This document shows positions 1-64,000 of a stretch of 64,000 nucleotides of DNA, one piece after another (the first letter of the stretch is position 1; each line of letters begins with the position of its first letter). The stretch covers positions 9,659-73,658 of the forward strand of contig JAFTXO010000027.1 of assembly GCA_017461765.1 (NCBI GenBank). The letters are read 5' to 3'. The translations under genes and the position numbers were made by a program. This stretch comes from Clostridia bacterium (GTDB taxonomy: Bacteria > Bacillota > Clostridia > Oscillospirales > CAG-272). Under the pieces are notes generated by a model, which had not been told where the DNA came from, did no database searches, and saw only the letters and a list, made by a program, of their open reading frames with translations.

Positions 1-1
1 C

Positions 2-1336
2 TTTGCTCCCGACAGTAAAATAAGAATGCTTGCCGAGCTTAAGGATCAAGCAGAAATAATAATTGCCATAAACGCCGCCGATATCACCAAAAATAAGGTA
101 AGGGGCGATCTTGGCATTACATATGATCTTGATGTATTGAGGCTTATCGACGCATTTCGCGGCTTTGGGCTTTACGTAAGCGGCGTTGTGCTTACAAGAT
201 ACGAGGCGTCCTCTGTGGTTGAGGCATTCAAGAGAAAGCTTGAGGCGCTTGAAATAAAGGTATATAAGCACTACGAGATAGAAAATTACCCTTATGATAT
301 CGATAAGATAGTTAGCGACGAGGGCTACGGTAAAAATGAATACGTTGAGACCACACGTTCCCTGGTGGTTGTTACTGCTCCCGGTCCGGGAAGCGGAAAG
401 ATCGCGACCTGCCTTTCACAGATATATCACGACTTCAAGCGCGGAATAAAATCGGGATACGCCAAGTTCGAAACCTTCCCAATATGGAATATTCCCTTGA
501 AGCACCCTGTAAATGTCGCGTACGAGGCTGCAACAGCAGATCTTAACGATATGAATATGATAGACCCCTTCCATCTTGAAGCATACGGCGAAACGACCGT
601 AAACTATAACAGAGATATCGAAATATTCCCCGTTGTGCGCTCTATGTTTGAGGGTATTTTGGGAGAATGTCCTTATAAATCTCCGACCGATATGGGCGTA
701 AATATGGCGGGAAATTGCATATTTGACGACGAAGCTGTAAGATTTGGCGCTAAAAAAGAGATAATAAGAAGATATTATGACGCTCTTTGCAATCAAAGAA
801 AGGGAAACTCATGTAAGGATGAGATAGACAAGATTCAGCTTCTTATGAAGCAGAGCGGAATAGATATAAAGGAAAGAAAGTGCATAGAAAGCGCACTTAA
901 CAAGGCTCAGGATACGGGCGCTCCTGCAGTTGCGATAGAGCTTTGCGACGGAACTATAATAACAGGAAAAACATCTGCGCTTCTCGGCGCATCGAGCGCG
1001 GCACTCATAAATGCCGTGAAAGCGATAGCAAATATCGATGACGGTATCGATATAATAGCTCCCGAGGTATTAGAGCCTGTACAAAAGCTCAAGATCGAAA
1101 ATCTCGGAAACCATAACCCCAGACTTCATACTGACGAGGTGCTTATCGCGCTCGCAATAACCGCCGCAACACGTGATGATGCAAAGCGTGCAATGGAAGC
1201 GCTGAAGGAGCTTAAGGGCGCTGAGCTTCACTCATCCGTAATACTTTCGCCCGTTGACGTTGCAACCTTCAAAAAGCTTGGAATTAACGTAACGTGCGAG
1301 CCTGTTTATCAAACAAAAAAGCTTTTTCACGGTTAA
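2..1336 (+). CDS. DUF1846 (UPF0371) family protein, N-terminus lies outside the window
   Basis: The frame is open from position 2 (FAPDSKIRMLAELKD...). Sequence ...GITYDLDVLRLIDAF...VVVTAPGPGSGK...ETFPIWNIPLKHPVN... matches my memory of the roughly 500-aa DUF1846 family. Confidence 0.8.
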   Translation, partial: FAPDSKIRMLAELKDQAEIIIAINAADITKNKVRGDLGITYDLDVLRLIDAFRGFGLYVSGVVLTRYEASSVVEAFKRKLEALEIKVYKHYEIENYPYDIDKIVSDEGYGKNEYVETTRSLVVVTAPGPGSGKIATCLSQIYHDFKRGIKSGYAKFETFPIWNIPLKHPVNVAYEAATADLNDMNMIDPFHLEAYGETTVNYNRDIEIFPVVRSMFEGILGECPYKSPTDMGVNMAGNCIFDDEAVRFGAKKEIIRRYYDALCNQRKGNSCKDEIDKIQLLMKQSGIDIKERKCIESALNKAQDTGAPAVAIELCDGTIITGKTSALLGASSAALINAVKAIANIDDGIDIIAPEVLEPVQKLKIENLGNHNPRLHTDEVLIALAITAATRDDAKRAMEALKELKGAELHSSVILSPVDVATFKKLGINVTCEPVYQTKKLFHG

Positions 1337-1475
1337 AAACGTTGTTGAAAAAAAGATCCCGATAGATAGGGTGATGTCCTTAGCGGAGAATTTGAAAAAC
1401 ACCATCAAGTGCGAGCATCGCATTTGACTAGTCAAATGTATTTGGGCTAAGCCCAAACCCATATTACAAGCAGAA

Positions 1476-1527
1476 AGAGCAAGAGTAAAAGGATAAACTT
1501 CCTTCTATTCTTGCTCTGTTCGTTTTT
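1476..1527 (+). terminator. Rho-independent terminator-like hairpin inside the DUF1846/recG gap
   Basis: AGAGCAAGA (1476-1484) pairs with TCTTGCTCT (1509-1517). An inner AAGGA/TCCTT stem is present, followed by GTTCGTTTTT. Confidence 0.5.
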
Positions 1528-1691
1528 ATGAATGAATTGATGCTTACGCATCATGAATTGGCTTCGCCATGATTTCTCGCTTCGCTCCATGAATTGAATT
1601 GCAACCAATGTGCCGTAAGGCACAATTCATGCCGCAGGCAATTCATGAAAGCACCGCTTTCAATTCACGCAGCCGTGAGGTTGCAATTCAT
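1528..1691. repeat. Compound palindromic element E1 (word CATGAATTG / CAATTCATG, 4+4 copies with GC mini-hairpin spacers)
   Basis: Left-arm words start at 1528, 1552, 1568 and 1587. Right-arm reverse-complement words start at 1623, 1639, 1661 and 1684. Spacers are ATGC-TTAC-GCAT, GC-TTC-GC (x2), the apex GTGCC-GTAA-GGCAC, GCC-GCA-GGC and GCAGCC-GTGA-GGTTGC. Confidence 0.75.
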
Positions 1692-1748
1692 AGCGTGTTC
1701 TCCGTTAAGGATAACACGCAATTTAGTCGGGATCTTTGTATTTTTTGA

Positions 1749-3902
1749 TTACGATATCGTTTGGGCATTTAAATTGCAAAGCTCCGAGACCTTTTTTCGC
1801 AATAGCTCATGCTCAGGCTTTGAGAGGGAGCGATCGTCTTTTAGTATTTCTCTTGCACATTCAAAGGCGTTGTGCAAAAGAATATTGTCGTTACAGGATT
1901 TCGCAATATTGAACCCGAGCTCACCCGATTGCCTTATCGAGTCGCTCGATGAGAAAAAGTCACCGGGACCTCTCATTTGAAGATCCTTTTCGGCAATAGT
2001 GTAGCCGTCGTAGGTCGTGTGCATTATCTGTAAGCGCTCCATTGATTTAGGACTTCTTGCATCCGAAACGAGAACACAAAACGACTGATCCTTACCTCTG
2101 CCGACACGTCCTCTTAGCTGATGTAGCTGCGAAAGACCGAAGCGCTCTGCATTTTCAACTATCATAAGCGTAGCATTCGGTACGTTTACACCGACCTCGA
2201 TAACAGTGGTCGAAACGAGAATGTCGATCTCGCCGTTTGCAAAGTGCATCATTATTTCGTCCTTTTCCTTGCATTTCATCTTTCCGTGTAAGAACTCAAC
2301 GGTAAGGTCGGGAAAGATATTTTCTTTAAGCTCCTTGGCGTAGTCAACAGCGGCTTTAAGCGGGGGAGTGTCGTCCTTTATATCAATTATGAACGGATTA
2401 TAGTCGGGAGTGTCAAGATCGTTTTCCTTCTTTTCCTCAACACTCGGACAAACTATATATACTTGATTTTTGTTTTCAACCTGCTTTCTTATAAAGGCGT
2501 TAAGACGCGATCTGTATGATGAATCGACACTGTATGTGTTGACCTTTTTTCGACCGGGTGGCATAGTGTCGATAAGAGATATATCAAGATCTCCATAGAT
2601 CATAAGCGAAAGTGTACGAGGGATCGGTGTCGCACTCATAACGAGCACGTGCGCGCTTGCGCTTTTCTCGGCAAGCTTCGCCCTCTGCATAACTCCGAAG
2701 CGGTGCTGCTCATCTGTTATTACAAGACCGAGATTTTTGAATTCCACACCCGTCTGTATAAGAGCGTGTGTACCTATTACAAAATCGGTATCTCCGCTTT
2801 TCAGGCGGGAGAGTATCTGATTTTTTTCTTTTTTCGGCGTAGATCCCGTTAGAAGCTCGCACTTGAGACCGAGTGAATTAAACATAGGAAAAAGAGAATC
2901 ATAATGCTGAAAAGCAAGTATCTCCGTAGGTACCATAAGCGCACACTGGTATCCGTTTTTGCACGCAATATAAGCGGCAACGGCGGCACATACGGTTTTT
3001 CCGCTTCCTACATCGCCGACAATTATTCTGTTCATAGGCCTTGTGAACATGGAAAAATCTGCGTCGGAAACGGCGTTTGTCGAACACATATCGCCACATA
3101 TATCGGATATTACCTTCTTTTGAGCATCGGTCAACTCATACGGAAGCATATCAACAAGAGGAGAAGCATCACCGTCATTCATTCGCGGCGCAAGCTTTGA
3201 GCTTGATACGGTTTTCATCTGTGAAAGCGAAAGCGCGAAAATAAAAAGCTCGTCAAAGGTAAGACGCTTTATGGCAGCGTGTAATGCTTCGTCACTTTCG
3301 GGAAAGTGTATGTTTTCAAGAGCAAAGGGAAGAGCACATAAATGATATTTGTATCGGATATCTGAGGGGATGTATTCTTTAATAAGAGTGGATATGCAAG
3401 GACGTATCTGAGAAACGAGCTTTGATATATATTTCTGAGTTACTCCTTGAAAAAGAGGATATATAGAAACAAAAGGCGGAAGCTCCTCCTCGCGTACACA
3501 AGGCTCGTAAGACGGTGAATTCAGCGACAGGGTGCGCTTTTCCTTTACGATCCTGCCCCAAAATCTGAATGTTGCGCCCGTTCTGAATACATCCTTTAAA
3601 TAGTTTTGATTGAAATAAGTAACGGTAATGCTTCCGCTATCGTCAAAGGCGCGAAATTTTAAAATATTCATACCTCTGCGTATCATAGCCACCTTCGGCT
3701 CGGAAGCGACCGTCAAAACGTAAGAGTGAGGCATATTATCAAACACAGGGGTGTCTATTTTATATACATCCTTGCGGTTTTGGTAGGCTCTCGGAAAATA
3801 ATAGAGCAGATCGTTTACCGTAAATATTCCGTTTTTATTAAAATATTGCTCGTACTTAGGGCCTACTCCGTATAGCTCGCCTATCGGTGTATCAAGTGTC
3901 AT
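1749..3902 (-). CDS. recG: ATP-dependent DNA helicase RecG
   Basis: 717 aa. The N-terminal wedge region (MTLDTPIGELYGVGPKY...), Walker A GDVGSGKT, DEQHRFG and the QLHQLRGRVGRG motif are typical of RecG. Confidence 0.93.
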   Translation of the reverse strand: MTLDTPIGELYGVGPKYEQYFNKNGIFTVNDLLYYFPRAYQNRKDVYKIDTPVFDNMPHSYVLTVASEPKVAMIRRGMNILKFRAFDDSGSITVTYFNQNYLKDVFRTGATFRFWGRIVKEKRTLSLNSPSYEPCVREEELPPFVSIYPLFQGVTQKYISKLVSQIRPCISTLIKEYIPSDIRYKYHLCALPFALENIHFPESDEALHAAIKRLTFDELFIFALSLSQMKTVSSSKLAPRMNDGDASPLVDMLPYELTDAQKKVISDICGDMCSTNAVSDADFSMFTRPMNRIIVGDVGSGKTVCAAVAAYIACKNGYQCALMVPTEILAFQHYDSLFPMFNSLGLKCELLTGSTPKKEKNQILSRLKSGDTDFVIGTHALIQTGVEFKNLGLVITDEQHRFGVMQRAKLAEKSASAHVLVMSATPIPRTLSLMIYGDLDISLIDTMPPGRKKVNTYSVDSSYRSRLNAFIRKQVENKNQVYIVCPSVEEKKENDLDTPDYNPFIIDIKDDTPPLKAAVDYAKELKENIFPDLTVEFLHGKMKCKEKDEIMMHFANGEIDILVSTTVIEVGVNVPNATLMIVENAERFGLSQLHQLRGRVGRGKDQSFCVLVSDARSPKSMERLQIMHTTYDGYTIAEKDLQMRGPGDFFSSSDSIRQSGELGFNIAKSCNDNILLHNAFECAREILKDDRSLSKPEHELLRKKVSELCNLNAQTIS

Positions 3903-3972
3903 TTAAAAGCCTCCTTTTTTTTAAAATTTTGTAGCCGAAAAGTATGAATTATCCACACTTAGTGGCATTTTT

Positions 3973-4008
3973 AAAATAAAAGCGTGGAAGAACCACGCTT
4001 TTTGATTT
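3973..4008 (-). terminator. Hairpin terminator downstream of the glucokinase gene (bidirectional shape)
   Basis: AGCGTGG (3981-3987) pairs with CCACGCT (3993-3999). It is flanked by A-rich sequence on the left and a T-run on the right. Confidence 0.6.
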
Positions 4009-4011
4009 TTA

Positions 4012-4971
4012 TTATCTGCCAAGAGCAGCAGCGCCGACGATGCCCGCGTCATTTCCAAGCTCGGCAATCTTTATCTCGGTCTGCTTGTCGCCTCTTGTAT
4101 ATGTTTCCTTAAAGATTTTTTCTTTAAGCGGAATCAAGAGGTAATCCTTTTCGTTGCACACACCGCCGCCTATTGAAAGAACATTAGGCTGGAAGATGTT
4201 TATAATAGTAGCAATACCGGAAGCAAGATAATCGATATATTCGTCAACGATTTCAGCACCAACCTTGTCGCCCTGCTTCATAGCCGCAAATGCAACTCGT
4301 GCGTTTACGTTCTCAAGCTTGCCGTCGATCATATCCTCAATAAGAGAATGAACGCCTGCCTCTCTTGCCTTGATAAGATGCTCCTTAGTCATATTAACAA
4401 GACCTGTAGCTGAGGAATATGTTTCCCAACAGCCCTTTCTTCCGCAAGAGCATTGCTTGCCGTCCTTTTGAATAACAACGTGACCAAGCTCAGCGCCTGC
4501 ATGGTTAAAGCCCGAATAAACGTTTCCGTCGATAACGATACCGCCGCCAAGACCTGTGCCGAGAGTGATCATAACAGAGAATTTAGCGCCCTTAGCTGCG
4601 CCTGCAACGGATTCAGCTTTGGCCGCCGCGTTAGCGTCGTTTTCTATGTAAACCTTTTCAATTCCGAGATATTCCTTCAAAAGATCTGCGATCGGGAAAT
4701 CACGGAAGGGAAGGTTGTTTGCGTATTCAACGATACCCGTTTCCGAGTTTGCAGTACCGGGTGAAGCGATGCCTGCGTAGGCTATATCGTCAAGGGTAAT
4801 ACCCATGTCGGAAATAAGCTTCTTGCAAAGATTAGCCATATCCTGAATTATGAGCTTTCCATCGCGATTTGCGAGGGTGGGAACACTGCCCTTCATAACG
4901 ATCTTGTGGTTTTCGTCAACTATACCTGCGGCGATATTGGTACCGCCGAGGTCAATACCTAAATAATACAT
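4012..4971 (-). CDS. glcK: ROK family glucokinase
   Basis: MYYLGIDLGGTNIAAG..., the ROK signature and the CxCGxxGCWE zinc motif (CSCGRKGCWETY) are present. Start chosen at M13 of the track ORF because AAGGAGAA lies 6 nt upstream. Confidence 0.9.
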   Translation of the reverse strand: MYYLGIDLGGTNIAAGIVDENHKIVMKGSVPTLANRDGKLIIQDMANLCKKLISDMGITLDDIAYAGIASPGTANSETGIVEYANNLPFRDFPIADLLKEYLGIEKVYIENDANAAAKAESVAGAAKGAKFSVMITLGTGLGGGIVIDGNVYSGFNHAGAELGHVVIQKDGKQCSCGRKGCWETYSSATGLVNMTKEHLIKAREAGVHSLIEDMIDGKLENVNARVAFAAMKQGDKVGAEIVDEYIDYLASGIATIINIFQPNVLSIGGGVCNEKDYLLIPLKEKIFKETYTRGDKQTEIKIAELGNDAGIVGAAALGR

Positions 4972-5447
4972 ATTAAGTTCTCCTTGGGAAATATTGCGTT
5001 TATACAATTTGATTATAAATTAAAATTCCCTCAAAGTCAATAAAGAAAGAGAATTTTGTAGAAAATATTTTTCGAAATTTCAAAACCATGTCAAACGAAC
5101 CAACTCGAAGCTTGATATTTACGGCGCTTTCAGGCTCACCGACTTTGCAATTCGGTATCAAAAATCATTATGTGTGAAAAGTTTGGAGAAATGGTGAACG
5201 CGTCAAAAAAAGCGTGTGAAATTTGTGCAATTTCAACAAATTGATAACATCAACAAAATATCATAAAGGAAGAAAGCTTTATCATTAAAAAAGTGCCTAA
5301 ATTAAAGGACTTTTAGCAGAAAAAAATATAAATAATTCGAAAAATGAAATTTAGAAAAATTTACATTTAAGACATATTTACAAATTTTTCGAACTTAAAA
5401 AATCTCAAAAAAGCATTTTTAAGAGTTTTATTATATAAAGAACTTCC

Positions 5448-5476
5448 TTGACTTTGACGGTTTTGTGTGTTAAAAT
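5448..5476 (+). promoter_or_regulatory. Sigma-A type promoter of the 5565-17892 operon
   Basis: TTGACT (5448-5453), 17-nt spacer, TAAAAT (5471-5476). The roughly 80-nt leader contains two hairpins (CACGTGC-GTAA-GCGCGTG and TTCCGCT...AGCGGAA) before the RBS GGAGGA. Confidence 0.55.
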
Positions 5477-5564
5477 TAGTTATGCACATTAAGACACGTG
5501 CGTAAGCGCGTGCTTGCATTTCCGCTATCGCTAAGCGGAATATAAAAAACATGGAGGATTTCTT

Positions 5565-8500
5565 ATGAGAACAAAAGCGAAAAAACTTCTGGCTATGCTT
5601 CTTTGCCTACTTATGTTGGTGGGCGTTTTAGCTATGCCGGCGGCTGCCGCTACGTCGGGTACGAAAGGCTCGTCGTCCTCGCTTACGGATATCAGCGAAT
5701 TGCTTAATGCTGATTCGTACAGTGAGTACAGCGAGAAGCTCGACAAGAACAAGGTGGCAACAGGAAAGGATAATATCGTTATCGATGTAGTAAAGAATGT
5801 GTACTACAACGAAGAGGATATTGTCAACAACACAACCGTTGATTTCGAGGTCAAGAAGGGCGTAGAGACCGACGAAAACGGAAATGTCAAGGAATACACT
5901 TACATAGTAATCCCCTCTCCGTCGGGAAGTGAGAATAAAATCACTTGGAAATTCAACGTTGAGACAGAGGGTCGTTACGTAATCGAGATCGAGTACCGTC
6001 AGGCAGAAGGCGGCAAAACAAACTCTATCGAGAGAATATTCTCTTTGAACGGAGAAGTTCCCTTCTCGGAAGCTCGTTCTGTCGTTTTGTCTAAGGTTTG
6101 GAAGTACGATTATCTCAAAGACAGTAACGGAAAATACGTTATGAAAGACGGCCATTATATGTTTGATACCGATGCAAACGGAAATGATATCCGTCCTTCT
6201 GTAAGTCAGGACGCTCAGTGGGTATCTTACGTTATATCCGACGCCAACGGATACTACACCGCACCCTTTGAGTTCCACTTCAAGCAGGGAGAGAACACTA
6301 TCTCTCTTGACAGTACAAGAGAAGGTGTTGAAATAAGATCGATAAAGATCTATCCCCGTCAAGAAGATATGACATATGACGAGTATATCAAGCAACACGG
6401 AGATATTGCTTCAAACAGAGGCTCTGCCGAGATAAAGATCGAGGCTGAAGCTCCTACCAATGTTTCGAATGTAACCATGTATCCTCTCTACGACAGAACT
6501 TCTGCTATCACGAGCGGTCTTACGGGCGCTCAGTCTGCGCAGGTTCAGAAGTATAATATCATGGGCGGAACGCAGTGGCAGACAGTCGGTGAATGGGCTA
6601 CATATACGATAACCGTTCCCGAGGGCGGAGAAGGCTATTACGGTATAGCCTTGCGCTATAAGCAGGATCTTCTTAACGGTATGTACGTATCCCGTAAGGT
6701 ATACATAGACGGCGTTATGCCTTATGCTGAGGCATCTGCGTGCAAGTTCAACTATGATACCGCTTGGAACATTCAATATCTCACATCGGCTGACGGTACA
6801 GAGCTTCAGTTCTATCTCACAGAGGGAACACACGAAATAAAGCTCGAGGCAGTTCTCGGAGACATGGGTCCTCAGATCCAACAGGTAAAGGAATCGCTTA
6901 CTAACATCAACAACTGTTACCTTGAGATACTTAAGCTTACAGGAAGTAACCCCGACTCTAACCGTTCCTACGGCTTTGCAAGAGTAATGCCTGAGGTTCT
7001 TGAAACATTCATTCTTGAATCTCAGAACATAAAAGAGGTTTATGAATATTTGACCGATGTAACAGGTCTTAAGGGCGAAAAGGCATCAACGCTTGAGCAG
7101 CTTTACCTACTTCTTTATAAAATGGGTATGGACGAGTCTCAGATCGCAGGAAACCTTGAAACTCTTAAATCACAGATAGGTACACTCGGTACTTGGATAA
7201 ATGATGCATCAACATCTCCTTTGGAGGTTGATTACATTTTAGTACAAAGCACTAATGAGGAATTACCGGATGGCGACGCTAATTTCTGGGAAGCGCTTTG
7301 GTACGAGATCAAGCTTTTCTTCTACAGCTTTGTAACTGACTACAGCGGTATGACAAGCTCAAATGAGGCTGCCGCAATTACAGTTGGCGATCCTATAGAA
7401 GTTTGGGTTGCGACAGGTCGTGATCAAGCACAAATCATAAGAAATCTTATAGATAGCCAATTTTCAACGATCAAGCAGGTGGATACCGATGGCGACGGTG
7501 TTCTGGATGCGGGATATAAAGCGAACCTGAAGCTGATTTCAACAGGAACGCTGCTGCCGTCAGTTCTGGCGGATGCGGGCCCTGACGTATCGTTAATGGA
7601 ATCAAGCGGAAATACCATTGACTTCGCTTTGCGTAATGCAGTAACTCCTCTTAATGAGTTTATCGATGAGGATCTTGAAAACGGTATAGACGTTCTTTCT
7701 TGGTATCCCGAGGAGGCAACTATTCCGTTAAGACTTCATGACTGTAGCCAGAATGCAGAGAACGAGATCACCTATTACGGTCTTCCCGATTCACTTACAT
7801 TCTCAATGCTTTTCTACCGTAAGGACATTCTTGCTCAGCTCGGATACGATAATCCCGACGAGCAGCTCAAGACATGGGATGACTTGCTTGCAATGATACC
7901 GATACTTCAATATAATAATATGGAAGTAGGTATTCAGAATGATATTTATATGTTCATATATCAAAGCGGAAGCGAAGCGTACTCGAACGGCGGTATGACG
8001 ATCAACTTTGACGATCCGATAGTTCTTAACGCATTCACTACACTTTGTAATATGTATACACAGTATTCGCTCTCATACCAATATGACTTTGCAAACCGTT
8101 TCAGAACGGGTGAAATGCCTATCGGTATCTCAGCTTATACATCATGTAACCAGCTTTCAGTATTCGCATCGGAGCTTTCGGGACTTTGGACATTTAAGCC
8201 GCTTCCCGGATACCTTGAATACGATGAAAACGGAAACCAGATATTTGATGAAAACGGCAATCCTTCGATAAATAACTCCGCTATCGTTACTGTAACATCT
8301 ACTATAATGTTAAGAGCGTCTGATTCACTTTCCAACGCAGAGGTTGAGGAAAGAAACGAAAAGGCATGGGAGTTTATGAAGTGGTATACGGGTGCTGACT
8401 TCCAAGAAGCATACGCAAATGAAATGGTATCGATACTCGGCTTGGCAGCAAGACCTGCTACGGCAAATATCGAAGCGCTTGCAGAGCTTCCTTGGACAAA

Positions 8501-8744
8501 CGAAGAATATCAGGCTATAAGCGCACAATTTGAAAATCTCGAGGCAGTTCCGAACTATCCCGGAAGCTATTACCTCGCAAGATACGTAAACTTCGCATTC
8601 CTCGCAGCTTATAATGAAGGTGCAGATCCTGCGGACTCGCTCCTCAGCTACGTAACTACGATCAATAAGGAGCTTACGAGAAGAAGAATAGAATTCGGCA
8701 TGGACTACATAGATTCCGACGGAATTTACCGTGTCATAGACTAA
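5565..8744 (+). CDS. Giant secreted protein: two CBM-like beta-sandwich modules, a helical linker and a family-1 extracellular solute-binding-like C-terminal half
   Basis: 1059 aa. Type-I signal peptide (…VLAMPAAAATSG) with no lipobox Cys. Modules around GRYVIEIEYRQAEGG and GYYGIALRYKQDL resemble CBM6/35-type folds. The C-terminal roughly 450 aa resembles sugar-binding SBPs. Confidence 0.7.
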   Translation: MRTKAKKLLAMLLCLLMLVGVLAMPAAAATSGTKGSSSSLTDISELLNADSYSEYSEKLDKNKVATGKDNIVIDVVKNVYYNEEDIVNNTTVDFEVKKGVETDENGNVKEYTYIVIPSPSGSENKITWKFNVETEGRYVIEIEYRQAEGGKTNSIERIFSLNGEVPFSEARSVVLSKVWKYDYLKDSNGKYVMKDGHYMFDTDANGNDIRPSVSQDAQWVSYVISDANGYYTAPFEFHFKQGENTISLDSTREGVEIRSIKIYPRQEDMTYDEYIKQHGDIASNRGSAEIKIEAEAPTNVSNVTMYPLYDRTSAITSGLTGAQSAQVQKYNIMGGTQWQTVGEWATYTITVPEGGEGYYGIALRYKQDLLNGMYVSRKVYIDGVMPYAEASACKFNYDTAWNIQYLTSADGTELQFYLTEGTHEIKLEAVLGDMGPQIQQVKESLTNINNCYLEILKLTGSNPDSNRSYGFARVMPEVLETFILESQNIKEVYEYLTDVTGLKGEKASTLEQLYLLLYKMGMDESQIAGNLETLKSQIGTLGTWINDASTSPLEVDYILVQSTNEELPDGDANFWEALWYEIKLFFYSFVTDYSGMTSSNEAAAITVGDPIEVWVATGRDQAQIIRNLIDSQFSTIKQVDTDGDGVLDAGYKANLKLISTGTLLPSVLADAGPDVSLMESSGNTIDFALRNAVTPLNEFIDEDLENGIDVLSWYPEEATIPLRLHDCSQNAENEITYYGLPDSLTFSMLFYRKDILAQLGYDNPDEQLKTWDDLLAMIPILQYNNMEVGIQNDIYMFIYQSGSEAYSNGGMTINFDDPIVLNAFTTLCNMYTQYSLSYQYDFANRFRTGEMPIGISAYTSCNQLSVFASELSGLWTFKPLPGYLEYDENGNQIFDENGNPSINNSAIVTVTSTIMLRASDSLSNAEVEERNEKAWEFMKWYTGADFQEAYANEMVSILGLAARPATANIEALAELPWTNEEYQAISAQFENLEAVPNYPGSYYLARYVNFAFLAAYNEGADPADSLLSYVTTINKELTRRRIEFGMDYIDSDGIYRVID

Positions 8745-8770
8745 TGGAAATACTGTAAAGGAGAGAGAGA

Positions 8771-9817
8771 ATGACTGAAAAAGATTTAAACCAAACAGTT
8801 GAAGCGCGTAAAATAACTCGCAGAGAATTTCAACGCGTTTATCCCGAAACAATCAATAGTATTTCCACCGAAGAAGCAAACAAGAAAAGAGTGGTTGCAA
8901 GAAAAGACATTAGCCTGTTTCAGTTCACTGTTCGTGAAATGAAGAGATATAAAATAGCTTATCTTATGATAGCTCCGTTTATGTTCGTATTCATACTCTT
9001 TACACTTTTCCCCGTATTGCTTTCAGCTATCCTCAGCTTCACATCATTCAATATGCTTGAGATGAACTGGGATATGTTCATAGGACTTGATAACTATACA
9101 AGATTGTTCTTTGAAGACGATATATTCCTTCAGGCATGTAAGAACACACTCGTGTTTGCGGCAATAACAGGCCCTGTATCTTACATACTCTCATTCGTTG
9201 TAGCTTGGTTTATAAACGAGCTTTCACCGAGAATAAGAGCATTGGTAACACTCGTCTTCTACGCTCCTTCTATTTCGGGAGCAGCATACACCATTTGGGG
9301 CGTTCTTTTCTCAGACGACGCTTACGGATGGGTAAACGGAACTCTTATAGACCTCGGACTTCTTGATTCGCCGGTCCTTTGGTTCCACGATGAAAAATAC
9401 GCAATGACGCTTTGTATCGTAGTAGCGCTCTGGATGTCACTCGGTACTGCATTCCTTTCCTTCATAGGAGGCTTGCAGACGATCCGTAAGGATATTTTTG
9501 AAGCTGCTGCGGTTGACGGAATTAAAAACAGATGGCAAGAGCTTTGGTTTATAACCCTTCCCGAAATGAAAAATCACCTTATGTTCGGTGCGGTAATGTC
9601 GATCACGGGTGCGTTCGGCTTCGGTTCGGTAGTAACACAGCTTTGCGGATTCCCGTCAGTAAACTATTCATGTCACACTATCATGCACTGTCTTGAGGAC
9701 TACGGTTCACAGAGATGGGAGGTAGGATACGCATCCTCAATAGCTGTTGTACTCTTCCTTATAATGATAGGCGCAAATATGCTTGTTAAGAAAATACTTT
9801 CAAAGGTAGGACGATAA
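8771..9817 (+). CDS. Sugar ABC transporter permease (MalF/UgpA type), pair 1
   Basis: 348 aa, multi-TM, with EAA loop EAAAVDGIKNRWQELWFITLPEMK. It carries a roughly 55-aa charged N-terminal extension. Confidence 0.88.
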   Translation: MTEKDLNQTVEARKITRREFQRVYPETINSISTEEANKKRVVARKDISLFQFTVREMKRYKIAYLMIAPFMFVFILFTLFPVLLSAILSFTSFNMLEMNWDMFIGLDNYTRLFFEDDIFLQACKNTLVFAAITGPVSYILSFVVAWFINELSPRIRALVTLVFYAPSISGAAYTIWGVLFSDDAYGWVNGTLIDLGLLDSPVLWFHDEKYAMTLCIVVALWMSLGTAFLSFIGGLQTIRKDIFEAAAVDGIKNRWQELWFITLPEMKNHLMFGAVMSITGAFGFGSVVTQLCGFPSVNYSCHTIMHCLEDYGSQRWEVGYASSIAVVLFLIMIGANMLVKKILSKVGR

Positions 9818-9818
9818 T

Positions 9819-10700
9819 ATGCAAAAAGAGCAAAAGATCAGAATAAGAAAGCATCAAGTCGTTCTTAACCGTTCGGCAGGAGGAGACGGAGCTATTGCCT
9901 TCTTCCTCATTATAATGGGCGTATTTATGTTCATTCCGTTGTACTATGTTGTAATTCAATCCTTGAAGCCGCTTGACGAGCTTTGGATGTTCCCTCCGAA
10001 ATTCATAGTTCAACACCCCACAATGCAAAACTTCGGAGACCTTTTCAACCTTTTGAGTGATTCTTGGGTACCTTTCTCAAGATATATATTCAATACGGTA
10101 TTTATTACATTTGCCGGTACATTCGGTAACCTATTCTTCTCGTCGATAGCGGCGTACGCGCTTGCAAAAATACCTTTTCCGGGAAGAAGACCGATATTTA
10201 CGACAATTCAAAGCTCGCTCATGTTTACATCAACAGTAACATCGATAGCGAACTTCATCACACTTTCAACCCTCGGACTTCTTGATAACCCCTTCGCAAT
10301 AATCATTCCCGCATGGGGATCCTCGATGGGACTTTACCTTATGAAGCAGTTTATGGAATCATCTATTTCCGATGACGTTTTACAGAGTGCGCGTCTTGAC
10401 GGATGTAGCGAGCTTAAGACCTTCTGGTCGATCGCTATGCCTCTTGTTAAACCGGGTTGGCTCACACTTATTATTTACTCGTTCCAAGGACTTTGGAACA
10501 CAGGCTCATCCATTTACATTTACAGTGAACAGTGGAAGACGCTTAACTATGCCATCAGCCAGATCACAGCGGGCGGTATCGTTCGTGCAGGTGCATCTGC
10601 TGCAGCATCGGTTATCATGATGATCGTGCCGATCCTCGTATTCATAATTTCACAAAGTAACATTATTGAAACGATGGCGTCGAGCGGTATGAAAGACTAA
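9819..10700 (+). CDS. Carbohydrate ABC transporter permease (MalG/UgpE type), pair 1
   Basis: 293 aa with EAA-type loop QSARLDGCSELKTFWSIAMPLVKP. There is a 1-nt gap to the preceding permease gene. Confidence 0.88.
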   Translation: MQKEQKIRIRKHQVVLNRSAGGDGAIAFFLIIMGVFMFIPLYYVVIQSLKPLDELWMFPPKFIVQHPTMQNFGDLFNLLSDSWVPFSRYIFNTVFITFAGTFGNLFFSSIAAYALAKIPFPGRRPIFTTIQSSLMFTSTVTSIANFITLSTLGLLDNPFAIIIPAWGSSMGLYLMKQFMESSISDDVLQSARLDGCSELKTFWSIAMPLVKPGWLTLIIYSFQGLWNTGSSIYIYSEQWKTLNYAISQITAGGIVRAGASAAASVIMMIVPILVFIISQSNIIETMASSGMKD

Positions 10701-10710
10701 GGGAGGACTT

Positions 10711-12918
10711 ATGAAGAAATTAACAAGAATATTCTTATTCGTAATGCTGTTCCTTATGGTCTTTGCTCCCGTTGTATCGGCATCAGTCCCCTATTCGACG
10801 TATACATACTCCATAAATCAGGAAATTCTTGAATCACCTCACGCGTACATTCCGGATGTGAGAGTTGACTCGGAATACATCGATCCCGGGCTTGTAAATC
10901 TTGAGGACACTCCGATAAACACGCCTAAGGACGTAGAATCCGACTCGAACGGAAATGTGTACATAACCGACTCGGGTAACGAGAGAATAATAGTAACGGA
11001 TAAGTATTACAAATTAAAATATGTATTAAAGAATTTCGTAAACTCACACGGAGTTGACGACTCTTTTAAGCTTGTTACAAGTACATTCGTATGGGAAAAT
11101 AAGCTTGATGACGGTACAGTAGTATCAGAGCTCTTTGTTTGCGACTCTGGTAATAAGAGAATACTTATATTCGATTCCGAAACAGGCGCATTCAAGCGTG
11201 AATTGATAAAACCGGAAACAGAGCTTCTCAGCTCAGGCTCCGACTTTATTCCTGTAAGCTGTGCAGCAGATAAGCACGGAAGAATTTACGTTGTATCAAG
11301 TGCAACAACAGAAGGTATTATAGTTCTTACCGCTGAAGGCAAGTTCATAAACTTCATCGGTGCTCCGAAGGTAACGGTAACGGCTCTTGAAGCACTCATA
11401 AGAAAGATCTCCTCAAAAGAGGTTGAGATCTTGCCTACAACATACACCAGCGTTGATATTGATTACGAATCTCAGGAATTCCTTTACGCTACTATTCAGT
11501 ACGTAGACGAAGAAGAGCTTGCAAATCAGCTTCAACAGCTCACACTTAAGCTCACTGACTTCTCACCTGTTAAGCTTCTTAACGCACAGGGTACGGATAT
11601 CATGCTTCGTAACGGCTTCTTTGCTCCTGCGGGCGAGGTTGTAGACGAGCTTGAGAGTCTTGACGCTATCGGTAAAAGTGATGCTCTTGATGACGGTGTA
11701 TCCTCTGTTATCGATATCACCAGCGGACCTAACGGAATATGGTCTATTATAGACTCTAAGCGTTCAAAGGTTTATACATATGATAAAGACGGTAACTTGC
11801 TCTTTATCTTCGGTAACGTTGGCGACCAGCTCGGTAACATCAAAACAGCACAGTCAATAACATATCAGAACGTAGGAGATCAAAACTCCTTCAACATAAT
11901 AGTTCTTGACTCAACAGGAAAGAGCTTCACAGTATACCGTCCTACGGTGTATGCGGAAACTCTTAACGAAGCCATCTATTATCAAAATCAAAGAGACTAC
12001 GACACAGCGGTTGATAAATGGGAAGAGGTTCTTAAAAGAAACGCTAACTTTGATACCGCGTACGTAGCAATAGGTAAATCGCTTTACCGTTCGGGTAAAT
12101 ACGAGGAATCTATCGAATACTTCAAAAACGCGCAGGATACCGAAAACTATGCAATAGCATATAAAGAGGTTCGTTCTCAATCTATGGAGAAGCTCTTTAT
12201 TCCTATGATAATTCTCATAGTAGTAGCTGTAATTCTTATAGGAAAGGTATTCAAGTACGCAGCGAAGGTAAATACGGCAGCTCAGCTGAGGGTAGGAAAG
12301 AAATCTCTTAAGGAAGAGCTTCTTTTCGGCTTCCACCTTATGTTCCACCCGTTCGACGGATATTGGGATCTTAAGCACGAGCAGCGCGGCTCCGCAAGAT
12401 CTGCAACGATCTATGTAATAATAACGATCATCGCATTCTACTATCAATCGATAGGAAAAGGCTACTATTCCAACCCAAGTGGATCGTACTCAACGATCTT
12501 CTCGGCAATGAGCTCGGTTCTCATTATACTGTTCCTTTGGGTTATCGCCAACTGGTGTCTTACAACACTCTTTGACGGTGAGGGAAGCCTTAAAGATATT
12601 TATATCTCAACATCATACGCACTTTTCCCGTTGCCATTCCTTATAATCGTATCAACACTTCTTACGAATGTATTGGTTGGCGACGAGGTACAGATCGTAA
12701 CTATGATACTCGCAGTAGGCTATATCTGGGTAGGACTCTTGCTCGTGCTCGGTATGCAGGTAACACACGACTATTCAATGGGTAAAAACATAGTAACGGT
12801 AATAGCAACAATAGTTGGTATGATCTTTATAATGTTCATGGCGTTGCTCTTTATCACGCTTATTACAAAGGTAGTAGGCTTCGGTTCGAGCATTGCAACG
12901 GAATTAAGCTATAGGTGA
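10711..12918 (+). CDS. Signal peptide + NHL-repeat beta-propeller-like region + TPR + C-terminal Yip1-like multi-TM domain
   Basis: 735 aa. NHL-like strands include NGNVYITDSGNERIIV, LFVCDSGNKRILIFD and KHGRIYVVSS. A TPR-like stretch (YDTAVDKWEEVLKRNANFDTAYVAIGKSLYRSGKYEESIEYF) is followed by one TM and then a 5-TM Yip1-type block. Confidence 0.7.
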   Translation: MKKLTRIFLFVMLFLMVFAPVVSASVPYSTYTYSINQEILESPHAYIPDVRVDSEYIDPGLVNLEDTPINTPKDVESDSNGNVYITDSGNERIIVTDKYYKLKYVLKNFVNSHGVDDSFKLVTSTFVWENKLDDGTVVSELFVCDSGNKRILIFDSETGAFKRELIKPETELLSSGSDFIPVSCAADKHGRIYVVSSATTEGIIVLTAEGKFINFIGAPKVTVTALEALIRKISSKEVEILPTTYTSVDIDYESQEFLYATIQYVDEEELANQLQQLTLKLTDFSPVKLLNAQGTDIMLRNGFFAPAGEVVDELESLDAIGKSDALDDGVSSVIDITSGPNGIWSIIDSKRSKVYTYDKDGNLLFIFGNVGDQLGNIKTAQSITYQNVGDQNSFNIIVLDSTGKSFTVYRPTVYAETLNEAIYYQNQRDYDTAVDKWEEVLKRNANFDTAYVAIGKSLYRSGKYEESIEYFKNAQDTENYAIAYKEVRSQSMEKLFIPMIILIVVAVILIGKVFKYAAKVNTAAQLRVGKKSLKEELLFGFHLMFHPFDGYWDLKHEQRGSARSATIYVIITIIAFYYQSIGKGYYSNPSGSYSTIFSAMSSVLIILFLWVIANWCLTTLFDGEGSLKDIYISTSYALFPLPFLIIVSTLLTNVLVGDEVQIVTMILAVGYIWVGLLLVLGMQVTHDYSMGKNIVTVIATIVGMIFIMFMALLFITLITKVVGFGSSIATELSYR

Positions 12919-12937
12919 TCGAAAGGAGAAAGAAATT

Positions 12938-15844
12938 ATGAAAAAAAGAATAATATCTGCATTCCTTGCGGTGCTTATGGCGCTTTCCGTGTTCGCAACA
13001 GTGATAAGTGCATTTAATCCTACGGATTATCTTGACAAGGTGCAAGGCGGAGAAATAAAAACGAAGAGTGACTTGTTTACTACCGTTGAGGCTTATCTTG
13101 AGGAGATGGAGGTCGTTCTTGAAAACGATGCTCTCAGAATGCATATGAGAAAAGCGACAGGTGAATTCGCTATCGAAAACAAGGTAACGGGCGAATACAT
13201 CTTCTCAAACCCTTATGCAACAAACCACCGTGCAATAATAAGTCTTACTTACCGTAACAACGAAACGAACGGCGAGGCGATCTTGGACTCATACAACGGC
13301 GCAGCAGCATTCGGACAGTTGATACACAAGGATACAGACACAACAGATAATATTTACGAAATAACCTTCCTTTTGGGTGAAATCGTAAGAAGCGCAAGAA
13401 TATTCCTTGAAACCTCGAGCAACGAAAGAATGGTTGAAATTCAGAAAATGGTCGTTGACAGATGGATAGAGGATTTCGGTTCTATTGATGAGGTGGGTAC
13501 TGTCGGAGAAGCTAAAGGAATTAAGCTCTCTCAGTACATCAACAACTACCTTACCGCGGCAAGACTTTATGAGCTTAGCGGATTGGTTCGTGTTCCCGTT
13601 GAATATAACGGAGCTACGATTTACGAGCTCTATTATGAAACGGATAAAGACGGCAGTGACGGAGTAAAGCTTGACTTTGAAACTGACGAAAACGGCTTTA
13701 CAATAATCCCTGAGGGCGCACGTCCTGCAACATGGATCTGTAAGACCGACCTTACCGAAAAGAACATAAGACAGGCCGAGATAGTTTATATTTACGCAGG
13801 ATATACAGAGCAAATGGTTCTCGACTATTACGACGAGATCGGATACGAGCCTAAATTCGGTATGCAACAGGGTGCTTGCTTTGAGATTCCTGTAAAATAT
13901 GAATTGACACAAAACGGCTTCAAGATCAATGTAGATACATCAAAGATCGAATATGACAAAGATCTTTACTTGCCAATCTCACTTTCTATCCTTCCTTACA
14001 TGAACTCGGCAACGAGCGAGGATACAGGATATGCGTTAGTTCCTGACGGAAGCGGCGCGATCATCAGATTTGAGGATAGAAACTCAGCCCCCACAACATA
14101 TACAGTTTACGGCTCGGACTTCGCATACAGCGATCTTTCGTCCAAGAACAGCGTATTTGAAAAGGGTAGAGAGCAAAGCACAATGCCTATCTTCGGAAGC
14201 ACTATTACAACAGGTGAATATGATAAAGCATACTTTGCAGTCATCGAAGAGGGTGACACACTCGCATCAATCAACTACATAAACTCTCCCAAAGCGGTTT
14301 ATGCTACATTCGCAATCGGTATCAAGGATAAGTTCTCCATTGAAAACAACTATGCAGGAGGAAAAGAATCCGATACTACCGATATTACAACAACAAACAG
14401 CAGATTCTATCAAGGAAACTGCACTGTAAATTACACGGTATTGGTTGACGATGACCTTGCTCAAAAATACCGTCTTGAAACAACATACGGAACAACTTAC
14501 GTTGACATGGCTGAATGCTACAGAGATTACCTTATCGAAAAAGGCGATCTTAAGAAGCTTACAGTATACGATGTAAACGAAAAAACAAAGATCTTCTTTG
14601 AAGTATTCGGTTCGATTGATGTAACTGAAAGAATTCTCACATTCCCCGTTACCGTAAGCCGTGAGCTTACAACATTTAATGATATCATTACAATGTATAA
14701 GCAATTAAATGCCTCGGGCGTTGATAACGCAAGCTTCATTCTTACAGGCTTCGCAAACGGCGGTCTTGCTTCCTACTATCCCACATATCTCAAATGGGAA
14801 AAATCAGTTGGCGGAGCTGACGGATACGCAGAGCTTGTGGATTACGCAAAGGAAGCGGGCTTTGAGGTTGCCTTGAATGTAGACTTCACATATTCAAAGG
14901 GAACTAAATTGTTCAGCGGCTTCTCATACAAGAAGACTGCTGCACTCACAGTTGAAGGCAGATATACAACAAAACGTGAATACGACCCTGCTGAGCAGAT
15001 TCATAAGCGCAGCGGCGGCGTAGTAATCTCAACAACATCATTTGAGCTCGCATATGAAAAGTTCATGGAGTCTGCAAGCAAATATGATATAACAGCCTTG
15101 GCGGCAAGAACACTCGGCTCTGATATAAGCTCCGACTTTGACGAAGAAGACGGATTTGTATTCAGAGAGCAGTCTAAGTCTGAAATTCAGAATATGCTCT
15201 CTCTCTTAACAGGTAATAATGCAAGCTCAAGAGCAAGCTACAATCTTATTTTAGATAAAGGTAACGCATATTCGCTTAAGTATGCAAGCTCAATACTCAC
15301 TACACCTCTTGAGAGCAGTAATATGGCAGGTGCGGGCGAATCTGTTCCGTTTGTAGGAATGGTACTCCACGGATCTATGGTATATTCGGGCTCGCCAATA
15401 AACATGGAGGGTGATGAGGATTATGCATTCTTGAAATCGCTTGAAAACGGTTCAGTGCTTTACTTCACACTTGCAATGCAGAATATCGAGCTTCTTAAGT
15501 CGGACTATGAATACAACAAATATTACTCGATCGACTACGAGCAATGGAAATCAACCATAGTTAAGATGTATAATGAATACAACGAAGTTATGGCAAGCAA
15601 GCAGACCTCGTATATCACAGAGCATGAGTTCCTTAACGCCGAGGACGGATATAACACGACTCGTATCGATGTTATAAACGGAGAAGAGGTAAGAGGAACA
15701 CTCGATAACTCAAGAGTAGTAAGAGTTGAATACGAAAACGGCGAAGGCTTTATCCTTAACTACAACTCATACGAAATCGAAGTTACATATAACGGCGAGG
15801 TTATAAGAATACCTTCAATGGAATATGTAACATACCAAGACTGA
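12938..15844 (+). CDS. Large exported protein, DUF5696-like (function unknown, possible glycan-active barrel)
   Basis: 968 aa with N-terminal signal/anchor MKKRIISAFLAVLMALSVFATVISA. The central segment FILTGFANGGLASYYPTYLKWEKSVGGADGYAELVDYAKEAGFEVALNVDF looks like a glycoside-hydrolase barrel strand/helix pattern. The DUF label is from memory. Confidence 0.6.
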   Translation: MKKRIISAFLAVLMALSVFATVISAFNPTDYLDKVQGGEIKTKSDLFTTVEAYLEEMEVVLENDALRMHMRKATGEFAIENKVTGEYIFSNPYATNHRAIISLTYRNNETNGEAILDSYNGAAAFGQLIHKDTDTTDNIYEITFLLGEIVRSARIFLETSSNERMVEIQKMVVDRWIEDFGSIDEVGTVGEAKGIKLSQYINNYLTAARLYELSGLVRVPVEYNGATIYELYYETDKDGSDGVKLDFETDENGFTIIPEGARPATWICKTDLTEKNIRQAEIVYIYAGYTEQMVLDYYDEIGYEPKFGMQQGACFEIPVKYELTQNGFKINVDTSKIEYDKDLYLPISLSILPYMNSATSEDTGYALVPDGSGAIIRFEDRNSAPTTYTVYGSDFAYSDLSSKNSVFEKGREQSTMPIFGSTITTGEYDKAYFAVIEEGDTLASINYINSPKAVYATFAIGIKDKFSIENNYAGGKESDTTDITTTNSRFYQGNCTVNYTVLVDDDLAQKYRLETTYGTTYVDMAECYRDYLIEKGDLKKLTVYDVNEKTKIFFEVFGSIDVTERILTFPVTVSRELTTFNDIITMYKQLNASGVDNASFILTGFANGGLASYYPTYLKWEKSVGGADGYAELVDYAKEAGFEVALNVDFTYSKGTKLFSGFSYKKTAALTVEGRYTTKREYDPAEQIHKRSGGVVISTTSFELAYEKFMESASKYDITALAARTLGSDISSDFDEEDGFVFREQSKSEIQNMLSLLTGNNASSRASYNLILDKGNAYSLKYASSILTTPLESSNMAGAGESVPFVGMVLHGSMVYSGSPINMEGDEDYAFLKSLENGSVLYFTLAMQNIELLKSDYEYNKYYSIDYEQWKSTIVKMYNEYNEVMASKQTSYITEHEFLNAEDGYNTTRIDVINGEEVRGTLDNSRVVRVEYENGEGFILNYNSYEIEVTYNGEVIRIPSMEYVTYQD

Positions 15845-15861
15845 GAAAGGAGGAAAAATAA

Positions 15862-16836
15862 ATGAATTCATCGAATACATTACCTGTGCGTAAACGCAAG
15901 CGCCGTCTTTCGCTTACCACAAAGAAAGCAATTTCGGGTTGGATCTTTGTTCTTCCCTTCGTTCTCGGTATCATAATGATATACGGACCGATAGTATTCA
16001 AATCCATACAAATATCATTCGTTTCCTTGGAGGGTACTGCAAGCAGAGAGGTAAAGGAATTTATCGGATTTGATAACTATAAGAGAATTTTCGAAGAGGG
16101 TGCAAACTTCCTTGAAGCGATCATGAACGGTATCAAGTCACTTGTAATTCAGATCCCCTCTATCGTAATATTCTCACTCTTCATGGCGGTAATCCTTAAT
16201 CAGAAGATGGCAGGAAGAACACTTTTCCGTGCAATATTCTTCCTTCCCGTTATTCTTTCAACAGGTGTTATCGCGGCAACAGATGCTTCAAGTAATGCGC
16301 TTGCTAACATGGAATCAGGTCAGGTTGATACAAATACAGGTGAAGCAGGCTTTATGTCATCAATGGACCTTGCATCAATGCTTGGTAACATTCAAATGGG
16401 CTCGGCACTTGTAGACATAGTTGTAGGACTAGTAAACGACATTTTCGATATTATCAGCCGTTCAGGTGTACAGATGCTCATATTCCTCTCGGGACTTCAA
16501 TCGATCTCTCCGTCAATATATGAGTCGTGTCAGATGGAGGGCGCTTCCGCTTGGGAGACCTTCTGGAAGATAACACTTCCTATGATAAGCCCGATGATCC
16601 TTGTAAATGCTATTTATACGGTAATCGACGCGTTCACAGCGCCCGACAATAACGTAATGGGTTATGTACAAAAGCTTTTACGCGGCGGTACATCAGGTAC
16701 AGCTCTTGGCTCGCCTATTGAGGCGGTTCAAGTAGGACACGCAATGATCTGGGTATATACAGCACTCGTTTTGGTTGTTATCGTGCTCGTTGCGCTTATA
16801 ATGAAGGCGTTCGTCTTCTATCAAAAGAGAGATTAA
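15862..16836 (+). CDS. Sugar ABC transporter permease (MalF type), pair 2
   Basis: 324 aa with EAA-type loop ESCQMEGASAWETFWKITLPMISP; multi-TM. Confidence 0.88.
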   Translation: MNSSNTLPVRKRKRRLSLTTKKAISGWIFVLPFVLGIIMIYGPIVFKSIQISFVSLEGTASREVKEFIGFDNYKRIFEEGANFLEAIMNGIKSLVIQIPSIVIFSLFMAVILNQKMAGRTLFRAIFFLPVILSTGVIAATDASSNALANMESGQVDTNTGEAGFMSSMDLASMLGNIQMGSALVDIVVGLVNDIFDIISRSGVQMLIFLSGLQSISPSIYESCQMEGASAWETFWKITLPMISPMILVNAIYTVIDAFTAPDNNVMGYVQKLLRGGTSGTALGSPIEAVQVGHAMIWVYTALVLVVIVLVALIMKAFVFYQKRD

Positions 16837-16848
16837 GGAGGGCGGGAG

Positions 16849-17892
16849 ATGGATAATACACCAAAGATCAAAAAAGAATCGAAGCATAAGATCCGCGTAG
16901 AATTTGAAAGAGCTCCCCTTTGGGTGAGAATAAAATCAAAATTCTTCTCGATCAACTTCCTTAAAAACGTTGTATACGTAATATTCAGATATATACTTCT
17001 CATAGGCGTTTCGTACGTTATACTTAACCCCTACATCAAAAAGATCTTCGGCTCATTTATGTCACCGAGTGACCTTAAGAACCCTAAAGTAATTTTGATT
17101 TCCGCTGATCCTACGTTTGATCAGTATAAGTACATAATTACAGAGAACGGATATTTGCAAGCGGCATTAAAAACGTTTTTGATCGCTGCAAGTATAGCGC
17201 TAATAGAAACGTTAGTATGTGCATTTATAGCATACGGACTTGCGAAATTTAAATTCAAAGGCAACTCAATCGTCTTTGCGCTCGTAGTAGGAATACTTAT
17301 GATCCCTATGGACGCTATAAGACACTCAATGATGCTCTTCTTCCAATGCTTTGGAGAATCAAACCCAATCGGTCTTTTCCTCTCCAAGATAATTCCGAAT
17401 TATTCGAACGCTTGGATACAGGGATCGTTTATACCGAGATACATACTCGCATTTACGGGACTTGGCTTTAAGAACGGACTTTTCATATTTATGTTAAGAC
17501 AGTTCTTCCGCGGAGTACCCGATGAGCTTGAAGAATCCGCATACGTTGACGGCTCTAACACCTTCAGAACCTTCTTCAGTATCATTCTTCCTATCTCAAT
17601 ACCGATGCTTATCACGGTATTCATCTTCTCATTCTCATGGCAGTGGACAGATAACTTCTATTCGGATATCTTCTTTACAGCTCTTGAACCCCCGGGAACA
17701 ATGTTTGATATCGTATCAAAAATGCCCGATACTCTTACAGAGCTTATAAGAAATCACGAAAGAAAAACGATGTATCAATCCACAGTCGTTGGAACATCGA
17801 CTATCCTCGTTGCACTTCCGCTTATTATCATGTATTGCTTCTTGCAGAACAAGATCGTACAAGGTGTTGAGCGTAGCGGTATCGTAGGCTAA
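16849..17892 (+). CDS. Carbohydrate ABC transporter permease (MalG type), pair 2
   Basis: 347 aa with EAA-type loop ESAYVDGSNTFRTFFSIILPISIP; multi-TM. Confidence 0.88.
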   Translation: MDNTPKIKKESKHKIRVEFERAPLWVRIKSKFFSINFLKNVVYVIFRYILLIGVSYVILNPYIKKIFGSFMSPSDLKNPKVILISADPTFDQYKYIITENGYLQAALKTFLIAASIALIETLVCAFIAYGLAKFKFKGNSIVFALVVGILMIPMDAIRHSMMLFFQCFGESNPIGLFLSKIIPNYSNAWIQGSFIPRYILAFTGLGFKNGLFIFMLRQFFRGVPDELEESAYVDGSNTFRTFFSIILPISIPMLITVFIFSFSWQWTDNFYSDIFFTALEPPGTMFDIVSKMPDTLTELIRNHERKTMYQSTVVGTSTILVALPLIIMYCFLQNKIVQGVERSGIVG

Positions 17893-17906
17893 TATTTAAA
17901 ACAAAA

Positions 17907-17932
17907 ATGGAACTCGAAAGAGTTCCATTTTT
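17907..17932 (+). terminator. Rho-independent terminator ending the 7-gene operon
   Basis: ATGGAACTC-GAAA-GAGTTCCAT followed by TTTT. Confidence 0.85.
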
Positions 17933-17988
17933 ATATTCTTTAATTAAAACAAGAAGAAAAATCGGACACAGAGTGCCCGATTTTTTAG

Positions 17989-19704
17989 TTAACTTGAAAA
18001 ATTCCACAAATTTATTTCATAAATGCGATCAATATCCGTTTTTATCGCTTTTACATGGATAATATCTCCGCTTTGAACGAGCATAAGGCTCTCATCAGCC
18101 GAAACCGCTTTTTTGAAAACACAGTTCTGCTCGCCGTAGATTGCACTTATGTAGATAGTATCATTAGCAATTCTTACATCAGTAACCGTAATATCAGCAT
18201 CAACATCGTATACGTCAACGGAAATATCGGGCATTGAAGATGAGATCTTACCCTCGCTTATCAAAAGCTTGTTGTAAGCCTCGATTGCCTTTTCCTGAGT
18301 CGTATCGGTGGCAACGATGCTGTATTGCTCAACGTTTACAAGAGCATAAAGCTTAACAAGTCCGCCGGCATCCTTAAGAACCATAATATATGTAGCTTCA
18401 CCCGAAACATTTATAAGAGCAGGGAAGGAAGCCGTATATCCCTTTTCCTGAACCTCACCCTCGGCAGCAGCCATAGCGGAATGTTCTTCAGCTCCTATAA
18501 CAGGATAGAATTTATATTCGCCTGTGCGCGCGTTTGTCAGAATAAATCCGATATTACTCTTGTCACTGTTTACCGATGTAACACCCGTGTAATACCAAAC
18601 GTCGTCCTCAAGAATAACATATCCGAAATCATCGGTTGTCTGCTTGCAGTCCTTGTTTCCGAAAATACTGTTGAAAAAGCCACCCGAAAGCGTACCCTTC
18701 CAATTGTATTTGTCACATGCAAGATATCCGTCATATACCTCGTCGATCCAAGCAGGAGTGTTTTCTACAGAGTAAAGCTCCGAATTTCCCGTGCAGGGAT
18801 CAAAGATGATAACCTCATTAACGTCCATAGCACCGAAAATTCCAACCTGAGGCTTCATACAAGGAACAATAAATACAGGGTTGCCGTTATCGTCTATTTC
18901 AAATCTTGCATCACCGAAGATCTTTGTCGGATATGAAAAACGAAGCTTTCTTTCAAGGTCGTCACCGAAATATCCACTCTCAACATATTTAAGAGGCTTT
19001 TCAAGCTCTATATATTCGGCAGTATTTTGAACGGGATCGACCATAACATATCCGGGAACGCCGTTATCCTTGTTTCCGATCCATTTAAAGAAATCGGCGT
19101 ATTCCAAATTTGCAACCTTCTTTGGAGTTCTTAAATAGTTTATCTGACTGTAATTTTCCGATACCTCATACTGTGAAACCACATCTGAGAGAGAACCGAG
19201 CGTTCTGCTTCCGATTATTTTTGCCGTATCGGTATCCATTAAAGCAATATGCGTTACCTTGCTTGTCTCGGGCATATCGGTCTTGAATTCCGCCTCTGTA
19301 ACGCTTATAACGTTAGCATATGAATGAGCATTGAAAACTCTTGACGAGAAAAGACCGCCTAAAATCAAAACGACAAAGGGAATTGCGCATATAAGAATTA
19401 TAGGGAAGCGAAGCTTCTTTTTGCTTTTCGCAGCTTTAAATTCGTTTTCCTTCTTTTTCGGAAATACGACGTGCTTTTTTGTCATTACAAGCTTGACCTT
19501 CATCAAAAAGCCTTTTATATCATACTTGAAATAGTAGATCGGTAAAACGCCAAGCAATAATACAAAAGATAAGTAAAGCCAAAAACCGACACTGAAAATA
19601 TTAAGAGCGGGCATGGTAATATAGTAAACTATAAATGCAATAAAAAGCATAATAGCGTATGCGATAATATAAGAAACTATCTTCTTTTTCTTTGAATTTT
19701 CCAT
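17989..19704 (-). CDS. Membrane protein of unknown function (N-terminal TM helices, about 430-aa extracytoplasmic domain)
   Basis: 571 aa. Three hydrophobic helices lie in the first roughly 125 aa and the remainder is soluble-looking. RBS AAAGGAGG. No family recognised. Confidence 0.6.
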   Translation of the reverse strand: MENSKKKKIVSYIIAYAIMLFIAFIVYYITMPALNIFSVGFWLYLSFVLLLGVLPIYYFKYDIKGFLMKVKLVMTKKHVVFPKKKENEFKAAKSKKKLRFPIILICAIPFVVLILGGLFSSRVFNAHSYANVISVTEAEFKTDMPETSKVTHIALMDTDTAKIIGSRTLGSLSDVVSQYEVSENYSQINYLRTPKKVANLEYADFFKWIGNKDNGVPGYVMVDPVQNTAEYIELEKPLKYVESGYFGDDLERKLRFSYPTKIFGDARFEIDDNGNPVFIVPCMKPQVGIFGAMDVNEVIIFDPCTGNSELYSVENTPAWIDEVYDGYLACDKYNWKGTLSGGFFNSIFGNKDCKQTTDDFGYVILEDDVWYYTGVTSVNSDKSNIGFILTNARTGEYKFYPVIGAEEHSAMAAAEGEVQEKGYTASFPALINVSGEATYIMVLKDAGGLVKLYALVNVEQYSIVATDTTQEKAIEAYNKLLISEGKISSSMPDISVDVYDVDADITVTDVRIANDTIYISAIYGEQNCVFKKAVSADESLMLVQSGDIIHVKAIKTDIDRIYEINLWNFSS

Positions 19705-19720
19705 TAAGTAACCTCCTTTA

Positions 19721-19753
19721 AACAGAAAAGCCCACAGATAAGCGTCTGTGGGC
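19721..19753 (-). terminator. Terminator after asd, abutting the RBS of the next gene
   Basis: GCCCACAGA (19730-19738) pairs with TCTGTGGGC (19745-19753). The minus-strand T-run TTTTCTGTTT follows. Confidence 0.7.
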
Positions 19754-19760
19754 TAAAAAA

Positions 19761-20762
19761 TCATTTTATAAGAGCTTCAGCAATCTGGATCGCATTAGTA
19801 GCCGCGCCCTTACGCACTTGGTCGCCACAGCACCAAAGTGTTATAGCATTGTCAAATACGAGATCCTCGCGAATTCTTCCTACGAATACAAGATCCTGAT
19901 CGGATGTTACAAGAGGCATCGGATAAAGCTTGTTTTCTCCGTCATCATAGAGCTTACAGCCGTCAGCGTTTGCAACAGCGTCTCTTACCTGCTCAACTGA
20001 GAGCTTATCCTCTGTAAGAACTGTAACAGAAATAGAGTGAGAACGAACAACCGGAACTCTTACACAAGTGCAAGTAACCTTAAGCTCGGGCAAGTGAAGG
20101 ATTTTTCTGCCTTCATTTTGCATCTTCATCTCCTCGGTAGTATATCCGTTTTCGCCGAAAGAGCCGATGTGAGGAATTACGTTTTGAGCGATCTGGTATT
20201 GGAATACATCATTTTTGATCTCTGTTCCGTTTATAATAGCCTTCATCTGATCCTCAAGCTCAACAGGACCTTGAGCGCCCGCACCGCTTGTTGCTTGGTA
20301 TGTTGAAGCTACCATGCCCTTAATCTTTGAAAGCTTATTTATAGCGTTTACCGCAACGAGAGTGATGATAGTGGAGCAGTTCGGGTTTGAAATTATGCCC
20401 TTGTTCTTCTTAACATCTTCTGCGTTAATCTCGGGAACTACGAGCGGAACATCGTCACACATACGGAACGCGCTTGAGTTATCAACAAAAACAGCTCCTG
20501 CCTTTACGATATCGTCTGCAAATTTTTTAGCAACAGCGTTTGAAGCCGCACCGAGAACGATATCAAGTCCCTCGAAAGCGCCAAAATCAGCAAGCTTTAT
20601 TGTGATTTCTTCACCCTTAAAGGAGATCTTTTTACCAACGCTTCTTTCACTCGCCAAAAGTCTGAGCTCGTTTACAGGGAAATTTCTTTCTTCAAGGATG
20701 CGAAGCATTTCGCGTCCTACAGCGCCTGTTGCGCCGAGAATACCTACATTATATTTTTTCAT
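19761..20762 (-). CDS. asd: Aspartate-semialdehyde dehydrogenase
   Basis: 333 aa. MKKYNVGILGATGAVGREMLRIL... is present and the active-site region SNPNCSTI is typical of Asd. Confidence 0.93.
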   Translation of the reverse strand: MKKYNVGILGATGAVGREMLRILEERNFPVNELRLLASERSVGKKISFKGEEITIKLADFGAFEGLDIVLGAASNAVAKKFADDIVKAGAVFVDNSSAFRMCDDVPLVVPEINAEDVKKNKGIISNPNCSTIITLVAVNAINKLSKIKGMVASTYQATSGAGAQGPVELEDQMKAIINGTEIKNDVFQYQIAQNVIPHIGSFGENGYTTEEMKMQNEGRKILHLPELKVTCTCVRVPVVRSHSISVTVLTEDKLSVEQVRDAVANADGCKLYDDGENKLYPMPLVTSDQDLVFVGRIREDLVFDNAITLWCCGDQVRKGAATNAIQIAEALIK

Positions 20763-22087
20763 TCTTCTACCTCACTGAGATTATAAAGTACTTTGATTGT
20801 TTTTGAGTAATCCTTATCGTCAACACCAACGATGATATTAAGCTCATCAGCGCCCTGCTCGATTACTCTGATGTTTATATCGTTATTGCCAAGAGCAGTA
20901 AAGATCTTACCTGAAATACCGATATTCGAAGCAAGCTTTCTTCCAACTATCGCGATAAGGCTTATGTCGTTTGCAATCTTGATGCTGTCAGGAGCAACCT
21001 TTTCGTTTATACGAGTGATAAGCTCGTGCAAATGAGGCTCGATATCGGCGGATGCCACGATAATGGAGAAGGAGTCGATACTGCTTGGAATATGCTCAAT
21101 GGAAATCCCGAGCTTTTCGAATACCTCAAGAGTTTTTCTTATATAACCAAGCTCCTCGTTCATTCTGTTCTTGGCAATAGTGATGATCGAGTAGTGCTTC
21201 TTACCTGAGATACCTGTGATAAAGTGCGATTTCTTTTCTGCCTCTGTTTCATCAAAGGATTCCATAACGAGCGTACCGGGAGCAGTCATATCGTTTGTAT
21301 TCTTGATGTAGAGAGGGATATTTTTGCTTCTTACGGGGAATACCGTTTCCTCATGAAGAACCTCAGCGCCCATGTAAGAAAGCTCACGAAGCTCAGCAAA
21401 CGTAACCTTTTCAATAGGTCTGGGATTTGCAACAATTCTCGGGTCAACTGCCATAATACCGGATACGTCAGTCCAGTTCTCATACATATCAGCATCAATA
21501 GCCGCAGCCGCAATAGCACCTGTTATATCACTGCCGCCGCGGGAGAAGGTCTTAACGCTTCCGTCAGGCATAGAGCCGTAGAAGCCGGGAACTACGATCT
21601 TTTTATTCTTTGCAACGATAGCTGCAAGATTTTCATATGAGTTATCAAAGTTTACCTTGCCGTTATAGTCAAATATGAGCCAATCAGCGCTGTCAACGAA
21701 TGTAAAGCCAAGATATTCAGCCATAAGCTTTGCATTCAAATATTCACCTCTTGAAACGATGTAATCAACGCTCGTTTTCTTGTTGAGGTTAGCCTTTATC
21801 GTATTAAGCTCTGAGTCAATATCCTGCTTAAGAGAGCACGAAGCGGCTATTTCCTTGTATCTTTCAGCGACCTTTTCAAAAACATCATCAAACGGCGCGT
21901 TATATTTGATGTGCGCGTGTAAAATGTAGAGAAGATCGGTAACCTTTGTGTCGCCGCTGAATCTTTTACCGGGAGCGGAAACAACAACGACAGCTCTCGA
22001 TTTGTCTGCATTTATAATATTTTTAACCTTTGCGAAATTTTCACCCGAAGCGAGCGAAGAACCGCCGAATTTAACAACTTTCAACAT
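20759..22087 (-). CDS. Aspartate kinase
   Basis: 442 aa. MLKVVKFGGSSLAS... kinase N-terminus with a C-terminal ACT-like region. Its stop overlaps the asd start by 4 nt. Confidence 0.9.
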   Translation of the reverse strand: MLKVVKFGGSSLASGENFAKVKNIINADKSRAVVVVSAPGKRFSGDTKVTDLLYILHAHIKYNAPFDDVFEKVAERYKEIAASCSLKQDIDSELNTIKANLNKKTSVDYIVSRGEYLNAKLMAEYLGFTFVDSADWLIFDYNGKVNFDNSYENLAAIVAKNKKIVVPGFYGSMPDGSVKTFSRGGSDITGAIAAAAIDADMYENWTDVSGIMAVDPRIVANPRPIEKVTFAELRELSYMGAEVLHEETVFPVRSKNIPLYIKNTNDMTAPGTLVMESFDETEAEKKSHFITGISGKKHYSIITIAKNRMNEELGYIRKTLEVFEKLGISIEHIPSSIDSFSIIVASADIEPHLHELITRINEKVAPDSIKIANDISLIAIVGRKLASNIGISGKIFTALGNNDINIRVIEQGADELNIIVGVDDKDYSKTIKVLYNLSEVEE

Positions 22088-22090
22088 AAA

Positions 22091-23236
22091 TTATTCCTCA
22101 ATTCCTGCGAAGAATGCGTAAGAATCTTCCTTTAATATAGTATTTGCAACCTCGTGCATTTTTGAAACATTGATTTCTTTAGTAATTATATACTTATCAG
22201 CGCCGATTGTTTCCACCTTGTCGTAGAAATCAAAGCTTTCGCCATAGCTTGTCCTGATATAGTATTTTCTCTTTAAAAGAGAATTATTTACCTTAACCTC
22301 ATTCGGAGCATAATCAAGCTTGGTATCTCCGAGAGTAATATCAATAACGTCCTGAGCGAGCGAGTTTCCCGTAGGATATTTTCCTGCACCCTGTCCGAAG
22401 AAGGAAAGACGTCCGACGCTCTCGCCAAAGAGCGAGATCATATTGTTATTTTTGGTCACGTTCGTTTCAAGCGCGCCCTTTCCGAGCAAAGCAGGCTCAA
22501 CGAAAACGGAAACTCCGTCGTCACTCTTAACACCGAAGCCAAGATATCTTACATTCATATTAAGCTTCTTTGTTATATAGTCAACGTCAGCCTTTTTGAT
22601 ATTTCTAAGCGAGAAGATATCAACGTTTTCTTCCTTTATTATAGTATTAAAGGCAATGCTTGAAGAAATAGCCGTTTTTCTTGCGGTATCAAGACCGTCG
22701 ATGTCGGCAGAGGGATTAGCCTCAGCATAACCGAGCGCCTGAGCCTCTTTAAGCACCTCATCAAAATCGCGTCCGTCGGAGATCATAGCATCGAGAATGA
22801 AGTTCGTAGTACCGTTCATAATGCCCATTATCTTGTATATCTCGTCGCATCTTGCGTTTCTTTTGAGATTGTAGAGCCAGGGAATACCGCCGCCTGCGCT
22901 TGATGTAAACTTGATAGTAACGCCGTTTTCCTTAGCGAGAGAGTGAAGCTCGTCGTAATATGTGCAAATAAGATGCTTATTGGAGCTTACAACGTGCTTG
23001 CCCGCTTTGATAGCCTTAACTAAAAAAGTATGAGCAGGCTCAAGTCCGCCGATAGCCTCGGCAACGATGCCTATCTCCTTGTCATTTAAAATATCGTCGA
23101 AATTGGAGGTCAGCTTATCGCCAAGCTCGTCATGAGGTCTTATATCAAGAACCTTTTTTACCTCAAAGCCTGCGCGATTTAGCACATCATAAGCGCCCGA
23201 ACCCACAATTCCAAAGCCTAAAATGGCACTTTTCAT
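22091..23236 (-). CDS. hom: Homoserine dehydrogenase
   Basis: 381 aa. N-terminal Rossmann motif (ILGFGIVGSG); first gene of a hom-ask-asd string. Confidence 0.85.
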   Translation of the reverse strand: MKSAILGFGIVGSGAYDVLNRAGFEVKKVLDIRPHDELGDKLTSNFDDILNDKEIGIVAEAIGGLEPAHTFLVKAIKAGKHVVSSNKHLICTYYDELHSLAKENGVTIKFTSSAGGGIPWLYNLKRNARCDEIYKIMGIMNGTTNFILDAMISDGRDFDEVLKEAQALGYAEANPSADIDGLDTARKTAISSSIAFNTIIKEENVDIFSLRNIKKADVDYITKKLNMNVRYLGFGVKSDDGVSVFVEPALLGKGALETNVTKNNNMISLFGESVGRLSFFGQGAGKYPTGNSLAQDVIDITLGDTKLDYAPNEVKVNNSLLKRKYYIRTSYGESFDFYDKVETIGADKYIITKEINVSKMHEVANTILKEDSYAFFAGIEE

Positions 23237-23339
23237 AAAAAATTTACCTTTCTTTGTGTCTTTATTTCAAAAACACTTGTATTTCTGTTGGAAATAGTGT
23301 ATCATATAAGAAAGAAAAAATCAAGGGGTATTTTAAAAA

Positions 23340-24836
23340 ATGTTTTATTTAAGCACAAGAAATGAAAAAATCAGAAAAAATCCGTCCGAAGCAATTCTTC
23401 AAGGTATAGCAGATGACGGCGGACTCTTTATGCCCGATAGCTTTGAAAATGCTCAGTTCCCTATGAACGCGCTTTCTTCAATGACCGCAAAGGAGATCTC
23501 GGCAAAGGTACTCGCACTTCTTTTTGCAGGTGACGGTATGTTCACGGACGACGAAAGCGGAAGCACTGAATTTTGGAAGGCTGTATCAAGAGCATACGAC
23601 GGAAAGTTCGACGGAGGTGACTTTGCTCCTCTTGCGAAGGTTGGCGATGCTTACGTAATGGAGCTCTATCACGGTCCTACCTGCGCATTTAAGGATGTTG
23701 CGCTTCAGGTACTTCCTCAGCTTGTAAAGGAAGCGAAAAGAGTTACGGGAATGACAGATGAAATAGTTATTCTTACAGCTACCTCGGGAGATACAGGCTC
23801 AGCAGCACTCAGCGGATTTTCCGATGTAGACGGAATAAAGATAATCGTATTCTACCCGGAGCACGGTACAAGCGCTGTTCAGGAGCGTCAAATGGTGTCC
23901 TGCGACGGCAAGAATACCTGTGTTTGCGCGGTAAGAGGAAACTTCGACGATGCTCAGAGCGGAGTTAAAAATATTTTCGCAAGCATCAAATTGCCAAAGG
24001 GTGTTCGCCTTTCCAGCGCGAACTCAATAAATATCGGCCGCTTAGCGCCTCAGGTAGCGTACTACTTCAAGGCTTATCGCGATCTTCTTAAAAATGAAGA
24101 GATCAAAATGGGCGACAAGGTAAACTTCATAGTTCCCACAGGTAACTTCGGAGATATCTTGGCGGGCTATTTTGCAAAGAAGATGGGTCTTCCTGTTGGC
24201 AAGCTCGTTTGCGCTTCAAACGAAAATAAGGTACTTACCGAATTTTTTGAAACCGGAACATATAACAAAAACAGAGTATTCAAGATCACAAAATCACCCT
24301 CAATGGATATTCTTATCTCATCAAACCTTGAAAGACTTCTTTACCTTGTATGCGGAGCTGAAAAATGCGCTAAATACATGAACGATCTTAAAGAAAAAGG
24401 AGAATATACGCTTGAAAAGGATGAGCTTGATAAGATAAGAGCAGAGTTCGAGGCAGGTACTACTGACGATAAGGTAACTCTTGAAACGATAAAAAGAGTA
24501 TATGAGCAAAACGGTTATCTTATGGATACTCATACCGCAGTTGCTTGGGATGTATACGAAAAATGGCTCAAGGAAAGCGGAAATAAGGATAAGAGCGTAG
24601 TTCTTTCTACCGCATCCGCATATAAGTTCTCTGCAAGCGTGCTCGATGCTATCGGCGAGAGCTATGATGACGAATTTGACGCGCTTACAAAGCTTGAAGC
24701 AATTTCAAAGGTGAAGGTGCCAAGCGCTCTTGACGGTATCAAGAATAAGAAGGCGGTTCACTCCAATATATTAAATAAGGAAGATATGCTTTCCTTTGTT
24801 AGTGAAATGATAGGTAAAAAGGAATGGAGAAAGTAA
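23340..24836 (+). CDS. thrC: Threonine synthase
   Basis: 498 aa. MFYLSTRN... and the PLP-lysine region GPTCAFKDVALQ are typical of the long ThrC type. Confidence 0.93.
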   Translation: MFYLSTRNEKIRKNPSEAILQGIADDGGLFMPDSFENAQFPMNALSSMTAKEISAKVLALLFAGDGMFTDDESGSTEFWKAVSRAYDGKFDGGDFAPLAKVGDAYVMELYHGPTCAFKDVALQVLPQLVKEAKRVTGMTDEIVILTATSGDTGSAALSGFSDVDGIKIIVFYPEHGTSAVQERQMVSCDGKNTCVCAVRGNFDDAQSGVKNIFASIKLPKGVRLSSANSINIGRLAPQVAYYFKAYRDLLKNEEIKMGDKVNFIVPTGNFGDILAGYFAKKMGLPVGKLVCASNENKVLTEFFETGTYNKNRVFKITKSPSMDILISSNLERLLYLVCGAEKCAKYMNDLKEKGEYTLEKDELDKIRAEFEAGTTDDKVTLETIKRVYEQNGYLMDTHTAVAWDVYEKWLKESGNKDKSVVLSTASAYKFSASVLDAIGESYDDEFDALTKLEAISKVKVPSALDGIKNKKAVHSNILNKEDMLSFVSEMIGKKEWRK

Positions 24837-25702
24837 CGGTACGGGTCCCAGCAACAAGTGCCAATATCGGCTCGGCTTTTGACTGCGCCGGAATAGCGTT
24901 CTCGCTATACAATGTCTTTTCGTTCGAAAAGCTTGATAGCGGCGTGGAATTTGAAAACTTTGAAAAAGCCTATGCCGATAAGAACAATCTTGCTTATGTG
25001 GCATATAAGGCTGTATGCGACAGAATAAATGTAGAAAGCAGTGTAAAAATAACTACTGTTGAGGTGAATGTTCCGTTTGCAAGAGGACTTGGCTCTTCTG
25101 CAACGCTTGTTTGCGCAGGAGTAGTGGCGGCAAATCTGCTTAACGGGAAAAAGCTTACGGACAATGAGCTCTTGGAGATAGCAAACAGTATAGAGGGACA
25201 TCCCGACAACGTAGATCCTGCGCTTTTCGGAGGATTATGCTCCTCTGCGATTTGTGATGGAAAGCCCGTTACCGTAAAATTTGATGTTTCGGATAAAATA
25301 TATTTCACTGCTTTGATACCGAATTTTGAAGTAAAAACATCAGATGCAAGAAAGGTATTACCCGAAAAGTATTGCAGAGAAGACGTAATATTTAATATGT
25401 CACGCACAGCGCTTTTACCATATGCATTTGAAAAAGGCGATTTTGATCTTATAAAAACAGTAACTCAAGATAAAATTCATGAACAGTACAGAAAAAAGCT
25501 ATTTAAAAATATCGACGAAGTGGAAAAAATAGCGTATTCGTGCGGAGCAGTTTCGTTTTTTATAAGCGGCGCAGGCTCTACGTGTATGTGTATTTCAAAG
25601 CAGCCTATAGATGACGTTCTTAACGAAAAGCTTAAAAATATAGAAAACGCATGGATAGCGCTCCCCTTAAAGATAGATAGCCAAGGTACGAAAGAGGTGT
25701 AA
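24824..25702 (+). CDS. thrB: Homoserine kinase
   Basis: 292 aa. VRVPATSANIGSAFD and the GHMP motif RGLGSSAT are present. The gene overlaps thrC by 13 nt. Confidence 0.92.
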   Translation: MEKVTVRVPATSANIGSAFDCAGIAFSLYNVFSFEKLDSGVEFENFEKAYADKNNLAYVAYKAVCDRINVESSVKITTVEVNVPFARGLGSSATLVCAGVVAANLLNGKKLTDNELLEIANSIEGHPDNVDPALFGGLCSSAICDGKPVTVKFDVSDKIYFTALIPNFEVKTSDARKVLPEKYCREDVIFNMSRTALLPYAFEKGDFDLIKTVTQDKIHEQYRKKLFKNIDEVEKIAYSCGAVSFFISGAGSTCMCISKQPIDDVLNEKLKNIENAWIALPLKIDSQGTKEV

Positions 25703-25703
25703 A

Positions 25704-26144
25704 ATGCCAAGCAAAAAGTATCTTCTTGTGGATAAATGCATATTGCCCGATTATTACGAAAAGGTGATTGAGGCAAGGGCGCTTCTTTCCAGCGGAAAGG
25801 TAAAGGATGTATCCGAGGCGGCAAAAAGCGTAGGTATATCGAGAAGCACGTATTATAAATACAAGGATTACGTTTTCGCATTGAATTCCGATACGGAATG
25901 CCGTAAAGCAATAATCTCGTTAACACTGTCTCACAAGGCAGGAATACTAAGCGAGGTGCTCAGTGTTCTTTCGGAAAACGGAGCAAATATTTTAACCATA
26001 ACGCAAAATCTACCAATAAATTCCCGCGCTCACGTCGTAGTATCACTTGATATTTCGGAGCTTAATATGGATATAGATCATCTTATATCCGCGCTTAACG
26101 ACATTAAGGGAGTATCAGGTGCAAAGTTAGTATCAATTGAATAA
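25704..26144 (+). CDS. UPF0735 ACT domain-containing protein (PheB-like)
   Basis: 146 aa. N-terminal HTH-like segment (VSEAAKSVGISRSTYYKYK) plus a C-terminal ACT domain. This is the common partner of thr/phe genes in Firmicutes. Confidence 0.8.
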   Translation: MPSKKYLLVDKCILPDYYEKVIEARALLSSGKVKDVSEAAKSVGISRSTYYKYKDYVFALNSDTECRKAIISLTLSHKAGILSEVLSVLSENGANILTITQNLPINSRAHVVVSLDISELNMDIDHLISALNDIKGVSGAKLVSIE

Positions 26145-26151
26145 ATAAAAA

Positions 26152-26181
26152 ACGGAGCTTCAATTTGAAGCTCCGTTTTTG
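26152..26181 (+). terminator. Terminator of thrC-thrB-ACT operon
   Basis: ACGGAGCTTCA-ATT-TGAAGCTCCGT followed by TTTTTG. Confidence 0.85.
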
Positions 26182-26353
26182 TTATAAAGTAAACCACCAT
26201 CAGTGCTGGTGGTATCCAAAAGCTTTAGCTATGCACAGTTCCTGTCACAGTGGAAGGCTACCTTTACACAAGAGAGGCTTTTTACACGCAAGTGCGCACT
26301 TACTCACCACCTATTGTGGTAGTGTAATAGAAAACAAATTAAACAACTAAAAT

Positions 26354-26395
26354 ACCGCCGAAAGTACCAAATGGTTACTCTCGGCGGTGTTTTTG
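26354..26395. terminator. Long hairpin terminator (strong T-run on +, weaker on -)
   Basis: ACCGCCGAAAGTA...TACTCTCGGCGGT followed by GTTTTTG. It lies just downstream of the minus-strand sigma gene stop (26403) and 170 nt after the previous + terminator. Confidence 0.7.
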
Positions 26396-26402
26396 CGTTT
26401 AA

Positions 26403-27674
26403 TCAAATAATATGATCCGTAATGCAATCATACCAATGAACGTATGTTGTGCCATTTACAGTAAGTCTGTCATTTTGGGGCAACTGCTCACTCCACGGTT
26501 TCTTGTAATGGTCGATAGCCCAATCATCACGATTGTATCTGCGCCACAGAATCGTCTTTCCATCCTTGTCCAAGAACTGCTCGGAAACAACGCCATAGTT
26601 ATAGGTTTCAATATCCATAACGCATACAGTATCATAGCTTTTGCCGCCGATGGTAACGGTGTATCTACCAACAATATCCAAGAGGAAATCTTTGTTGACG
26701 CTCGTAACAGAGTTTCCAACTCTCTGAATATCACCTTTAACTGTCAGGTTTGTTTCGTTTCCGCAATTATTTTCTCCAAATCCCCAGTTCGGCATAAATT
26801 CATCTCCGTCAAGGAAGGTAATGTAATTGCGAACATCTTCGTCATTTCGGAGTGTTGCAAGGTAACGACAATGTGTATCTGTAAGTTGTGCTACAAAAGT
26901 ACGATTGATTACCTCATTCTTATCTGAGTAGGATGCTTCTCTTGCTGTAAGCTCCACACCCTCAATGCCGTGAACCTTGGCTTTGCCAGTAACTTGCATA
27001 TCATAAACATGGCTACACTTGCGGGAAGGAATATAATACATAGCCCAAGACATTTTTTCGCCAAGCTTGGGGACCAAGAACCATCCCATAAGTTCTTCCC
27101 ATTTTACAGAGAAGGGGGCTTCGGCGCTTGCTTCAATTCTGTATTCGGGAATATATTCGGGTAACTTTTTCATATCGTTTTCTCCTTTTGATACTTCGGT
27201 GCTATATGGATATTTGGTTTTGAAATTTTGTTTTGCTGTATATAGCCTGCTTTTTACTGTTCCAACAGGAATGCTCAGTTGTTTGGCAATTTCAGCTTGC
27301 GGAAGCTCTTTCCAAAAATAAAGATACAAGATTTGCTTATCTTTATCACCAAGTAAATTCAAAGTCTCCCTTACTGTAGCAACCACTGAAACACCTTGTC
27401 TGCTGTCTGATAATTTACTTTCAGTTATTTCATCAATCGGAATTTCATACTGCCTTGCTTTCTTACGAAAGTAGTCATTGCATTTATTTCTTGCAATGCT
27501 GATAATCCATGACTTAAAAGAGTCCTTGTTTTTTAATTGTGAGAATTTTTGATAAGCAGCAAGATAAACCTCTTGTAAAACATCGTCAGTATCCATTTTG
27601 GAGTTTAAACGAAATCTCACAAAACGCTCCACAGACACTCGTTCTGCTTCCAACAACTTTTCAAATTCATCCAT
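26403..27674 (-). CDS. ECF-type sigma-70 family factor fused to a roughly 255-aa C-terminal domain of unknown function
   Basis: 423 aa. Region 2 (DDVLQEVYLAAYQKF...SWIISIARNKCNDYFRK) and region 4 (LPQAEIAKQLSIPVGTVKSRLYTAKQ) lie in the first roughly 160 aa. The remainder is beta-rich with no TM segment. Confidence 0.8.
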   Translation of the reverse strand: MDEFEKLLEAERVSVERFVRFRLNSKMDTDDVLQEVYLAAYQKFSQLKNKDSFKSWIISIARNKCNDYFRKKARQYEIPIDEITESKLSDSRQGVSVVATVRETLNLLGDKDKQILYLYFWKELPQAEIAKQLSIPVGTVKSRLYTAKQNFKTKYPYSTEVSKGENDMKKLPEYIPEYRIEASAEAPFSVKWEELMGWFLVPKLGEKMSWAMYYIPSRKCSHVYDMQVTGKAKVHGIEGVELTAREASYSDKNEVINRTFVAQLTDTHCRYLATLRNDEDVRNYITFLDGDEFMPNWGFGENNCGNETNLTVKGDIQRVGNSVTSVNKDFLLDIVGRYTVTIGGKSYDTVCVMDIETYNYGVVSEQFLDKDGKTILWRRYNRDDWAIDHYKKPWSEQLPQNDRLTVNGTTYVHWYDCITDHII

Positions 27675-27723
27675 ATCCTCACCTCTTTTGGTATATGTGC
27701 GATTAAAACCGGTTTCACTTATA

Positions 27724-27752
27724 TAGACGAGTGTTGGTATCGAAAGGTTCAG
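27724..27752 (-). promoter_or_regulatory. ECF-type promoter-like motif upstream of the sigma gene
   Basis: The minus strand reads TGAACC, then 16 nt, then CTCGTCTA (GAAC at 27750-27747, CGTC at 27729-26). The AAC/CGT pattern is typical of autoregulated ECF promoters. Confidence 0.4.
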
Positions 27753-27828
27753 ATTTGTGAAAAATTATATCATAAATCTGTAAATTAGTCTGTAATGAAA
27801 GCATTTGTAACTACAAATGCAGTGCTTG

Positions 27829-27870
27829 TAAAGAAAAGAAGACAGAGAACGCAAAACACTCTCTGTCTTC
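27829..27870 (-). terminator. Terminator of the ABC / small membrane protein operon
   Basis: GAAGACAGAGA (27838-27848) pairs with TCTCTGTCTTC (27860-27870). The minus-strand T-run is TTTTCTTT. Confidence 0.75.
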
Positions 27871-27949
27871 TTCCTGTCGGTAGGTAACAAATTCTATTAG
27901 ATTTCAAAACTGTCCTTTAGAGTACGTCTCTATTGAAGCTACGTTTTTG

Positions 27950-28525
27950 TTATACATATTCAATATTCATAGAAATAAGAGAGATATAGCGTAGCCGCTT
28001 CATCTTTAATGATCTGCTGCCGAATACACCGATATCAACAGCTTCCCAAAGAAAGACCCAAGCCATAATATCTATCACTTCGGACCAAATAGCGCTGCCT
28101 GTTCGGTATTCAAAGATCACACGAAAAGCAAGAACGAAAATTCCAAGAAGCGTCAAGGTAAGCACGATAAGAGCATTTCTTTTAAGCTCGCGCTCGTTTG
28201 CTATGTATTTTTGAGTGAAAAATTCCTTTGTCGCTTTTCTGTAAAGCGTTTGCTCCTGTTCATCTATACAGTCACTGTGAATACGCAAGGTCAATAGCTC
28301 TCCCGGTACGACCGAGCTTGCACTGCTTTCAATAAAATCCGCAACATCATTTGCAATAACGGGAGTGTCATTTTCCGAAAATACCGAAAGAAAATTGGCA
28401 TCGTCCTTTACGGTCATGTTTATAATGACACGACCTTCGCTGTCACGCTCCTTAATAGCTTCGTTTGCACGACGGTCAGCTTCCTTTTTTGCTTCACGTA
28501 AAGTATTTTTAGCCTTTTTATTCAT
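27950..28525 (-). CDS. Small membrane protein of unknown function
   Basis: 191 aa. Charged N-terminal half with two to three C-terminal TM helices. There is a 3-nt gap after the ABC gene. Confidence 0.6.
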   Translation of the reverse strand: MNKKAKNTLREAKKEADRRANEAIKERDSEGRVIINMTVKDDANFLSVFSENDTPVIANDVADFIESSASSVVPGELLTLRIHSDCIDEQEQTLYRKATKEFFTQKYIANERELKRNALIVLTLTLLGIFVLAFRVIFEYRTGSAIWSEVIDIMAWVFLWEAVDIGVFGSRSLKMKRLRYISLISMNIEYV

Positions 28526-28528
28526 TGC

Positions 28529-31198
28529 TTACTCCGTACGAAGAGCTATAACAGGATCCTTCTTGGCAGCAATTCTTGAAGGAACAAGCCCCGCAATAAG
28601 CGTAAGTCCCATGCTGATAAGAATGAGAATTACAGCGGCAAGGAACGGCAGTGAAGCACTGAGTGTAACAATGCCTGTAAGAGATCTTATGATCGCGGTA
28701 ATTATAACATTTAAAATAAGAGTTATAATTATACCGATAGCGCCCGCAACAAAGCCGACGATGAGAGTTTCAGCATTGAATACTCTCGAAACGTCCTTCT
28801 TTGAAGCACCGATAGAACGCAATATGCCGATTTCCTTCGTTCTTTCAAGAACGGAAATGTAGGTTATAATACCGATCATTATTGAGGAAACGATAAGAGA
28901 AATAGCAACGAATGCAATAAGAACATACGATATAGCGTTGATTATCGTCTGGACGGAGCTCATAAGAGTAGCCGCCATATCGGAGTAGTTTATAACATCA
29001 GTCTCTCTGCCTTCGTCGGTAGCCTTTTTATTGTAATCAGCAATTATCGAGGCTATTTCATCCTTTGCTTCAAAGTCATTCGGATAGATAAGGATAGCCG
29101 AGGGCTTGTCAAAATCAACATAACCGAGCTTGTCAAGATTAGCCTCGTAAGTTGTAGAGAAGTTTTTGTTTACGAAATTAACAAGGGATTCGGGATCTGC
29201 TGTGGTTATCATGCCGTGATATCCTTCAAATGAGGGATTTGCCAAAAGCATCTCGCGAAGCATAGGAGCGTCCTCTACAGTGTAAAGCTTAAAGGGGAAG
29301 CCTGTGAAAAGATCGGTCTTCTTGTTAGCGAGCTGAGCCTTTACAACATCACTTGAGTTTATTTCGTCGTTTATAATGGCAGTAATAAGCTCATTTGTGT
29401 AGCCTATAACGCCCGTTGTATTAGCGGAAGAGCCTTCCTTCGGAGAATATATACCAACGATCTCAAGCTCTCTTGCATCCTTGAGCTGCTCATTTATATA
29501 AGCAATATCCTCAGAGCGGTCAACGATAGCCTCGTGCAAGATGTTTCCGTTTGCATCCGTTATTGAAACGTATTCATAGTAATCGGAATTCGGAAGCACC
29601 TTGAATTTGTATCCGCAGATATCCTCAAAGGTGTAGGATGATTGAGGTATCTTTCCTTCGTATGTAGTTCCGTTAGCCAAAGCCATTTGAACATTTTGCA
29701 AATATTCGATGACCTCGGTAATGTCCTTTATACCAAGCTCGTAGAGAACGTAGTCTGGGATCTGATTGTTTTGGTCAACGAAAAGAATTACCTGATTTTC
29801 GTTTTCGGGCAAATGTCCGTAAACGCAATCGTATTGGGAATTGATATATTCGTCACTGCCTATTATTTCAGTCCAAGGAGCGCCGATAGTGTTAAACGAT
29901 TCAAATCCGCTCATACCCAAAACAGTAAGAATATCTCCGATACCCTCAAGGGTCTTGTTGGTCGACACAGAAGTTCCGTCTTTGTTTACGTAATAAGCGT
30001 TGAGCTTTGTTGAGTAATTATATTTTACATCAATAGAAAGCTCAGGGATTTTGCTTGTTTCGATATATTTTTTGAATGCCGAAAGATTGTTTGTCGTAGT
30101 ACCCGAGGTAAAGCTCTCGAGCACATTTATCATAGCATCATTTGTGTAGATCTTATTGGGATCTTGATTTTCAACGTCTCCGCTGCCGCCCATAAAAGAG
30201 CCCAAAAGCGTAGTCGTGTCGGTCGTGGTTTCACTTATTCTCAGAGGATAAGACGCCATCGTGCTTTCCTCAATGCTCTGAATATATGAATTTACACCGT
30301 TCGACACGGAAAGAATGAGCGCAATACCTATAATACCAATACTGCCCGCAAAGGCTGTTAAGAATGTACGTCCCTTTTTCGTCATAAGGTTCGTAAGAGA
30401 GAGCTTAAGAGCGGTGAAGAAGGACATGGATTTTTTCTTCTTTTTCTTCGGTCTTGAAGACTCGGTACTTTCAATTATTGAGGTATCAAATTTCAATACC
30501 TCCTCAGTCGTGCTTTCTGCCGAATAAGGATTAGTATCGCTAACGACCTCGCCGTCAAGAAGTCTTATTATTCTGCTTGAGTATTCCTCAGCAAGATCAG
30601 GGTTGTGAGTAACCATTATAATGAGCTTTTCCTTGGATATCTCTTTAAGAATGTCCATTATCTGAACGCTCGTTTCAGAGTCAAGAGCACCTGTCGGCTC
30701 ATCAGCCAAAAGAATATCGGGATCGTTTACGAGCGCACGCGCGATAGCAACTCTCTGCATCTGACCGCCCGACATCTGATTAGGCTTTTTATGTATCTGA
30801 TCTCCAAGTCCCACCTTTTCAAGCACCGCAATAGCGCGAGCTTTTCTTTCGTCCGCTGAGACTCCTGAGAGGGTAAGAGCAAGCTCTACATTGGCAAGAA
30901 CGGTTTGGTGAGGGATAAGATTGTAGCTTTGAAAAACGAAGCCAATAGAGTGATTTCTGTATGTATCCCAGTCAGCATCTCTAAAGTCCTTGGTGCTTTT
31001 ACCGTTTATGATAAGATCGCCGCTTGTGTATTTGTCAAGACCGCCGATTATGTTAAGAAGAGTCGTCTTTCCGCAACCGGATTGACCTAAAATAGAAACG
31101 AATTCATTTTTTCGGAAGTCAAGGCTTACGCCCTTGAGCGCATGAACGGTATTGTCACCTGAAAGATAATCTTTTTTAATATCTTTTAATTGTAACAT
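28529..31198 (-). CDS. MacB/FtsX-type ABC transporter, fused ATP-binding and permease protein with very large extracytoplasmic domain
   Basis: 889 aa. Walker A GQSGCGKTT, signature MSGGQMQR and Walker B ILLADEPT are present. A K-rich linker and TM1 are followed by a roughly 460-aa external domain and a C-terminal FtsX-type 3-TM block. Confidence 0.88.
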   Translation of the reverse strand: MLQLKDIKKDYLSGDNTVHALKGVSLDFRKNEFVSILGQSGCGKTTLLNIIGGLDKYTSGDLIINGKSTKDFRDADWDTYRNHSIGFVFQSYNLIPHQTVLANVELALTLSGVSADERKARAIAVLEKVGLGDQIHKKPNQMSGGQMQRVAIARALVNDPDILLADEPTGALDSETSVQIMDILKEISKEKLIIMVTHNPDLAEEYSSRIIRLLDGEVVSDTNPYSAESTTEEVLKFDTSIIESTESSRPKKKKKKSMSFFTALKLSLTNLMTKKGRTFLTAFAGSIGIIGIALILSVSNGVNSYIQSIEESTMASYPLRISETTTDTTTLLGSFMGGSGDVENQDPNKIYTNDAMINVLESFTSGTTTNNLSAFKKYIETSKIPELSIDVKYNYSTKLNAYYVNKDGTSVSTNKTLEGIGDILTVLGMSGFESFNTIGAPWTEIIGSDEYINSQYDCVYGHLPENENQVILFVDQNNQIPDYVLYELGIKDITEVIEYLQNVQMALANGTTYEGKIPQSSYTFEDICGYKFKVLPNSDYYEYVSITDANGNILHEAIVDRSEDIAYINEQLKDARELEIVGIYSPKEGSSANTTGVIGYTNELITAIINDEINSSDVVKAQLANKKTDLFTGFPFKLYTVEDAPMLREMLLANPSFEGYHGMITTADPESLVNFVNKNFSTTYEANLDKLGYVDFDKPSAILIYPNDFEAKDEIASIIADYNKKATDEGRETDVINYSDMAATLMSSVQTIINAISYVLIAFVAISLIVSSIMIGIITYISVLERTKEIGILRSIGASKKDVSRVFNAETLIVGFVAGAIGIIITLILNVIITAIIRSLTGIVTLSASLPFLAAVILILISMGLTLIAGLVPSRIAAKKDPVIALRTE

Positions 31199-31308
31199 TT
31201 GTTTCCCTTCTTTTCAAATTTAAATAAAATATAAAAATATTATAATAATAACTTTTTGAAAAGTCAATATTATTTCTTATAAATTCATATAATATTTAAA
31301 TTTCCGTT

Positions 31309-32556
31309 TTACCGCCACAAAACAAAGAGGAAAATTATGTTTAATATAGCCATAAGCGCGATCACAAGATCGGATATCTGCCACACTGCTCCCATTGGAA
31401 TAAAAGCGCAGAGCGCGCACACCGAAACAAAGATCACAGACAAAAGAATATTTGCCCATCTTCGCTTCGTTATGAAATCAAGAGATCTTTTCGCGTAGTA
31501 ATACTGACAAATTACTGTCGCGAAGGCAAATAAAAGACAGGAAATTATAATAAAATATCTTCCGAAGTCACCTAAAAAGCTTTCAAAGGATGAGGATACA
31601 GCTTCCATAGCGTCAGTAGAGGATGTTCCGCTAAGCAGAATAACCAAAGCTGTCAGAGTACATAAAACAGTAGTATCTATAAAAACCTCTAAAATGCCAA
31701 AACACCCTTGGGAGTGTGCGTCATTTTCACTTTCTGCGTGCGCGCAGGGTGATGTTCCGCAGCCCGCTTCGTTTGATAAAAGTCCTCTTGAAATACCGTA
31801 TCTCATAGCTGAAGCTATACCGTATCCGCAAAAGCCGCTCACAGCACTTCTAAAAGAGAAGGCTTCTTCAAATATCATCTCAAAAACCCCGCCCAAGTGT
31901 CGATAATTTGATATTATTATATATAATGAAATGAATATATATGAAAAAGTAAGAATAGGGATCATCACCGTACAGGTGCTTCGTATCCTCTTTCCACCGC
32001 CTATCACGATTATAAGAACACAGAGTGCAAAAATAAAGCAAAAAATGCTTTTTTGCATAGGGAGTGACGATGAAACCGCATTTATCTGAACTAAATTTCC
32101 CGTGCTGAGTGAATTTAAAATACATAGGAAGGCAAAAATCATAGCAAAAATTTTTCCGTTCACTCCGTATTTTTCCGAAAGACCGTCGTTTATGTAGTAT
32201 GGAGCGCCGCCTATATATCCACGCTCACTCACGCGTCTGTATTTTATAGCAAGAAAAACCTCGGCGTATTTAAGACTCATCGCGATAAAAGCACTCATTA
32301 TCATCCAGAATACCGCACCCGCACCGCCCGAAATTATCGCGCTTGCTACACCGACGATATTTCCGACACCAAGTGTACCCGATAATGCAACGCAAAGAGA
32401 AGCTGCGCCGCCCTTACCCGAAAAGACCTGCTTTACAGTCTTTATCGGATGCAGAATGAAAAAGCCCTTCAATTTAATAATAAAGTATATTCCGAAAATT
32501 AAAAGAGTTATCGGCAAAATAGCTCCGCAAAGCACCGAATTTATTTTTTCAAGCAT
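31309..32556 (-). CDS. Alanine/glycine:cation symporter (AGCS) family transporter
   Basis: The multi-TM sequence with GTLGVGNIVGVASAI is typical of AGCS. Start moved to M41 of the track ORF (MLEKINS...) because GGTGGTGA precedes it. Confidence 0.8.
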   Translation of the reverse strand: MLEKINSVLCGAILPITLLIFGIYFIIKLKGFFILHPIKTVKQVFSGKGGAASLCVALSGTLGVGNIVGVASAIISGGAGAVFWMIMSAFIAMSLKYAEVFLAIKYRRVSERGYIGGAPYYINDGLSEKYGVNGKIFAMIFAFLCILNSLSTGNLVQINAVSSSLPMQKSIFCFIFALCVLIIVIGGGKRIRSTCTVMIPILTFSYIFISLYIIISNYRHLGGVFEMIFEEAFSFRSAVSGFCGYGIASAMRYGISRGLLSNEAGCGTSPCAHAESENDAHSQGCFGILEVFIDTTVLCTLTALVILLSGTSSTDAMEAVSSSFESFLGDFGRYFIIISCLLFAFATVICQYYYAKRSLDFITKRRWANILLSVIFVSVCALCAFIPMGAVWQISDLVIALMAILNIIFLFVLWR

Positions 32557-32648
32557 AAAATCACCACCAAATAAAATATATTCAAGAATGGATGTGATAT
32601 CACCGAAAAACCAAATGTTAATTATTTGTGAACAATAGCCCTGACCCC

Positions 32649-32677
32649 TTGATTTTACGGAGCGTACAATATACAAT
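32649..32677 (+). promoter_or_regulatory. groES promoter
   Basis: TTGATT (32649-32654), 17-nt spacer, TACAAT (32672-32677). Confidence 0.6.
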
Positions 32678-32682
32678 AGTAA

Positions 32683-34672
<1,990 letters not shown>

Positions 34673-34688
34673 TAGATAGGAGATAAAA

Positions 34689-35024
34689 ATGGACGAAAAA
34701 AACATGGAGCAAGAAGAAATAGATCTTCTTGATATCCTGCTCGACGAGGAAAATGAAGAACCGATAGTTCTTTTTGATGAGCAAGATAACCCCACGACCT
34801 TTGAGCAAGCAGCTATAATTCCCCTTGAAGAAAAGCTTTATTGTATCTTAGTGCCCGTTGATAAGATCGATGGTGTCGGAGAAAATGAGGGTGTTGTATT
34901 TGAGATCATCACCTCTGATACCGAGCCAACGACTCTTAACGTAGAGACGAGCGATGAGATTATCGATAAGGTGTTTGAAAAATACGAACAGCTCTTTGAT
35001 GAAGAGTACAGGCTAAAATCATAA
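34689..35024 (+). CDS. DUF1292 domain-containing protein
   Basis: 111 aa, acidic, with a pattern like ...IVLFDEQDNPTTFEQAAIIPLEEKLYCILVPV.... RBS AGGAGA lies 16 nt after the groEL stop, with no intervening terminator. Confidence 0.75.
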   Translation: MDEKNMEQEEIDLLDILLDEENEEPIVLFDEQDNPTTFEQAAIIPLEEKLYCILVPVDKIDGVGENEGVVFEIITSDTEPTTLNVETSDEIIDKVFEKYEQLFDEEYRLKS

Positions 35025-35050
35025 AAGCTCGACTTTCGTCGAGCTTTTAT
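35023..35050 (+). terminator. Terminator after groES-groEL-DUF1292
   Basis: AGCTCGAC-TTTC-GTCGAGCT followed by TTTT. Confidence 0.8.
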
Positions 35051-35131
35051 GATTTTAAATCAATTGGAATGTAACTTGAAAATTATTTTCAAGTGTGGTA
35101 AAATATATAAAAATGCTCTTTCGGAGGATTT

Positions 35132-35737
35132 ATGATAAAAACATTTTCTTCGGGACTTCTTGACTCAAACACGTACGTCGTGTGGAATGAAGCTCTTCAT
35201 GCAATGATAATAGATTGCGGAAACGATATTTGTAAAATATCTGAATTTATAGAAAAAACGGGACTCTGTGTCGATTATATAGTCTTAACACACGCTCATT
35301 ACGATCATATTGCATATATTGATGAGTATGTAGAAGCATACCCGAAAGCCAAGCTAATATGCCACAGGGAAGAGCTTTGTGTGGTAAATGACAGTGAAGC
35401 AAATCTCTCCGCATTTTTCGGCAAGGCAAGGAGCTACGATCATGAATATGAAACCGTTGATGACGGCGATATAATAACGCTTGAAGATGAAAACGGCGAG
35501 GAAAGTGTCGATTTTCGTGTTATTCACGCTCCGGGACACACACCGGGATGTATCTGTTTTTTTAATGAAAAGGATAGAATAATGTTCACAGGTGATGTCC
35601 TTTTTGCAGAAGGCTACGGCAGAACGGATCTTAAATACGCAGATCCCGAAAAAATGCGTTCAACGCTCTATAAGCTTCTTCCACGTGTCAAAGGAGTGAA
35701 AATTTACCCCGGACACGGAGACACCGCAATATTTTGA
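35132..35737 (+). CDS. MBL-fold metallo-hydrolase (glyoxalase II-like)
   Basis: 201 aa with an intact THAHYDH motif and later HAPGHTPG and D/H ligands. Confidence 0.85.
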   Translation: MIKTFSSGLLDSNTYVVWNEALHAMIIDCGNDICKISEFIEKTGLCVDYIVLTHAHYDHIAYIDEYVEAYPKAKLICHREELCVVNDSEANLSAFFGKARSYDHEYETVDDGDIITLEDENGEESVDFRVIHAPGHTPGCICFFNEKDRIMFTGDVLFAEGYGRTDLKYADPEKMRSTLYKLLPRVKGVKIYPGHGDTAIF

Positions 35738-35855
35738 TATTGAAGGCTTAGATAAAAGGCTCAGTTTTGTCTTGAGACTGAGCCTAAATAAAAAATAAGA
35801 TAAGACGTATACGAAAATATTTTAGTAAAAAAATAAAAATTAAGCAAAATAAGTA

Positions 35856-35884
35856 TTGACAATTAAGGAAAAACATGATATAAT
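35856..35884 (+). promoter_or_regulatory. Consensus sigma-A promoter for tRNA-Gln
   Basis: TTGACA (35856-35861), 17-nt spacer, TG-n-TATAAT (-10 at 35879-35884). Confidence 0.8.
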
Positions 35885-35903
35885 GCTTAAGCATAAATTA
35901 TAT

Positions 35904-35979
35904 TGGGATATAGCCAAGCGGTAAGGCACCAGACTTTGACTCTGGCATCTCGGTGGTTCGAACCCACCTATCCCAGCCA
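35904..35979 (+). tRNA. tRNA-Gln (anticodon UUG), CCA encoded
   Basis: The acceptor stem TGGGATA pairs with TATCCCA. The anticodon stem CCAGA pairs with TCTGG, with loop CTTTGAC (TTG at 35936-35938). T-arm is GGTGGTTCGAACCCACC and the 3' end is GCCA. Confidence 0.93.
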
Positions 35980-35987
35980 ACAAAAAA

Positions 35988-36020
35988 CGCACTTTTGTCT
36001 ACCGACAAAGGTGCGTTTTT
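35988..36020 (+). terminator. Terminator after tRNA-Gln
   Basis: A 12-bp stem, CGCACTTTTGTC-TACC-GACAAAGGTGCG, followed by TTTTT. Confidence 0.85.
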
Positions 36021-36215
36021 AATGATGTTTGCCTTCGGCAAATGATGTTGGCTTCGCCAATGATGACGGCTACGCCTAATAATGCATGGCTACGCCACAT
36101 TTTATGGCAAACATCGCATCATTGCGGCACGAAGTGACGCAACATCATATTTGCAAAACAAATGCATCATATCGCCGTAAGGCGATGCATCATTGAAGAT
36201 ATACAAGGCTTCGCC
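36021..36215. repeat. Compound palindromic element E2 (word AATGATG / CATCAT(T), 4+4 copies with GC mini-hairpin spacers)
   Basis: Left-arm words are at 36021, 36041 and 36059, plus a degenerate copy at 36079. Right-arm words are at 36117, 36143, 36165 and 36188. Spacers are TGCC-TTC-GGCA, GGC-TTC-GCC, GGC-TAC-GCC (x2), CAC-GAA-GTG, CGCC-GTAA-GGCG and GGC-TTC-GCC. Confidence 0.75.
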
Positions 36216-36244
36216 TTGATTTATTGGCGGAAGTGTGGTATATA
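36216..36244 (+). promoter_or_regulatory. Sigma-A promoter directly abutting E2
   Basis: TTGATT (36216-36221), 17-nt spacer, TATATA (36239-36244), preceded by TGG. Confidence 0.5.
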
Positions 36245-36268
36245 AACAAGAGATTGGAGGTGACGGTA

Positions 36269-36802
36269 TTGAAACGCGAAGAAGCCTTTTATTATATGAA
36301 TTTGTTGTTATTGGGCTTTTCTGATGGCTATGATGATTGGTTGAATTATTATTTAGAAACAGAATCTCCATTGAGTGATATTGTATTAGAACTTTCTCTG
36401 TGCGGCTCGGATGTAAACAAAACCGTATCCCTGTTACACAATTACTGTACGGAACAAGAATTTGACAAGTCTGTTTCTCATGACAAATTGCGACTGTTTT
36501 TCAAAGACGCCTATCATTCAAATAGGATGAGCAAAGAAAAAGTACTATCTACTATGTACCGTCTGTCCTTGAATGTTGGTGATCCAGGAGATTTTGATAT
36601 TAAATTATGGGGTAGCATGTACTATCTCGATTATTACTACGGCTTGGCTTTAGATGGCGTAATCCCGATGGAAAATTTTGATTTTGCTTTTTTCTCATAC
36701 CTTGATAATGGAACGCCGCTCGATTCAGATCTTATTTTGAGAAAAAACATTAAAAAGAAACCGTCATTCCTTGATAAAATTAAAAGCTTTTTTAAAAGAT
36801 AA
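36269..36802 (+). CDS. Hypothetical protein (all-alpha looking, immunity-protein-like small cassette gene)
   Basis: 177 aa when started at TTG 36269, 8 nt after GGAGGTGA (the track ORF starts at 36224). No family recognised. Confidence 0.55.
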   Translation: MKREEAFYYMNLLLLGFSDGYDDWLNYYLETESPLSDIVLELSLCGSDVNKTVSLLHNYCTEQEFDKSVSHDKLRLFFKDAYHSNRMSKEKVLSTMYRLSLNVGDPGDFDIKLWGSMYYLDYYYGLALDGVIPMENFDFAFFSYLDNGTPLDSDLILRKNIKKKPSFLDKIKSFFKR

Positions 36803-36874
36803 TCATAACCGGACACCTTTTGTTCGCAATTACCTCAATTTTTGACCTTTTATCACGTTTAAGACAGATAAACG

Positions 36875-36902
36875 AAAAACGAACCACTTCGGTTCGTTTT
36901 TT
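36875..36902 (+). terminator. Terminator after the 36269 gene
   Basis: CGAACC-ACTTC-GGTTCG followed by TTTTTT. Confidence 0.8.
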
Positions 36903-36915
36903 GTTTATCAGTTAT

Positions 36916-37110
36916 ATTCGCCTTATGGCGAGTTCTATTGCTTTGCAGTGATATTACTTCGTAGTGATATTGCCTTCGGCAGTTGAAAGTAACAGGGCGA
37001 ATATAATATCACTGTGAGCGATGCGAACAATATCACTATGCGTAGCATAATATCACTTCAACGCAGTTGAAATATCACTTAATCGATGCTATACTTATTA
37101 TGAGGTGATA
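36916..37110 (+). repeat. Compound palindromic element E3 (word GTGATATT / AATATCAC, 4+4) including promoter and RBS
   Basis: Left-arm words are GTTATATT, GTTCTATT and GTGATATT (x2). There are four right-arm AATATCAC words. The 3' end carries TTGAAA (37067-37072), 17-nt spacer, TATACT (37090-37095) and GAGGTGA (37102-37108). Confidence 0.8.
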
Positions 37111-37113
37111 ACA

Positions 37114-37469
37114 ATGTCAAATAGCATTTTAAGAGATAAATCAAAGGATTTTGCAAAGCAAATTGTCATTCTTTGCAAAAACATAAAAGCCAATTTAAGG
37201 AATCAGTTTTAACTAATCAGCTTTTGCGTTCCGGCACAAGCATTGGTGCTAATATACACGAAGCTCAATACGCACAAGGCAAGAAGGATTTTATATCAAA
37301 GCTTGAAATTGCACAAAAGGAATGCTACGAAACCGAATATTGGCTTGAGCTTTTATTTGAAACAGGCTATATGTCAGAATCGGAATACAAGCCTATTCAA
37401 AATGAATGTGGTGCTATTCGCAGAATGTTAATTTCATCTATAAATACCACTAAAGCCAATTTGGAGTAA
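37114..37469 (+). pseudogene. Four-helix-bundle protein (23S rRNA intervening-sequence protein family), frameshifted
   Basis: The N-terminal part MSNSILRDKSKDFAKQIVILCKNIK is in one frame (stop at 37210-37212). The rest, SQFKESVLTNQLLRSGTSIGANIHEAQ...ETEYWLELL, is in another frame. The junction is the A4 run at 37185-37188. Confidence 0.7.
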
Positions 37470-37519
37470 CAAACTAATATGCTATAATTAAGTCAGAAAT
37501 ATAGTAAAGGAGAACAAAT

Positions 37520-38023
37520 ATGCCTATTTGGTACGAAGTTGAACATTCGAAAACAGGTATTTATAACTTTATGGAATGTAATTGGCATTTTCACGATTTT
37601 GAGATTGAACGCATTAGTTATTTGCCTGATGAAAATTCAGTAGAACTTTTTTTGAAGTATGATGAATTAAAGGGGAGTGTAATTCTTAGATTTATCAATG
37701 TATACTCTATGAATGTAATGTTTAAAGTAGAATATGGAAGCTTAGATAACATTATGGGAAGCGTTTTGCTCTTAACACAAAATGGACAGTTTTTGTGGAT
37801 TGATAATGATTCGTGGGGTGATAAAAGCAAGCACCATATTGAAGAACTCAAAAAAGAGTCTTCGTGGGTACAAGCTGAAAACATCATTTGGGCGGTTACT
37901 GATGAATATGGAAATCCTACCGAAATGCCTGCAAATAAAATTGACCAAGTATGGCAAATTTACGGTAAAATAGAGCATCATCATTTTGATTTGAAACCTT
38001 ATAATGGGAACAATCAGGAATAG
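37520..38023 (+). CDS. Hypothetical protein (small cytoplasmic, immunity-protein-like)
   Basis: 167 aa. RBS AAGGAGAA lies 6 nt upstream. No family recognised. Confidence 0.6.
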   Translation: MPIWYEVEHSKTGIYNFMECNWHFHDFEIERISYLPDENSVELFLKYDELKGSVILRFINVYSMNVMFKVEYGSLDNIMGSVLLLTQNGQFLWIDNDSWGDKSKHHIEELKKESSWVQAENIIWAVTDEYGNPTEMPANKIDQVWQIYGKIEHHHFDLKPYNGNNQE

Positions 38024-38072
38024 TTAGAATTTTATTTAGTTTCGGTTCAATTTTCGCACATCCTGTTCAGAC

Positions 38073-38103
38073 CAGTTGAATTCTCAACTGAGTCTTTTAT
38101 TTT
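38073..38103 (+). terminator. Hairpin terminator after the 37520 gene
   Basis: CAGTTGA-ATTC-TCAACTG followed by AGTCTTTTATTTT. Confidence 0.5.
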
Positions 38104-38136
38104 CGGCTTGGGATTGGATTATGGTTCTCACCATTT

Positions 38137-38877
38137 TTATTTTGCGAATACAATCTCGTTGACAATCTCGCAAATCTGTGTAATTATATCAAGGTCAAGC
38201 TCCATAAATGGCAAGGGCTCTACACGCTTACCTGTGAGGGTAGCTAACCAGGTTAGGGCAACGGCATATCTTCCGTAGGTATGAGACATATGGAAGCCGT
38301 CGCAGCACAGGGACTCTCCGCCGTTTGCATAATCAAAGGCGGGCACTCGCTCACGAAGTGCCTGAATAACGTCACCTGCCGGAATCATTGTCGCACCAAT
38401 TGCCAAGCATGCGGACTCCGAGGCACAACGAAGTGCTTCGTACATCTTTTTTTGATCGCAATCATATAGTGGAAAATCTCCGTGGGTTGAGTCAATTTCA
38501 TATGCCCACGTGCGATGAAAATATAGATCCGCACTCGGTTGATGCTTACGTACATACGCGGCAAGGTCGTTAAGATATGGCTGATAGGTTTCATACTGTC
38601 CGGAAAAATGGCTTACCTGCTGTAAGGTGACAATGTCAAAATGCTCATTTTTCAGGATTTGCTCAATTGTAACACGATCATCCTTCCACGCATCACCATT
38701 TATGATATGCAAATAATTTGCATTTCCCTGTACTACGTTTTCCCAGTGTGTCTGAAGGCTGCAACCGCCAATAGCCAAATTAACCGTTGTCAAATTCACG
38801 CCTCTCTGTTCTGCCAAAGCATGCAAATACGCATGCGCATCTATTGAAAAGCTATTACCAATAGATAAAATTTTCAT
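38137..38877 (-). CDS. DUF4886-like SGNH-fold hydrolase family protein
   Basis: MKILSIGNSFSIDAHAYL... Start set at M55 of the track ORF because GGAGGA lies 7 nt upstream. The longer ORF would run into repeat E4. Confidence 0.7.
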   Translation of the reverse strand: MKILSIGNSFSIDAHAYLHALAEQRGVNLTTVNLAIGGCSLQTHWENVVQGNANYLHIINGDAWKDDRVTIEQILKNEHFDIVTLQQVSHFSGQYETYQPYLNDLAAYVRKHQPSADLYFHRTWAYEIDSTHGDFPLYDCDQKKMYEALRCASESACLAIGATMIPAGDVIQALRERVPAFDYANGGESLCCDGFHMSHTYGRYAVALTWLATLTGKRVEPLPFMELDLDIITQICEIVNEIVFAK

Positions 38878-38905
38878 ACCGCAATCCTCCGTTGGTTTTT
38901 TCTTA

Positions 38906-38934
38906 AGTTTAGCATATTTTCTTGCATTTTGCAA
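38906..38934 (-). promoter_or_regulatory. Promoter of the DUF4886-like gene with overlapping inverted repeat
   Basis: The minus strand reads TTGCAA, 17-nt spacer, TAAACT. The perfect inverted repeat TTCTTGC-ATTTT-GCAAGAA (38919-38937) overlaps the -35. Confidence 0.5.
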
Positions 38935-38961
38935 GAAAAATATATCTATCCATCCAAGATG

Positions 38962-39070
38962 ATTCGCCTTCGGCGAGTTATATTGCTTTGCAGTGATATT
39001 ACTTCGTAGTGATATTGCCTTCGTCAGTTGAAATATCACTTAATCTATGCTATACTTTTTACGAGGTGAT
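38962..39070 (+). repeat. Element E4: shortened near-identical copy of E3 including promoter and RBS
   Basis: About 95 percent identical to E3 over its length but lacks 84 nt between two CAGTTGAAA 9-mers. It carries TTGAAA (39028-39033), 17-nt spacer, TATACT (39051-39056) and GAGGTGA (39063-39069). Confidence 0.85.
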
Positions 39071-39073
39071 TAT

Positions 39074-39715
39074 ATGAAGATAATTGATTTAACTCACACA
39101 ATAAAAGAGGATATGCCTGTTTATCCCGGCACAAATCCGCCGTCGCTTTCCGTTGCCAACACTTATAAAAATGGAGGCTTTAAGGAAACATTGATTTCAA
39201 TGTACAGCCATACCGGCACGCATATTGATCCGCCTGCTCATATTTTCGAAGGTAAGATGACGCTTGATGCGTTTGACGCATCTCAATTTGTTGGCTCGGC
39301 AGTGGTTATAGATTGCCGTATGCTCAAAGAGGGAGAGGAAATTTCGCTTGAACATATAAAGAGCTACGGTGAAAAAGCCGAGAGAGCAGACTTTTTGCTT
39401 TTTAATCTCGGTTGGGACAAAAAATGGGGAACACCCGATTATTTCGGAAGCTATCCGTGCCTTTCAAGCGACTCACTTGACTATATCATAAACGGTAATT
39501 ACAAGGGGATCGGCTTTGACGTAATAGGTCTTGACCCTATAAATGATCTTGCCCTTGAAAGACACAATAAGCTTTTTTCAAAAAAGAACATAATAAATAT
39601 TGAAAACTTAAAAAATCTTGATCTTTGCGGAAGCGAGCTGTTTACTTTTGTTTGTCTGCCGATAAAAATAGAAAATTCCGACGGCGCGCCATCAAGAGCG
39701 ATTGCTATTGTCTAG
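39074..39715 (+). CDS. Cyclase family protein (kynurenine formamidase-like fold)
   Basis: MKIIDLTHTIKEDMPVYPG...HTGTHIDPPAH is typical of the putative-cyclase family. Start at M10 of the track ORF. Confidence 0.8.
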   Translation: MKIIDLTHTIKEDMPVYPGTNPPSLSVANTYKNGGFKETLISMYSHTGTHIDPPAHIFEGKMTLDAFDASQFVGSAVVIDCRMLKEGEEISLEHIKSYGEKAERADFLLFNLGWDKKWGTPDYFGSYPCLSSDSLDYIINGNYKGIGFDVIGLDPINDLALERHNKLFSKKNIINIENLKNLDLCGSELFTFVCLPIKIENSDGAPSRAIAIV

Positions 39716-39731
39716 TGTATTGATCACTGTC

Positions 39732-40577
39732 TTAATATTCATATTCAAAGGAAGCCTCGCTCGTTTCGAAGGAAAGCAGTGTATTATCTCCTATTTTGAA
39801 GCAATACGCCGCATTGCAACAGATGCTCTCGTGAATTGTTCTGCTCATTGTACCGCTTTCGGGAGCAAAAAGGGGAAGCGCTTGCTTCTTTATGAGCTTT
39901 ACCGACAAACTCATGTCCCTCTGAGCTATGATAATTTCTCCGCCTTCTATTTTCCTTACCTTTGCTCCGAGATAAGTTGCTAAACGGTATTCCTTTTTGT
40001 CGATAACGATCACCCCGATCACTCCCGTAAAGAAGAAAGATCCTATTGGGATACTTGCAACACTTAGCATAAGAGAGCCGTTTTCAAAAAAGCATTGAGT
40101 CCACGCGTACTCCTTCGGAAATGAATAACCGCGATCTCCTTCAATATATCCCAAATCATTATCAAAGCAATAATCTTTGCCATTTATCGTTATTTCGCCC
40201 GTCACAGTGTGCCTCATGCTGACAACAGTGTGTCTGCATTCCATAAAGGGAACGTATCGAAACGGGCCCATAATATCATATTTTATCGGGGAAAATTCTC
40301 CGAATTTAAGAGATCCCACTGCTGTACAATCGGGAGTATTCAAGCATAGCTCTATTCCGTCGGAGGAGAAGCGATTATTTTCTATATCTATATTAAAATT
40401 CTTTTTTTGCTTGCAAAATTTATCATATGGAAAGCATATGTTAAAGACTCCGTCGTTTGTAATCAACTGAATTGAGCACGATCTGTGATCCTTCGACTTA
40501 TGAATAGCAGGAATTATCGCTAACGCTTGATTTGAAGACTGACATTTAAAATACCATCCGCAAAAATATTCTCGCAT
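39732..40577 (-). CDS. Tocopherol-cyclase-like family protein (tentative)
   Basis: About 281 aa. The N-terminal GWYFKCQ and central GYIEGDRGYSFPKEY resemble the bacterial tocopherol cyclase-like family as I remember it. The start is uncertain (40577 or 40586). Confidence 0.45.
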   Translation of the reverse strand: MREYFCGWYFKCQSSNQALAIIPAIHKSKDHRSCSIQLITNDGVFNICFPYDKFCKQKKNFNIDIENNRFSSDGIELCLNTPDCTAVGSLKFGEFSPIKYDIMGPFRYVPFMECRHTVVSMRHTVTGEITINGKDYCFDNDLGYIEGDRGYSFPKEYAWTQCFFENGSLMLSVASIPIGSFFFTGVIGVIVIDKKEYRLATYLGAKVRKIEGGEIIIAQRDMSLSVKLIKKQALPLFAPESGTMSRTIHESICCNAAYCFKIGDNTLLSFETSEASFEYEY

Positions 40578-40661
40578 AAAAACCAACCCTATGTTTTTTA
40601 TGAAATTATTTCCCTACAAATTATAAAATTATACAAATGATTTATAATTCCAAAAATTCAG

Positions 40662-40700
40662 CGAGTGCCAAAATCGACACTCGCTTTTTGCTATTTTGTA
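40662..40700. terminator. Bidirectional hairpin terminator
   Basis: AGCGAGTG...CACTCGCT, with an A-run on the left and TTTTT on the right. Confidence 0.7.
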
Positions 40701-40768
40701 TCCTATGCAAATGGTGTGTATTTTTCAATTATATCAATAAACCATTGCTCGCCACGAACATTATTATA

Positions 40769-41824
40769 CTATTCATCACTTTGAATATAATCTAACTCTC
40801 GTTTCACTTCATTACATTCAAAGCCGGAATAAACCTTAGCTGTTTCAAATTTGACATTTTTTACAAGATACGAGGAATGAATTGTAGTTTCAGGTAGTTC
40901 GTCATATGCTTTGGCGTGGTATAACCCTGATTCAAGACTTTTTGCACAGCTTTCATAATCTTTTTCATAGGAATAACGACTTGCTAACCAAAGATAAAGC
41001 TCCGCTAATTCATAGTGGCTAAAGCCATAATCAGCTTCGTCATAAATTAGCTTAATGAAATCTATTGTCTTGTTTAATATTCTGATAGCTTCCGTATTTG
41101 TTTCTGCATACAAACTACAGATTTTGATTTTCTGAGAAAGCTCTCCTGAAATATCATAAATATTTTTTCTTACATATTCCCACCACTTTTCGCTGCCTCT
41201 TTCGTAAAGCTGTTCTTTTTCTTCTCCCTGTAATTCAAACGGTAAAAGCTTTATATATTCTAATGCTTTTTCTTTGTTTCCCATATTTCCATAAATACCA
41301 CTCAATAGGCTTATGGCTCGATATCTGATCGGTTCGTCAAGACATTCATTTAATACTCGTTTACATAAGGTTAAAAGCTCTTCCTTATGCGGTACTTTTT
41401 CATAGTTTTCGGGAAGCTCTCCCTTTTCTTCCTTTTTCCAATATTCTTCCCAAAAATATGGGTCATAGTATAGTGCCAACATATAATGTTCCAAAATTCT
41501 ATAATCATTAGGGTATTCACGATGTGCTTGGCAAATGAAATCAAATTTATCTTTATCCTTACCAAGATTGGAAAGACGGTTGAATTCCTTTATTATTTCG
41601 TCAATTTTAGCTTGCTTTTTAGCCAAATCAACGCCTAAAAGCTCATCTGTTGTAACATTAAAAAAGTTTGCAAGTATTGGAAACATAGTTACATCAGGCA
41701 AGGAGGCATTGGTTTCCCACTTTGATAGTGTTTGAAAGGACACATTGAGCCTTTCTGCAAGCTCCTCTTGTGTCAAATTCATTTTTCTGCGTAGTGCTTT
41801 TATTCTGTTACCAAAATTCTTCAT
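40769..41824 (-). CDS. XRE-family HTH transcriptional regulator with TPR-like C-terminal domain
   Basis: 351 aa. The N-terminal segment is IKALRRKMNLTQEELAERLNVSFQTLSKWETNASLP. The C-terminal roughly 270 aa is helical-repeat (TPR-like). Confidence 0.8.
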   Translation of the reverse strand: MKNFGNRIKALRRKMNLTQEELAERLNVSFQTLSKWETNASLPDVTMFPILANFFNVTTDELLGVDLAKKQAKIDEIIKEFNRLSNLGKDKDKFDFICQAHREYPNDYRILEHYMLALYYDPYFWEEYWKKEEKGELPENYEKVPHKEELLTLCKRVLNECLDEPIRYRAISLLSGIYGNMGNKEKALEYIKLLPFELQGEEKEQLYERGSEKWWEYVRKNIYDISGELSQKIKICSLYAETNTEAIRILNKTIDFIKLIYDEADYGFSHYELAELYLWLASRYSYEKDYESCAKSLESGLYHAKAYDELPETTIHSSYLVKNVKFETAKVYSGFECNEVKRELDYIQSDE

Positions 41825-42057
41825 TGAAATTCTCCTTTAAGATTATTTCCTCGAGGTTAATTCTATTTTAACACATTTTTAGATAAAATCTATATAAAGT
41901 CAAGCGAATATTTTTCTAATGGTATTAGAAAATTCTATTGAGAGGCAATAAATTGATTTTTATAATGTGACCTAACTATTTACAAAAATTTAAATTCATG
42001 CTATACTTTACTTAAAGAACTCATATATCAATGGATACTTATTAAGGTGGTGACATT

Positions 42058-42768
42058 ATGCTAAGTCCGGAAGCTCGATCTATTATAAGAAGCTGGGTCA
42101 AGTTCTTATTTGAGCTGCTTATCTTGATTTTGATTATAGCTGTGATCGTTTTGATATACCGTTATATCAGGGCAATATACAAGCGAGCGAGGTTCGTTAC
42201 CAAGGCTACCTTTTATTGCAAAACAAATAAGCTGAAATTACAAAAAAACAGCTTTCAATATTTATCGATTTTATGTAATACAAAAAAGCCCGATTTAATA
42301 ATGGAAACGGAAAATAAGCGATATGTAATAAAGTATTTTACGCCCTCGATTTTAAAAAATGTAAATTTGAGCTTTATAACCCCGAATCGCTATTTTATAA
42401 CAAATGTCAAGGGCTTTATATTGGTTGCAAAAAATGTAGGATTTCTTTTGCGCGCAAGGCTTTTTAAGCCAAAAAACATAGACTCTACCTTTTTAAGCCT
42501 AACACATACGGAAATAACAGAGCATATAAAAGGTGAAAAGCGCCTGCCGACTATATCCTTTGATTTGTATAAGAGTGCTGAAAAGGAGACTGAGAATATT
42601 TTAATAATAAATCCGATCCCGCTTAATGTTAAATACATAAACAAAAATAAATTTGATTTGTTGTTGAGCGGGGACGAGTATCACAATTTTAAGATATATT
42701 CTTCGGAAGAGTTTCTTATGACGTTTATAAGAGCTCACGAAAAAGAAAGGGCAGAATTTGAAAAATAA
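42058..42768 (+). CDS. Membrane-anchored hypothetical protein
   Basis: 236 aa with one N-terminal TM (FLFELLILILIIAVIVLIY) and then a Lys-rich soluble domain. RBS AAGGTGGTGA. Confidence 0.6.
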   Translation: MLSPEARSIIRSWVKFLFELLILILIIAVIVLIYRYIRAIYKRARFVTKATFYCKTNKLKLQKNSFQYLSILCNTKKPDLIMETENKRYVIKYFTPSILKNVNLSFITPNRYFITNVKGFILVAKNVGFLLRARLFKPKNIDSTFLSLTHTEITEHIKGEKRLPTISFDLYKSAEKETENILIINPIPLNVKYINKNKFDLLLSGDEYHNFKIYSSEEFLMTFIRAHEKERAEFEK

Positions 42769-42806
42769 CTCTTACCGTGATAAAATAAATTAAAATGGAG
42801 CATTTT

Positions 42807-43526
42807 ATGGATACTATAAAATTTGAAAAACGAAATACACTTACAGTAGCACACAGAGGTCTTTCTGGTATAGAAGCCGAAAATACCAACGCCGCATTTG
42901 TCGCAGCGGGAACCCGATCCTATTTTGGAATAGAAACAGATATACACAGAACTGCAGACGGACGTTTTATCATAAATCATGACGGTAATTTAAACCGTAT
43001 CGCCGGAGTTGATATAAACGTCGAAAGCATTGATCTTGATACGCTTCAAAGCATAATTCTTTTCGATAAGGACGGAACAAAGGATAGATTGGATCTGCGT
43101 CCTTGCACGCTTGAAAACTATATAAGCATCTGTAAAAAATACGCAAAGCATTGTGTCCTTGAGCTTAAATCCGAGTTTTCCGTTGAAGAAACATCCTGCT
43201 TTATCAAGATAATAAAGGAGCTTGACTACATAGATAATGTAACATTTATTTCGTTTAATTACGATAATTTGTTAAAGGTAAGAAGCATTCTTCCAAATCA
43301 ATGCGTGCAATATCTTTTTTCTGATATTACAGACGAGCTTACAAAAAGGCTTGCTCACGATAAAATAGATGTCGATATACGCTATACCTCTCTTTCAAAG
43401 GAAAGCGTTGATAATTTTCATAAAGCAGGATTAAAGGTAAACTGCTGGACTGTTGACAGTAAGGAGGATGCAGAGCGCCTTGCGCTTTGGGGAGTTGATT
43501 ATATAACGACCAATATTCTTGAATAA
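42807..43526 (+). CDS. Glycerophosphodiester phosphodiesterase family protein
   Basis: VAHRGLSGIEAENT...ETDIHRT is typical of GDPD. Start at M5 of the track ORF, after GGAG. Confidence 0.85.
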   Translation: MDTIKFEKRNTLTVAHRGLSGIEAENTNAAFVAAGTRSYFGIETDIHRTADGRFIINHDGNLNRIAGVDINVESIDLDTLQSIILFDKDGTKDRLDLRPCTLENYISICKKYAKHCVLELKSEFSVEETSCFIKIIKELDYIDNVTFISFNYDNLLKVRSILPNQCVQYLFSDITDELTKRLAHDKIDVDIRYTSLSKESVDNFHKAGLKVNCWTVDSKEDAERLALWGVDYITTNILE

Positions 43527-43541
43527 AAGAGTCAAATATTT

Positions 43542-44201
43542 ATGAAAGAAATTAAAGTAAAAAACAAAAGGGTCAATATAAATAAGTTAGTATCGTTCGG
43601 TTTTGTAAAAAGCGGTAACGAATATATTTACTTATGCTTTTTGGCTGACGGTAATTTGAAAATGAGGGTGACCTTATCGAATGAAAAGCTTTATTCCGAA
43701 ATTACAGACGAATTCGGAGAAGAATACACTCTTCATCTGATCAAGGATATAAGCGGAAATTTCGTTGGTAAGGTCAAGCTTGAGTATGAAGATAAAATAA
43801 ACGAAATACTTGAAAAATGCTTTGATGTTGAGATCTTTAAAAGCATTCAGACAAAAGAAATCATAAAATATATTGAAAATAAATACGGTGATACACTTGA
43901 ATTTTTATGGGAGAAGTTTCCTGATAACGCCGTCGCAAGAAGAAAGGACAGCGGTAAATGGTATCTTGCCGTATTGACTGTATCTAAAAGCAAATTAGGT
44001 CTTGATGATGACGAAAAGATCGAGATAGTAGATTTGAGAATAAAAACAGAGGAAACTGAAAAAACCGTTGATAATAAAAAATATTTTTCGGGATACCACA
44101 TGAATAAAAAGCATTGGATAACGATCTGCTTGGACGGCTCTGTTTCCACAGATGAAATTTTCGAAAGAATAGAGGAAAGCTACAATCTTGCAATAAAATA
44201 A
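43542..44201 (+). CDS. MmcQ/YjbR family DNA-binding protein with extra N-terminal domain
   Basis: 219 aa. The C-terminal half, ...LEFLWEKFPDNAVARRKDSGKWYLAVL...GYHMNKKHWITICLDG..., matches the YjbR-like pattern. Confidence 0.7.
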   Translation: MKEIKVKNKRVNINKLVSFGFVKSGNEYIYLCFLADGNLKMRVTLSNEKLYSEITDEFGEEYTLHLIKDISGNFVGKVKLEYEDKINEILEKCFDVEIFKSIQTKEIIKYIENKYGDTLEFLWEKFPDNAVARRKDSGKWYLAVLTVSKSKLGLDDDEKIEIVDLRIKTEETEKTVDNKKYFSGYHMNKKHWITICLDGSVSTDEIFERIEESYNLAIK

Positions 44202-44229
44202 AAAATATAAAATCTTAAATGTAAATATT

Positions 44230-44262
44230 AAAAGCCTCGCTTGTCTTCAAGCGAGGCTTTGT
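44230..44262. terminator. Bidirectional terminator between convergent genes
   Basis: AGCCTCGCTTG-TCTT-CAAGCGAGGCT, flanked by A-rich sequence on the left and a T-run on the right. Confidence 0.85.
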
Positions 44263-44264
44263 TT

Positions 44265-45947
44265 TTATTTTTTCGGCGTATCAAATCTAATCTTAAACTC
44301 TGTTTGTCCGTCGTTTAAAACGTAGTCGATAAGATATGCTTTATATGTTCCGGGCTCTGCGTGATACTTAAGCTCTTTTACTGAAATTTGAGGCGTTATA
44401 TCGTTTTCGCATACGAGAGCAGTGTCATCAATTATAACCTTGCCGTCTGCTATCCTTGGCTCAATTGTCGAAACGAAGCGCTCTGTGATCTTGCTTTCCT
44501 TTGTGAGCGTAAAATTATCCGTCATTTCGATCGTATCATCGCCAAATACGAATTTTCTTTCCGCCTTTTTCAGATAATCAAGCCCATATCCGTTTGTAAA
44601 ATCCATATAAACACTTGAATTTTTTTCGTCATAATCAAGATAAACATTATCGCGTCGCACCCCGTCCTGACCTATGCCGTCAAAAAACGGAATGTTGTGA
44701 GAGTATGACGAGGGATTGAAAAATGTATATCTTCTCTCGGTGTGATAACCGTCCTCGTAAGGCCCTGCGCCAAGATCACAAAGGATCTGCTGATTGTTTC
44801 TTGCGAGAATAAATGAGCCAACGTCATTATGGTTGTGGCTCTCACCGTTATTTCCACCCTTGCACGCAAAGCCGTAAAAGTCTGTGCGTTTTACAAAATA
44901 CGCTGAATCCTTCATATGATAAGTAACGTTTGACTGAATATCCTCAGCGACAAAGTCGGGATTAAAATAAATAACCGAGCGTAAAAGAAAGTTAAAGTGT
45001 GTGTTGCTTTCAGCAATTCTTGCTGAATTTAACGGAAGCTTTTCAACGGTATCGCCGTAAATTCCTCTCAGCATATGAGTAAGACCGAGACGGTATTTTT
45101 CCTTTCCGGCACAATCACTGAATGAAACTATAACATCCTTTTGTAAGAATGTTTTCTGCATAAAGGTAGCAATTTCTTTTACCTTTTCATTCTTGAACCA
45201 ATCGACCTCTCCGTTTGTAAGCTCCTTTTCAAGCATAGCGTAGCTTGTGAAAAATCCAAATCCAAAGCCCCAATAGCCCGCACCCTCGACGCAAACTCCG
45301 TCGTCGGCGTAGCTGTCAAGATAAACCTGCATCACACTGTCAAGGCGCTCTCTTTGCTCAAGAAATATCTCAGGACATTCATACATCATAGCTCCGCCGA
45401 CACCGCCGGCACAAACGGCAGCCCAGTTGTTGGGGTGCTTTTCCCAGAAGTATGTTCTTGTGAGAAAGGGATCGAATGTTCTGCGCTTAAGCTCGGCGCT
45501 TATTCTGTCCTTTATAAGCTTTGGAAATCTGTCACTGAAAAGATTTTTTATCTCCGCAAGCGCAAAAGCAATCGAGGAAGCGAAAATATCGATAAGTCCG
45601 GGATCGTAATCGTACGGAGTTGTATTATAATAACTGTTATAATGTCCGAGAGGGGCCCAGGTGTAATCGTTACAGTAGGTCCACACGATATTCAAAAGAC
45701 TTTGATAATATTCGTCATTGTCGGGATAGATAAGAGCCATAAGAGCCGCACTTTCAAGCTGAGTAAGCTGAACGTGCCATACGTTATCCTCATTTCCGCC
45801 GCTTAAAATTTCCCTGACAGAATGAACTCTCGGCTCTTCGGTAAATGCCTTTTTGTAAAGAACCTCGATTTCTTGGCGGTGACGCGCAAAATCGTCACTT
45901 TCGCGAACTCTGTCCCATAATTTTTTATCCTTAGCAAAATCAAGCAT
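44265..45947 (-). CDS. Heparinase II/III-like family protein (cytoplasmic, no signal peptide)
   Basis: 560 aa. The C-terminal region with HNHNDVGSF is typical of heparinase II/III-like proteins. Confidence 0.7.
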   Translation of the reverse strand: MLDFAKDKKLWDRVRESDDFARHRQEIEVLYKKAFTEEPRVHSVREILSGGNEDNVWHVQLTQLESAALMALIYPDNDEYYQSLLNIVWTYCNDYTWAPLGHYNSYYNTTPYDYDPGLIDIFASSIAFALAEIKNLFSDRFPKLIKDRISAELKRRTFDPFLTRTYFWEKHPNNWAAVCAGGVGGAMMYECPEIFLEQRERLDSVMQVYLDSYADDGVCVEGAGYWGFGFGFFTSYAMLEKELTNGEVDWFKNEKVKEIATFMQKTFLQKDVIVSFSDCAGKEKYRLGLTHMLRGIYGDTVEKLPLNSARIAESNTHFNFLLRSVIYFNPDFVAEDIQSNVTYHMKDSAYFVKRTDFYGFACKGGNNGESHNHNDVGSFILARNNQQILCDLGAGPYEDGYHTERRYTFFNPSSYSHNIPFFDGIGQDGVRRDNVYLDYDEKNSSVYMDFTNGYGLDYLKKAERKFVFGDDTIEMTDNFTLTKESKITERFVSTIEPRIADGKVIIDDTALVCENDITPQISVKELKYHAEPGTYKAYLIDYVLNDGQTEFKIRFDTPKK

Positions 45948-46139
45948 AAATACTCCTTATATCATTTTTCCGTGTTAATTGTCTCTTTGTTGTGACATAA
46001 AAATTATTACTGTCAAGATAAGTTTATCATTAAACCTTAAAAAAAGCAATATGAAATAAAAATTTATAATGATTTGTTTGACATATAAAAGCATTTGTGA
46101 TACAATTTAACTGTAAAATAAAAAAGAAGGAGATATTAT

Positions 46140-46760
46140 ATGAAAATTTTATTTCAAGGCGATTCTATAACGGATGCAGACAGAGACAGAAATAATAATT
46201 CCCGTCTTGGCAGAGGATATCCTTTGCTCGTCGAGGCAGCGCTCGGATACGAAGAGCCGGGTAAGTACGAGTTTGTAAACAGAGGCATAAGCGGAAACAG
46301 AGTAGTGGATCTCTACGCACGCATTAAGAATGATATTATAAATCTCGCCCCCGATGTTATGAGCATCTTGATAGGAGTAAACGATGTTTGGCATGAGCTT
46401 GGCGATAACCCGAACGGTGTTGATGCAGATAAATTCTTCAAGATATATTCAATGCTTATTGAGGAAGTAAAGGCGGCACTCCCGAATATCAAAATAATGA
46501 TACTTGAGCCGTTTGTGCTCGAGGGCTGTGCGACTATGGATAACTGGGAATATTTCTCCACCGAAGTTCCAAAGCGTGCTGCTATGGCGAAAAAGATAGC
46601 GAAGATGTACGATCTTCCCTTTATTCCGCTTCAAAAGGGCTTCGATGAGCTTTGTCAAAAAGCTCCGAGCGAATATTGGCTTGGTGACGGAGTTCACCCC
46701 ACCGCAAAAGGTCACGAGTACATAAAATCTCAGTGGATCGAAGCATTCAAAAAGCTTTGA
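46140..46760 (+). CDS. SGNH/GDSL hydrolase family esterase
   Basis: MKILFQGDSITD (block I), GISGN (block II), GVND (block III) and DGVHPT (block V) are present. Confidence 0.88.
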   Translation: MKILFQGDSITDADRDRNNNSRLGRGYPLLVEAALGYEEPGKYEFVNRGISGNRVVDLYARIKNDIINLAPDVMSILIGVNDVWHELGDNPNGVDADKFFKIYSMLIEEVKAALPNIKIMILEPFVLEGCATMDNWEYFSTEVPKRAAMAKKIAKMYDLPFIPLQKGFDELCQKAPSEYWLGDGVHPTAKGHEYIKSQWIEAFKKL

Positions 46761-46937
46761 AGATCAACATTTATTGCCCACTTTCGTGTCCTAAAGGACA
46801 GTTTTGCAAGAATACGGTATATCTCGAAAGAGGTATGCCGTCTTTTTGTATTCACAGCTGCAGTGCTTGTTAAGAAAAATGATATTGTCGATTTGTGCTT
46901 TTCTCGAAACGTAATTTTATAAATTTCTCGGATAGTA

Positions 46938-46966
46938 TTTACAAAACTCATAAATTGTGATATAAT
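46938..46966 (+). promoter_or_regulatory. Sigma-A promoter of the structured leader
   Basis: TTTACA (46938-46943), 17-nt spacer, TG-n-TATAAT (-10 at 46961-46966). Confidence 0.65.
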
Positions 46967-46971
46967 AAAAA

Positions 46972-47177
46972 TGCGAAACAAACCGAATATGGCATTTAGG
47001 AGTATTTTTTGTATAGGGGTACTCTGCCTTTTTGCGTCCGCAAAGATTTGAATTTGGTAAAAAGTACAAGTTCCGTCTTTGTGGATATGGATTATTCTCC
47101 TATTTGTCAAAGGTTTGTTTCGCAGCAATAGGGGCTTGTGCTTTTTCGGTGCGTAGCTTCGGTTGCGCACCTTTTTT
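46972..47177 (+). promoter_or_regulatory. Riboswitch-like structured 5' leader ending in an intrinsic terminator
   Basis: A 13-bp long-range helix (TGCGAAACAAACC at 46972-46984 with GGTTTGTTTCGCA at 47112-47124) encloses about 127 nt with inner helices. A terminator follows: GGTGCGTAGC-TTCG-GTTGCGCACC (47148-47171) plus TTTTTT. Then come the RBS and the ATG at 47197. Confidence 0.55.
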
Positions 47178-47196
47178 ATATGCGATAGGGGGATAT

Positions 47197-47412
47197 ATGA
47201 GCAAGAATATTAAAAAAAGAGTAACAGATATTACAGGTGTAGAGCTTATGCCTGGGGAGCCTACCGTTTGTCTTGGCAACGGAGAGCAGGGCTTTGAGTG
47301 TTGCTGCGACGAGTGCGACTACTATTTGCTTTGTTTTCCCGAATTTGCTCCAAAAAGCGAAGAAGAAAATATTGCTATAAACAATAAGACGGACTCTAAA
47401 GGACTGCTTTGA
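47197..47412 (+). CDS. Small Cys-rich protein (6 Cys in 71 aa), unknown function
   Basis: MSKNIKKRVTDITGVELMPGEPTVCLGNGEQGFECCCDECDYYLLCFPEF... RBS AGGGGGA lies 4-5 nt upstream. The track ORF's upstream extension overlaps the leader and was discarded. Confidence 0.6.
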   Translation: MSKNIKKRVTDITGVELMPGEPTVCLGNGEQGFECCCDECDYYLLCFPEFAPKSEEENIAINNKTDSKGLL

Positions 47413-47440
47413 AATTTAATAAAAAAAGATGCTTATCGAT

Positions 47441-47480
47441 AAAAAAGAGGGCAGAGAATGTAATCATTCTCTGCCCTCTT
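47441..47480 (-). terminator. Terminator (T-run on the minus strand, serves the GH95-like gene; the hairpin also closes the small + gene)
   Basis: A 15-bp stem, AGAGGGCAGAGAATG-TAAT-CATTCTCTGCCCTCT, with an A6 run on the + side. Confidence 0.8.
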
Positions 47481-47586
47481 GTGCTGATTTGATCAAAGAC
47501 AGCCTTTGGTTAAGCCGTTCGTTCATTTGTTAAGTCGGTTAAAAAAGTCCTTAAGAAGCCGCGACATTAGAAACAGTATGGTTGTC

Positions 47587-49977
47587 TTAACAGTTAGAAG
47601 TATATTTTAATTTTACGCTTTCGCCCTTTTTAAGAGTGATAAGAGAGAAGCTTTCTCCGTATACGCTTTTTTCGGTGGGAACAGAGGACGAGACAAGAGA
47701 GTAATTTTTGTTCGTTCCTATGTTTATGCTTCCGCCGTTTTTAGAGGTAACGGTAGCGCAAAAGCTTTCGTTTTCCCAATTGATAGACACCTCATATCCA
47801 CCTCTTGCGCAGATATTTTCGATCTTGCCCTTCTTGAATTGCTCAGACAAAGCGGGCAGGAGCTTTATTTTGTCATTGTCGGAATAGATGAGCATTTCGT
47901 AAATTGCCGCAGTAAAGCCGAGATTTGCGTCTATTTGGAACGGAGCGTGACCTGCATGAGTGAACTTTAGCGTAACGCCCATGTTGCGCCAATCATTGTG
48001 ATATGTAAAGAAGTTCGGGCCTGTGCAGAACCTTAAAAGAAGCTCAAGACATTCCTTCGATCTTTGAGCGTCATTAAGTCTTGCGTAGATGTTTGCCATA
48101 TGCGAAAGGCTCCAGCCCGTCTGATCCTTAAGACCTATGCAAAGTCGCTTCTCAACAGCAGTCTTGCAAGCATCAAATAGCTTTTTGTTGTTTTCCTCGT
48201 TTATCTCAAACCCGGGGAATAGCGGATAAATATGTGAAAGATGTCTGTGATAATAGTTATCCTTGAAATCCTCGTGAAGCCATTCCTTGATAGCTCCGTC
48301 CTCGTTTATCTCGTATTCGGGAATAGAAGAAAGTATCTTTTCCCAATCCTCGATCTTTTCACCGTCAAGCCCGAATTTTTTCGCAACGGAAAGAACATTT
48401 GTCGTAAGCTCCTTCAAAAGAGCAAAATCCATCGTCGCGTTCATACAAACGCTGATCTGTCCCGCGCCTTCAAAATCGCCCTTCGGATAGTTTTCCGGAG
48501 AGTTTGAGGGATAGAATTTCAATTTTCCGTTTTCATCGTAAACGGTGAAATCCTCGTAAAAGAGCAAAGCCTCCTTCATAAACGGATAAGCGCGCTCAAG
48601 CAAGAATTTCTCATCACGAGTATAAAGATAATAATCGTAATATATAGCGCTTATCCAAGCAGAGCTTCCTGTCCAGTATAAAACGTGTGGCTGAAGATTT
48701 TCCTTTTTACCGTTTGAGTTATCCATAAACAAGGGCAAGAGTAATCCGCGGCAGCCAAAAAGATTTGCGGCGTTTCGTCTGTAATCGTCCTTGAATTTAT
48801 CGTAAAGATTAAAAAGAGGCAACACCGTGTCGCTTAAATTGCCCATATAAGCCTGCCAATACGCCATTTGAATGTTTTCATTATTGAAAAAGGTGCAAGC
48901 CCAGGCAGGAGAATAATCTCCGTTCCAAAGTCCTTGCAGATTTGCGGGAAATTCACATCCGTAGGATGATGAAATAAGCAGATATCTTCCGTAGTCCGCC
49001 ATCTTTTCAAAAAGACGTGTATCTACATTTCCCGAATAGCTGCTTAAAAGAAGCTCCTCGTTTGATTTGTTTTCTTCGTTTTCGCAAAGAGTTAGCCTTG
49101 TTCTGTTAAATACGTTCTTGAAAATTTCAGTATGATTTTTATAAAGCTTATCATATGTAAGAGTGCATTTATCGACACTCTCGCGCATTTTTTCAAAGGG
49201 AAGCGCTTTTTCGGCAACATCAAGAATAAATGTGACCGCAGTAGCCCCCGAAACCTTAACACAGTTGCCAAGCGTGGCATCTCCGACCATACCGGGTCTT
49301 TTTGCTCTTCCGCGCTCTATTGCGGAAATATCGCCGTCAGTGCTAAGGATTTTGATAATACCCGAATAATCAAGATCTCCGAAGGTCTTCATTTCCGAAT
49401 ATACGTATCTGTCCTTTGAAAACGACGAGAATGTGTCGTAGCATTCAGGATCGGGAAAATCGACCATGTCGTGTTTTTCAAGAGCGATCTGTACGGTAAA
49501 AGGAGCATCCTTTTTAATATTCATTACAAAATATCCGTCACTTTGAGATACAAATGATGTACGGACGAAAGATCCGCTCTCATCCTTATACGATACGGTG
49601 CAAGTTCCGTTTTCCATGTCGATGACTCTTTGGTAGTCTTTCATAGCTCCGTTAGTTTCAAAGAGTATATGTATATCAAATGCGGGAAAAAACTTTCCCT
49701 TGTGAGAGCGAAATCCCGTTTCCTTTATAAGAGACGGATAAAGATCGTTTGCTTCCTTGTATTTCTTTTGATCCATAAGAGAACGAAGCTCACCAAGCGA
49801 GCCCGAGACATCGGGAAGCTCAAAATTCACCGTGTAATTATATAAAGCCTCGTGATTTATAAGAATTCTTTCGTCATATACGCAACCGTAAACGCAACCG
49901 CCAAGACGTCCGTTTCCTATCGGGCTTGCGTCCATCCAGCGTGTTGCGGGATACAGATTTATTATCTTCTTTTCCAT
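47587..49977 (-). CDS. Glycoside hydrolase family 95-like protein (alpha-L-fucosidase type)
   Basis: 796 aa. N-terminal ...ATRWMDASPIGNGRLGGCVYG...ERILINHEALY is typical of the GH95 N-terminal domain. No signal peptide. Confidence 0.75.
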   Translation of the reverse strand: MEKKIINLYPATRWMDASPIGNGRLGGCVYGCVYDERILINHEALYNYTVNFELPDVSGSLGELRSLMDQKKYKEANDLYPSLIKETGFRSHKGKFFPAFDIHILFETNGAMKDYQRVIDMENGTCTVSYKDESGSFVRTSFVSQSDGYFVMNIKKDAPFTVQIALEKHDMVDFPDPECYDTFSSFSKDRYVYSEMKTFGDLDYSGIIKILSTDGDISAIERGRAKRPGMVGDATLGNCVKVSGATAVTFILDVAEKALPFEKMRESVDKCTLTYDKLYKNHTEIFKNVFNRTRLTLCENEENKSNEELLLSSYSGNVDTRLFEKMADYGRYLLISSSYGCEFPANLQGLWNGDYSPAWACTFFNNENIQMAYWQAYMGNLSDTVLPLFNLYDKFKDDYRRNAANLFGCRGLLLPLFMDNSNGKKENLQPHVLYWTGSSAWISAIYYDYYLYTRDEKFLLERAYPFMKEALLFYEDFTVYDENGKLKFYPSNSPENYPKGDFEGAGQISVCMNATMDFALLKELTTNVLSVAKKFGLDGEKIEDWEKILSSIPEYEINEDGAIKEWLHEDFKDNYYHRHLSHIYPLFPGFEINEENNKKLFDACKTAVEKRLCIGLKDQTGWSLSHMANIYARLNDAQRSKECLELLLRFCTGPNFFTYHNDWRNMGVTLKFTHAGHAPFQIDANLGFTAAIYEMLIYSDNDKIKLLPALSEQFKKGKIENICARGGYEVSINWENESFCATVTSKNGGSINIGTNKNYSLVSSSVPTEKSVYGESFSLITLKKGESVKLKYTSNC

Positions 49978-50208
49978 TTTTGTCTCCTTATAAAAATCTA
50001 TTTATTTCATTGTATCATAATAAATCATAGTTTTGTTATAAAACATAAAAAATTCTGACAAAAAATCGCCTTCGAAATTATTTATAAAAACATTATTTAA
50101 ATATCCGAAAAAATATTGATTTTTTTCGTTATTTATTTTAAAATATATTTATAAGGAGTGCGCCTCGTTTTCAGCGATACGCATTTTTGTTTACAAAAGG
50201 GAGGTTTT

Positions 50209-50613
50209 ATGAAGGTAATTATTTGCATAGACGACGATTGCGGAATGCTTTTCAATAAAAGAAGGCAAAGCCGTGATTCAAAGCTTATTGAGGATATAAA
50301 TGCTCTTACAGATAAGCTATATATAACATCATTTTCCGAAAAGCTTTTTAAGGATGCCAAGTACAGCGTTACTGTAAACGACAGTATGCTTGATATAGCC
50401 GGAAAAGATGATTTTTGCTTTGTTGAGGACAGAGATATATCACCATACGAAAATAAAATAGATAAAATAATAATTTATAAGTGGAACAGACGCTATCCAT
50501 CCGATTTTAAATTCACATTCGATCTTAAAAGAGCGGGCTTTTCGCTTGCCTCAGCTTATGAATTTGAGGGTACGTCACATGAGAAAATAACAAGGGAGGT
50601 CTTTGAAAAATGA
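50209..50613 (+). CDS. Small DHFR-fold-like protein (RibD C-terminal superfamily-like), function unknown
   Basis: 134 aa, starting at MKVIICIDDDCGMLF after GGGAGG. The C-terminal pattern KIIIYKWNRRYPSDFKF resembles the DHFR beta-strand/GD-x-FP region but is divergent. Confidence 0.5.
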   Translation: MKVIICIDDDCGMLFNKRRQSRDSKLIEDINALTDKLYITSFSEKLFKDAKYSVTVNDSMLDIAGKDDFCFVEDRDISPYENKIDKIIIYKWNRRYPSDFKFTFDLKRAGFSLASAYEFEGTSHEKITREVFEK

Positions 50614-51542
50614 AAAAAATTTTGGCTTTAATAGCTCTTTTACTAACTCTTTGTATGTCCTTTATCGGTTGCGATTTTCTTGCACCGACAGAAGAAAGCA
50701 GCGAGGAATCAAGCTCAGTAATAAATGCAACACTTGAAAATATCCCCGAATATTCGGGCAATATATATGTAACAATAAATGATAATCAGCCATCGTTCGA
50801 GGCTGACGAGATAACGACCGAGGCGTATGAATTTTACAGTCCGCTCGATAAGCTCGGCAGATGCGGCTATGCTGAGGCGTGCCTTGGTACAGAGCTTATG
50901 CCAACAGAGGACAGAGAAAGCATAAGTCATGTATATCCGACAGGCTGGGTACAGGCAAAATATACAGGCTACGTTGACGGCGGATATCTTTATAACCGTT
51001 GCCACCTTATAGGATTTCAGCTTGCAGGAGAAAACGATAACGAATTAAATCTCATAACAGGAACAAAAAGCTTGAATAATGACGGAATGCTTCCTTTTGA
51101 AAATATGGTTGCCGACTATATAAAGGAAACTAAAAACCACGTTATGTACAGAGTAACTCCCGTTTTTGAGGGCGATAACCTTCTTGCAAGCGGAGTATTG
51201 GTTGAGGCTTATTCCGTAGAGGACGAGGGAGACGGCATTTGCTTTAATATATATGTTTATAACGCTCAAAGCGGAATAACGATAGATTATAAAACAGGCA
51301 AAAGCTATTTAAGCGGCGAAGCTCCCGAGGAAACAACAACTGAGGAGACGACAACGGTTGAAAGCTCGGTTGACGCAAATGAAATACAAAAATATGTTCT
51401 TAATACAAACACAAAGAAATTCCATAAGGAAAGCTGCTCGTCCGCTACCGACATGAAGGAAGAAAACCGTTCCGATTACGAGGGAACGAGAGAAGCGCTT
51501 ATAGAGCAAGGCTATACGCCGTGCGGACAGTGTAAGCCGTAA
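50610..51542 (+). CDS. Secreted DNA/RNA non-specific endonuclease lipoprotein (EndA/DNA-entry nuclease type) with C-terminal Cys-rich tail
   Basis: Lipobox SFIGC. The catalytic region is YNRCHLIGFQLAGENDNELNLITGT. An ETTTEETTT linker is followed by the C-terminal segment KFHKESCSS...PCGQCKP. Confidence 0.8.
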   Translation: MKKILALIALLLTLCMSFIGCDFLAPTEESSEESSSVINATLENIPEYSGNIYVTINDNQPSFEADEITTEAYEFYSPLDKLGRCGYAEACLGTELMPTEDRESISHVYPTGWVQAKYTGYVDGGYLYNRCHLIGFQLAGENDNELNLITGTKSLNNDGMLPFENMVADYIKETKNHVMYRVTPVFEGDNLLASGVLVEAYSVEDEGDGICFNIYVYNAQSGITIDYKTGKSYLSGEAPEETTTEETTTVESSVDANEIQKYVLNTNTKKFHKESCSSATDMKEENRSDYEGTREALIEQGYTPCGQCKP

Positions 51543-51551
51543 GGAGAAAAA

Positions 51552-53033
51552 ATGAAGAAACGATTTACAGTGATCCTTTTGGCATTGATGATGCTATTTT
51601 CATCCTGCAACACCGAAAATTCGGGTGGGAGTGTGGATAGTTCATCGGATGCCGTATCCTATGAGGATACCGCCACCGAAAACGAAACGACCACAGTAGA
51701 CGCTACAACCACAGAAACAACAAATACCGAAACTACAGACACATCTGCCAATGAAACGACGAGCGAGGAAACAAGCACAGAGATAGAAAAGCCGAGTGAG
51801 CTTAATTTAATATATACATCCTTGTCAAAGGGTAAATTAAACGCCACAGTAATCCTCGATTGCGAGGATGGAGTGTACGAGCTTTTCTATGCCGATATAA
51901 CAGGTGCAAAGCTTGAAAAATATACAAGGTTTGATGAAATAACGGTTGAAAACGGCGCGGGAAGTGTCGATATAAGCGATCTTGTTATTCCGCCAAACGC
52001 AGTAAAGATAGTAGCGGTAAATAAAGAAAACGCGACACAGTACTCCGCGAAAATATCCTCGGATGTGTTGATAAACGAGGAGCAGGCGTACATTTTCGGA
52101 GTTTTATCCGATGTTCATTTCGGAAGATATAACATCTCAGGCACAGGCGATGATGCTATCGGAGCTTTTGATAACGCACTTGATCATTTTGACGGGCTGG
52201 GTGTCGATTTTGTAGCTATCGCAGGTGATATAACATCTGAGGGCGAGGAAGAAAGCTTTGTAAAATATAACGAAGCTATAAGTACAAGAGATTATGAGAT
52301 CTTTTCCTGTACCGGAAATCACGATGTTACGGCAATCGATAACGGTCTTTGGCAGCAATATATGAATAAGGACGCCTTTGACGGGACAAACGCTCAGATC
52401 ATCGACGTAGCATCAAACGGTCTTGACTTTGTTTTTGCACCCGATGAAGCAAATGAAACGGGGGATGTGTTTATCTTTCTTTCTCAGATAAGATGGTCAT
52501 ATAACTCTCCTACAAGCACGCTTCTTAGCTTTTCTCAAATAAATTGGCTAAAAAGCATGGCTGAAAAATATAAGGATAAAACTGTATATCTTTTCTTCCA
52601 CACCTTCCTTTGCGGTCCTGACGGCGAGGGACATACGGGTGTCGGCAATATAATGAACCCCGCAGGCTACGAATACGATCTTCCGTACACAAGCGGTTGC
52701 GGAGATGAAAAGCTTTTCAGATCCATTCTTAAGGATTATAAAAACATAATCTTCTTCAGCGGTCATTCTCACTGGATGTTCGAGATGGAGAAATATAACG
52801 AGAACACGAACTTCTCAAACTTTGATGGCGAATATGGATATATGGTTCATGTGCCAAGTGTCACCGAACCCCGATATATAGGAGACGAGGACACCTACCG
52901 TATAAGCAAAAATACGGAAAACTCGCAGGGCTGGATCATATATGCATACGACGAATATACGCTTTTAGTTCCCGTTGATTTTGTTACGGAAACCTACTAC
53001 ACCGAATATATGGAAATAATATATACTGAATAA
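51552..53033 (+). CDS. Metallophosphoesterase (calcineurin-like) lipoprotein
   Basis: Lipobox FSSC followed by a Thr/Glu-rich linker. MPE motifs are LSDVHFG, AGDITSEG, TGNHD and GHSHW. Confidence 0.8.
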   Translation: MKKRFTVILLALMMLFSSCNTENSGGSVDSSSDAVSYEDTATENETTTVDATTTETTNTETTDTSANETTSEETSTEIEKPSELNLIYTSLSKGKLNATVILDCEDGVYELFYADITGAKLEKYTRFDEITVENGAGSVDISDLVIPPNAVKIVAVNKENATQYSAKISSDVLINEEQAYIFGVLSDVHFGRYNISGTGDDAIGAFDNALDHFDGLGVDFVAIAGDITSEGEEESFVKYNEAISTRDYEIFSCTGNHDVTAIDNGLWQQYMNKDAFDGTNAQIIDVASNGLDFVFAPDEANETGDVFIFLSQIRWSYNSPTSTLLSFSQINWLKSMAEKYKDKTVYLFFHTFLCGPDGEGHTGVGNIMNPAGYEYDLPYTSGCGDEKLFRSILKDYKNIIFFSGHSHWMFEMEKYNENTNFSNFDGEYGYMVHVPSVTEPRYIGDEDTYRISKNTENSQGWIIYAYDEYTLLVPVDFVTETYYTEYMEIIYTE

Positions 53034-53042
53034 GGAGCATAT

Positions 53043-54416
53043 ATGAAAAACAGCATGAAGATAATCACAACATCGGTAAAGGATAATAAATTCTTTGAAA
53101 AAACCGAGATCAAAACGGGCAATCTGCCTCAAAATCACGAAAACTCGATAATAAATATTTTTGACGAGGTAAAATATCAAAGTGTAATCGGCTTTGGCGG
53201 AGCGTTCACCGACTCTGCGGCATATAATTATTCTCTTATGAGTGATAAAAATAAGGAGCTTGTTATAAAAGCTTACTTTGATAAGAAGGACGGTATCGCT
53301 TACAATTTCGGAAGAACGCATATAAATGCCTGTGACTTCGCAATCGAGCCATATACGTATGTTAAGGATGGCGATAAAACTCTTGAAAGCTTTGATATCG
53401 CATACGATAAAAAGCATATAATCCCATTTTTGAAGGATGCTCTTAAATGCGCTGACGGAGAGATAATGCTCTTTGCTTCACCGTGGTCTCCACCTGCTTA
53501 TATGAAGGATAATAAAAGCGTTTTTAAGGGCGGGAAATTGCTCGATGAGTATAAGGAAGCATGGGCACATTACTACGCAAAGTATATAAAGGCTATGAAG
53601 AGCGAGGGTATTTGTATATCCGCTGTTTCAATTCAAAATGAGCCCTTGGCAATTCAAAGCTGGGAAAGCTGTCAGTATACACCCGAGGAAGAAGCGGAAT
53701 TCGCGGAAAAATACTTAATTCCCGCACTTGATAGCGAGGGGCTTTCCGACATCAAAATAATAATTTGGGATCATAATAAGGAAAGAGTTTACGACAGAGC
53801 AAAGAAGATATTAAGATCTCCCACTCTTAACGAGCGTGTTTGGGGCGTAGGCCATCACTGGTATTCCGGAGATCATTTTGACGGCGTAAGACTCGTTTAT
53901 GAGGTGCTTGGCAAAGAAGCTCTTTGCACGGAATTTTGCTCGGGAATTTACGACGATCCGCTCTTTATCGCTGAAAGATATGCAAGAGAGATCTGCGAAA
54001 ACCTTAATAATCACATGAGCGCATCTTGCGATTGGAACTTGATCCTTGATACAAACGGCGGCCCGTTCCATAACAGGACGAGCGGTAAAAAGCCCACAGA
54101 TCCCGAATTCGATCCCAAGGACGGTGGTTGTGCCGCACCTATACTGTACGATGTGGAAAACGATAAGGTGATTTTGACTCCTTCCTACTATTACATAGGT
54201 CACTTCTCAAAATATATACAGCGCGGTGCTAAGAGGATAGCAACGACGAAATACACTGACGAGCTTAATGTTTGTGCATTTGAAAATCCTAACGGTGAAA
54301 AGATCGTTATCATTCTTAATCCTACCGATAAAAAGCGCGAGGCGGTTATTCGTCATAACGATGTATGTACACGCTTTGAAGCTGATGCTCATACGATATC
54401 AACAGTAATATTTTAA
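53043..54416 (+). CDS. Glycoside hydrolase family 30-like protein (glucosylceramidase type)
   Basis: 457 aa. IGFGGAFTDSAAYNY, SPWSPPAYMK and the ISAVSIQNEP catalytic-acid region are present. Confidence 0.8.
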   Translation: MKNSMKIITTSVKDNKFFEKTEIKTGNLPQNHENSIINIFDEVKYQSVIGFGGAFTDSAAYNYSLMSDKNKELVIKAYFDKKDGIAYNFGRTHINACDFAIEPYTYVKDGDKTLESFDIAYDKKHIIPFLKDALKCADGEIMLFASPWSPPAYMKDNKSVFKGGKLLDEYKEAWAHYYAKYIKAMKSEGICISAVSIQNEPLAIQSWESCQYTPEEEAEFAEKYLIPALDSEGLSDIKIIIWDHNKERVYDRAKKILRSPTLNERVWGVGHHWYSGDHFDGVRLVYEVLGKEALCTEFCSGIYDDPLFIAERYAREICENLNNHMSASCDWNLILDTNGGPFHNRTSGKKPTDPEFDPKDGGCAAPILYDVENDKVILTPSYYYIGHFSKYIQRGAKRIATTKYTDELNVCAFENPNGEKIVIILNPTDKKREAVIRHNDVCTRFEADAHTISTVIF

Positions 54417-54464
54417 TTAAACAAAAATGGCAGAGCGTTTTTTCACTGTGCCATGGAGACTTTT

Positions 54465-55103
54465 ATGATAGAACAATTATGGATGCTTTTCGATATCGCG
54501 GTCGCGGCTGTGCTTGGATTTGCGATAGGAATGGAAAGAAAACTGAGAATGAAGGAAGCGGGCATAAGAACGCATACTGTCGTTTGCGTTGGCTCTGCAC
54601 TTATGATGATAATAAGTATGCACGCCTTCGGACCTGATAGCGATACTGCAAGGGTTGCCGCTCAGATAGTTACCGGCATCGGCTTTCTTGGCGCGGGTAT
54701 CATAGTTTACAAAAAGCACGAGGTAAAAGGACTTACCACTGCCGCAGGTATATGGGCAACATCCGGTGTCGGAATGGCGGCAGGAGCATCAATGTATCTT
54801 CTCGCGATCGGCACAACACTGATACTGATCCTTTCTCAATGCTTCCTCAGACTTAAAATATTCAAGTCTAAAAAGACCTTTTCTGTAAATATTCGCTTTA
54901 TCCAGAACGACGGAGCAAATATGAAGATAAAAAGGATCTTTGGCGTTGATAGGTTCAATCACCTGATCATCGAGAGAAAAGGCGATTCGATCATTTATAG
55001 CGCTACCTTGAACACAGAAAAGGAGCTTTCTTCAAATGAATTAAACGAAATTATATATGAACATAGTTTCATATATTCAATAGAACGATGCGATAATGAT
55101 TGA
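54465..55103 (+). CDS. MgtC/SapB family membrane protein
   Basis: AVLGFAIGMERKLRMKEAGIRTHTVV is typical of MgtC. Start at M5 of the track ORF, after GGAGA. Confidence 0.85.
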   Translation: MIEQLWMLFDIAVAAVLGFAIGMERKLRMKEAGIRTHTVVCVGSALMMIISMHAFGPDSDTARVAAQIVTGIGFLGAGIIVYKKHEVKGLTTAAGIWATSGVGMAAGASMYLLAIGTTLILILSQCFLRLKIFKSKKTFSVNIRFIQNDGANMKIKRIFGVDRFNHLIIERKGDSIIYSATLNTEKELSSNELNEIIYEHSFIYSIERCDND

Positions 55104-55136
55104 TAAAAGAAAAAACCACGATTTCGTGGTTTTTCT

Positions 55137-56405
55137 TTATTTTTTTGAAGATATCTTTTGTATTTTAACTAATGAAATGCTTACGTAGATTATTGTAACT
55201 ACTGTTAATAAAAATGCAATTGCTGAGAGTACCTGCTGAGCATAAACGTTCATTCCCAAAAAAGTATTTCCGTTTGATTGAATATACGTAACGAGCGGAC
55301 TTACCGCAAGCGTTGATAAAAATCCGAATATTCCCGCAACCGCCAGCGATACAGCCAAAGCATCAGAGCGTTTTTCCTCTTCAACATAATCGTAGCAAAG
55401 ATTTATAAGCGCACTGTTTATACCGCCCATTGCGATAGCGTAGCAGATGTAATACATAGTGTAAAATACTTTTCCGTTTTCGGGAGCGCAGAAGGTATTG
55501 ATAAGAAATCCCAAAGCCGCAACGGCAAAGCATAGACGGAGCATTTTTGCAAACGATTGCTTGTCTGCGTATTTTCCCCATATCATTGAAAAGAATACGC
55601 GAGCAACGGCGTAAACAACACTGAGCGTTGCAACGAACACCTGAGAAAAACCGAGCTCCTCGATTTGATAAGTTCCGTAATAGGGAGTAGCGCAATATGT
55701 AGCAATATGCCAAAGAACAAAAACCGTCGTTATCTTTAGAATGTTTTTATCTTTGTGTATAGAAAGAATATCAATCTTTTTAGTTTTTACTTTATCCTCG
55801 TTAGGCTTTTGTACTGTAAAGATCATCGTGAGCGTATGAAGTATCATCAGAATAAAAATGACGATACCGCATATTACAAACGCCGTCCTTATGTCACCGA
55901 TAGCCTTGTAATGATCGACAACAGCGCCCATAGCGAAGGAAAATATCATTCCTGCAATCAAGGATACCATTTCCTTTTTAGCAGTGAAAATTCCGCGCTT
56001 TTCATTATCGACAAGTGACATGAACCAATCGATTTTTTTTGGATGAGCAATATTGTAAAAGAAGTAGGCAAGCAATATGATGATAATGAACAAAACAGTT
56101 TTTATATTTTTACTGCCGCCTGTCAGAGGAACGATATAAAGCGTCATAAATAAGAGCTGATTAAGAACACTCAGTATAAGAACTGTTCTTTTAGTATTGC
56201 CCTTTCGAATGAGCATGGCAAAGAGCTGAAATACGCACCCGAGAGATATAAATGAGGAAATAATTCCCGTAAGCGTATCCGATATACCAAGCTCCTTTGT
56301 TACGGTAGCAAGATAAGTACCTGCTACAAGGATGGAAATAAGATATTCCAAGGCAGCCTCAAATATGTACATAAGACGGCTGCGCTTATATAAATTTGTA
56401 TTCAT
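55137..56405 (-). CDS. MFS transporter
   Basis: 422 aa with about 12 TM helices. A promoter (TTGATT, 17-nt spacer, TAAAAT) lies about 40-70 nt upstream on the minus strand. Confidence 0.8.
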   Translation of the reverse strand: MNTNLYKRSRLMYIFEAALEYLISILVAGTYLATVTKELGISDTLTGIISSFISLGCVFQLFAMLIRKGNTKRTVLILSVLNQLLFMTLYIVPLTGGSKNIKTVLFIIIILLAYFFYNIAHPKKIDWFMSLVDNEKRGIFTAKKEMVSLIAGMIFSFAMGAVVDHYKAIGDIRTAFVICGIVIFILMILHTLTMIFTVQKPNEDKVKTKKIDILSIHKDKNILKITTVFVLWHIATYCATPYYGTYQIEELGFSQVFVATLSVVYAVARVFFSMIWGKYADKQSFAKMLRLCFAVAALGFLINTFCAPENGKVFYTMYYICYAIAMGGINSALINLCYDYVEEEKRSDALAVSLAVAGIFGFLSTLAVSPLVTYIQSNGNTFLGMNVYAQQVLSAIAFLLTVVTIIYVSISLVKIQKISSKK

Positions 56406-56501
56406 AGCTTTTTCTTCCGCAAAAAATAGTTTCCTTTATTTTATCACTAAATATAGTATAAATCAAGTGTTATAAAATAAAAACTCTAAAATTCACCAAA
56501 A

Positions 56502-56527
56502 TAAAAATCCCCCCGTATAACGGGGGG
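56502..56527 (-). terminator. Terminator hairpin upstream of the MFS promoter
   Basis: CCCCCCGT-ATA-ACGGGGGG with the minus-strand T-run ATTTTT. Confidence 0.7.
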
Positions 56528-56763
56528 TATTTCAGTTTCGGGCATAGCCCTAATACTACTGGCTGCGCACAAGTGCGCTTTTTATTGGATACCAGCCATG
56601 CAATTATTACTTGCTACCCGTAAACAGGTTTCACCATAAGTCTCCCTTTACACAAGGGAGACTTTCACAAAATACATTCTGCCCTCATTTATTATTTGCT
56701 TTCTGCTCATCGGCAATAGCCTCAGTTGAACCACGCGACTATCGCGTGGTTTTCGTTATACAA

Positions 56764-56796
56764 TAAAAAAGAGACTGTCGCTAATGCGACAGTCTC
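56764..56796 (-). terminator. Terminator of the discoidin-domain protein gene
   Basis: GAGACTGTCGC-TAAT-GCGACAGTCTC with the minus-strand T-run TTTTTT. Confidence 0.85.
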
Positions 56797-56815
56797 AGTT
56801 ATTTAAATATTTATC

Positions 56816-58600
56816 TTAAGCATAAAGGAGTGCTGAAATATCTTTTATTGACAAAACTGCGGGGTTTTGTGCTATCTTGGGAGAGATGCTCTTCAAGTGT
56901 TCAGCACGGTCGGCGTATGTTGCGGGAGCAAAGGATGTTGTAGTAGCCTTAGCGCTTCTTGATGTTACCATACCGTCGAAATGAGGATAAACGTAATCCT
57001 CCTCATATACCTCAAGCTCTTTGAGATAGGGGAATATACCTGCGTTTGACTTGAATACAACGCGGATATCATCTGTAGCAACAGCTTCCGAAAGCTCAAA
57101 GGATACGATGTATTCCTTGTTCTTTTCGTTAAAGGATGTACCGGAAGCTACGGTCTTGAATTCTCCGTCTACCTTTGCCTGAATATCAAAGGAGAGAACG
57201 TGCTTGCCGTAGAATTTCTTTTCAATGAAGTCCTCGTCAACAATAGGATCGTTGAAGTAGAGAACTATCTTGTTTACACTGTGTTCTTCTTTAAGAGTAA
57301 CACCGCAGTAAACATCCTTTTCGGGAGTCTGAGCGAACCATGAAAATGAGTCGTCCGCAATAAGACCGTCTGTGAGGTAGTCTACGGAAGAAACAGCGTA
57401 TTTGTCAAAGTTTGATGATGCGTAAACAGAGCCGAAGCAAGCAAGGTTGCCGCCTGCTATGGATTGCTTTCTTGCCTCCGAGAGATAGTCAGCAAGGAAT
57501 ACGCACTTTTCATCATTTTCAACATCGGGATCATCATAGATGGTAGCAACCATTTCAGTCAAAGCAGCGTTTCCGCCGTTTGTATTGTTGAATATTACCT
57601 TCAAGCCTGAGATAGTTATATATTCACCGGAGAAGGGAATATTAACGGAATCAGCAGCGCCGGTTGAAGGAGTAACTGTCATGTTTTCCGCGATAGGCTC
57701 CCAAGTGTCTCCCTTGAGAACTTCAACCGTGATATCAAATGAAGAAGCGTTGTCAAGAGTAATTGCGCCGAAGTTAAGGGCTATTTCTGATACCTTATAT
57801 TCAGCATCAAATTGTTTAGCGATCCATTCGCCGCCTGTCTTGGAATTAGCAGCCCAGAATGTTGAATACGAGATGTCGGTTGCCAAGTAAGGATATTGAG
57901 CTCTCATAGAGGATGAAGCCTCTACAATGTTATTGCTGAGAGCAGCGTTTGTTACCATGTAAGCTCCGTCGGGAACGTCCCATAAGGGCTCTTCACCGGG
58001 TCTTGCCATAACGTCTATATCGTAAACAAGAGGTGGAGACCAAGCTGTGTATCCTGAAACCTCGATACGGATCTTTCTTGTTGTAAGACCCTTGAGATCT
58101 TCGGGAACTGTAAGATGAACGATCTTTGCATCAATGCTTGTTATTTGCTTATCAGCCATTCTCTTAGCGAGATCTTCGTCAATAGGATAATCTTCAATTT
58201 CAGTGTTTGTAGCGAATGTTACCCAATCTCCGAGAACAAGTGCTTTAGCAGTAAATGTAGTGCCTGCTACGCTTGCATATACCAAAAGCTCGTTGATCTC
58301 GTAGTAAGATGTGAACGAAAGCTCGATATACTGAGTGTCCTTGGGGTTGATGGAGGGGTCTCTGCCTGAGTAACTCGGACGCCAGAAGCAGTATCCGCCA
58401 AGCTCCCAGAAGTGATCCTCAATTACGCCGTCAGCAGCGTATTTCGGCGCGGAATAATAGTTCCATGATGATGATGCCTTAGCGGAAGCGTTTTTCGTTA
58501 CACTTTCGAAAGGAACTTCCTCTTCTTCTGCACTTGCAAAGATTGCAATACAGGGAAGAAGCATCAAAACACAGAGTATAAGTGAGATAATTCTTTTCAT
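56816..58600 (-). CDS. Secreted protein with multiple F5/8 type C (discoidin)-like domains
   Basis: 594 aa. Signal peptide MKRIISLILCVLMLLPCIAIFASA. Repeated roughly 140-aa beta-sandwich-like modules are present; the family assignment is from pattern memory. Confidence 0.65.
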   Translation of the reverse strand: MKRIISLILCVLMLLPCIAIFASAEEEEVPFESVTKNASAKASSSWNYYSAPKYAADGVIEDHFWELGGYCFWRPSYSGRDPSINPKDTQYIELSFTSYYEINELLVYASVAGTTFTAKALVLGDWVTFATNTEIEDYPIDEDLAKRMADKQITSIDAKIVHLTVPEDLKGLTTRKIRIEVSGYTAWSPPLVYDIDVMARPGEEPLWDVPDGAYMVTNAALSNNIVEASSSMRAQYPYLATDISYSTFWAANSKTGGEWIAKQFDAEYKVSEIALNFGAITLDNASSFDITVEVLKGDTWEPIAENMTVTPSTGAADSVNIPFSGEYITISGLKVIFNNTNGGNAALTEMVATIYDDPDVENDEKCVFLADYLSEARKQSIAGGNLACFGSVYASSNFDKYAVSSVDYLTDGLIADDSFSWFAQTPEKDVYCGVTLKEEHSVNKIVLYFNDPIVDEDFIEKKFYGKHVLSFDIQAKVDGEFKTVASGTSFNEKNKEYIVSFELSEAVATDDIRVVFKSNAGIFPYLKELEVYEEDYVYPHFDGMVTSRSAKATTTSFAPATYADRAEHLKSISPKIAQNPAVLSIKDISALLYA

Positions 58601-58798
58601 TTTGAACTCCTTTATTTATATTACAAGATTTATCTATTGTGTATTTTACCATACATAAAGGAATATTTCAAGTCTTTTTTGTAAAATTTATCAAAAATAT
58701 ATATAAAAATATTATTGAATTTAAAAATAGTTCACAAAAGAATGAATTTTGCTGTATAGAAAAAAGAAAAAAATCATATAATACTACAAAAGGCAAAA

Positions 58799-58852
58799 GT
58801 CACCGTTGCGCTGACCCCGTTGGGGCGCAATGGTGACGCCTTTTTCTTTTTT
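58799..58852. terminator. Hairpin terminator after ribF (stronger T-run on the + strand)
   Basis: GTCACCGTTGCGC (58799-58811) pairs with GCGCAATGGTGAC (58825-58837). TTTTTCTTTTTT follows on the + strand and TTTTG on the minus strand. Confidence 0.7.
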
Positions 58853-58858
58853 GCTTTA

Positions 58859-59770
58859 TCAAAAGAAATAGCTTTTGGAAGCTTCGATATCTTTTTGTAT
58901 CTGAGCCTTCAACTCGTCAAGAGAGGGAAATTTCCTTTCATCTCTTAGAAATTTATAAAAATTGACACGGATAAAAGAGCCGTAAAGCTCTTTATCAAAG
59001 CCGATTATGTGCGTTTCTATATTTTGCTCACTGCCATAAGGATCGGTCGTCGGACGCACGCCTACATTGGTAATCGACGGATAAACATCCTCGCCTATTT
59101 CACATTCGGTGATGTATACGCCCCTTTTCGGTATTACCTTGTCCTTCGGGATGCTTTGATTTATTGTTGGAACGCCTATCGTTCTGCCAAGATGCTTTCC
59201 TTCCTTGACCTTTGCGTAAATGCTATAAGGAGAAGCAAGATGAACGAGCTTTTCTATGTCACCGTTTTCTATGAATTTTCTTAAAAGCGTCGAGCTCAAC
59301 ACCTCGTTTTCAAAAGCTGTTTTTTCGCAAATCTGAACACATCCGCCGACGTTTTCGAACATATTTTTAAGATCCTCTGCACCAAAAGCACCGCCGTTTC
59401 CGAATTTGAAGTTAAATCCGCACACAGCCCCCTGCGCCTTAAGAGCGCCTCTCAGTATATTCTCGAAAAAGCCGTTTCCGTCGAGAGAGGAGACATTTTC
59501 AAAATCCTCGATGCATATATAATCAATGCCGAATTTTTTTATAAGCCTGATCTTTTCGTCAAGAGAAAAAATACATCTTGCCGATTTTGTCATAGGAATT
59601 GAGGAAAAGGTATAAACAACGCTTTTTGCCTTCATCTGACGGGCAAGAGAAGCGCAGGAGGCAAAAACAGATAAATGTCCCTTGTGACAACCGTCAAACG
59701 TGCCGAGGGCGACAACGGTGTTCTCGGTTATACCGCAAAGCTGCATGGTTTTAAGATCGTAAATTTTCAT
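58859..59770 (-). CDS. ribF: Bifunctional riboflavin kinase / FMN adenylyltransferase
   Basis: 303 aa. GTFDGCHKGH is in the N-terminal FAD synthetase part and PTINQ...GVY...E.H is in the kinase part. Confidence 0.92.
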   Translation of the reverse strand: MKIYDLKTMQLCGITENTVVALGTFDGCHKGHLSVFASCASLARQMKAKSVVYTFSSIPMTKSARCIFSLDEKIRLIKKFGIDYICIEDFENVSSLDGNGFFENILRGALKAQGAVCGFNFKFGNGGAFGAEDLKNMFENVGGCVQICEKTAFENEVLSSTLLRKFIENGDIEKLVHLASPYSIYAKVKEGKHLGRTIGVPTINQSIPKDKVIPKRGVYITECEIGEDVYPSITNVGVRPTTDPYGSEQNIETHIIGFDKELYGSFIRVNFYKFLRDERKFPSLDELKAQIQKDIEASKSYFF

Positions 59771-59927
59771 CTTTGTCTCCTTTCTTTTTTCTATTTATTT
59801 TAGTACAAAAAAACGATTTTTTCAACCGTAAAATGCAAAAATGTGTGAAATATTCAAAATTTTATATACAAAAATGAAAAAATGTGTTAAAATGAAATAT
59901 ATAACCTGTATGAAAGGAGCGGATATT

Positions 59928-60920
59928 ATGAAGATCGTGTGGCTCGGCCAGGGCGGACTTTTGATGGTTTCGGGTAAAAAAAGAATACTTGTCGACCCGT
60001 ATCTCAGTAACTCGTGCGCAAAGAACGATAAAAATATGTCAAGACGCGTAAGAGTGAAAAAGAAATTCTTGCGTTGCAAGCCCGATATGATAATTTTAAC
60101 AAACTGTCATCCCGACCATACGGATATAAAAACAATATCGGCCATTTTATACAAATCAAGAAAGCATATAACCGTGCTTGCTTGCGAAAATGCGTTCAGA
60201 ATTCTCGAAGGAGCAGATATCAAATCAAGATATACAAGAGTTATGTTCGGCGAGGGTGATGAATGGACATTTGAAAATATTCTTATAAAGGGAATTCGCG
60301 CAAAGACAGACGATAAGAGCGCGTTCGGCTTTTCTCTTGATGATGAGATGAGCGAAAAAAGATTTTACTATTCGGGAAATACTCTTTACAGTAGATATGT
60401 TATTGAGCAGATACCAAAAAACATTGATACCGCATTCATACCGATAAGCGGGGAATACGGATGTATGAATATATACGACGCGGCACGCTTTGCCATAGAT
60501 ACGGGAGCTAAAAATATAGTTCCTATGTCATTTGGAATGTTTGACAGTATAGATCCGAGCAGGCTTGTATCGTCGAATACCGTTGTTCCGAAAATATATA
60601 AAACGATCCCTCTTGAGCCGGAGGACGAGGAATGTGTTTCGGAAAGCACAAAGGTAAAAAAGAAAAAGTCGGAGCTTAACGATATCTTTAAATCGGAAAA
60701 GGCAAAAGAGCAGGAATACATAGAAAGAAAAAGACTTATTGAAGAAAGCAGTAGTACGGTCGAGGTTATCGAGGAGCCTGTCGAGCAGGTGAATAAATAT
60801 GAGGACGAAAGCACAAGAGAGTTCAATATAAGACTCGCCAAGGCAATAGAGGCAGGCAGAACCTATACACGAACCAAAATACAAATAAAGGATAAGAATA
60901 CCTCAGATACAAAAAAGTAA
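59928..60920 (+). CDS. MBL-fold protein with degenerate metal motif and long Lys/Glu-rich C-terminal tail
   Basis: Start at MKIVWLGQGG after AAAGGAG. The motif reads NCHPDH instead of HxHxDH. The last roughly 105 aa are a low-complexity K/E-rich tail. Confidence 0.7.
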   Translation: MKIVWLGQGGLLMVSGKKRILVDPYLSNSCAKNDKNMSRRVRVKKKFLRCKPDMIILTNCHPDHTDIKTISAILYKSRKHITVLACENAFRILEGADIKSRYTRVMFGEGDEWTFENILIKGIRAKTDDKSAFGFSLDDEMSEKRFYYSGNTLYSRYVIEQIPKNIDTAFIPISGEYGCMNIYDAARFAIDTGAKNIVPMSFGMFDSIDPSRLVSSNTVVPKIYKTIPLEPEDEECVSESTKVKKKKSELNDIFKSEKAKEQEYIERKRLIEESSSTVEVIEEPVEQVNKYEDESTREFNIRLAKAIEAGRTYTRTKIQIKDKNTSDTKK

Positions 60921-60924
60921 AGAT

Positions 60925-60955
60925 AGCCGACGCTTGCAAAAGTGTCGGTTTTTTG
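60925..60955 (+). terminator. Terminator after the MBL-fold gene
   Basis: CCGACGC...GTGTCGG followed by TTTTTT. Confidence 0.7.
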
Positions 60956-61032
60956 TCGAATAGAAAAATTTATCATATTATAATATCAGGCGCAGACTAC
61001 TTTGATGCGTCAATATGATATAAGGATTTTAT

Positions 61033-61260
61033 ATGATAAGATTAAGCGAGCTTGCAAGAAACGAAAGATGCAGGGTGGTAAAGCTTTTTGCTCAGGGAAA
61101 AATGCGCCTGAGGCTTCATTCCTTCGGCGTATTCGAGGGAGAGGAGATAAGAGCTGTGAGAAAAAGTGTCCTCGGAGATCCCACAATGTATCAGATCGAC
61201 ACAACGTATGTCGCGCTTCGTTATGAGGAAGCTTTTCTTATAGGTGTAGAGAGGATATAA
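61033..61260 (+). CDS. feoA: FeoA family protein
   Basis: 75 aa with an SH3-like FeoA pattern (LSELARNERCRVVKL...GVFEGEEIRAV). RBS AAGGA. Confidence 0.85.
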   Translation: MIRLSELARNERCRVVKLFAQGKMRLRLHSFGVFEGEEIRAVRKSVLGDPTMYQIDTTYVALRYEEAFLIGVERI

Positions 61261-63302
61261 TGAAGAAAAAAATATCCGATACCAAAAAAAATAATTTGCC
61301 GAATGAAAACGCGGTAAGAATAGCGCTGGCAGGAAACCCGAATGTAGGAAAAAGCACGATATTCAATGCTCTTACCGGAATGAAGCAGCATACGGGAAAC
61401 TGGACGGGAAAGACGGTTGAAAACGCACAGGGCTATTTTAAGGCGAACGGGAAGAATTATATTTTAACAGACACCCCCGGGGCTTATTCACTTGAAAGCT
61501 ACTCCGAGGAGGAGACGGTTACAAGAGATTTTTTGCTTTTTGCAGAACCCGATATGAGTGTGGTGGTTTGCGACGCGTCAAAGCTTAGCAGGACGCTGAA
61601 GCTTTTTATTGAAATAACGCAGATAAATAAAAACGCGATCCTTTGTGTTAATTTGATCGATGAGGCGCAAAAGGACGGGATATGTGTCGATACTTCAAAG
61701 CTTTCCGAGCTTTTGGGTGTTAGCGTTATTGCTACCGATGCACGACGTAAAAAAGGAATATCGGAGCTTAAAAATGCTCTTGATAACAGTAAGGCGTGTT
61801 CGCTGAATATAGCATATTCGAAAAAAACAGAGGAGCTGATCGCACTTGTTTCGCAAAAGCTTGAACAGTGTCAGCTTCCGAAAAGATATGTGGCTATTGA
61901 GCTTTTAAAGGGTAACGCCGTTTTGGTTGAAAAGCTCCCTTTCGGAAACGGTATCCTTGGGGAAGTGGCTGAAATTTTAGAAAAAGAGAACCTTACCTTT
62001 CAAAACATATGCGACGAGGTGTCAGAAAAAATTGCTTTAGTATCAAAGCAAATTTCCAAAATGGTGATAACCAGAAACGAAAAAAGCAGAAAAATAACGA
62101 CCGAAAAGATAGACTCCGTGCTTGCCGGAAAGGTATTTTCCTTTCCGTGTATGCTTCTTTTTATGTGTTTTATCTTTTATATAACGGTAGCCTTTGCAAA
62201 TTACCCAAGCTCGTTTCTTTCGGAGCTTTTTGCAAAAGCAGAGGAATTTTTGTATTCATGTATATCAAAAACAGCGAGCCCTGTGTGGCTTAATGATCTT
62301 TTATTGAAGGGCGCATTCCGCACACTCGGTTGGGTAATTTCCGTAATGCTTCCGCCAATGGCGATATTCTTTCCGTTGTTCACACTTCTTGAGGATTGGG
62401 GATATCTGCCGAGGATTGCGTTCAATCTTGACCGATGCTTCAAAAAATGCTCTTCGTGCGGAAAGCAATCCCTTACTATGTGTATGGGCTTTGGCTGTAA
62501 CGCGAGCGGAGTTGTCGGAGCAAGAATAATAAGCACGCGGCGCGAAAGAATAATGGCGATAGTTACCAACTCCTTTGTGCCGTGTAACGGGAAATTTCCG
62601 ACCATGATAACGCTTATTACCGTGTTTTTTGTTGGCGCTTATGCAAAAAGCTTCCTTGTTGCCCTGATACTTGCCGCAATAATAATTTGTTGCGTTATTC
62701 TTACACTCCTCGTCACCAAGCTTCTTTCCGTGACGCTTTTGAAGGGGGAAAGATCGTCGTTTATACTGGAGCTTCCGCCGTATCGGCGTCCTCAGATCGG
62801 AAAAACGCTCGTGCGCTCTCTCTTTGACAGAACACTTTTCGTTCTTTCAAGAGCAATTATAGTTTCAGTGCCCGCGGGAATTATAATATGGTGTCTTTCT
62901 AACATTTACATCGCGGATGTGTCGATAATAACATACATTTCCGAATTTTTAGACCCGATAGGACGGCTCTTGGGGCTTGACGGAGTGATACTTCTTGCAT
63001 TTATCCTTGGCTTGCCCGCAAACGAAATAGTTTTGCCGATAGCCTTAATGGCATACACCTCGTCCTCGTCTCTTCAGGAAAGCACGGATATATTAGCGAC
63101 TCATGCGCTCCTAGTGGAAAACGGCTGGACTTATGTCACCGCGATATGCTTTATAATCTTTTCGCTTTTCCACTCCCCGTGCCTTACGACACTGCTCACG
63201 ATAAAGAAAGAAACGGGAAGCGTTAAGTGGATGATAGTAAGCGCACTTCTGCCAACACTTTTCGGTGTCCTTTTGTGTGCGCTTGTAAATTTAATACTTT
63301 AA
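61260..63302 (+). CDS. feoB: Ferrous iron transporter FeoB
   Basis: 680 aa. The G-domain motifs GNPNVGKST and DTPG are followed by a polytopic membrane domain. Its start overlaps the feoA stop. Confidence 0.93.
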   Translation: MKKKISDTKKNNLPNENAVRIALAGNPNVGKSTIFNALTGMKQHTGNWTGKTVENAQGYFKANGKNYILTDTPGAYSLESYSEEETVTRDFLLFAEPDMSVVVCDASKLSRTLKLFIEITQINKNAILCVNLIDEAQKDGICVDTSKLSELLGVSVIATDARRKKGISELKNALDNSKACSLNIAYSKKTEELIALVSQKLEQCQLPKRYVAIELLKGNAVLVEKLPFGNGILGEVAEILEKENLTFQNICDEVSEKIALVSKQISKMVITRNEKSRKITTEKIDSVLAGKVFSFPCMLLFMCFIFYITVAFANYPSSFLSELFAKAEEFLYSCISKTASPVWLNDLLLKGAFRTLGWVISVMLPPMAIFFPLFTLLEDWGYLPRIAFNLDRCFKKCSSCGKQSLTMCMGFGCNASGVVGARIISTRRERIMAIVTNSFVPCNGKFPTMITLITVFFVGAYAKSFLVALILAAIIICCVILTLLVTKLLSVTLLKGERSSFILELPPYRRPQIGKTLVRSLFDRTLFVLSRAIIVSVPAGIIIWCLSNIYIADVSIITYISEFLDPIGRLLGLDGVILLAFILGLPANEIVLPIALMAYTSSSSLQESTDILATHALLVENGWTYVTAICFIIFSLFHSPCLTTLLTIKKETGSVKWMIVSALLPTLFGVLLCALVNLIL

Positions 63303-63304
63303 AG

Positions 63305-63331
63305 AAAAAATCTCCTAAACAGGGGATTTTT
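63305..63331 (+). terminator. Terminator after feoB
   Basis: AAAAAATCTCCT-AAAC-AGGGGATTTTTT (one mismatch in the stem). Confidence 0.6.
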
Positions 63332-63397
63332 TCTTGATTTATCTAATCAAATATGCTATTATATAGTTGTATAGCCTATTATTTGAAAGGAAAGAAT

Positions 63398-64000
63398 ATG
63401 AATTACACATTTTCGGATCTTCAAAAATATCTCGATACCGTTCTTGTACGCGAAAAAGTACCGGGATTTGTTTGTAAGGTCTTACATAAAGGAAATTTGG
63501 TATTCGATTACGCAGGCGGATACTCAGACGAAAATAAACAGAAGCCGATGACGGGTAGGGAGCATTTCTTTATCTATTCCGCATCTAAGCCGATAACCTG
63601 CGCTGCGGCAATGCACGCTTACGAGGAAGGAAAATTCCTTATGGGACATCCTCTTTGGTGGTATCTTAATGAGTTTGGCGAATGTAAGGTGAAAACAAAG
63701 CAGCCTGACGGAAGCATCACTCTCGAGCCTCTTAATGAGCCTATAAGAGTTCAGGATCTTTTCACAATGAGCGCAGGACTTAATTATAATTTCGATACTC
63801 CCGCTATTAAGGAGGCTCTTGCGAAGAATCCCAAAGCTCCTACAAGAGAGATAATGCGTGCAATAGCAAAAGGAAATCTTGATTTTCAGCCGGGAACAAG
63901 ATGGCAGTACAGCCTTTGCCACGATGTTCTTGCAGGCCTTGTAGAGGTCGCAACGGGTGAAAGATTTGCCGATTATGTAAAAAGAGTTATCTTCGATCCG
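63398..64000 (+). CDS. Serine hydrolase (class C beta-lactamase / PBP-like family), C-terminus outside the window
   Basis: Own translation: MNYTFSDLQKYLD...FFIYSASKPITCAAAM (an SxxK motif)...WQYSLCHDVLAGLVE. The frame is open to position 64000. This ORF is not in the supplied track. Confidence 0.75.
   Translation, partial: MNYTFSDLQKYLDTVLVREKVPGFVCKVLHKGNLVFDYAGGYSDENKQKPMTGREHFFIYSASKPITCAAAMHAYEEGKFLMGHPLWWYLNEFGECKVKTKQPDGSITLEPLNEPIRVQDLFTMSAGLNYNFDTPAIKEALAKNPKAPTREIMRAIAKGNLDFQPGTRWQYSLCHDVLAGLVEVATGERFADYVKRVIFDP

Follow-up and report, generated by a model that had tools for sequence, protein, structure and literature searches.

Introduction

Gut-1 was described as an RNA motif from gut metagenomes (Weinberg et al. 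2010, Genome Biol 11:R31), and since 2010 it has stood in Rfam as an orphan 'sRNA' (RF01706) that the Rfam curators grade as 'certainly RNA'. The S23p protein family, a member of which is encoded next to the repeats described here, forms a homopentameric toroid and is found in inverted-repeat-bounded IVS elements of 23S rRNA (PMC4990558). A search of the literature on this four-helix-bundle family outside the IVS papers found nothing relevant.

The repeats examined here, E3 and E4, lie in the same orientation on either side of a 1.85-kb block in a 64,000-nucleotide stretch of DNA from a Clostridia bacterium (contig JAFTXO010000027.1), the whole of which is referred to as the window.

Relationship of E3 and E4 to Gut-1

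The left arm of E3 matches the Gut-1 model at 36909-36975 (+) with 48.8 bits (E 1.4e-6), E4 matches it at 38955-39020 (+) with 43.7 bits, and the right arm of E3 matches it at 37025-37116 (-) with 42.3 bits. These scores fall just under the RF01706 gathering threshold of 50 bits, a curated value that passes over many copies, and are statistically significant (E 1e-6 to 6e-5 in a search of the whole window). Model positions 1-77 were aligned over their full length, including four GUGAWAU-type words and three short covarying hairpins. Apart from tRNA, Gut-1 was the only Rfam family to match in the window, and identification of the repeats as a T-box, a riboswitch or another Rfam family was rejected for this reason.

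In addition to the four words and the three short hairpins between them, E3 and Gut-1 share a terminator-like hairpin in front and a gut habitat, and those Gut-1 seeds that have a GUGAUAU word hardly differ in sequence from the left arm of E3. Seeds BAAZ01025322 and BAAZ01000095 include ...CAGUUAUAUUCGCC..AGUGAUAUU..GCGAAUAUAAUAUCAC..., which are the words, centre and inverted arm of E3. The same unannotated inverted arm is present in the GUGAUAU seeds, one of which sits after a tRNA. However, the Gut-1 model, termed an sRNA, covers one arm only whereas the E3 element has two, and the Gut-1 description does not include the inverted arm, a stem formed by word 1 and the centre, word dialects, adjacency to tRNA genes or the four-helix-bundle gene. 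Judged by these matches, E3 and E4 belong to the catalogued Gut-1 motif, and the full element is larger, the Gut-1 model representing one arm of it. This strand-symmetric element occurs widely among the gut Clostridia of ruminants and humans.

Features of the locus

The left border of E3 is H0, a G+C hairpin with an A-run 5' and a T-run 3' (36867-36909, +; picked up on both strands by the terminator scan) that fits an intrinsic terminator and ends the upstream gene (36269-36802). The left arm (36910-36979, +), located by the Rfam match and the word positions, includes AGTTATATT at 36910, AGTTCTATT at 36931 and AGTGATATT at 36947 and 36963, each followed by a hairpin (CGCCttatGGCG, GCtttGC, ACttcGT and GCCttcGGC, respectively). 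The preliminary description had E3 begin at 36916, but the real start is further left, as word 1 occupies 36910-36918 and H0 precedes it. The centre, CAGTTGAAAGTAACAGGGCGAATAT (36980-37004, +), holds the first of two CAGTTGAAA 9-mers. The end of word 1 together with CGCC has its reverse complement here in GGCGAATAT, giving a long-range stem, P1. The right arm (37005-37079, -), again recognised by the Rfam match and word positions, is a minus-strand Gut-1 unit with inverted words AATATCACT at 37005, 37029, 37049 and 37071 and hairpins between them. It runs into a promoter-like site with an RBS (37067-37109, +).

Three genes make up the block between the repeats. The first is a frameshifted four-helix-bundle gene (37114-37469, +; S23p, PF05635, TIGR02436; Pfam 1.8e-26), followed by gene C (37520-38023, +), which encodes 167 aa without a family match, and a DUF4886 (SGNH-like) gene that reads towards E3 (38137-38877, -; Pfam 3.6e-65). 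E4 (38962-39040, +), identified from the Rfam match, the repeats and the words, retains hairpins 1-4, words 2-4 (38976, 38992 and 39008), one CAGTTGAAA (39025-39033) and, of the inverted words, the last (39032-39040), and does not include H0, word 1, the centre or right-arm words 1-3. Its promoter-like site and RBS (39028-39070, +; promoter scan) precede a cyclase-family gene (39074-39715, +; Pfam PF04199).

Two related elements with the same architecture were found in the window. E2 (35983-36260, +; Gut-1, 27 bits), with the words AATGATG and CATCATT, lies directly 3' of tRNA-Gln (35904-35979) and its terminator, and its right end, which includes a weak promoter (TTGATT at 36216, TATATA at 36239), shows homology to that of the element at locus L123. 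E1 (1476-1720, +), with a third word (ATGAATTG and CAATTCAT), is located between convergent genes and has no downstream promoter.

Relationship between E3 and E4

The repeat search found two direct-repeat blocks, 36927-36988 with 38972-39033 (62 nt, 97 %) and 37064-37109 with 39025-39070 (46 nt, 93 %), that share 9 nt in E4, namely the CAGTTGAAA at 39025-39033. This 9-mer occurs twice in E3 (36980-36988 and 37064-37072), and E4 equals E3 minus exactly the 84 nt between the two. The loss, which took the centre and the right-arm words at 37005, 37029 and 37049 and left the fourth, is thus precisely as first reported. That E3 and E4 are direct copies in the same orientation also holds, but the identity given then, about 95 %, comes to 103/111, or about 93 %, once the 84 nt are removed. 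The copies can be told apart by CGCCTTATGGCGAGTTCTATT, which is specific to E3, and GCCTTCGTCAGTTGAAATATCAC...TATATGAAGATA, which is specific to E4. In the window the word AGTGATATT was counted 10 times where 0.74 would be expected, and all except one of these are inside E3 or E4. From these comparisons E3 is the complete and E4 a decayed copy of one Gut-1-class repeat lineage. The 93-97 % identity could be due to gene conversion instead of a recent duplication.

It had been proposed that the two copies could mediate deletion or duplication of the block between them. This is plausible, but no such allele was seen, an exact 30-mer giving 0 matches in the JGI metagenomes. Contigs from ENA/Logan that include the cyclase gene or gene C were all from the same strain (99.9 %), and no variants of E3 or E4 were found among them.

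The locus in relatives

At locus L150 (groEL 97.7 % identical), the cyclase gene directly follows a single near-complete element of the same lineage, which shares the right arm and the promoter. At L129, the cyclase gene is preceded by a 40-nt relic together with TTGAAA-17-TATAAT and GAGGTGATTATATG. Gene C is absent from the equivalent place at both loci and at L129 the cyclase gene has the DUF4886 gene on its opposite flank; the 1.85-kb block is absent or rearranged in these relatives. Comparison of the three loci shows the copy before the cyclase gene to be the ancestral one, and the TTGAAA/TATACT promoter, which by the same comparison is present at L150 and L129, is ancestral to that gene. 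Because relatives vary in the bracketed block and further copies exist (see below), neither an isolated pair of repeats nor a region uniform among relatives, two of the findings that would have spoken against the preliminary description, was encountered.

A family with a single architecture

In addition to E1 and E2, copies were recovered from more than 118 loci in many MAG species of gut Clostridia. The full element is a strand-symmetric word palindrome of 170-200 bp and its architecture is common to the family: H0, four 9-nt words (AGT[G/T]NTATT) each followed by a short G+C hairpin, the centre, and four inverted words AATATCACT with hairpins between them. The 4+4 arrangement is the commonest (58/123 copies), and an H0-like hairpin lies at most 4 nt from word 1 in 108/114 members. 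In the family alignment the words are near-invariant while the stems covary, with compensatory changes at 26 of the 41 consensus pairs. The variable base of word 1 is matched in the centre by its Watson-Crick partner in 103/108 copies (A-T 41, C-G 38, T-A 24) with 5/108 exceptions, and RNAalifold predicted this stem as well.

The elements are extragenic and multi-copy, with several word dialects per genome. Twenty-three of the 123 copies (~19 %) follow a tRNA gene of the same orientation within 100 nt, the distance being constant, and about a quarter face a convergent gene. Many copies are orthologous between species, their words kept and their loops alone drifting. Two further loci have near-identical pairs: at L125 the copies are 97.7 % identical over 177 nt and 0.65 kb apart with a four-helix-bundle gene between them, and at L017 they are 97.6 % identical and 2.7 kb apart, the homology beginning exactly at word 1.

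Several other identities were considered for the words and rejected. Stop/start signals (RTGA) do not account for the GCGATAT dialect, which has no TGA, and a cascade of intrinsic terminators was set aside because the words make poor U-tracts. The spacing and the hairpins do not fit omega-repressor heptads, Fur boxes, or the half-sites of CRP or Rex. A phage or plasmid origin was also rejected, as the general word pattern gave 0 matches in the plasmid collection and 0 in viral contigs. A single weak match came from MT835815, a fecal 'Bacteriophage sp.' contig that carries no annotation. For annotation, the element explains why contig breaks recur and spurious ORFs appear in these gut-Clostridia MAGs.

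Proposed explanation

The explanation that we consider best, and to which we give an even chance, is that E3 and E4 are copies of a Gut-1-class, strand-symmetric element that acts at the DNA level and is associated with gene cassettes. It builds on the family membership, architecture, covariation and strand symmetry, the associations with tRNA and four-helix-bundle genes, the ancestral position of E4 and the variability of the block; single-stranded DNA action, a reader protein and a recombination mechanism are what we infer in addition. E4 would descend from a copy that had long stood before the cyclase gene. This copy may first have lost H0 and word 1, after which slippage or recombination between the two CAGTTGAAA 9-mers would have deleted the centre along with three words of the right arm, leaving as a remnant the stretch that presumably serves as the promoter and RBS of the cyclase gene. 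The duplication would date from the time when the 1.85-kb cargo (the four-helix-bundle gene, gene C and DUF4886) came to separate the element from the cyclase gene, and the right-edge promoter of E3 and E4 would be part of the adjoining cassette, carried along by the duplication.

The family is envisaged as acting as DNA and not as a free sRNA, an arm in single-stranded form folding into an array of mini-hairpins that would show the near-invariant words to a word-specific factor. Elements at the borders of transcription units, after tRNA genes and terminators, would persist for long periods and be copied locally, and may be homology or recognition sites for the gain, loss and reshuffling of small gene cassettes. 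The local copying at L125 and L017, which resembles the E3-cargo-E4 arrangement, counts in favour of this explanation. Counting against it are the absence of a transposase, integrase or RAYT among the genes recurrent near the elements, of a visible target-site duplication or empty site, and of an E3 x E4 recombinant.

Mobility

The family could instead consist of non-autonomous transposable elements, MITE- or REPIN-like, that are moved by an enzyme acting in trans, with E3 a local hop from E4. The elements are multi-copy and extragenic, with long inverted arms and several dialects per genome, near-identical pairs are found 0.65-2.7 kb apart with the L017 homology starting exactly where word 1 does, and assemblies break inside the element. 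A four-helix-bundle gene is flanked by elements both at L125 and in the window, as the RAYT gene is by REPINs. However, clustering of the neighbours (775 ORFs at 118 loci) did not reveal a mobility enzyme, be it transposase, RAYT or integrase; the recurrent neighbours were four-helix-bundle, XRE, AraC and ABC genes. The top cluster was a spurious ORF running through the element itself. Nor was a target-site duplication visible at the borders of E3 or the L017 and L125 elements, or an empty site seen. The orthology of many copies across species, with only loops drifting, also argues against mobility, as do the near absence from plasmid and viral collections noted above and the homology between E3 and E4, which does not stop at the edge of the element but takes in the promoter and RBS. 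We regard transposition as unlikely.

DNA element or RNA

Equally, each arm may be a structured small or cis-acting RNA, as its Rfam entry implies, so that E3 would represent two convergent copies and E4 a single truncated one, with the words as single-stranded binding sites for protein or RNA between transcript hairpins. The significant covariance-model matches (E 1e-6 to 1e-4), the curators' grading and the abundant compensatory changes are consistent with this, since hairpin covariation fits RNA as well as it fits DNA, and near-invariant words amid variable stems resemble a sponge or binding platform. Moreover, H0 is bidirectional and could end a minus-strand transcript begun to the right. 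Stems of 3-6 bp are also too short for unaided extrusion from duplex DNA, which is a difficulty for the DNA model.

Three indirect tests, of wobble pairs, loop symmetry and promoter room, nevertheless argue against an expressed RNA. In the family alignment, the spacer stems show Watson-Crick pairs in 1022 and 1751 cells, and G-T pairs are no commoner than A-C in the left arm (15:15). The right arm has 42:21, and once the arms are combined G-T is slightly in excess on the AATATCACT strand (57 vs 36), which speaks for RNA. The left-arm loops TTC, TAC, TTAC and TGC are the exact complements of the right-arm loops GAA, GTA, GTAA and GCA, so that in any transcript one arm would always be antisense. 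On the AATATCACT strand the loops take the form C(GNA)G or C(GNRA)G, with a predominance of triloops that would be unusual for RNA. Minihairpins of the d(GCGAAGC) type are unusually stable in DNA. Folding of the alignment was equally good for the two strands (-38.2 vs -41.0 kcal/mol). As H0 is so close to word 1, there is no room left for a promoter in the gap, and transcription from upstream should stop at H0. Given that the arms are reverse-complement classes and the left arm has no G-U excess, a DNA-level element is favoured over an sRNA, and we hold the RNA reading to be improbable.

The promoter at the right edge

As had been described, each copy has at its end a good match to a sigma-A-type promoter, followed by an RBS. 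TG-extended TTGAAA-17-TATACT is found at 37067-37095 and 39028-39056 (10/12 matches each in the promoter scan), and GAGGTGAT at 37102-37109 and 39063-39070 is followed after 4 and 3 nt by the ATGs at 37114 and 39074. Measured against a sigma-70/sigma-A promoter with a Shine-Dalgarno sequence (hexamers 16-18 nt apart, RBS 5-10 nt before the start codon), both copies were taken to conform, and the signals are conserved at L129 and L150. These predicted promoters are real-looking. In E3 the last hairpin contributes its 3' strand as the -35 box, with the last word inside the spacer, an arrangement whose orthologue at L150 lies upstream of the cyclase gene. However, a consensus promoter is present at the right edge of only 26/108 copies compared to 17/108 on the control strand, and 12 of the 26 are four-helix-bundle cassettes. 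The promoter is an exception in the family and not a general property. What had been taken for a portable expression signal is the catalogued Gut-1 motif, which does not as a rule bring a promoter with it.

The last word overlaps the promoter, lying in the spacer in E3 and E4 and right next to the -35 box in four-helix-bundle cassettes, which raises the question of whether the words are operators (iterons) that a transcription factor binds in duplex DNA, making E3 and E4 regulated promoters. The words are near-invariant within a dialect over more than 100 species and XRE-type regulators recur downstream, but binding to duplex DNA explains neither the compensatory changes in the hairpin spacers nor the pairing of word 1 with the centre, the right edge is without a promoter in most copies, and E1 lies between convergent genes. 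We consider this quite improbable. A chance segmental duplication of intergenic DNA followed by a deletion, with nothing functional involved, would suffice to describe E3 and E4 (one duplication and one microhomology deletion) but is hardly credible for a conserved structured family with near-invariant words and covarying stems at more than 118 loci in many species, in which the E-cargo-E layout is found again.

The four-helix-bundle gene

The four-helix-bundle gene was originally called unrelated to the repeat. It is, instead, a habitual neighbour, lying 45-52 nt after the last word in 13/123 copies (~11 %), and when homologues were fetched without regard to the element every one checked had an element upstream. 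In the window, frame 1 of the gene stops after 32 codons with the frameshift after about codon 25, residues 25-118 carry on in an ORF at 37173-37469 (82 % identical to the homologue P0178 of a Ruminococcus sp.), and the frameshifted sequence is identical in independent assemblies. On this evidence the gene is a pseudogene in the lineage of the window, as it probably is at L107, where it is likewise frameshifted, and at L123. A second word dialect, GATGATATAC/GTATATCATC, is also known, with GATGATATAC found before a divergent four-helix-bundle gene at L107, L123 and L150.

As the factor that would read the words, the best candidate appears to be the four-helix-bundle pentamer. Its nearest solved structure is 2rld, with five chains. 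Three points count against a reader protein, namely that covariation of word and protein is seen in two dialects only, that only ~11 % of the elements have the gene, and that the gene is a pseudogene in the window and probably at L107 and L123. We tentatively suggest, while thinking it rather unlikely, that Gut-1 arrays and the S23p pentamer form a two-part system in which the protein would recognise, on folded single-stranded DNA or RNA, those words that belong to its dialect, the arrays would mark sites close to tRNA genes and terminators, and the pair would propagate and exchange small gene cassettes without a classical transposase or integrase. If true, this would be a partnership of the REPIN-RAYT kind and would account for S23p genes inside the inverted-repeat IVS of 23S rRNA. 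Two open questions, the nature of Gut-1 and the role of the 23S-IVS protein, would become one testable hypothesis. The partners of the element are in any case now concrete: tRNA 3' flanks, small variable cassettes and the orphan S23p family.

Comparison with known systems

Integron attC sites are likewise imperfect palindromes that keep their folding while the stem sequence is free, punctuate small variable genes and depend on single-strand folding for their function. However, the R''/L''/L'/R' boxes and the IntI integrase are missing here, and, unlike integron cassettes, the cassettes have their own promoters and mixed orientation, with the element 5' of the gene and not 3'. An attC identity was rejected, as the borders CAGTTATATT and AATATCACT do not fit RYYYAAC and GTTRRRY and no integrase is among the neighbours.

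In the 23S IVS of Leptospira, Coxiella and Xanthomonas (PMC4990558), a PF05635/TIGR02436 protein also travels with a strongly self-complementary element and the distribution is also sporadic. There, the S23p ORF lies inside a stem in helix 9, 25 or 45, whereas the window has no rRNA and the gene is beside the palindrome and not within it. The IVS palindrome is a simple 28-bp stem while the Gut-1-class element is an array of words and hairpins.

The REP/BIME/REPIN sequences of Enterobacteria and Pseudomonas resemble the element in being extragenic, multi-copy, inverted palindromic units located after genes, with several families per genome, long-lived vertical copies and a small cognate gene flanked by repeats, though the RAYT (Y1 transposase) that accompanies them was not found at the 118 loci. 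In REPs it is the stems that are conserved, whereas the Gut-1-class element conserves a single-stranded word between variable stems and arranges four such units per arm in a fixed register.

E3, E4 and the Gut-1 family

A repeat search and reading of 36700–39400 recovered two direct-repeat blocks, 36927–36988/38972–39033 (62 nt, 97 %) and 37064–37109/39025–39070 (46 nt, 93 %). The 9-mer CAGTTGAAA is present twice in E3, the complete copy (36916–37110, with the first word from 36910), at 36980–36988 and 37064–37072, but only once in E4, the decayed copy (38962–39070), where it forms the overlap of the two blocks (39025–39033). Hence, E4 is E3 minus exactly 84 nt and, with this stretch removed from E3, 103 of 111 aligned positions match. 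Against 0.74 expected, the window has 10 occurrences of the word AGTGATATT, nine of which are in E3 (two forward and four inverted) and E4 (two forward and one inverted). The preliminary description of this anatomy was accurate, and the arrangement is real and non-random. Consensus scans placed promoter-like TTGAAA-17-TATACT sequences, with TG upstream, at 37067–37095 (E3) and 39028–39056 (E4), and a bidirectional terminator hairpin at 36867–36909, immediately left of E3. GAGGTGAT lies 5′ of both ATG 37114 (four-helix-bundle gene) and ATG 39074 (cyclase gene).

Though the element had been described as a portable expression signal, E3 and E4 belong to a catalogued, unexplained family, Gut-1 (Rfam RF01706, 'Gut-1 RNA'). 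A default Rfam scan gives no Gut-1 match because all four matches score below the gathering threshold of 50 bits; run permissively, it matched the left arm of E3 (36909–36975, plus strand, 48.8 bits), E4 (38955–39020, plus strand, 43.7 bits), the right arm of E3 (37025–37116, minus strand, 42.3 bits) and, weakly, E2 (27 bits). The model covers one arm, namely four GUGAAAU words and three hairpins. Gut-1 was reported as a probable non-coding RNA of no known function, with 43 representatives, all from metagenomes of the human gut (Weinberg et al. 2010, PMC2864571). When the seed alignment was read together with its flanks, GUGAUAU-word members, one of which follows a tRNA gene, ran on into GCGAAUAUAAUAUCAC... 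and more AUAUCAC words, i.e. the inverted arm is already in the seed sequences, without annotation there.

A k-mer scan and direct reading identified two further elements of E3-type layout in the window. Both consist of four words with short G+C hairpins, unrelated in sequence, between them and then four inverted words, the words differing from those of E3, and the centre, read directly from the sequence, is complementary to word 1 and the 5′ strand of the first hairpin. E1 (about 1476–1720), a third-dialect (word-variant) palindrome with ATGAATTG and CAATTCAT four times each and hairpin spacers, lies between convergent genes, after the terminator of the gene at 26–1336 and facing the 3′ end of recG (1749–3902, minus strand); it has no promoter and no match to the Rfam Gut-1 model. 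E2 (35983–36260; words AATGATG/CATCATT) directly follows tRNA-Gln and its terminator. The final 50 nt of E2 (GAAGATATACAAGGCTTCGCCTTGATTTATTGGCGGAAGTGTGGTATATA) show homology to an L123 element of the GATGATATAC dialect (L-numbers denote loci from other gut Clostridia genomes), at the right end of the latter with its promoter, and this shared end would drive a four-helix-bundle gene in L123 but an unrelated 177-aa gene in the window.

Census and architecture

Further copies, which the preliminary description had proposed to seek, are also found elsewhere. A pattern of words only (two forward, one inverted; spacers free) found more than 118 stretches among the matches listed from a collection of species-representative genomes, all the listed carriers being gut MAGs labelled Acutalibacteraceae, Oscillospiraceae, Ruminococcus, Christensenellaceae, Eubacteriales or Clostridia. 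All listed copies share a layout of hairpin H0, cAGTT(A/C/T)TATT-CGCC.loop.GGCG, three more words with hairpins, the centre AGTT..GGCGAATA(T/G/A), and four AATATCACT words with hairpins. The commonest word count among them is 4+4 (58/123 elements), and in 108/114 cases there is an H0 whose end lies no more than 4 nt from word 1. The words are almost invariant, while the stems vary with compensation, and 26 of the 41 consensus pairs have double changes. Between the variable base of word 1 and the centre, the pair is A-T in 41, C-G in 38 and T-A in 24 of 108 listed copies and non-Watson–Crick in the other five; this long-range stem is also RNAalifold's choice. The same loci include further dialects (GCGATAT, ATGATAT, ATGTAAT, ATTTCAC and AGTGATG).

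In L092 (1319–1430), the right arm carries a partial tandem duplication of two words and their hairpins; hence, slippage alters the number of words, and the E4 deletion is another example. The sole match in phage and plasmid collections was 134 nt of Gut-1-like sequence (75 % identity) at 5049–5180 of MT835815.1, a human faecal 'Bacteriophage sp.' contig of 17 kb that has no annotation. Six-frame translation of the element itself repeatedly yields a spurious ORF, about 100 aa long (L019, L021, L027, L036, L084 and others), which was the top cluster of our neighbour analysis and could contaminate protein databases.

Genomic placement and promoter

A co-oriented tRNA gene, of many specificities but at a constant distance, lies within 100 nt upstream of 23/123 listed elements. 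Upstream ORFs are co-oriented in 69 cases versus 20, and downstream ORFs in 57 versus 21. A sigma-70-like match was found at the right edge of 26/108 listed elements versus 17/108 on the control strand, and in 12 of the 26 the final T of the last word is the first base of the −35 box. The promoter is therefore not a general part of the element but is local to the E3/E4 lineage and the four-helix-bundle cassettes.

A leader sequence, about 55 nt long and conserved (AGGGGTATGGGC...GCGAAACTGGCGATAAA; no match in an Rfam search), is found in L023, L026, L074, L108, L118, L120 and L134 (e.g. L134 3355–3420), either directly after the element promoter or after the four-helix-bundle stop codon. This looks like precise insertion or deletion of the four-helix-bundle cassette between the last word and the leader. 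XRE-type HTH genes with a QAVSKWE motif lie immediately downstream of 6/123 listed elements (L013, L038, L048, L051, L060 and L092) and within 8 kb in 11 loci; the one in the window (40769–41824) is 1.7 kb from E4. No transposase, integrase or RAYT was recurrent near the elements in the neighbour analysis of the listed loci.

RNA or DNA element

The family is catalogued as RNA, and the two strands of a 74-sequence alignment fold equally well, at −38.2/−41.0 kcal/mol with RNA parameters and −16.1/−18.8 with DNA parameters. The spacer stems of the listed copies are almost purely Watson–Crick, with G-T to A-C ratios of 15 : 15 in the left arm and 42 : 21, only twofold, in the right. Loops of the left arm (TTC/TAC/TTAC/TGC) are mirror complements of those of the right (GAA/GTA/GTAA/GCA), and thus, read on the AATATCACT strand of each arm, the loops are the same, C(GNA)G and C(GNRA)G. 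The majority are triloops, which are uncommon in structured RNAs, while GNA triloops closed by C-G, e.g. d(GCGAAGC), form exceptionally stable DNA minihairpins. The gap between H0 and word 1 is too short for a promoter. Because of the stems, mirror loops, triloops, equal folding and lack of promoter room taken together, we favour, without regarding it as proven, a strand-symmetric element at the level of DNA rather than an sRNA from one strand.

History of the E3–E4 block

Every public contig encoding a cyclase or gene-C (37520–38023) protein identical to that of the window came from this one strain. In the nearest species found (L150, GCA_017623355.1; groEL 97.7 % identical) the order is promoter, tRNA-Gln, H0, a GATGATATAC-dialect element, four-helix-bundle gene, 170-aa gene, H0′, a GTGATAT-dialect element, cyclase and GDPD. 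L150 has this entire island, tRNA promoter through GDPD, in the opposite orientation to the window (window 35850–43600 versus L150 9600–12700) and, between tRNA-Gln and GDPD, L150 lacks gene A, gene C, DUF4886, TocCyc, HTH and g42058. Its cyclase-linked element has a right arm and promoter of E3/E4 type, ATGC(A/G)TAGCAT-AATATCACT-TCAACGCAGTTGAAATATCACTTA..ATGCTATACTT. In L129 (cyclase 85 % identical) only AGTGGATATTGAAATAAAATCACC, TTGAAA-17-TATAAT and GAGGTGATTATATG are retained, and the DUF4886 gene is on the opposite side of the cyclase gene. From comparison with these two loci we conclude that the cyclase-linked copy is ancestral and eroding from the left and middle, that the portion predicted to act as promoter and RBS was kept, and that the E3–E4 block is a lineage-specific insertion flanked by a duplicated element. 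The relatives therefore support the earlier proposal of a mobile or unstable block bordered by the two copies, though a direct E3×E4 recombinant was not found in JGI metagenomes.

Near-identical direct pairs also bracket a four-helix-bundle gene in L125 and occur in L017, where homology begins exactly at word 1, at distances of 0.65–2.7 kb; hence, the element–cargo–element layout is a pattern, not an accident. Homologous (Campbell-type) integration, replication slippage and a dedicated mechanism are candidates for its origin. For the L150 species, two assemblies agree at 99.9 % identity as far as a TATATCATC word in the left arm of the tRNA-proximal element (L151 about 12415) and are unrelated beyond it, which reflects either a rearrangement with its breakpoint at a word or a repeat-caused assembly chimera. 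The small genes between elements (window 36269–36802, 177 aa, and 37520–38023, 167 aa; L150 11392–11904, 170 aa) gave no family match and are not related to one another. They look like interchangeable orphan cassettes, and an immunity-type role would be a guess.

The four-helix-bundle partner

The gene at 37114, previously considered unrelated to E3, is a habitual partner of the Gut-1 element. A PF05635/TIGR02436 gene lies 45–52 nt past the last word of 13/123 listed elements, a number that includes E3 and a degenerate case in L024. These genes are about 80 % identical between loci, while the groEL of L104, the one such locus that also includes groEL, is 71 % identical to that of the window. 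The protein family is very large (7990 clusters at E ≤ 1e-10), and when homologues were looked up without reference to the element, it preceded all with enough upstream sequence. These homologues lie in three or more distinct gene neighbourhoods, and several of the contigs break within the element. The second dialect, TATATCATC/GATGATATAC, is 5′ of a divergent gene (50–59 % identical) in L107, L123 and L150.

A frameshift of 1 nt near 37186 makes the window gene (37114–37469) a pseudogene, a state common to independent assemblies of the strain: frame 1 ends after 32 codons, and residues 25–118 continue in the ORF at 37173–37469, 82 % identical to an intact homologue. Homologues in L107, L123, L024 and L150 also look truncated or frameshifted, and hence decay of these genes seems frequent. 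The nearest solved structure, 2rld, is uncharacterised and has five chains. The S23p family to which the gene belongs forms a homopentameric toroid and is encoded inside the inverted-repeat-bounded 'selfish' intervening sequences of 23S rRNA, whose ORF was long ago suggested to aid mobility (PMC4990558).

Follow-up and report, generated by a model that had tools for sequence, protein, structure and literature searches.

The leader at positions 46938–47196 of the window (the whole 64,000-nt stretch of DNA that was analyzed) is probably a portable, cis-acting transcription attenuator, in which a cascade of mutually exclusive helices would hold the downstream gene OFF by default. The leader family matches no RNA family that is catalogued in Rfam 15. 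A preliminary description had proposed a structured, cis-acting leader that attenuates transcription, and this proposal is supported by the covariation of the closing helix P1, the conserved terminator and the negative outcome of the Rfam searches. All of the elements that it had listed for 46938–47196 were found where it had placed them, and it had overlooked both pairings that would act as the switch, i.e. the X:X′ pseudoknot and the antiterminator.

The comparison with known RNAs was based on Rfam 15 (4227 models), in gathering-threshold and E-value modes, and agreed with the preliminary description, which could not match the leader of the window to a known class by eye. The sole match in the whole window at the gathering threshold was a tRNA at 35904–76, and no plausible match was obtained at E < 10 for the region 46700–47500. 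For 15 metagenome loci with leaders, the sole match was the unrelated Gut-1, and the search with the L091 leader at E < 1 returned nothing relevant. A literature search found no description of the leader motif; it may be included in a human-microbiome catalogue that lists candidate RNAs, without names, by the thousands (PMC8040213).

Architecture of the leader RNA

The leader is preceded by a SigmaA-type promoter (46938–46966; this and the following leader elements are on the forward strand), which is composed of TTTACA at 46938–43, a 17-nt spacer and TG-n-TATAAT at 46958–66. The extended −10 promoter that had been noticed earlier agrees with the consensus at 11 of 12 positions and also has the TG; it recurs, with few exceptions, throughout 76 homologous upstream regions and likewise in the metagenome leaders. 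Transcription would start ∼6 nt past the −10 box, so that the 5′ end of the RNA would coincide with P1. The minimum free energy (MFE) of the fold of 46970–47200 is −88 kcal/mol, compared with −56 ± 4.2 kcal/mol for 200 dinucleotide shuffles (z = −7.67), none of which was as good.

As had been proposed, the 13-bp closing helix P1 is formed by TGCGAAACAAACC (46972–84), which is perfectly complementary to GGTTTGTTTCGCA (47112–24); the 5′ strand UGCGAAACAAACC occupies 46972–46984 and the 3′ strand GGUUUGUUUCGCA 47112–47124. In A1, an alignment of 72 homologous leaders, P1 is 96.7% paired and 9 of 13 pairs show compensatory changes. The corresponding values for ∼79 metagenome leaders, an independent set (about 78–79 leaders) that was found by RNA pattern, are 90.7% and 10 of 13, and in alignment A5 P1 is 94.5% paired. 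The helix was also recovered by RNAalifold without guidance. This degree of conservation and covariation is far beyond chance. Immediately 3′ of the P1 5′ strand, a conserved AAUA (46986–46989) corresponds to columns of A1 that are at least 90% conserved (A17, A18, T19 and A20), and its conservation is not accounted for by base pairing.

The MFE structure of the variable core (46990–47111) contains helix P2 (46990–94 paired with 47105–09, and 46997–47002 paired with 47097–47102), the P3 hairpin with a GGGRUAnnUAUACCC-type motif (47015–47031) and the P4 stem (47036–47047 paired with 47075–47086), the apical region of which holds segment X. One of the three nested helices described previously, TAGGAG/CTCCTA at 46997–47002/47097–47102, is present in this structure. 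The other two, GTACT/AGTAC and TTTGCG/CGCAAA, are absent from it and have no support; the AGTAC segment is a part of X, whose partner is X′. The same core architecture, with differing sequences, is found in 17 paralog classes, and P3 and P4 are missing from the short leader classes. From P1 up to the apical hairpin, the leaders differ widely, with rods of 145 nt and three-way junctions of 220 nt among them and an overall range of 145 to 234 nt; sequence, length and topology are all poorly conserved.

Competing helices of the expression platform

Segment X (AAAAGUACAAGUUCC, 47060–74) lies in the apical loop of P4 together with the conserved UUUGGUAAAAA motif (47053–63), and the two span 47053–47074. 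The P1 3′ strand is followed at 47125–47146 by a linker GCAAU and segment X′ (GGGGCUUGUGCUUUU, 47131–45), which pairs either with X or with the 5′ arm and loop of the terminator. In the window, X:X′ comprises 15 bp (47060–47074 with 47131–47145), with a duplex energy of −18.8 kcal/mol. In A1 it is 92.1% paired, with 9 of 15 pairs compensatory. The covariation score in this alignment is 0.305, compared with 0.177 for shuffles, and none of 500 was as high; slid controls gave 37–48% pairing. The proximal 10 bp are 95.9% paired in the metagenome set, and in A5 the pairing amounts to 89.4%. Minimal leaders show modest covariation of X:X′, as much of the pairing does not vary among them. Comparison of cognate and non-cognate X:X′ duplexes gave a fraction of 0.33, a weak test since X is largely conserved, and column-wise counts were more informative. 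G-U pairs are numerous in both P1 and X:X′, in A1 as well as in the metagenome set; on the opposite strand they would be A-C mismatches, so the structure can be assigned to the RNA strand. As part of the attenuator reading, X:X′ is probably a pseudoknot that spans P1 and would function as an anti-antiterminator. In such a model the pseudoknot crosses P1 with a 5–8-nt linker; if this were sterically impossible, P1 and X:X′ would be alternatives and the logic of the switch would change.

Minimal leaders, e.g. L085:9346–9497, have a conserved apical hairpin H (GCRUUUUUAC-UUUG-GUAAAAAYGC), the 3′ strand of which is X, paired with Y. Hairpin H is 92.6% paired in A5, with GC↔AU swaps, and a single position of X covaries with both Y and X′ in this alignment. 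These counts rely on the energy analysis and on A5, and MAFFT-based counts on a 79-sequence alignment were discarded as unreliable because of gaps. Analysis of the energetics of bistability put the cost of releasing X at +7 to +8 kcal/mol and the energy of the X:X′ duplex at −16 kcal/mol.

The intrinsic terminator identified in the terminator scan (47148–47177) has the 10-bp stem, UUCG loop and T6 that were placed here earlier: GGTGCGTAGC-TTCG-GTTGCGCACC at 47148–71 is followed by T6 at 47172–77. It contributes −16.3 kcal/mol in the window, and its stem is 97.1% paired in the metagenome set and 99.3% in A5. The antiterminator hairpin (47125–47166) is formed by the linker and X′ folded back on GGUGCGUAGCUUCGGUUG, with the U-run as the loop. 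It is the MFE structure of the transcript prefix that ends at 47166, to which it contributes −16.5 kcal/mol. In the window, P1 with the antiterminator has an energy of −81.5 kcal/mol and P1 with the terminator −85.1 kcal/mol. Across homologous leaders the antiterminator is 85.5% paired, and 7 of 11 pairs are compensatory. Duplexes of X′ with the terminator have energies of −15.5 and −12.1 kcal/mol within a class, whereas cross-class duplexes (−8 to −9 kcal/mol) are equal to shuffled ones (−9.4 kcal/mol). Family-wide, the antiterminator-stage fold has energies of −19.1 kcal/mol (z = −2.5) and −15.8 kcal/mol (z = −2.0), compared with −15.5 kcal/mol for the terminator. All four elements, P1, X:X′, the antiterminator and the terminator, show compensatory changes in the 72 homologous leaders, and these are upheld in ∼78 metagenome leaders. 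The computational analysis yields two features of the riboswitch type, a covarying secondary structure and a platform with a mutually exclusive terminator and antiterminator.

Genes downstream of the leader

In the window, the leader is followed by an RBS (AGGGGGA, 47187–93) and by the ATG (47197) of an ORF encoding a 71-aa Cys-rich protein (47197–47412; the whole segment 47187–47412 is on the forward strand), which starts 20 nt past the terminator. The preliminary description had tied the leader to this gene, a link that did not hold, as more than 50 unrelated gene families (54 protein clusters) are preceded by the same leader. A search with the RNA alone gave 121 instances, 99 of which lie before genes other than the Cys-rich one. 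The cargo comprises surface proteins, Zn-ribbon proteins (including membrane proteins), an ABC ATPase, an NlpC/P60 cell-wall hydrolase, defence-like genes and others. In 95 of 109 cases, the distance from the U-tract to the start codon is at most 45 nt (median 24 nt), which leaves no room for a second promoter. The carriers are Oscillospiraceae-like MAGs as well as human, ruminant and other gut metagenomes (gut and rumen Clostridia), and a genome contains many leaders, placed before heterogeneous genes. Phage or plasmid origin was rejected: PLSDB gave no matches, and neither did viral_contigs with the stricter first pattern (TTTGGTAAAAAYGC...). In the virome, the leader was present in just two unannotated contigs, and the element is otherwise chromosomal.

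Zn-ribbon (N-terminal) or Cys-rich proteins are enriched in the cargo in a count of 10/60 versus 16/575 control ORFs (p = 4e-5), in which redundant families are counted and the control includes spurious ORFs. A second count, 37/109 versus 34/575, is likewise made with redundant families and spurious control ORFs. The Cys-rich protein itself has no match in sequence searches of Pfam, NCBIfam and PDB, and all of its homologs are annotated as 'hypothetical'. The AlphaFold pLDDT values of 47 for its short form and 59 for its long form are too low for a fold search; the long form, of 123 aa, contains an Arg-rich helix (residues 68–82). A RiPP precursor with a nearby maturase was considered and rejected, since the only recurrent neighbor is an ABC exporter pair in 14 loci, which probably reflects synteny of one paralog class.

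Intact leaders also precede ORFs that are truncated to 6 and 22 codons (L069 and L032), and these could produce a short RNA with a function of its own. Extended to the whole family, this would mean that the leader is a free-standing, abundant small RNA of ∼205 nt, acting in trans or within an RNP, with leakage into the ORF as a secondary effect. Besides the intact leaders kept before truncated ORFs, such an RNA would agree with the near-consensus extended −10 promoter and strong terminator, with termination as the default state and with the compact pseudoknotted fold predicted for the terminated RNA. However, a conserved and covarying antiterminator is sensible only if read-through is regulated, the RBS and start codon follow the U-tract at the short distance given above across the 54 gene families, and no conserved single-stranded seed is evident other than X, which is itself used in cis. 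We consider the small RNA explanation improbable.

If the attenuator model is right, the leader is an uncatalogued attenuator of gut and rumen Clostridia in which one device serves dozens of unrelated genes, and this would imply a so far undescribed regulon with an equally undescribed signal. The signal that flips the leader would tell when many 'hypothetical' genes of uncultured gut bacteria are needed.

Proposed switching mechanism and its input

The helices, their covariation and mutual exclusivity, and the dependence of the cargo on read-through are shown by the sequence analysis; termination and read-through themselves are predicted from the sequence. In the proposed mechanism, the 5′ domain would fold as a rod or three-way junction that is closed by P1 and carries X at its tip. 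X′ would emerge directly past the P1 3′ strand and would have two candidate partners. In the OFF state, X′ would be engaged with X in a 13–15-bp pseudoknot, leaving the 5′ arm of the terminator free, so the terminator would form and RNA polymerase would halt at 47172–77, ∼20 nt ahead of the start codon. In the ON state, X would be unavailable and X′ would fold onto the 5′ arm and loop of the terminator, forming an antiterminator of equal stability. This hairpin would be finished before the 3′ arm of the terminator is synthesized, and transcription would enter the gene. The energetics favor X:X′, which points to OFF as the default state. This chain of four competing helices, one of which is a long pseudoknot, would provide a clean model for co-transcriptional control by strand displacement.

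As a tentative guess, to which we give somewhat less than an even chance, the leader responds to a factor acting in trans, most probably a protein, which would bind to the conserved tip hairpin or loop with X and stabilize it or, alternatively, act at the conserved P1/AAUA base. From either binding site the factor would hold X away from X′ and turn the genes ON.

The input could instead be a small molecule or ion, bound by the P1/P2 or three-way-junction domain, that governs whether X is presented to X′; the leader would then be a true riboswitch, which appears rather unlikely. The layout is the classical one, in which an expression platform follows a structured core closed by P1 at the extreme 5′ end; multiple copies per genome before heterogeneous genes resemble second-messenger riboswitches; and the leader has no known protein partner. 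The cargo is enriched in Zn-ribbon and Cys-rich proteins, and the ligand could accordingly be related to zinc, thiols or the cell envelope, but the enrichment statistic includes redundant families and a control with spurious ORFs, and no single metabolite is indicated by the cargo genes. Moreover, sequence, length and topology vary greatly from P1 to the tip, conserved unpaired nucleotides that could form a pocket appear to be few, and most of the conservation is explained by the Y/X/X′/terminator pairing chain. There is a slim chance that the leader is a regulon-wide sensor tied to zinc or cellular thiol status, e.g. the first Zn2+- or Cys/redox-responsive riboswitch-like RNA. Non-essential Zn-ribbon and Cys-rich proteins would then be switched on only when the supply of metal or thiol allows, and the switched set would include the multicopy Cys-rich family with the C-x11-C-x2-C-x5-C motif.

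Comparison with known regulatory systems

The proposed attenuator resembles the leaders of the S-box (SAM-I) type in Firmicutes in having three mutually exclusive helices, in its location in the 5′ UTR with the RBS right after the U-tract, and in a helix-closed 5′ sensor domain that would sequester the 5′ strand of the antiterminator and thereby lead to the terminator. In contrast to the S-box, P1 does not itself serve as the anti-antiterminator, a role that would fall to the long loop-to-tail pseudoknot crossing it. Minimal forms have hairpin H as a fourth helix in competition for X, conservation of the sensor core is poor, the cargo does not come from one pathway and there is no Rfam match in sequence or structure. 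With the BglG/LicT-RAT, PyrR-pyr and TRAP-trp systems the leader shares a conserved hairpin, the stabilization of which by a protein would choose between terminator and antiterminator. A further likeness to the BglG type is that regulator genes are sometimes found behind their own target leader, as is bglG. However, the leader contains no RAT sequence, PyrR binding loop or GAG/UAG repeats, and its hairpin would act one step further upstream, against the anti-antiterminator. PyrR, TRAP, LicT/SacY RAT and ANTAR attenuators were rejected, as those of them that Rfam models gave no match and the leader sequence has neither a GAG/UAG repeat array nor twin hexaloop hairpins.

Like T-boxes, the leader occurs in many copies per genome in Firmicutes hosts, its 3′ switching module is conserved and its 5′ domain varies, and a UGGN-like sequence adjoins the switching helix. 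Assignment to the T-box was rejected: the T-box sequence is absent, no Stem I with a specifier loop is present in the folds, RF00230 gave no match even at E < 10, and the cargo is not related to amino acids. In addition, the GG of UUUGGU varies (UUUGAU, UUUGUU, UUUGGA) in at least 10 of 72 leaders, a variation that rules out pairing with the tRNA CCA end. A leader-peptide attenuator was also rejected, as 17 of 72 leaders lack an ORF with SD and start, and the ORFs elsewhere are not positionally conserved. The same applies to a type III toxin-antitoxin system (ToxIN-like), for which tandem repeats are lacking, the downstream protein has no Pfam match and the cargo is diverse. The c-di-GMP-I/II regulons of Clostridia likewise place one RNA device, several times per genome, before many genes of surface proteins, adhesins and uncharacterised products, but the leader has no similarity to the GEMM-I or GEMM-II models of Rfam and no evident conserved ligand pocket.

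The '6S'/Q region of lambda PR′-tR′ also combines a strong promoter with a terminated RNA of ∼200 nt when the antitermination factor is absent. A likeness to lambda N-boxB is seen in the conserved A-rich hairpin near the leader tip (loop region UUUGGUAA) and in the Arg-rich helix 68–82 of the long-form protein, and the leader contains a weak −10-like element around positions +15 to +24. The boxB/ARM analogy is speculation. In contrast to the leader, with its covarying antiterminator, the lambda RNA does not switch by alternative pairing. A sigma-dependent, promoter-proximal pause element was rejected, as −10-like hexamers are only weakly enriched (52/118 versus 26/118 shuffled).

Boundaries and reuse of the unit

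Within the 64,000-nt window, no further copies of the leader were found. Upstream of the promoter, the terminator scan identified a terminator-like hairpin on the forward strand (ACGGTATATCTCGAAAGAGGTATGCCGT with a T-run, 46814–46847), which is located within a conserved element of ∼60 nt (46791–46852) that recurs upstream of many units. The element was aligned with six loci and is 92–95% identical to L001 and L041; it may shield the unit from transcription that enters from upstream. At the other end, the same scan detected a 16-bp hairpin with T-runs on both sides (47445–47480) between the convergent Cys-rich ORF and GH95 gene. It is likely a bidirectional terminator that closes the unit, and the homology of the unit to L012 and L069 runs on to ∼47480.

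Repetition of the unit (∼46790–47480) several times per genome, in some cases in tandem and often at contig ends, would also be expected of a recombining DNA module, such as a reused or mobile promoter or a MITE-like element, in which the inverted repeats act as DNA and the RNA structure is incidental. The same module stands before unrelated genes, L102 retains a remnant of the RBS and start of the Cys-rich gene, and promoter reuse is documented in prokaryotes (PMC3575422). However, the compensatory changes include many G-U pairs that suit one strand only, the orientation always matches that of the downstream gene, three overlapping alternative helices are conserved jointly, and the loci showed neither terminal inverted repeats nor target duplications nor transposase genes. 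A module of this kind is very improbable as the whole explanation, and recombinational spread is in any case compatible with the function of a regulatory RNA. The spread of the attenuator before new genes represents concrete regulatory rewiring by reuse of promoter and leader. In the published cases, highly similar promoter-bearing upstream regions precede non-homologous genes within and between genomes (PMC3575422); in contrast to these, the unit reused here adds an elaborate covarying regulatory RNA and a terminator.

Architecture of the leader and its surroundings

The promoter, closing helix, UUCG-capped terminator and RBS named in the preliminary description are all present on the + strand of the leader (window positions 46938–47196). 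A consensus scan places the promoter (11/12 plus TG) at TTTACA (46938–46943), followed by a 17-nt spacer and TG-n-TATAAT (46958–46966). The 13-bp closing helix P1 is formed by the perfectly complementary strands TGCGAAACAAACC (46972–46984) and GGTTTGTTTCGCA (47112–47124), and the terminator, likewise found by consensus scan, occupies 47148–47177 with a 10-bp stem, a TTCG loop and a T6 run. The RBS (47187–47193) and the ATG at 47197 open a 71-aa Cys-rich ORF (47197–47412). RNA from 46970 to 47200 folds at −88 kcal/mol, compared with −56 ± 4.2 kcal/mol for 200 dinucleotide shuffles (z = −7.67). Among the inner helices proposed initially, TAGGAG/CTCCTA lies within the minimum free energy structure, whereas GTACT/AGTAC and TTTGCG/CGCAAA are absent from it. 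In line with the initial failure to match a known class, Rfam 15 assigns no family to the leader region at the gathering threshold, and relaxing the cutoff to E<10 brings up no plausible match.

The leader is single-copy in the 64-kb window and comes from gut-type metagenome assemblies, with identical synteny in three samples. The unit is inserted between unrelated genes. The neighborhood (44265–49977) is carbohydrate-active, with a heparinase II/III-like gene, a GDSL esterase gene that has its own promoter (TTGACA-17-TACAAT, 46078–46106) and a GH95 fucosidase gene (47587–49977, minus strand) that converges with the Cys-rich ORF. Between these convergent genes, a hairpin of 16 perfectly matched base pairs that is flanked on either side by T-runs (47445–47480) is likely a bidirectional terminator; it was also the source of several spurious weak Rfam sRNA/miRNA matches. 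An ∼60-nt element (CTAAAGGACAGTTTT...AATACGGTATATCTCGAAAGAGGTATGCCGT-T5, 46791–46852) containing a terminator-like hairpin recurs with 92–95% identity upstream of leader units in other genomes (L001, L012, L032, L038 and L041), at variable distances, and may belong to the repeated unit as an insulator or mark where a different element has its 3′ end. A tRNA gene is located at 35904–35976.

Conservation and covariation of the leader

When one genome per GTDB species was scanned, the Cys-rich gene was identified at 80 loci in 65 assemblies labeled Clostridia, Eubacteriales or Oscillospiraceae; an assembly has at most four copies, which are in some cases tandem, and many copies are at contig ends. 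The promoter, RNA start, terminator and RBS are conserved in ∼75 of 82 upstream regions, and the interior falls into many sequence classes. P1 variants covary (GCCAAAC/GUUUGGC, GCUACAC/GUGUAGC, GCGAAAC/GUUUCGC and GUCACAC/GUGUGAC). In a MAFFT alignment of 72 leaders taken from these upstream regions, P1 is 96.7% paired with compensatory changes in 9 of 13 pairs, and RNAalifold finds it unguided, so the closing helix first proposed from one sequence is both conserved and covarying. The covariation score of the tested structure was 0.305, compared with 0.177 for shuffles (0/500 as high), and moving the partners by 1–3 columns lowered pairing to 37–48%. Among 78 non-redundant metagenome leaders plus the window copy, P1 is 90.7% paired with 10 of 13 pairs compensatory.

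Folded individually, 17 classes show a common architecture in which a long P1(+P2) rod closes a junction. The junction contains P4, a long hairpin with a conserved UUUGGUAAAAA(Y)GC in its apical region, and a short one bearing a GGGAUAnnUAUACCC-type motif; a short class of ∼160 nt is devoid of the junction. The many G-U pairs in the leader helices indicate a structure that belongs to the + strand transcript, and these strand-specific pairs, together with constant orientation, contradict a purely DNA-level repeat.

A pseudoknot and an antiterminator share one strand

Two pairings were overlooked in the preliminary description, leaving its helix set incomplete. Segment X (AAAAGUACAAGUUCC, 47060–47074), which follows an A-run, has 15-nt complementarity to X′ (GGGGCUUGUGCUUUU, 47131–47145), located between the 3′ strand of P1 and the terminator. 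Because this pairing crosses P1, X:X′ is a pseudoknot. In the 72-leader alignment it is 92.1% paired with compensatory changes in 9 of 15 pairs, and in the 78 metagenome leaders plus window its proximal 10 bp are 95.9% paired (terminator, 97.1%). Alternatively, the linker and X′ can fold back onto the 5′ arm and loop of the terminator, forming an antiterminator (47125–47166), 11 counted pairs of which are 85.5% paired, 7 with compensatory changes. In a minority class, whose terminator loop differs (GUUCCUUUUGGGGC, GUUCUCUAUUGGAGC), X′ carries matching changes; same-class X′/terminator duplexes reach −15.5 and −12.1 kcal/mol, whereas cross-class duplexes (−8 to −9 kcal/mol) are no better than shuffled ones (−9.4 kcal/mol).

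In the window, calculated energies are −19.1 kcal/mol for P1, −18.8 kcal/mol for the X:X′ duplex and −16.3 kcal/mol for the terminator hairpin. The full leader folds at −85.1 kcal/mol with P1 and terminator and at −81.5 kcal/mol with P1 and antiterminator. A nested fold with X:X′ and without P1 reaches −69.0 kcal/mol, so X:X′ pays solely as a pseudoknot on top of P1. When the transcript ends at 47166, an extended antiterminator hairpin (47125–47166) forms at ∼−16.5 kcal/mol. Family-wide, antiterminator-stage folds average −19.1 and −15.8 kcal/mol (z = −2.5 and −2.0 versus shuffled X′), and the antiterminator is as strong as the terminator (−15.5 kcal/mol).

Minimal leaders

The shortest leaders (145–176 nt) are single rods, with P1 (GCGACACA.../...UGUGUCGC) at the base, an AU-rich internal loop with a conserved AAUA and then a variable P2 in the middle, and a conserved hairpin H (GCRUUUUUAC-UUUG-GUAAAAAYGC) at the tip. 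X is the 3′ strand of H, and X′ (..GCRUUUUU) repeats the sequence of Y, the 5′ strand of H, which makes Y and X′ rivals for X. In an alignment of 43 minimal leaders, P1 is 94.5% paired (6 compensatory pairs), H 92.6% with GC↔AU exchanges, X:X′ 89.4% and the terminator 99.3%; the covariation score was 0.288 versus 0.159 (0/500), and slid controls were 30–54% paired. A single X position covaries with partners in both Y and X′. The release of X from the 5′ domain requires 7 to 8 kcal/mol and the X:X′ duplex returns ∼−16 kcal/mol, a value that does not include the pseudoknot penalty, which places the two states within a few kcal/mol, with X:X′ (termination) favored.

Mechanism and input signal

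These alternative helices support an attenuator working by a relay of exclusive helices, in agreement with the initial reading of a transcription-attenuating leader. The proposed order is Y:X (or X otherwise buried), X:X′, X′ with the terminator 5′ arm, and finally the two terminator arms. By default, X would be captured by X′ and the terminator would form (OFF); when X is withheld, the antiterminator would form ahead of the terminator 3′ arm and the gene would be transcribed (ON). Strand sharing along this chain accounts for most of the sequence conservation in the 3′ half of the leader, which is unusually high. A free-standing sRNA is possible as a second role, but this would leave unexplained the conserved antiterminator and the RBSs abutting the terminator. 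A sigma-dependent promoter-proximal pause element is only weakly suggested. Leader-peptide attenuation was excluded, and T-box-like tRNA sensing was rejected on a varying UGG and the negative Rfam result.

Four features are conserved beyond pairing: the P1 sequence (GCnAnACAA), the AAUA after P1, the H loop and the CAA linker. The leading, if tentative, candidate for the input is a trans-acting factor that stabilizes the tip hairpin or acts at the rod base, preferred because the interior is too variable for an obvious ligand pocket. A small ligand or ion ranks lower and seems rather unlikely.

In logic (anti-antiterminator, antiterminator, terminator), the leader resembles S-box-type leaders and protein-controlled attenuators (BglG/LicT, PyrR), and in deployment T-box and c-di-GMP riboswitch regulons; it shows none of the testable membership features of these families. 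What distinguishes it is an unusually long pseudoknotted anti-antiterminator and unusually broad, portable deployment. It is best regarded as a transcription-attenuating leader, or orphan riboswitch-like element, that no Rfam 15 model matches. No description of it was found in the searchable literature, and a large catalogue of candidates (PMC8040213) might list it without a name.

The Cys-rich protein family

The 71-aa protein has no match in Pfam or NCBIfam. Clostridia MAGs and metagenomes supply 1189 relatives (64–93% identity), none of them named. This family, the most frequent cargo of the leader, has an invariant C-x9-CCC-x2-C-x5-C pattern that can also be read as C-x11-C-x2-C-x5-C, a spacing known from WhiB-like [4Fe-4S] proteins; Pfam Whib is not matched. 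Short forms (∼70 aa) have variable tails, and long forms (∼123 aa) have a conserved Arg/Lys-rich helical C-terminal domain, with an Arg-rich segment predicted to be helical (KRHKIRMNRLFRERVGG) and a basic tail. Speculatively, the long form could be a factor acting on the leader, recalling regulators encoded behind their own target leader. A 145-aa member in a Candidatus Scatosoma lineage (L059) is without a leader. At another locus (L186, leader at 3–95, minus strand) the cargo ORF resembles a frameshifted distant relative (...ELVPGISV...GCFCDSCPFWEQCERC), a possible sign that small Cys-rich cargo proteins form a broader superfamily.

A portable module in front of diverse genes

A metagenome scan with an RNA-only pattern (UUUGGYAAAAANGY, 55–85 nt, UUUUUCGGUGCG) retrieved at least 120 contigs, human-gut assemblies included. 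Among the matches listed, 121 leaders comprise 14 before the Cys-rich family, 8 cut by contig ends and 99 before other genes, so the Cys-rich gene to which the leader was originally tied is one cargo among many. A second parse of the matches listed, with a different ORF caller, gave 109 downstream ORFs in 54 clusters; the distance from U-tract to start codon has a median of 24 nt and is ≤45 nt in 95 of the 109, which implies that cargo genes depend on read-through from the leader promoter. Many cargo ORFs have no Pfam match. Others encode SLH/Big_2 surface proteins, Zn-ribbon membrane proteins, SHOCT/DUF4429 proteins, a DrrA-like ABC ATPase, Listeria-Bacteroides-repeat lipoproteins, CpXC proteins, an AMP-binding enzyme, an AbiH-like protein, NlpC/P60, a SLOG/DprA-like protein and tRNA_anti-like OB proteins. 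Cargo is statistically enriched, with redundant family members counted, for N-terminal Zn-ribbon and Cys-rich proteins, which leaves a zinc- or thiol-related input signal as an outside possibility.

The promoter, leader and terminator evidently recombine as a module before different genes, which fits promoter reuse described earlier (PMC3575422). At one metagenome locus (L102:880–1010), the Cys-gene-type RBS/start context persists after the terminator of the first leader (ATATGATAGGAGGATATCATC), the ORF is lost, and the gene that starts at 1008 encodes an unrelated membrane protein whose C-terminus has a Zn-ribbon. The arrangement is a trace of the module having recombined before a new gene. 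Complete units with ORFs truncated to 6 and 22 codons (L069:2456–2700 and L032:2433–2680, respectively) lie directly upstream of a second complete unit. Two loci (L003, L010) carry tandem full units ∼650 bp apart, and one (L041) an inverted unit.

Between two leader-controlled genes of L102, a Gut-1 RNA (RF01706, 54.3 bits; 1905–1980) lies within a stretch (1480–2090) of many short hairpins sharing GTGATGT/ATGATATA-type arms; its proximity to leaders is probably coincidental. No leader was matched in PLSDB or in IMG/VR, the latter scanned with a stricter RNA pattern only. Two unannotated 'Bacteriophage sp.' contigs from human fecal viromes, MT837627.1 (2227–2349) and MT835845.1 (2124–2231), carry copies of the 3′ two-thirds of the leader at ∼80% identity.
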